NCBI GenBank assembly: GCA_964388035.1
Contig: CAYLZE010000093.1
Coordinates: 1 to 20,765, forward strand
DNA from: an uncultured archaeon
Lineage (GTDB): Archaea; Asgardarchaeota; Lokiarchaeia; Sigyniarchaeales; SOKP01
Reading direction: 5' to 3'
DNA length: 20,765 bases
In this document: positions 1 through 20,765 of the stretch, one piece after another
Numbering within the stretch: the stretch's first letter is position 1
How the letters are laid out: every line of letters begins with the position of its first letter
Notes under the pieces: generated by a model
Seen by the model: the letters and a program-made list of their open reading frames with translations, nothing else
Database searches by the model: none
Told to the model about the DNA's origin: nothing
Program-made: the position numbers and the translations under genes

Positions 1-152
1 GGTACATTCATGGCATCCATCATAAAATAGAAGGAGTCCGCATTTATAAAGGTTAAGACATTAATAACTTTTTAAGTTTTTTTTAATTTATTATCTCATA
101 AAAGTGATTTTCGTCTCGACAGATTCGTTTAAATTTAATTAACCTTAAATTT

Positions 153-1025
153 TTATCCGTTATCTTTAAGAAAATCTTTGATTTTTTTTGCGATGAATTC
201 AGGCTGATCATGTTGGATCCAGTGAGAAGCATCCTTTACGCGCACTAGGGTTAAATCTTTTACATATTCATCCAAACCATCTAACACGGCGGAGGTAACA
301 AACATATCTTTCATGCCATGTAAGACCAATGTGGGCACATTTATGATACCCGTGAAATTCTCAAATGCCATGTTAGCCCGATAATAGTTGACGCCTCCTA
401 AAATTGCTCCCGGTTGTTTCCATGCTTGAATGTATTGGGACTTGTCAAATTCATCGTACTCTTTCACAGCAGTGCCAAATACGGAAAACTTAAGTGTCTG
501 AAACTCATTTTCATACAACCCTTTTTCCCCATTAGGTTCCAAGAATTTAAAAATATACCCGCTCGCTTTCCGTTGATGCTTATCAGTTTGAAGTTTCTTG
601 CGAAATACCTTAGGATGGGGCGCATTCAAGATGATTAATTTTTTTAACAGGTCTGGATATTTTTCTGCAAAATTCCAAGCAATCATTCCGCCCCAATCGT
701 GCCCACAAACGGAATAATTGCTTAAATCTAACTTTTCTGCTAGGATTTTAATATCTGAGACTAGTAAACTAATTTCATAATTTTCTACTCCCTCTGGTTT
801 ATCGGAGAGATTATAACCTCGTAAATCAGGTACGATCAGCTTGAACTCGTTTTTTAATAACAAGATAAGGTCTTTCCAGCCATACCAAAAATCGGGGAAG
901 CCGTGAAGCAAAAATAAGGGTTCTCCCATCCCAAACATCATTACATGAAGCCTTATCCCGTCCACGGGGACATATTCTTCTTGAAACGTTCCAAAGATTT
1001 CTTCCATTTTTGTTGTCATTTTCAT
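153..1025 (-). CDS. Alpha/beta hydrolase, epoxide hydrolase-like
   Basis: HGFPD oxyanion motif, DLRGYNLSDKP, GHDWGG Asp-nucleophile elbow, YYRA cap Tyr and C-terminal catalytic His (ASHWIQHD). Confidence 0.9.
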   Translation of the reverse strand: MKMTTKMEEIFGTFQEEYVPVDGIRLHVMMFGMGEPLFLLHGFPDFWYGWKDLILLLKNEFKLIVPDLRGYNLSDKPEGVENYEISLLVSDIKILAEKLDLSNYSVCGHDWGGMIAWNFAEKYPDLLKKLIILNAPHPKVFRKKLQTDKHQRKASGYIFKFLEPNGEKGLYENEFQTLKFSVFGTAVKEYDEFDKSQYIQAWKQPGAILGGVNYYRANMAFENFTGIINVPTLVLHGMKDMFVTSAVLDGLDEYVKDLTLVRVKDASHWIQHDQPEFIAKKIKDFLKDNG

Positions 1026-1047
1026 GTTTTGAGATTTTATATACCTA

Positions 1048-1992
1048 TTAATTTAATCGCATATTAATGTTCTTTTGTTTTAACTCTGCTTTATATTTCT
1101 CCTTCCAATTAAGATCTATTTTATCTAAAGCAAGGAGTGCTTCTTCTCTTAACCAATCATGATATTCTTTTAATAGTTCTATCAAATAAGGAACGGAATC
1201 TTCAAAGCCAAGTACTCCTAATGCTCTAATTAATCCTTGCTTGAATTCAGCATTCTCATAATTTGATTCCTTATTGTTGAGTTCTTCTAGCTTATGGAGT
1301 AATCTTTCATTCAATTGCTTTCTTGATAGTAACCCTAATAATGCTTCCAAAGTGAATTTCCATTCATCTAAACTTTTTAAGTTTAAATTGTCGATCAAAT
1401 ATGGAATCGCGTCTCTGGCTTTTAATGCTTCAAGAGTTTGGATTATCTTGATGCGAACGTTTTTCTCCGCGATTTTAAAAGTCTCAATTAATGCGTCAAT
1501 AGCAGAAGATTCCTTCAACATGCCAAAAGATTCAGCAGCATCCATTTGAATTCTCTTATCCGTACTCATTAAGGCTTCTTTCAATACATCAATGATATAC
1601 CCTCTAAATTCTTCTTTCCTAGCTAAAGGAATCAATAAACTCAAGGCAGTTCGTCTAATTTCTATTTTCTTTTCATTTTTTAAAACCCAAATAAGAGGTT
1701 CTATCGCTATATTTCCTTCATAATTAAATGCTAGCAATTTGGCCGCCTCAATTCTTACCTCTGGTTCTTCATCTGACACGAAATAATTTTCGATTTCTTT
1801 AAGATGCGTTTTATCATTAAGGCGGTTGAGATATTCTAAAATTTTAATTCGGATTTCCTTATCATCGGAAAGGGAGTATATATTATGAAGCCGTCTAATT
1901 GTTTCCTCCTTTCCTATCTTATCTGCTTGTTCTATAATTGATTCGGGAGTGGTCAAAGTAAATTGGTTCTTTTTTTTCTTTTTATCAGTCAT
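1048..1992 (-). CDS. HEAT/PBS-lyase repeat protein
   Basis: Repeated 'VR..AA..L / L...L.D....R..A..AL' units (EVRIEAAKLL, EIRRTALSLL, IQMDAAESFG, WLREEALLAL). Lies 22 bp upstream of the hydrolase on the same strand, so probably co-transcribed. Confidence 0.85.
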   Translation of the reverse strand: MTDKKKKKNQFTLTTPESIIEQADKIGKEETIRRLHNIYSLSDDKEIRIKILEYLNRLNDKTHLKEIENYFVSDEEPEVRIEAAKLLAFNYEGNIAIEPLIWVLKNEKKIEIRRTALSLLIPLARKEEFRGYIIDVLKEALMSTDKRIQMDAAESFGMLKESSAIDALIETFKIAEKNVRIKIIQTLEALKARDAIPYLIDNLNLKSLDEWKFTLEALLGLLSRKQLNERLLHKLEELNNKESNYENAEFKQGLIRALGVLGFEDSVPYLIELLKEYHDWLREEALLALDKIDLNWKEKYKAELKQKNINMRLN

Positions 1993-2012
1993 CTTTAAGT
2001 AGAAAATTTAAA

Positions 2013-2026
2013 TATATAAATCTTCT
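2013..2026 (-). promoter_or_regulatory. Putative archaeal BRE/TATA promoter of the HEAT-hydrolase unit
   Basis: Minus strand reads AGAAGA-TTTATATA, with the TATA box 21-28 nt before the ATG at 1992. This spacing fits a near-leaderless transcript. The AT-rich background lowers specificity. Confidence 0.45.
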
Positions 2027-2444
2027 ATTAATCTAATTTAAGGTTCGTATTTAATATCTTGAAGATTAAAGAGTGTTTGCATCAGATTCTTAACAAAAAA
2101 AAGGGAAAGTAATTTTTAGGTTGAATTATTTTGATGAAATTCCTTTATATTCCTCTTTTTTTTCTGTTTCTGTTGATTGATCTCCAATATAATAGTATGG
2201 GAATGACCATGAATGTAAGGAAAAATCGAGCTAAAAACTCTCAAAAAAATACAATACTTTGAATCATCCCATCCAGGAGGGAGGAGTGCCTGATTTGTTC
2301 ACATTAAATATGTGGAACGAATGATAATAGAATAGGTTTTTTCCTCATAATTCTTTACATCAGAACGAGAAGTAATGAGAAAATATAAAAATTAACACAA
2401 ATATTAGGAATATTTCTTAAAGAATAGAAATAATTTCTAAAAGA

Positions 2445-2666
2445 TTAATAAAAGTATTCTTTTAGAGAAGTTGAAAATTCATCTAATGCATTAGAATGAT
2501 TTTCGCCGAATTTTATCTTTCCATATTTACCCAAATCAGATTTTTCGAGTGGTCTTTTTTGAACAGAGAAAAATTTTGTAAAAGATCTTTCAAAATCGAT
2601 CGCACTCATGCTCTTTTCTTCGGCAAATTTTATTTGCCCAAAATACTCAAGGATCTTATCAATCAT
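2445..2666 (-). CDS. Small hypothetical protein (73 aa), possibly a truncated remnant
   Basis: GAGGTG Shine-Dalgarno-like motif just before the ATG and host-like composition. No recognisable family. Confidence 0.45.
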   Translation of the reverse strand: MIDKILEYFGQIKFAEEKSMSAIDFERSFTKFFSVQKRPLEKSDLGKYGKIKFGENHSNALDEFSTSLKEYFY

Positions 2667-3011
2667 GATTCCACCTCTTATTTTTCATTGATTTTTAATG
2701 GTTTATTTAAATATTTTTTTAATTAAATAGATAGATTATAGGATTAATTTCAAAGTAAGTATTTAAATCAATTCATAATCTACCTAATATCATAGATTTC
2801 ACATGGTAATAGTCGGGATCATATTATTTTTTCCCGTTTACCAATTCAATGGAGCTCTCCTGAATAAAAAGTTAATAGAAAAAATTTCTTTAACTATTAT
2901 GTTCTACAAGAATTTATATTCATGATCAAATACATTTTAAATGATAGAATGATTTAATTATTAGAAAACCATGAATATCGCAGGTTTAACCTAGCATTTT
3001 TATGAGAGGAG

Positions 3012-3962
3012 ATGACATTGGATAGAAGAATAGAAAACAGCAAATACTTGAAGTATTTACTTCAATCTCTCAATGTTAATGATTTGAAAGATATTTGTAA
3101 GACTTATGATCTTAAGGGATATTCGAAATTAAAAAAAGCTGAAATGATAGATTTTATCGATAATTCTTTAGCCAAAGAAGAAATTGCGGATTTTATTAAA
3201 AATAAGGAACTAGAGATTTTATCCGTCGAAATCGATTTAGCAATTAGAAAAATTGATGGTAAAGAGCGAGAGACGATTGAAAACATAATAATCAAGAATG
3301 CAAAAAATCATGAAGTAGAACTAAAATTTACGGGATTTAATTGGGAGACAAATTCTTATTTATCAATAAGAAAGGATAATATTGATGATCCAGAGAGAGA
3401 TTGCGATTGTAGAACCGGAGTCAATCAAGGACTTTGCAGTCATTTTTGGGTGGGTTTCATTTTTTCTTTAAAAGAAGGTTTTTTTAATTTAAATGAATGG
3501 ACATTAACTAATTTACCCGATGATTTTGAGAAAAGAATGAAATTCATGGAAATTTCAAAAACTCCACCTGAAGGGGAAAATAAAGAAGAAACTATTACTC
3601 TAATTAATAAAGGGTCCGATAGTTGGATTTTAATGTCACTAATTGGGGAAGCTGTGAGCGTATATGAGGGAGAAATCACAGAAGTTGAACGCAAAGAATT
3701 TGATTTTCAAGGAAACATCACAATTTCTTATTTGGTCTCTCTAAAAAATGTTAAAATTGGCCCCAGGTTGAAGAAAGCGAGTGAGTATCATGAAGCGGAT
3801 ATAAAATTCGTTGATGAATTGAAAGTAAGGTTAAGTGAAAATTTATATAACCCAAATGATGTTCAAAAGGAAAAAAAATTAAAATTTAATGGAAGGATGG
3901 ATAGAGACGATTTTCTCAGAACCTTCGTGATTAAAAATGTGAGAAAGATTGAAGTTATCTGA
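3012..3962 (+). CDS. Putative nucleic-acid-binding protein: Rho_N/HeH-like domain + SWIM zinc finger + OB-like C-terminus
   Basis: LNVNDLKDICKTYDLKGYSKLKKAEMIDFI (Rho_N/SAP-like), CDC-x8-CSH (SWIM pattern CxC-xn-CxH), beta-rich C-terminus (EGEITEVERKE...KLKFNGRMDRD). GAGGAG immediately upstream of the ATG. Confidence 0.7.
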   Translation: MTLDRRIENSKYLKYLLQSLNVNDLKDICKTYDLKGYSKLKKAEMIDFIDNSLAKEEIADFIKNKELEILSVEIDLAIRKIDGKERETIENIIIKNAKNHEVELKFTGFNWETNSYLSIRKDNIDDPERDCDCRTGVNQGLCSHFWVGFIFSLKEGFFNLNEWTLTNLPDDFEKRMKFMEISKTPPEGENKEETITLINKGSDSWILMSLIGEAVSVYEGEITEVERKEFDFQGNITISYLVSLKNVKIGPRLKKASEYHEADIKFVDELKVRLSENLYNPNDVQKEKKLKFNGRMDRDDFLRTFVIKNVRKIEVI

Positions 3963-4143
3963 CCCACGATTAAAAATTTCAAACCTATATTATTATTTAA
4001 AATGGGTGAAACGATTCGATCTTAATTTTTTATTTAAAAAAACTTTTAACCTCTAGGTTCTGATTTTACTAAATAATGAATTATTTAATATTTTAAAGTT
4101 CATTATTTTCATACTAATAAAATGGTAAATATGATACAGAACA

Positions 4144-5616
4144 ATGAAAAGGGAGCATGATAAGATTTCAGGATTATATTCTACAGGGCTTTTGACGGAT
4201 TTCTATCAACTAACCATGGCGAATGGTTATCTCTTAAAAGATCTAGGTAAAGACCATTCGGTTTTTGATTTATTTTTTAGAAAGGCCCCTTTTAAAGGAG
4301 TATATGCTATTTGCTATGGAATAAATAATGCAATTAAGAATATAAGTGAAATGAGCTATAGTTCCGATGATATTGAATATCTTCAAGAGCAAAACCTTTT
4401 TTCGGAGAAATTTTTGGAATATTTAGAAAATTGGAAGTGTCAATTAACCATAAGGTCAATTGACGATGGTCGGGTAATCTTTCCTTACGAGCCGGTAATG
4501 GAAGTTGAGGGACCCTTGATTCAATGCCAATTAATTGAAACTTATCTATTAAATTGCTTTAATTTTCCTACATTATGCGCAACGAAAGCTAATAGAATGT
4601 GGTTGACTTCAGGAAGACAGCCCATACTCGAATTTGGCTTAAGAAGGGCACAAGGACCAAACGGAGGATTAACAGCTAGTGAAGCAGCTATGGTAGGAGG
4701 ATGCGTTAGTACCTCCAATGTTCTTGCCGGAAAACTCTGCGATATTCGAGTCAGCGGCACCCAAGCTCATTCCTGGATCATGGCATTTGATTCAGAATTG
4801 GAAGCATTTAGAGCTTATGCTGAGATTTATCCCGATAATTGCATCCTCCTAATCGATACCTATGATATAATTGAAGGGTGTAAAAATGCCATTATTGTTG
4901 GAAAAGAACTCGAAGAAAAAGGGAAACAATTGAATGGAGTGAGAATTGACTCCGGGGATCTTGCATATTTTAGTCGGAAGGTACGAAAGATGTTAGATAA
5001 AGCCGGTCTCCCGTACGCAAAAGTAGTGGCATCTAACGATGTAGATGAATACATAATTGCAGAAATTAAAAGAAATAGGGGGGCGGTTGATCTATGGGGA
5101 ATAGGAACCAAACTTGCCACCTGTTATGATGATCCTGCCCTTGGAGGGGTTTATAAATTAGTAGAGATAGACGGACAGCCTAAATTGAAAATTTCTAGCA
5201 ACGTGGAGAAAACGACCATCCCTTCAAAAAAAAAGCTATTTCGAATTTATGATGCGGAAGATTTCATGACGGGAGACGTCATGCAACTTTATTCAAAGGA
5301 AAATCTTGAAGAAGATTTCGTCTACGATCCGGTCAATCCCTTACGCTTCTATAAAGTTAAAAATCCTTTCCGAGTTGAGCAATTATTAAATTTAAAAATG
5401 GAAAATGGAAGAATCATTAAGAATTTGAATGGATGGCAAGAGGCAAGAAAGGTGATGGAAGAAGATATAATTCATCTTACAGAAGCTTCCACGCGATTAT
5501 TGAATCCTCAAAATTATAAGGTAAGTATCAGTAAATCCTTACATGAGCTTCGAACCAAATTAATTGAGGAATATATGGGAAATATTGATAAATTTCAACC
5601 TTCTAATGATATATAA
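4144..5616 (+). CDS. pncB: Nicotinate phosphoribosyltransferase
   Basis: LLTDFYQLTM, EFGLRRAQG, GTQAHSW (phospho-His), LIDTYD, GVRIDSGDL, GIGTKL and GGVYKL motifs. Confidence 0.95.
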   Translation: MKREHDKISGLYSTGLLTDFYQLTMANGYLLKDLGKDHSVFDLFFRKAPFKGVYAICYGINNAIKNISEMSYSSDDIEYLQEQNLFSEKFLEYLENWKCQLTIRSIDDGRVIFPYEPVMEVEGPLIQCQLIETYLLNCFNFPTLCATKANRMWLTSGRQPILEFGLRRAQGPNGGLTASEAAMVGGCVSTSNVLAGKLCDIRVSGTQAHSWIMAFDSELEAFRAYAEIYPDNCILLIDTYDIIEGCKNAIIVGKELEEKGKQLNGVRIDSGDLAYFSRKVRKMLDKAGLPYAKVVASNDVDEYIIAEIKRNRGAVDLWGIGTKLATCYDDPALGGVYKLVEIDGQPKLKISSNVEKTTIPSKKKLFRIYDAEDFMTGDVMQLYSKENLEEDFVYDPVNPLRFYKVKNPFRVEQLLNLKMENGRIIKNLNGWQEARKVMEEDIIHLTEASTRLLNPQNYKVSISKSLHELRTKLIEEYMGNIDKFQPSNDI

Positions 5617-5652
5617 TAAAGATTTTGAGACCTTTAACTTTGGTAGGATGAA

Positions 5653-8088
5653 TTAAATAAAGTCTTGAATCGTATTTCTGATCTGAACAAATTTTTTATA
5701 ACTTTCTTTAAAATCATCCCGTTGTAATGCTTCTAAGGCTTCTTTATTTAATAGATCGAACTCTATTTTAAGTTCTTCAAAACGATAGAGTTCAATTAAT
5801 CTATAGTTAAAATTGCGAATTTCATCTTTCATCGTCCGTCCAACGTTCCATTTGATTAAATCTCCCACTTCAGCGATTATGGTTTCATCAGGGAAAGTAT
5901 CTATGGGATCTTTTATAAAATGAACATAATACAGAGGGATGATATCCTCGAGAACAACGCCTTCTAGAATCCTACCAAATCCATTTGTAAAAGGTAATCT
6001 TGCCTCATAAAAACCTTCTTGATCCAAAATTTCTAAATTTGAATGGGTTTTGATGATTTTTAATTGATCTTTTAGCATGAATATGATCGTTCTGGACACT
6101 CTTCTTCTCAGATTATAATTTAACTCCACCTTTTCTCTCGGAGCTATATTATTGAATTGCCAATTAATCTCTAGACCTTCTTTTTTGGGAACCCTTTCTG
6201 GCATATCCTTGACTTCTTCTCCATTCAATTCGATTTTTTGAATCTCGAAATTAAAAGGTATAATATCTGTAATTATGGCTTCTTCAATATATTCATCAAA
6301 AGGATTTTCTAAACCCGACATCACTTGATATATCGATTGTTCTTTTTCCTTATTGCTTTGTTCAACTTTTAATTCCTTATCTAATTCCAATGTTTTTCCC
6401 GATTTGCTCACGATTGCTACTTTGTTTGTGATTTCTTCTTTAATTTCAACACGGTGTTCTTCTAATAATTTTCCCAATTCTCTTAAAATTTCGTTTGGAT
6501 CATCTGAAATATCTCCCAATACATCACCCACGGAAAATTGTTCAATTAGCGGAAGCACTTCCTCTTGATTGAATTCAATAATTGTCTCTAATTCTCTAGC
6601 TTTTTGATAATAGTGTTGTTGCTCTTGTTTTTCTTTCTCCTTTCTTGCTTTCAATTTCTCATTTTCTAAAATAAGGGTTTCCTTTATCGAGAGATACTTG
6701 TTCTTCAAAATATCATCCTCTAAAGAGGTTGAGATAGTAAGGAGTTTTTCACATAAATCTAAGGAGGTAGTAAAATCACGTTTAGCATGCGCTTTTTCTA
6801 ATAGCTGTTCCAAATTCCTGACTTCCGTTAGGAGAGATTCTTCTTGTTCTTTTTGAATATCAATTTTCTTAAATTTCTCTTCCAGTGTTTCCTTTAAAGT
6901 GCTGAACTTTTGGAATAAATCATCTCTTTCTATCTTTTTGGATAAATCAAGATTCTTTTCACATAATGCAATGGCTTCACGATAATGTTCAGTTGCAGTA
7001 GTTTTTTCCATGTTATTTTCATTTTCAATAATTTGAGAGAGAATTTCTCTTTTTCTTTCGGTAATATCTCTTAAATTTTCATATCTTTCACTTAAATTAG
7101 AATTTTCGAGGTACTTGGAAAGTATGATAATTTTATCGCATTTTTTTATGATCTCTTCATAATTTTTCGCTTCTTGATCATTCTTTATTTGTTCTTCCAA
7201 TTTTGTAATGCTTTCTAAAGCATTTTCTTTCTCTCTTTTTAAATTTTCAAGATTTGCTTGAAGTTCTTGTTCTATTTCCATGTATTTTTTGGTTAAAGAA
7301 GGTTCTCTTATGATTCTGGTAATTTTTAGTATTTCCTCACATGTGTTTGATGCTTCCTCGAATTGGCCATTTCTTTCGCGTTCCTTGAGAGTTTCCTCTA
7401 ATTCCTTGATCTTTTTAATGGATGCTATTTTTTTCTCAATATTATTTAAGTTATTTCGGTATTTTCTTAAAATTTCAAAATTCTTAACGGATTGTGAAAT
7501 TTCAATTATTTCTCGATATAATGCGGCTATAGATTGAAAGTCTCTGTCTTCTTCTTTTTTTTTAACTTTTTGTTCTAAATCTTCAATGTTTTTCATGGAA
7601 TCTTCGAATTTCTTTTTATTATAAATGAGTTCTTTCCGCCTATCATAGAGTCTCTTATTAAATACCATATCATCATCTAGACGAATATATTCTAACATTT
7701 CATCGATCTTATCAATAGCTTGATCAAACAGCAATTTTGATTCTAATTCTTTACTTTCCTTGAGACCTTCTTGTACTACTTCAATTTTTTCATCATCTAA
7801 CTTTTCTTCCACGAATGAGAATTTATAATCAAACCGCCTTTTTTTTTCCTCAATTATTTCACAAGAACTAATAATTATATTTCCATAGACATTCTTCCAA
7901 CTGGATAGTTCTGGATGAAATCCCGCCTTTTCTAAGCGCTCTGTTGCATCAATTCGCTCCACTTTCTCAATTACTTGGTCTATAAAAGATTTTTTGTAAT
8001 GCCTTATTAAAAAAGACTTAATCTCCTCTTTCCGGGTGGGAAAAGTATCCTGATATTTTACAAAAATCTCTTCTATTTGTTCACTCAT
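5653..8088 (-). CDS. Large helical-repeat protein (MIT/TPR-like three-helix units) with two C-terminal Ig-like (DUF11-like) beta-sandwich domains
   Basis: Five to six units of 'LE..l......(F/Y).ea...ce.il.ls..l....l..kY', then two copies of 'N.......v..DIIP.........l.W........e...nY.L'. No signal peptide or TM segment visible. Confidence 0.7.
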   Translation of the reverse strand: MSEQIEEIFVKYQDTFPTRKEEIKSFLIRHYKKSFIDQVIEKVERIDATERLEKAGFHPELSSWKNVYGNIIISSCEIIEEKKRRFDYKFSFVEEKLDDEKIEVVQEGLKESKELESKLLFDQAIDKIDEMLEYIRLDDDMVFNKRLYDRRKELIYNKKKFEDSMKNIEDLEQKVKKKEEDRDFQSIAALYREIIEISQSVKNFEILRKYRNNLNNIEKKIASIKKIKELEETLKERERNGQFEEASNTCEEILKITRIIREPSLTKKYMEIEQELQANLENLKREKENALESITKLEEQIKNDQEAKNYEEIIKKCDKIIILSKYLENSNLSERYENLRDITERKREILSQIIENENNMEKTTATEHYREAIALCEKNLDLSKKIERDDLFQKFSTLKETLEEKFKKIDIQKEQEESLLTEVRNLEQLLEKAHAKRDFTTSLDLCEKLLTISTSLEDDILKNKYLSIKETLILENEKLKARKEKEKQEQQHYYQKARELETIIEFNQEEVLPLIEQFSVGDVLGDISDDPNEILRELGKLLEEHRVEIKEEITNKVAIVSKSGKTLELDKELKVEQSNKEKEQSIYQVMSGLENPFDEYIEEAIITDIIPFNFEIQKIELNGEEVKDMPERVPKKEGLEINWQFNNIAPREKVELNYNLRRRVSRTIIFMLKDQLKIIKTHSNLEILDQEGFYEARLPFTNGFGRILEGVVLEDIIPLYYVHFIKDPIDTFPDETIIAEVGDLIKWNVGRTMKDEIRNFNYRLIELYRFEELKIEFDLLNKEALEALQRDDFKESYKKFVQIRNTIQDFI
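6660..7765 (-). repeat. Protein-level tandem helical repeats (~55-70 aa), diverged at DNA level
   Basis: LEQKVKKKEEDRDFQSIAALYREIIEIS, LEETLKERERNGQFEEASNTCEEILKIT, LEEQIKNDQEAKNYEEIIKKCDKIIILS, NENNMEKTTATEHYREAIALCEKNLDLS, LEQLLEKAHAKRDFTTSLDLCEKLLTIS. Boundaries are approximate. Confidence 0.75.
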
Positions 8089-8123
8089 TAAATCACTTTT
8101 TTATTTTTAGGTTTTTGAAATGG

Positions 8124-9833
8124 TTATTGATTTTTATCCCACCTACTTCCATTATTAAATTCATCCAATAAATTTACTATTTTTGAATATATATTTAATG
8201 CTTCAGATAAGTTGCCATCATGAAATGAGTCTTTTCCCTTTTCGTTCAATTTTTGAATATTTATTTTCAAATGCTCAATTGCTTGTAATATATTCTTTTT
8301 TTCTGTCTCTTTCTCGATAAATAGCGTCTCTTCTCCTTGGATTTTTTCTAATTCGCTGAGATAATAATCAATTAATCCGGTATTATTTAGAATCTTTGCC
8401 AATTCGATGATATCTCGGCAAATGTCCATAGCTTTATTAAATTCTTTATATTTAACAGCACTATCCAGTCTCTCCTCTAAAAGACGTACCTCTTGTTCTT
8501 TTTTTACATGATCTTGAGAGAGTGTTAAGAGTTCTTCTTTTTTGCGTGATAATCTTGCTTCCATTTCCGTGAGATTATTGGATTTAGCTAATTCAATATA
8601 TTTAGAAACTTGAGGTAAGAAATCATCTATCTGCTTTTTATTTAACGTCCTATTTTCTTTTTTCAGCAAACCCTCAATTTCGTCTAATAACACGGATTTT
8701 GCTTCTTTCATTACTTGTTGAGAGGAGTGCGCATATTTTTCTTCAAGTTCCGCCCATTTCTTTATCAATTCGTCATCATTTAAAGAAAATAATAAATCCC
8801 ACGCTTTATCAAAAATGTTTGCGGCTTTTTTTATATTATTCATGGATATTGCTTGAATATATTGTTTCTCAAGTTCATCCAATTCTGCTTTGATTTTCTC
8901 TCTCTTGCTCCAATATTCCTTCCATAAGGTTTGATCTTTCTCTATTATATATTTTGCTGCGGGAATTTTTAACAGATCGCAATATTTTCCATAATCTTCT
9001 ACGTAGATGAGTACCAATTCATGAGCTTCTTTAATTTCATCTTTTTCAATTAACTCATTGTACTGTGTCTTAAGACTTACACTCCTTTCTCGGGCTTCTA
9101 TCATTAATTGCTGAGGATTGTATTTTCCGGTAAGTTTAGCAATAAACTCTTCCTCTTCCTTAATAATTAAATATAAATCGGCGGCTTTCGCAAGATCAAT
9201 AATTTTTCTTGCATTAATTACCGCTTCTTTATAATTCCCAATTCTATAATTATTTCTTTCGGTAATCCTTAAATTATCGATTTTAGAGATTACATCTATT
9301 TCATTTTTATGCTTGAGTTCCCTTATACGTTCTAAGAGAAATTCCTGATCGTTTTCTAAGGCTTTATCTTCGATTTTACGAGCTAAATCGATAATTTCTT
9401 CTGATTTTAGAATGGCTTCCTCATATTTCTGCATCTCGATAAGTTGTTCTACTTGTTCTTTCATGTCTTTGATTGATGATAGGATCGGCGTGATTTTATG
9501 TTCTTGACTAAGAATACATGCATCTAATTGTTCTTTCTGAAAGTCAAAGTTCTCTAAAAAATCCATGGTTTCATAGCCCGATTCAATAGTAATGTTTCTT
9601 AAAATTTTTTTATCTGGAAACTCTTCTAAAAATAACTCCCGAATATTCGGTATATAGAGCTTCAAGCTATTTGATGCATTTTTTCCAATCCAAATAAACA
9701 TCTTTTTTTTATTATAAACATAAATCGCTAAAATATTATACAATGTAAATAACCCTACGCCAGGGGCGGAATCAATTTGCTTAAATTTCCCAGAATAATT
9801 TAGATTATAAATATCTAGGTTTTTAACTCCCAA
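8124..9833 (-). CDS. Gelsolin-like N-terminal domain fused to helical (MIT/TPR-like) repeats
   Basis: aa ~1-100 contain ILAIY...MFIWIGKNAS...ITIESGYETMDFLENF, matching the gelsolin consensus 'iyvWiGk.as ... v.eG.E...F...F'. The rest is helical repeats like those of the downstream gene. TTG start. Confidence 0.7.
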   Translation of the reverse strand: MGVKNLDIYNLNYSGKFKQIDSAPGVGLFTLYNILAIYVYNKKKMFIWIGKNASNSLKLYIPNIRELFLEEFPDKKILRNITIESGYETMDFLENFDFQKEQLDACILSQEHKITPILSSIKDMKEQVEQLIEMQKYEEAILKSEEIIDLARKIEDKALENDQEFLLERIRELKHKNEIDVISKIDNLRITERNNYRIGNYKEAVINARKIIDLAKAADLYLIIKEEEEFIAKLTGKYNPQQLMIEARERSVSLKTQYNELIEKDEIKEAHELVLIYVEDYGKYCDLLKIPAAKYIIEKDQTLWKEYWSKREKIKAELDELEKQYIQAISMNNIKKAANIFDKAWDLLFSLNDDELIKKWAELEEKYAHSSQQVMKEAKSVLLDEIEGLLKKENRTLNKKQIDDFLPQVSKYIELAKSNNLTEMEARLSRKKEELLTLSQDHVKKEQEVRLLEERLDSAVKYKEFNKAMDICRDIIELAKILNNTGLIDYYLSELEKIQGEETLFIEKETEKKNILQAIEHLKINIQKLNEKGKDSFHDGNLSEALNIYSKIVNLLDEFNNGSRWDKNQ

Positions 9834-10007
9834 AATTCATCTAACCCTTTGATTAATCATGACATAAAACTATATTTTAATTTTAACTTCATTAATTCTA
9901 CAATGTGGTTAATAAATAAAAATTATTAGATCTGATGATTATTATCATAATATCTGAAGTTTTTTAAAAAGTTGATAAGAACGATAAAAATTGTTTTCTA
10001 TGAATTT

Positions 10008-11027
10008 TTAGAGACTAAGTGAATACTCTTTTCTTGGTTTTCCCCCTTTTTCATTTTTTATAACTTTTTCTTCAATTATCCCTTCTACGAGTAGTACATC
10101 TAATATTTCTCTCAACTTTGCACCTCCAATTTTTGACTTAATCCCAATTTCTCTGGTATTGATGGCATTATTTTCGCGAATGATATCGATAACTTGTTTA
10201 AGGGTATCTTGAAATTCCATTTTAACTCTTTTAATGATGGATTTAACTTTTAAAAACTTTTTAGCAGTTTCAACGAATTGAGAACTTGTGAATCCATCAA
10301 AATGAAAAATATCGTTATCCAAGAATAAAATAGAATTAAAATATACATCATCAATTAATATAAGACCATCATTCACAAGCATGTCGTTATATCTGACAAT
10401 TTGGCAGGTTTTTTCTGAAGTTTGAACGATACTCAATCGTATGCGTTTTAAGATTCCGGTTATTAAGTCAAAATAATTACTAATCTCATCAAAGTCGTTA
10501 TTTGAAAAATATAATTCAATATTTACACCTCGGAGGTATGCATTATAAAGGGCAGGTTCTATTCTATCTAAAAACAAGGGGGGTAGAGAAGAAAGAAAGA
10601 TCTCATTAGTTGAATTATCAATTAGTTTATAAAAATTTTCGTAAGCAAGATTTTCGTCAGAATAATGATAGAACGTTGAATGCCTAAAACATTTACCTCG
10701 ATCACTTTCTTCCGCCTTCACGTGCTCTTCCAATTTATAAATACGTTCTTTATTTTTTTTATAATGCTCGTCCAAGACTCTGCTTAAAGCTATTTTAGGA
10801 TCTATACGATAGAATTTTTTATTTTTCCCTTTCGATGAAAAAACTAATCCCATTTCTTCGAGGATGGAGAGATTATAATTTACCTGGGAGTAAGAATAAT
10901 TTAATTTCTCTTTAATATCTTGAACGGTCCCAAATTTATACTCTATGATGTAGTCATATAGTTGAATCTGAATTTCGGATAAACCGATATCACGTAAATA
11001 TGAATGATATTTTTTGAGCATTATCAA
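10008..11027 (-). CDS. TrmB-family transcriptional regulator with an additional C-terminal HTH
   Basis: LRDIGLSEIQIQLY...SQVNYNLSILEEMGLV...FYRIDP (TrmB wHTH), coiled coil, effector domain (IDNSTNEIFLS...AYLRGVNI), and C-terminal INTREIGIKSKIGGAKLREILDVLLVEGII...GGKPRKEY (second wHTH). ATG at 11021 is an alternative start. Confidence 0.85.
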   Translation of the reverse strand: MIMLKKYHSYLRDIGLSEIQIQLYDYIIEYKFGTVQDIKEKLNYSYSQVNYNLSILEEMGLVFSSKGKNKKFYRIDPKIALSRVLDEHYKKNKERIYKLEEHVKAEESDRGKCFRHSTFYHYSDENLAYENFYKLIDNSTNEIFLSSLPPLFLDRIEPALYNAYLRGVNIELYFSNNDFDEISNYFDLITGILKRIRLSIVQTSEKTCQIVRYNDMLVNDGLILIDDVYFNSILFLDNDIFHFDGFTSSQFVETAKKFLKVKSIIKRVKMEFQDTLKQVIDIIRENNAINTREIGIKSKIGGAKLREILDVLLVEGIIEEKVIKNEKGGKPRKEYSLSL

Positions 11028-11179
11028 AATTTCAAGTTTTAAGCTTAATAACTAGTATGTGACACTAAAACAAATTTTTTTCTAAAATATCATGATTATT
11101 TAATGAATTTCTTCCACTTCTAAATTAAAGATTTAAAAATAAATTATAAATACAAAAAAAATTAATAAAAGTGAAACAA

Positions 11180-11311
11180 ATGGCTCAATGTAAGGATTGC
11201 GTGCATTATAAACCGATTGACGAGACTAAAGGAGATTGTTTTGGACATGAAGTTCCCGCGACCTTAGATGCAGGACATTGCCCAGCAAATGCCTTCACTC
11301 CTCGTGATTAA
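11180..11311 (+). CDS. 43-aa four-Cys miniprotein, HiPIP/BssC-like putative [4Fe-4S] or Zn binder (not in ORF track)
   Basis: Manual translation MAQCKDCVHYKPIDETKGDCFGHEVPATLDAGHCPANAFTPRD*, pattern CxxC-x12-C-x13-C. It is a clearly GC-richer coding-like island inside an AT-rich intergenic region. Confidence 0.8.
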   Translation: MAQCKDCVHYKPIDETKGDCFGHEVPATLDAGHCPANAFTPRD

Positions 11312-11378
11312 ATATATTCAGCACCTTAATACAGATATGCACTGATATTTAGAAGAATACAGGAAAGGTGAATAAAAA

Positions 11379-11816
11379 ATGTTAAAAATAAGGATAAAAT
11401 CTTTGATAGTAAGCGTCATATTAGGAATCGCATCATGGTTTTGGGCATTTATCATTGTGGGCTCAGCATTTTTTGATTATGCAACAAATCAACCAATTCA
11501 AAATCCCGATATGAATGTCTATATCACGCTTCTCATTTTGAATTTCGTCATTACTCTTGTCATATTGGCACTTTACTTGTGGAAATTTGAAAAAAATCAC
11601 CCTATAATAGAAAATGGGTGGATATTTGATGCTTTTATACTCGGATTAGTACTCTGTGGCATGAACTTCCTTTTAGATGCAATTTTCTTCGGAGTCTTTC
11701 AACAGCGAGAGCTCCTTTCATACTTTTTCCTCGAAACAACTACAGGTTATCTGTACCCTGCAATTATCTTAGAAACATTAATTCTGGCATATTTGATTTA
11801 TGGCAGAACCAAGTAA
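11379..11816 (+). CDS. Hypothetical four-TM membrane protein
   Basis: Four hydrophobic segments. AGGTGA Shine-Dalgarno upstream. Lies 67 bp after the Cys miniprotein on the same strand. Confidence 0.8.
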   Translation: MLKIRIKSLIVSVILGIASWFWAFIIVGSAFFDYATNQPIQNPDMNVYITLLILNFVITLVILALYLWKFEKNHPIIENGWIFDAFILGLVLCGMNFLLDAIFFGVFQQRELLSYFFLETTTGYLYPAIILETLILAYLIYGRTK

Positions 11817-11834
11817 ATATAAGAAATTAAATAC

Positions 11835-11844
11835 TTTTTTTTTT
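11835..11844 (+). terminator. Oligo-T archaeal-type terminator
   Basis: T10 tract 18 nt after the stop of 11379..11816. Confidence 0.45.
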
Positions 11845-11861
11845 GAAAATTATAGTCTAAT

Positions 11862-12040
11862 TTAGAAATATTCTCTCCCGCAATTTCAACATTCATACTT
11901 TTTATCTATTTTAAGTTTCCATCCCTTGAAAGGAGTATTTCCATATCCAATACTCTTCTTTTTTATTAATGGATTCTTAAATTCATCTTTAAAAAAATTA
12001 AGGTTTAATTTTTAAATATTTCAAAAGCATATTACATATT
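11862..12040 (-). pseudogene. Decayed small zinc-ribbon gene remnant
   Basis: Minus-strand frame reads LNLNFFKDEFKNPLIKKKSIGYGNTPFKGWKLKIDKKYEC*NCGREYF*. The TGA at 11888-11886 lies inside a C-x-x-C-G knuckle. The 5' part is disrupted and has no intact start. Confidence 0.4.
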
Positions 12041-12091
12041 AATAATTTTTTTTTACATGATTATCTACTAAATAATATGAGGTTATAGTCA

Positions 12092-13936
12092 ATGGAAGAA
12101 AAAAGCTCAATACTGTTTTCTGACCGTGCTTCATGGGAACTTCCCACTCGACACGACAGGGGATGGGTTCGAACTGCTCAATATATTACCTTAAAAGATG
12201 GCATCAAAAATGCTATTTATCTCTACCTTCCTAAAGACTTAAGGGAGGATGAAAAAGTACCCGCTATAATCATTCCTACTCCTTACTTCAGCATGGCAGA
12301 ATTTCGGTCGCCATTTTTTGAAAAATTAGCTGAAAAACTTGCAATTGGTGGACAAGGAGAATGGGCTGAAGATTTTGCCCGTTTTGGCTATGCCACAGTA
12401 TTATGGGATCTGCGGGGAAGCGGAGCTTCTTATGGTCGTAAGCTTTCTATCATATTGCCGGATACGGTACGGGACACGACTGAAATTGTTGATTGGATTG
12501 TACACCAGCCATGGTCCAACGGCAAGGTGGGAGCTACAGGTATTTCAGCTAGAGCAATGGCCACTGAATGGATGATTTTATCCAAACATCCATCACTCAA
12601 GGCAATTGTGCCCCGCTTTACTGTCTTTGATATTTATACTGCTACTCTTGCGGGAGGACTAAAAGCAAGCAGGTTTATTCAGGACGTAGGAGCCATACTC
12701 CGAGCCATGGATGCAAATCAATTGCATGACATGCCCGAAAATAAAATAGCAAAAGGGCTTCTTCGATTGGTTGGAATGAAAATCATGCGCATGGACGAGG
12801 ATCCCGAAGGAACGATGCTTGCTGAAGCCGTACTCGATCATGCAAGCAATGAATATTTTGATCGTGATCTCATGGCTGTTACTTACCGCGATGATACTTT
12901 ACCTAATTCATCAATCCCTGCAACTATTGATACTCAAAGCCCATTTAGCCGAGCAAAGGATATGGAGGCTTCAAATGTTGCTATTTACGGTTATACAGGT
13001 TGGTTTGATGGTGCTTTTCCCCGCGAAATGATTAACCTATACATGACTGTTCGGACTTCTGGAAGCAAGTTAATTATTGGTCCTTGGAGCTATCACGCCC
13101 GATTCAACTCGAGTCCCATAATAAAAGGAAAGCAAGCCACGGACTTCGATCAAACTGCGGAAATAATCCGTTTTTTCGATTACCATATTAAAGATATCGA
13201 TCACGGCATCAGTGGTGAGAAAACCATCCATTATTATACTATGGGCGAGGAAAAATGGAAAGCGACTGATACTTGGCCCCCTGATGGAGTAGAGAATATT
13301 TCGTATTATCTCTCTGCTGCAAATATGTTGAGCTGAGATAAGCCCGAAAACGAAGAAGCTTCTGATTCATATCAAGTAGATTACACCGCGGGGACCGGAG
13401 TCTATTCACGTTTCGGTAAGCATCTTGCTGGCGGAAGATCTCCAGTACGATATCCTGATAGGGATAAGAGAGATAAAAAACTTTTAACCTATACATCCCA
13501 TCCCCTCGATATTGATATGGAGATTACAGGACACCCCTTCATAACTTTATACGCGAGTTCCACTAGCACGGATGGTGCATTCATTGTTTATCTCGAGGAT
13601 GTAAGCCCCGATAATAATATCGTTGTTGTGACAGATGGGTGTTTGCGTGCACTTTTTCGTAAACTAAGTAGTGCGAAAAAACCATATTGGCAAGCTGGAC
13701 CTTATCATACTTTCAATAAAGCTGATGCAATGCCTCTTGTACCCGGTGAAATCGCTGAATTATCTTTTGATCTATTTCCAACTTCTTATCTCTTTAAACA
13801 AAATCATTCAATCAGATTAGCATTGTCTGGAGCTGATAAAGATAATTTCGTATTTGTTCCTCAAGATGAACAACCAAAATTACAAGTTTATCGAGATTTT
13901 AAACACGCTTCCTATATAAGTTTACCGAAGATATAA
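12092..13936 (+). pseudogene. CocE/NonD (X-Pro dipeptidyl peptidase S15-like) hydrolase interrupted by one in-frame TGA
   Basis: ORFs 12092..13336 and 13517..13936 share a frame. The segment between them translates cleanly (S*DKPENEEASDSYQVDYTAGTG...LLTYTSHPLDIDMEITGHP), giving 614 codons. Motifs: PTPY, DLRGSGASYG, QPWSNGKVG, GWFD, IIGPW and the PepX_C-type C-terminus (HSIRLALSGAD). Confidence 0.85.
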
Positions 13937-13937
13937 T

Positions 13938-14167
13938 TCCACATCGGGGCTTGGCTTTAACATCCAGCTTTCCTGCGGAAATTGTAATAATATCTGTTTT
14001 GGAGACCCAAAGGAAACAATCAAAAATTACAAGATTTTGAAGAATTCTGGCTGTGTAATCCAAAAAGAGAATGGAGAGATCATGATCCTTCCTCCCGATG
14101 AGGCAAGAGAGCATTTGAAACAATGAATCCAAAACATCAACGCTTATATATGATGGATTCAAAATGA
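13938..14167 (+). pseudogene. 3'-terminal remnant of a 4Fe-4S protein gene (possibly QueG/epoxyqueuosine reductase-like), frameshifted
   Basis: Reads STSGLGFNIQLSCGNCNNICFGDPKETIKNYKILKNSGCVIQKENGEIMILPPDEAR, then after a 1-nt deletion near 14110 continues AFETMNPKHQRLYMMDSK*. Contains CxxCxxxC. No start codon; begins at the CocE stop. The family call is from memory of similar C-termini. Confidence 0.6.
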
Positions 14168-14193
14168 TAATAAATTAAAGCCCTTAAATCATT

Positions 14194-14220
14194 AGACTTT
14201 CATAAAAGTCTTTTCTTTTC
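14194..14220 (+). terminator. Short hairpin followed by pyrimidine tract
   Basis: AGACTTT-cata-AAAGTCT stem followed by TTTCTTTTC, just downstream of the remnant's TGA-TAA-TAA stops. Confidence 0.35.
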
Positions 14221-14426
14221 CCATTTATTTTTATTTCTTTTCATCTTGAACGATTTTGATTTTTCATTCGATTTAAAGATTAATTAGCTTAAAAAAGAAG
14301 AAATAATTTTAATTTGAGCAGTAAAAATTGAGTTATTACAGATGTAAAAGAAATTCTGTTTTTTGATACTTGAGGATATTATTCATTTTTAATGAAATAA
14401 AAGAATTCATTTAAACAAAATTTTTT

Positions 14427-14942
14427 TCACTTTATAAGCGTTTTAGCAAATTCTTTAGCTTTTTCAAGGTCTTCTGCATTTGGGCGACCTTTAAGAGCTG
14501 CGAACCATCTCTCTGCTTCTCCTTTTTTATCGGGTGGCATGTTACTCGTTAATTTTACTCGAAAATCAGGGGGTAATCCTAAATCCTCACCAGGACACTC
14601 GAATTCGCCAATCACGGTTCCTCCTCCTTTTTCAATTAGATTTTTTATTTTATCAAAGAATTTAGGACTCGCTTGCTCTCTCATGTGAGTGCAAAATAGG
14701 GCAAATTTCTCCGGTAACTCGCTTGCTTTTTTTAGGAGTGCTTGTCCGCTTTTTCCAAGATTTCCCGCGTAAATCCCCGACCCCAAACAAACAAGATCAT
14801 AGGATTTCAAACTAGATACATCTACTTGATCAGCAGGCATTAAAGACACTTCTTGTTGTTCTTCGATTAAAGCTTCTTTCATGCATTTAGCAACCTTTTC
14901 TGTATTGCCCGTATCGCTATGATACGTGATTAAAATTTTCAT
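14427..14942 (-). CDS. Flavodoxin-family protein
   Basis: MKILITYHSDTGNTEKVA FMN phosphate-binding loop, YDLVCLGSGIY, ALFCT and C-terminal P..EDLEKAKEFA. Confidence 0.9.
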   Translation of the reverse strand: MKILITYHSDTGNTEKVAKCMKEALIEEQQEVSLMPADQVDVSSLKSYDLVCLGSGIYAGNLGKSGQALLKKASELPEKFALFCTHMREQASPKFFDKIKNLIEKGGGTVIGEFECPGEDLGLPPDFRVKLTSNMPPDKKGEAERWFAALKGRPNAEDLEKAKEFAKTLIK

Positions 14943-15079
14943 GTGATTTTTTCACCTTTTTATATATTTTTAATTTTTTTATACATGATTTTTAATTTTT
15001 CATTATTTTGGAAATCCCAGTTCTAATAAATTCGGTTTACTAGATAATATCTAATATATCCTTTTTTAATGGATAACAA

Positions 15080-15526
15080 TCATAGTTTAAATAAGGATTT
15101 TCCCGTTACTTTTATGCTTATTAAAAGACCTATTGTAAATATAAACATTCCAATCATTCCATATTTACCGGGAAATTCCCCAGGAGGTGCTTTCCAAAAG
15201 AAACTTACGATTATTCCACATCCACTCTTAAAAACTTCAATCAAAAATGCGAAGGGAACTAATTCTCGCTTTTTAAAGCTAATTAAAAGATACCAGAACC
15301 CCATCCAGATTTGAGTGAATCCGATGATCGCAAAAAGATAGATAATTTCTGCGGTAGCTGTACTTCCCTCCACTAATTCAAAGTGTGCAATGATTCCCGC
15401 TCCCCCATCGGGTGCAAAAAAATGAATTCCTCCTCTGATTAAATCAATAATGGCAATGATAATTAAAAAGATCCAGGCATATTTTGGGATCTGATCGGAA
15501 TGGTTTACCTCTTCCTTATTATTCAT
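15080..15526 (-). CDS. Hypothetical four-TM membrane protein
   Basis: Four hydrophobic helices with a conserved-looking RGGIHFFAPDGGAGIIA loop and a PPG..PG motif. Confidence 0.75.
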   Translation of the reverse strand: MNNKEEVNHSDQIPKYAWIFLIIIAIIDLIRGGIHFFAPDGGAGIIAHFELVEGSTATAEIIYLFAIIGFTQIWMGFWYLLISFKKRELVPFAFLIEVFKSGCGIIVSFFWKAPPGEFPGKYGMIGMFIFTIGLLISIKVTGKSLFKL

Positions 15527-15610
15527 GATTTTTACTTTTTCAATTTATTTAATTAATTTGATTTATTTCATGATCGTTCTATTTATCATTTTAATAATAA
15601 CTTGGGAATA

Positions 15611-15841
15611 TTATTTTATTTCTTCTTCATGAAGCCTTTGATACTTTAAATCATTTATTTTTTGAAAAATAGCATCAAATTAATTCTTTGAATAGATCCT
15701 CATTTATTCAACATCCATTGATTTATTAAGAAGGCCCTCTCCTCGAGCAGCGGAAGATTGAATACCAAATTTATTGAATATTTTAAATACACTATAATAA
15801 TTGGGATCATGCTTGAATATATCATGTACATGAAAATTCAT
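15611..15841 (-). pseudogene. Degraded gene remnant of unknown family
   Basis: One frame reads MNFHVHDIFKHDPNYYSVFKIFNKFGIQSSAARGEGLLNKSMDVE*MRIYSKN*FDAIFQKINDLKYQRLHEEEIK*. It is protein-like but has two internal TAA and further in-frame stops upstream. Confidence 0.35.
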
Positions 15842-16037
15842 TCCTAGTGATCTAATCAGTATTTAAAGACTATTAATAAAATGGGCTTAGATGGCTTTAA
15901 GTCTTAAAAAAAAAAAGAATACTACGATTAACAATCTTTTTAATACGATATTTAATCGGATTATGTTTTTATATAAATACCTTCTTATTTTGAATTATTA
16001 TATATTTTTATTAAAAAAACGGAGTTAACTTAATAAT

Positions 16038-17765
16038 ATGTATCATCTAAATCAAGATGAAGAATATGCAAATACACCGTACTATCGAAAAACATTTAGC
16101 ATATGCCCAGAATGCTTGGAACGTATTCCCGCCGAAGTTGTAGAAGAAAATGGCGAGATTTGGATGAGAAAGGAGTGCTCAGAACATGGAAAATTCCAGG
16201 ATAAAATCTCCTCGAGCGCACGATATTATAAATGGACACACTATGCCCGAAAAGACAAGAACGGGAAAATAGTTTGGCAGTTCAAAAAGAATGGGGAAGC
16301 AAATCCACCAGACATGATCGGAGAAGATCCCAGGGGATGCCCTTATAATTGCGGATTATGTCCGGAACATTTATCGACGTGCTCTCTTGCCTTAATTGAT
16401 TTGACCAATAGGTGTAATTTTAATTGTAATTTCTGTTACGCTAACGTCCAAAAGTCTGGTTATTGGATTGAACCGACTTTGGAAGAAATCGAGCGAATCA
16501 TGGACCATTTTCGAAATAAGCCCATTCCTTCACCCGCCATAATGTTTACCGGAGGAGAACCAACCGTTCGCAAAGATTTTCCCGAAATTTGCAAAATGGC
16601 CAAGGACAAAGGATTTCAGGAAGTCATTGTTGCCACGAATGGCTATGGTTTCCAGAAGAAAAAAGGAGGGTTAGAATGGACGAAAAAAGTTTATGAAATG
16701 GGGCTGGATACTCTTTATCTCCAATTTGATGGTATAAATAATGCGACCTGGGAAAAAACCCGCGGTATCAAAAATTTAATGGATTACAAGATGCGGGTGG
16801 TGGAGAATTGTCGACAAGTGGGATTATCTTCCATTAATTTAGTAGCAACGATCGTGAAAGGCATAACAGACATTGAGATCGGAAATATCATTCAATTTGC
16901 CTTAGATAACATCGATGTGGTAAGAGGAATTACCTTTCAGCCCGTATCTCTTTGCGGTAGGATAACAGCCGAAGAAATGAATGATTTGCGCATAACTAAT
17001 GCAGATGTGATTCAAGAAATTGAAAAGCAGACCGGCGGAGCAATCAGCATGGAAGATGCTTGGTATCCATTAACTGTTATCGTGGAATTGGGAAGAGTAA
17101 TTTCCTATTTGGCGGATGTGGAACCCATTGAATTCACTTGTCATCCTGATTGTGGGTTTGCTACGTATTTAGTAGTAGATCCCGATACAAATAGCATGGT
17201 TCCCATATCAGACTTTTTCGATCCCATGAAAATTATCGATTTCGCCAACAAGTTTTGGGATAAAATCAAGCACAAGGAAAAGCAACCCGTCACCATTTTC
17301 CAAGATATATTCGGAGAGTTTGGAAAGACGTTAGACAAGGGGGTAGAATTTCTTGATAAAACTCAATTAAGGGCACGATTCTTATTGGGAATACTACAAT
17401 ACACTAAAAAACCCGGAAAGTTAATGGAAATGTTCAGTCGATTATTAATGAATGGTGATTGGGAAAGTATTAGCTCATTTACCCACGGAACATTGTTATT
17501 ATCCTCCATGCATTTCCAGGATGCTTATAACATGGATATCGAGCGCACAAGACGATGTATTGTCCATTTTGGAGTAGCAATGCCCGATGGTTCCGTTAGA
17601 GAAATCTCATTTTGCACCATGAATACATTACATCGGCCAACTATAGAAAAACTTGTATCAAAAGAAACTACTGAAAAAGTAAGGAATGAATTCGATACCA
17701 CGACGGGAGAATTAAACCTCGAAGTTGAAGTCGCTAGAAATGGTGGAGAAAAGAAAAAGAAGTAA
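16038..17765 (+). CDS. tes: Radical SAM tetraether lipid synthase family (Tes / GDGT-MAS, MJ0619-like)
   Basis: N-terminal SICPEC...KECSEHG metal site, GCPYNCGLCPEH...C auxiliary cluster motif, TNRCNFNCNFC radical SAM motif, GGEPT, HPDCG, MHFQDAYN.D..R..RC..H and FC..N C-terminal cluster region. Confidence 0.88.
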   Translation: MYHLNQDEEYANTPYYRKTFSICPECLERIPAEVVEENGEIWMRKECSEHGKFQDKISSSARYYKWTHYARKDKNGKIVWQFKKNGEANPPDMIGEDPRGCPYNCGLCPEHLSTCSLALIDLTNRCNFNCNFCYANVQKSGYWIEPTLEEIERIMDHFRNKPIPSPAIMFTGGEPTVRKDFPEICKMAKDKGFQEVIVATNGYGFQKKKGGLEWTKKVYEMGLDTLYLQFDGINNATWEKTRGIKNLMDYKMRVVENCRQVGLSSINLVATIVKGITDIEIGNIIQFALDNIDVVRGITFQPVSLCGRITAEEMNDLRITNADVIQEIEKQTGGAISMEDAWYPLTVIVELGRVISYLADVEPIEFTCHPDCGFATYLVVDPDTNSMVPISDFFDPMKIIDFANKFWDKIKHKEKQPVTIFQDIFGEFGKTLDKGVEFLDKTQLRARFLLGILQYTKKPGKLMEMFSRLLMNGDWESISSFTHGTLLLSSMHFQDAYNMDIERTRRCIVHFGVAMPDGSVREISFCTMNTLHRPTIEKLVSKETTEKVRNEFDTTTGELNLEVEVARNGGEKKKK

Positions 17766-17783
17766 GTAAAGGGTGAGAACTGA

Positions 17784-18068
17784 ATGTCCCAAAAAATTAT
17801 TGAAAAAGACGGATTAAAATTAAGACAGTTAACGGAATTAAAGACACAAACCGCTAAAGAATATCAAGATGCAATGTTAAATCGAGTGGAATATTTCAAA
17901 GAGAAAAATCTTCAAAAAAGTCAATTTAATAGCTTTATACAGAACGCGGTTGTTAAGGGCTTGGGAGCAGCTTTAAATCTTAAAACTCAAATAGATAAAT
18001 CCCTTGGAGAAGAGAATTTAAAGAAAGTACATGAAATATTTGATAATATTCTCCTTTTTGGTCTATAA
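17784..18068 (+). CDS. Small helical hypothetical protein, likely co-transcribed with tes
   Basis: 18 bp after the tes stop, GGGTGA Shine-Dalgarno, followed by T-rich tracts. Confidence 0.75.
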   Translation: MSQKIIEKDGLKLRQLTELKTQTAKEYQDAMLNRVEYFKEKNLQKSQFNSFIQNAVVKGLGAALNLKTQIDKSLGEENLKKVHEIFDNILLFGL

Positions 18069-18293
18069 ATAAAAAAGAATCTATATATTTGCTTTATTTT
18101 TTAATTATTTTTTTATTGAATTATGATGTAGAAATAAAAATAAGCTAGGAGAATTTCTTCTGGGTATCTTTCAAATAGTTTTTTTAAAAAAAATCCTTTT
18201 TATTCGATAATTATAGCAATCACGGGAAAATATTACATGTAAGAGAAAGGATATAACTCTTTCTTTTTAAAGTCAGGTGAGCCCTGGGATTTC

Positions 18294-19451
18294 ATGAAGA
18301 GAATAAAATCGATCGATAGCATTCGTGGACTAAGTATAATTTGGATGTTTATTGGTCATTTAAGTGGATGGTGGATAGTATGGGAAGACATGTACGTGGC
18401 TCATTTATTATTTGCTTTTTTAGATCCAATAGGTGCGTCCGCTTTTATTTTTATTTCGGGAATCAGTACTAGTTTTTCCGTGAATAATAGAAAAAAGCAA
18501 ATTAATAAATCGGATGTGCAGGAATTAGGAAATTTTAAGAAGGAATACTATTTCAGAGCTCTTTTAATACTTGGATTGGCGTTGGGATATAACTTATTCT
18601 TGGTTATTTTTTTTGGAGATTTAAAATATTTCTGGACGTGGTTTGTTTTATTAACTATCGCTATTTCCTTACTCTTGGGATGGTTTATTTTAAAAATTCC
18701 TAAATCGATAAGAATTTTAATTGTCTTTCTAATTTGGATACTTAATGAAATATTATTAATTTTTTTATATCCTCATCAAGGGGAAATGAACGTGCATGGC
18801 GTACTCTTTTACTTTTTATATAATTCTTTAGATCTGGATTTCTTTCTTGGCTTTTTTCCTTTCTTCATAATTGGGACTGTGCTAGGCGATATATTGTATG
18901 AAATTTATAAAGAGGAGGAGGAAAAGGTAATGAAACTCGATCTTAAAAAGAAACTTTTAATACCATCTTTAATCTCGGGACCTTCATTAATTTTAGTTGG
19001 GATCTTCTTTCAGCTACGTTTGGGAGATATATACGGTCATGACACCCAACTGTTTAATTTTCCGGACTTTCTGATAAGAGGAAGCTTTTCTTGGTTATTG
19101 TATACCTTTGGAATCTTGCTGGTATTGCTTTCAATTTTAATCTTTATAGAAGAATTCGATATTTTGAAAACAAAGAAACCCCATCGCTTTCTTTATTACT
19201 TTTCTTATTATTCATTAACCGTATTTATTTCGCATAATGTCTTATTTTTTATCTTCCCGAATCAATTTTCAGCAACCATTATTTGGCTTCCTATAGCTAT
19301 AACTATTATAATTGTTTGGTTTTTGTTGAGAAGCATCTATTTTTCTAAATGGAGGGACTATTTCTCCATTAAAATTCAAATTGGTAGATTAAGTCTCTGG
19401 CTAACTGAAAGATTTACCAGAAAAGAAGAGATGCATGTTATTGTAAAATAG
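18294..19451 (+). CDS. Heparan-alpha-glucosaminide N-acetyltransferase-like (DUF1624) multi-TM membrane acyltransferase
   Basis: N-terminal KRIKSIDSIRGLSIIWMFIGH, FIFISGIS, and late YSLTVFISH motif. About 10 hydrophobic segments. Confidence 0.8.
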   Translation: MKRIKSIDSIRGLSIIWMFIGHLSGWWIVWEDMYVAHLLFAFLDPIGASAFIFISGISTSFSVNNRKKQINKSDVQELGNFKKEYYFRALLILGLALGYNLFLVIFFGDLKYFWTWFVLLTIAISLLLGWFILKIPKSIRILIVFLIWILNEILLIFLYPHQGEMNVHGVLFYFLYNSLDLDFFLGFFPFFIIGTVLGDILYEIYKEEEEKVMKLDLKKKLLIPSLISGPSLILVGIFFQLRLGDIYGHDTQLFNFPDFLIRGSFSWLLYTFGILLVLLSILIFIEEFDILKTKKPHRFLYYFSYYSLTVFISHNVLFFIFPNQFSATIIWLPIAITIIIVWFLLRSIYFSKWRDYFSIKIQIGRLSLWLTERFTRKEEMHVIVK

Positions 19452-19465
19452 AAAACTGTAGGTAC

Positions 19466-20026
19466 TCATAATCGTTTGCGGGGTCGAGGAGGGATATAAC
19501 GCACGTTAGGTCCTGTTTGCAAGTCTTCTTTGAGAACAAAAGTATCTTCTTTTGAAATAAATTGGGCAAGTTTACCATGTGGGTCATTCACATCTCCAAA
19601 ATATATTGCTTGTCCCTCGCAACAAATCACGCAAAAGGGTTCCAACCCAATATCCATTCTATCAGCACAGAAATTGCATTTTTGAATAACACCCTCTTCG
19701 TAATTAAATTGGATCACGTTATATGGGCATGCTTCCATGCAAGATTGACATCCATCACATTCCTCTTGCTGCAATATTACAATCCCATCATCTCGCTTTT
19801 TCAGGGCGCCAACTGGGCAAGCTTCCACGCAAGGAGGATTATCACAGTGATTACATAGATGAGGTAAGAAATCCATCTTGAGGTCTGGAAATTTTCCAAA
19901 AGGCACATCTTTATAAGAAGCATTTATTGTTTCCACCTTGATCCAGTGGTATCTAGTCTCATGTTCCTTCATGCAAGCAATAGTACAGCAATTACAGCCT
20001 ATACACCTATTTTGGTCAATGACCAT
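19466..20026 (-). CDS. 4Fe-4S electron-transfer subunit (DmsB/NrfC-like) of a molybdopterin oxidoreductase
   Basis: CIGCNCCTIAC, CNHCDNPPCVEACP, CDGCQSCMEACPY, KCNFC...PFCVICC...AIYFGD and TGPNVRY motifs. The real start may be ACG at 20044. Confidence 0.92.
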   Translation of the reverse strand: MVIDQNRCIGCNCCTIACMKEHETRYHWIKVETINASYKDVPFGKFPDLKMDFLPHLCNHCDNPPCVEACPVGALKKRDDGIVILQQEECDGCQSCMEACPYNVIQFNYEEGVIQKCNFCADRMDIGLEPFCVICCEGQAIYFGDVNDPHGKLAQFISKEDTFVLKEDLQTGPNVRYIPPRPRKRL

Positions 20027-20036
20027 TCCATAAATT

Positions 20037-20765
20037 TTATTCGTTTTCTTTAACCTCCTTTTTTATGATCTCAACAGCCACGTCATTCATGTGCATGTTC
20101 GGCTCGTAAATTTTGTTTTGAACGGGATTGATTATATCATGTGTTAGATGATTCACGCTTCCTTCTTCAAATTGTTCGATCCACCACCCTTCAGATATAT
20201 TGACTACTCCCGGTTGAACACTTTCCGTGACTCTTGCTTTTAGAATTGTTCGAGCTCTATCATTAAACACGATCACTACATCATCGTCTTTTATATTTCT
20301 GGTATTTGCATCGATAGGGTTTATATCAACCATTGGCTCGGGATAAAGATCCTTAAATGTAGAAACATTTGCGAACATTGAATGGGTTCTGAACCGCGTG
20401 TGTCCTTGAATAAAAGTCAGGGGATACTTTTTTTCCCCCGGAGTGATAGGGGCTTCGATTGGCTCCAAATAAACAGGAAGAGCTTGCCCATCTTCAGTTA
20501 ATTGTTCGGCATATAGTTCGATTTTACCCGAAGGAGTTGAAAAACTTAAAGGGAAATTTCCCCCTTCGGGTAATTCTCTTAAGAATTTAGCTTCATTTCT
20601 CAAGCTCTCCCGGGATATACCTTCTAGAGTGGGATGATCCAAGATCAAATCAATGAGACCTTCTTCGCCTCCTTTAAAGTATTCTCCATAACCCAAACGT
20701 TCTGCAAGTTCTGATACGATGGTTGCATCAGATTTTGATTCATACAGGGGCTCAATAACCTTTTG
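20037..20765 (-). CDS. Molybdopterin (DMSO reductase family) oxidoreductase catalytic subunit, C-terminal part (runs off window)
   Basis: Frame is open to the window edge (QKVIEPLYESKSDATIVSELAERLG...). TPSGKIEL, YPLTF...RTHSMF, INPIDA..RNI.DDD.V.VFNDR and VQPGVV..GWW mark the molybdopterin dinucleotide-binding domain. Confidence 0.92.
   Translation of the reverse strand, partial: QKVIEPLYESKSDATIVSELAERLGYGEYFKGGEEGLIDLILDHPTLEGISRESLRNEAKFLRELPEGGNFPLSFSTPSGKIELYAEQLTEDGQALPVYLEPIEAPITPGEKKYPLTFIQGHTRFRTHSMFANVSTFKDLYPEPMVDINPIDANTRNIKDDDVVIVFNDRARTILKARVTESVQPGVVNISEGWWIEQFEEGSVNHLTHDIINPVQNKIYEPNMHMNDVAVEIIKKEVKENE

Follow-up and report, generated by a model that had tools for sequence, protein, structure and literature searches.

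Among the closest described counterparts of the proteins reported here are the Asgard-specific 1DGelX/GelX proteins, known from Thorarchaeota (Akil et al. 2020, PMC7444086), counted in Lokiarchaeota (PMC9433394) and represented in L. ossiferum by B35_GelX (bioRxiv 10.1101/2025.11.30.690169), in which a single N-terminal gelsolin-homology domain precedes a non-gelsolin C-terminal part that is predicted to be helical or coiled-coil. Asgard proteins that join a lone gelsolin domain to a helical 'domain X' bind and sever actin and do not need calcium to do so (PMC7444086). In L. ossiferum, gelsolin homologues co-precipitate with Lokiactin, which drives protrusions and crawling (PMC13716822).

The window, the whole 20,765-nt stretch of DNA analysed, holds two minus-strand open reading frames: gene A (8124–9833, 569 aa), which begins with TTG as its orthologues do, and, downstream of it, gene B (5653–8088, 811 aa), which begins with ATG. 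An earlier reading of the letters had described two co-oriented genes 35 bp apart, and this layout is confirmed, with the gap at 8089–8123. Neither protein has a Pfam match above cut-offs. Their parts, in the order of transcription, are as follows.

9534–9833, minus strand: gene A residues 1–100, divergent gelsolin-homology head (AF2, Foldseek, PDB profile matches)
8289–9533, minus strand: gene A residues 101–515, connecting helix and helical rod of about six 60–70-aa units (repeat HMM, shuffles, family consensus)
8154–8288, minus strand: gene A residues 516–560, two-helix tail, homologous to the B tail (hhalign)
8089–8123, minus strand: 35-bp A/B intergenic spacer with a GTGAT Shine–Dalgarno-like site at 8092–8096, a few bases 5′ of the B ATG
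7798–8088, minus strand: gene B residues 1–97, uncharacterised conserved alpha/beta head, here called N-dom (AF2 pLDDT 87–97; 40-sequence alignment)
6583–7797, minus strand: gene B residues 98–502, rod of six three-helix units
6334–6582, minus strand: gene B residues 503–585, small alpha/beta linker subdomain (AF2; 'Linker' HMM)
6070–6333, minus strand: gene B residues 586–673, first Ig-like beta-sandwich (AF2 pLDDT >94)
5791–6069, minus strand: gene B residues 674–766, second Ig-like beta-sandwich (AF2, hhalign)
5656–5790, minus strand: gene B residues 767–811, two-helix tail (helices 767–789 and 793–810), homologous to the A tail (AF2, hhalign)

The GGTGA(T)-plus-spacer arrangement is also present at loci orthologous to the A/B pair. 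A TrmB-type regulator lies upstream (10008–11027); as its synteny holds solely in the closest relative, L001, and is absent from L002 and L003, we do not count it within the A/B unit. The window's genome carries four actin-family genes, and a rod HMM built from A's family matches 4 of its 4149 open frames.

The head of gene A is a divergent but genuine gelsolin fold. Its AF2 model (residues 1–112, pLDDT 92.8), with strands at 6–11, 17–19, 34–39, 44–49 and 79–84 and helices at 55–71 and 90–93, has the mixed beta-sheet between a long and a short helix of the gelsolin/cofilin fold. The best 50 Foldseek matches in the PDB are all gelsolin, villin, adseverin, fragmin or Asgard gelsolins, led by the Thor ProGel (7c2f_B, E 3.5e-7, TM 0.65/0.80), and a profile of the head's family finds 7c2f_B again (E 9e-5), along with Loki 2DGel (7whg_G, 4.5e-4) and adseverin (2.5e-3). 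The gelsolin-like head that the sequence-only reading had assigned to A, and the fold match that it had named as a check, were both found, and the Asgard origin that it had proposed is likewise supported. The W-x-G core of ProGel (PDB 7C2F chain B) and eukaryotic gelsolin/villin domains appears to be kept in the head: W48 does not vary within the family, and A and most of its relatives have G50. In full this core is the 'DWG' motif that tells gelsolin from cofilin domains (bioRxiv 10.1101/768580), and its Asp was not located in A. The head is 16–21% identical to these gelsolin/villin domains and is mounted on a long rod, and it is too divergent to be matched by Pfam PF00626. Since A's gelsolin subfamily is missed by that model, counts of Asgard gelsolin proteins that rely on domain models may come out too low.

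In the A–ProGel alignment, A's invariant Tyr38 stands opposite the Asp of ProGel's 'FID'; together with the divergence from PF00626, this means that A's ligand could differ from actin. One non-actin reading, which we consider unlikely, has the gelsolin-fold head act as a protein–protein module, as in Sec23/24, within a GTPase-linked regulatory or trafficking machinery akin to the vWA, beta-sandwich and helical-bundle proteins ArnB and Sec23/24. First, the nearest sequence and structure matches of A's head are actin-binding gelsolins, with no Sec23/24 chain among its best 50 Foldseek matches, which argues against such a role. Second, the Sec23/24–ArnB core consists of a vWA trunk, an inserted beta-sandwich and a helical domain, and Sec23/24 also has a zinc finger and a gelsolin domain, whereas A and B have neither vWA nor zinc finger—these occur in distant family members only—and a different domain order. 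Third, the ArnB-type matches all fall below significance thresholds, as do the ArnB_C and 8s05 similarities. By analogy with its nearest matches, we infer that A's head may bind actin. Calcium independence would be expected, as in 1DGelX, because the acidic site is missing.

With a helical part behind its single gelsolin domain, A fits the description of 1DGelX, and the suggestion that this architecture had not been described is therefore not quite right (PMC7444086). The likeness is one of domain layout. Only two families (f1 and f2) of one order yield strong matches to A's head, and the head goes undetected by Pfam. Further, the 'X' of A is an array of TPR/MIT-sized three-helix bundles with a tail, and A has beside it a dedicated downstream partner gene; neither that partner nor its architecture was found in the published literature. 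The published form, in which a disordered linker separates the gelsolin domain from X, is better matched by another gene of the same genome (contig C16, 11611–12801).

Behind their different heads, A and B are built from a common three-helix unit. An HMM made from B's six units scores 18.3 on the helical part of A, against 4.4 for the best of 500 shuffles (mean −15, s.d. 7.3), and BLASTP between A and B is marginal (E 0.003). Repeat-HMM matches in A fall at 120–161, 319–366 and 449–500, and the family consensus conserves units that include 118–175 and an 'EAH...IP...W' unit at about 263–310. In the rod of B, short helices of about 17 aa alternate with long ones of 36–45 aa, the long outer helices being common to adjoining bundles, with a flexible break at 404–414. 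The tails (A 516–560 and B 767–811) align profile to profile with a probability of 98.3% (hhalign, E 2.6e-14). Both the shared unit and the similar C-terminal helix pair had been proposed from the letters, and both are borne out.

The rod units look TPR-like in sequence: each carries a TPR-like signature, profile matches to consensus TPR proteins reach E 2.9e-4, and TPR_1 matches, under cut-off, occur in 6 of 63 units. In contrast to a TPR superhelix, the array in B is extended, with a whole-model TM of about 0.1 to LGN TPR and an rmsd of 20–30 Å. MIT domains, too, can be superposed on each unit, with an rmsd of 1.4 Å. Another reading takes the units as MIT domains that sit on ESCRT-III tails, the pair linking actin to ESCRT-III. 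Every match of the Pfam TPR and MIT models to the units is below cut-off, the best curated MIT model (PF21126) reaching E 0.021–0.027 and 14.6–14.9 bits against a cut-off of 23.1; the ESCRT-III link drawn in the sequence-only reading is not supported, and we regard it as very improbable.

In the actin cross-linkers spectrin, alpha-actinin, plakin and filamin, a head that binds actin is combined with a rod of repeats and an end that dimerises. The proposed likeness of the A/B rods to spectrin is fair for connectivity, because the AF2 model of B joins three-helix bundles through continuous helices, as spectrin rods do. It does not extend to family membership: the units are 59–67 aa long, compared with about 106 aa for a spectrin repeat, and Pfam found no spectrin, calponin-homology or filamin signal in A or B. 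With a gelsolin domain as the head of A, the resemblance to spectrin, alpha-actinin and plakin rods and to filamin is an analogy of design, not homology.

Three features of gene B are absent from the sequence-only reading: N-dom, the linker, and the outer helices that each rod unit has in common with its neighbours. The AF2 model of full-length B has a mean pLDDT of 91.0; whole-model fold searches (VIA wide, and Foldseek against the PDB) were filled by the rod and are thus nearly uninformative on N-dom and the beta module. N-dom (helices 3–11, 20–37 and 49–55; strands 42–47, 62–65, 71–79 and 82–91 in AF2) has invariant D47 and W64 in the 40-sequence alignment and is present in 5 of 301 Asgard genomes sampled. 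It has no PDB profile match, and member-by-member Pfam scans gave no recurring family; the ESM Atlas, queried with parts of P0039, offers a weak, winged-helix-like lead (TM 0.42–0.55). The linker (strands 514–519, 552–561 and 566–574; helices 520–524 and 531–545 in AF2) always accompanies the beta module, its HMM co-occurring with the beta domains family-wide.

The two beta-sandwiches that had been read in B are there: AF2 gives seven-stranded, all-beta domains at 586–672 and 675–766, and hhalign (97%, E 1.2e-10) shows the one to be a homologue of the other. A PDB sequence-profile search with the linker–beta module returned nothing meaningful. Weak Pfam matches are to DUF11 in 5 of 67 members (best E 0.013) and to a GBS104-like Ig domain in 7 of 67, and the ESM Atlas neighbours of the module, again from parts of P0039 and again weak leads, all belong to the DUF11 clan (features 0.80–0.85, TM 0.3–0.4). 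DUF11/CARDB-type Ig-like (E-set) domains likewise form tandem seven-stranded sandwiches with a 'D-I-I-P ... W ... Y' pattern, a likeness that rests on weak leads of which none reaches a curated threshold. Unlike them, the sandwiches of B are cytoplasmic, without signal peptide or transmembrane segment, and always lie between a specific alpha/beta linker and a helical tail. A profile of B orthologues recovers 251 related clusters at 50% identity, so the modules of B (N-dom, linker with double Ig-like domain, and tail) are widespread.

The pairing of A and B is not due to chance. In 40 of the 48 loci that hold the subfamily's gelsolin head, the next gene on the same strand is a member of the rod family without a gelsolin head, either head-less or other-headed, so that the conserved adjacency named earlier as a check is found. 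Gaps within pairs range from −41 to +126 bp, with several 4-bp overlaps, and none of the other 267 open reading frames of the 48 loci matches the family HMMs. The window-type pair (gelsolin head and rod, followed by N-dom, rod and beta module) recurs at L001, L002, L003, L008 and L009 with differing flanking genes; a scan of genome contigs gives 23 loci, all in uncultured MAGs. Upstream and downstream genes are two separate old lineages: in BLAST, 79 of 80 rod sequences match best to a gene at the same position in another genome and not to their own operon partner.

Old tandem duplication could by itself have produced such a pair, with A and B as co-regulated, independent paralogues under a common promoter, each a modular adaptor acting by itself, A on actin and B, by way of N-dom and the Ig-like domains, on a different target, and no A–B complex. 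The paralogy of the two in rod and tail fits this, as do the free exchange of heads across the family (gelsolin, N-dom, vWA with zinc ribbon, or none) and the lack of co-variation in the rod lengths of partners. We nevertheless think it doubtful: tight or overlapping adjacency is kept in those 40 of 48 loci among lineages diverged to about 25–30% identity, as is usual for subunits produced in a fixed ratio. Other genomes contain fusion proteins (31 clusters) with gelsolin head, rod, linker, two beta domains and tail in one chain, indicating that these modules do work within one assembly. Among orthologues, the rod of A has anything between about 1 and about 10 units, and that of B roughly 5 to 6; side-by-side pairing of the whole rods is unlikely given this ten-fold variation in one partner alone, and we dropped it as a model.

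Complex prediction for A and B gave an ipSAE of 0.44 (three runs, 0.43–0.45; best control 0.00), a value in the 'weak support' band, where wrong calls outnumber right ones for any pairing that was not already likely on other grounds, and obtained with three chains and custom alignments, a set-up that differs from the score calibration. In that calibration, 58 of 80 solved complexes attained the mark, as did 2 of 110 mismatched pairs; scores that reached the mark at 0.60 or below came from 7 of the 80 solved complexes and from both passing mismatches. Contacts agree between runs to at least 87%, partner pLDDT is at least 76, and replacing B 486–811 abolishes the score. The model thus gives weak support to a predicted binding of A to the C-terminal module of B. 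The interaction expected by the sequence-only reading appears in prediction and is absent from the controls, and it stays within a band that independent paralogues could also account for; the controls at 0.00 speak against them.

We therefore favour, at a probability of about one half, the reading that A and B are heteromeric operon products that form an actin-linked scaffold through the gelsolin head and the C-terminal module. The two are encoded by an old operon of two genes that is conserved in Loki-type Asgard archaea: one gene encodes a gelsolin-headed rod protein and the next a related rod protein without a gelsolin head, which in this lineage carries a lineage-restricted alpha/beta head and, C-terminally, the linker, two Ig-like sandwiches and the tail. 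In the proposed scheme, the gelsolin head of A would bind Lokiactin and would probably not be under calcium control; the chains of three-helix bundles, each of TPR/MIT size, would serve as spacers; and the rod or tail of A would associate with the C-terminal module of B. The resulting complex, for which we infer heterodimer formation, would have an actin-binding head at one end, with the head and Ig-like domains of B facing another partner, and may act as a scaffold, cross-linker or anchor linked to actin. A much broader proposal, tentative and in our view improbable as a whole, is that Loki-type Asgard archaea assemble heteromeric cytoskeletal scaffolds of one family from exchangeable parts: a gelsolin-headed subunit with an N-dom, vWA–zinc-ribbon or headless subunit, spectrin-like rods of mini-bundles, an Ig-like/tail joint and possible regulation by linked longin–Ras GTPases, amounting to an independent, pre-eukaryotic invention of the spectrin/alpha-actinin/filamin design.

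Among the known regulators of Asgard actin, gelsolins and profilins are the chief ones, and they have so far been studied as single polypeptides. The analysis sets out three conserved, uncharacterised modules that structural and biochemical studies could take up: N-dom, the linker with its double Ig-like module, and the tail. If the co-inherited gene B is indeed a dedicated partner, part of the Asgard gelsolin repertoire would work as scaffolds made of two subunits and equipped with long spacers and Ig-like domains, which is the principle on which eukaryotic actin cross-linkers and anchors are designed.

Genes A and B are read here as an actin-linked two-subunit scaffold, the likeliest reading at a probability of about 0.5; its main rivals are a pair of independent paralogues, a non-actin assembly and an MIT–ESCRT-III link. 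The two genes lie 35 bp apart in an AT-rich window (G+C ~26–41%), with a GTGAT ribosome-binding-like site immediately 5′ of the ATG of B. By the names of its homologues, the window belongs to a Loki-type Asgard archaeon (Promethearchaeota).

8124–9833, minus strand: gene A, 569 aa, TTG start (likewise TTG in orthologues)
5653–8088, minus strand: gene B, 811 aa, ATG start
B residues 1–97: N-dom, a compact alpha/beta head domain (AF2, high confidence)
B residues 503–585: small alpha/beta linker
B residues 586–672 and 675–766: two all-beta domains, the beta-sandwiches of the sequence-only reading, homologous to each other
B residues 767–811: tail

A Pfam scan of A and B gave zero matches above threshold, and neither protein has a hydrophobic stretch of membrane-span length. 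Elsewhere in the window, on the plus strand, an S15 X-Pro dipeptidyl-peptidase catalytic domain (12092–13336) and a PepX_C domain (13517–13936) occupy separate ORFs with 180 bp between them; the two could be parts of one gene that has been split or frameshifted.

The gelsolin-like head proposed for A was borne out. Conservation within the family of A is highest over the first ~100 residues, and a profile built from 22 relatives, compared with all PDB sequences, matches Thor ProGel (7c2f_B, E 9e-5), Loki 2DGel (E 4.5e-4) and adseverin (E 2.5e-3). The AF2 model of the head (pLDDT 92.8) retrieves only gelsolin, villin, adseverin, fragmin and Asgard gelsolins among its best 50 Foldseek PDB matches, with ProGel at the top (E 3.5e-7). 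Because profile, model and fold search agree, we assign the head to the gelsolin fold. The Asp of the ProGel ‘FID’ motif aligns with an invariant Tyr38 in A, a substitution suggesting that the head would lack the calcium switch.

The helical unit said to be common to both proteins is also recovered: an HMM of the six units of B scores 18.3 on A, against a maximum of 4.4 among 500 shuffles. Their C-terminal helix pairs, previously noted as similar, are homologous in profile comparison (98.3%, E 2.6e-14). In the AF2 model of full-length B, built from a 94-row alignment (mean pLDDT 91.0, pTM 0.52), short (~17 aa) and long (36–45 aa) helices alternate over residues 99–502 to form six three-helix bundles, with every long helix common to two adjacent bundles. 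Spectrin rods follow the same connection principle, with units about twice the size. The resemblance of single three-helix units to MIT domains had raised the prospect of a link to ESCRT-III, which we consider very improbable. Whole-model fold searches of B are dominated by the rod and so have little bearing on N-dom or the beta domains. For the beta domains, the DUF11 and Ig-like signals were all sub-threshold.

Conserved adjacency in related genomes had been set beforehand as a check, and it was found. Among 48 loci containing the gelsolin subfamily of A, 40 have as the next same-strand gene a rod-family member that lacks a gelsolin head, the spacing running from −41 to +126 bp, and the family models match none of the remaining ORFs there. 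L001, the closest relative, keeps the entire neighbourhood; two others (L002 and L003) keep the pair alone with different flanking genes, the two genes overlapping by 4 bp in L002. In the window’s genome, the rod HMM of the family of A has just four matches among 4149 open frames: A, B, a paralogue and a weakly scoring frame. The partner gene takes three forms: N-dom–rod–beta, the type in the window (six genomes); rod–beta without a head; and a head-less rod with tail, downstream of ~350-aa and ~540-aa gelsolin–rod genes. By BLAST, 79 of 80 rod sequences match the same-position gene of another genome best, rather than their own neighbour, which rules out A and B as recent duplicates and shows that the two genes are old lineages evolving separately yet staying together. 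That they are nonetheless independent paralogues, sharing rod and tail by descent but without a joint complex, is an unlikely alternative given this persistent pairing, though the strongest of the three rivals. Two genes upstream of the pair in L002 (GCA_016839555) lies a 318-aa longin–Ras GTPase fusion (4880–5836).

Complex prediction with B 1–165, B 486–811 and A 101–569 (the scored partner) gave ‘weak support’, with an ipSAE of 0.44 (0.43–0.45) against 0.00 for the best control; 58 of 80 solved complexes reach the ipSAE mark, as do 2 of 110 mismatched pairs, and scores that meet it at 0.60 or under include only 7 of the 80 solved complexes and both passing mismatches. Contact agreement between runs was at least 87% and partner pLDDT at least 76. 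Replacing B 486–811 brought the score down to 0.00, which places the modelled contact of A on the C-terminal module of B. As the operon evidence provides a fair prior, we count the score as modest support: it favours binding and is not proof. Overall, the observations of the sequence-only reading are confirmed, and its interpretation, a rod-like heterocomplex linking actin to another partner, is supported in part.

The rod belongs to a large modular family. When 1.84 billion representative proteins were searched with a profile of B orthologues, 251 clusters reached E 1e-3 or better, and a domain HMM scan of 186 family proteins gave the following architectures.

Head and beta-module combinations in the rod family (beta module, linker plus two beta-sandwiches)
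Gelsolin head with beta module: 31/186
N-dom with beta module: 14/186
Gelsolin head without beta module: 29/186
N-dom without beta module: 30/186
Other or no head with beta module: 63/186
Neither head nor beta module: 19/186

Since gelsolin–rod–beta fusions exist, the scan shows that the modules divided between A and B operate within one polypeptide elsewhere. Other heads include vWA and zinc ribbons, and some members are plain rods. Three ~1100-aa members (P0107, P0116 and P0131) carry a vWA domain, zinc ribbons or RING-like fingers, helical repeats and a C-terminal linker–beta module, a set of domain types that recalls ArnB and Sec23/24. A non-actin, GTPase-linked assembly of that type seems to us improbable for the present pair. 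Of 301 Asgard genomes sampled, 88 contain the beta module. Proteins of ~528 aa from other Asgard lineages bear the same double beta module (L053:275–10183, L054 and L055:4338–13587); their genes sit in a conserved cluster that also encodes another copy of the protein, a 366-aa LRR protein, a 634-aa TPR-like protein, a 350–355-aa longin–Ras/Roc GTPase fusion and long coiled-coil proteins.

N-dom is far more restricted, occurring in 5 of the 301 genomes, every one in the window’s own family. It has no relative in PDB or Pfam, and a weak winged-helix-like match is its sole fold lead. The window’s genome holds two further N-dom genes, one with repeats and membrane segments and one with an HExxH domain. 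The former (C76:7293–9071, plus strand) continues into two rod units and a charged coiled coil; beyond these come several membrane-like hydrophobic segments, and the protein finishes in a helix-hairpin-helix-like region. The gene has no ATG, GTG or TTG upstream of its conserved ‘SEQI’ start and apparently begins at ATT, 8 nt past a GGTGA site. A B orthologue (L008:1451, G294 contig C66) apparently starts at ATA (‘ATA GCC GAA CAA’, (M)AEQ), directly after GGTGATTTAA. Together these cases suggest AUU/AUA initiation in these archaea. Upstream of the HExxH fusion (C80:15450–16778, minus strand) are two ~685-aa genes whose N-termini are longin-like, and two leucine-rich-repeat genes are nearby (neighbours 11520–21054).

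In architecture, with orthology unproven, A matches the Asgard ‘1DGelX’ proteins of Akil et al., in which a gelsolin domain is followed by a domain X predicted to be coiled coil (PMC7444086). Thor 1DGelX binds actin (Kd 7.7 µM) and severs filaments without calcium (PMC7444086), and Lokiarchaeal genomes are reported to have two or three such genes (PMC9433394). In L. ossiferum, an ARF GTPase co-precipitates with Lokiactin, as do five gelsolin homologues (PMC13716822), and the published account of GelX lists a gelsolin domain, an X domain and disordered parts (bioRxiv 10.1101/2025.11.30.690169). That description fits, better than it fits A, a 396-aa protein from the window’s genome (C16:11611–12801, minus strand), in which a gelsolin domain is joined by a Pro/Ser-rich low-complexity linker to a further domain, with a SAP/Rho_N-like end. 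In our literature search, no paper mentioned the three-helix units, the Ig-like module or a partner gene. PF00626, the Pfam gelsolin model, does not recognise the head of A (window 9534–9833), although it picks out six other proteins of the same genome above cut-off and, weakly, a seventh; the gelsolin subfamily to which A belongs may therefore be absent from InterPro-based censuses of Asgard gelsolins.
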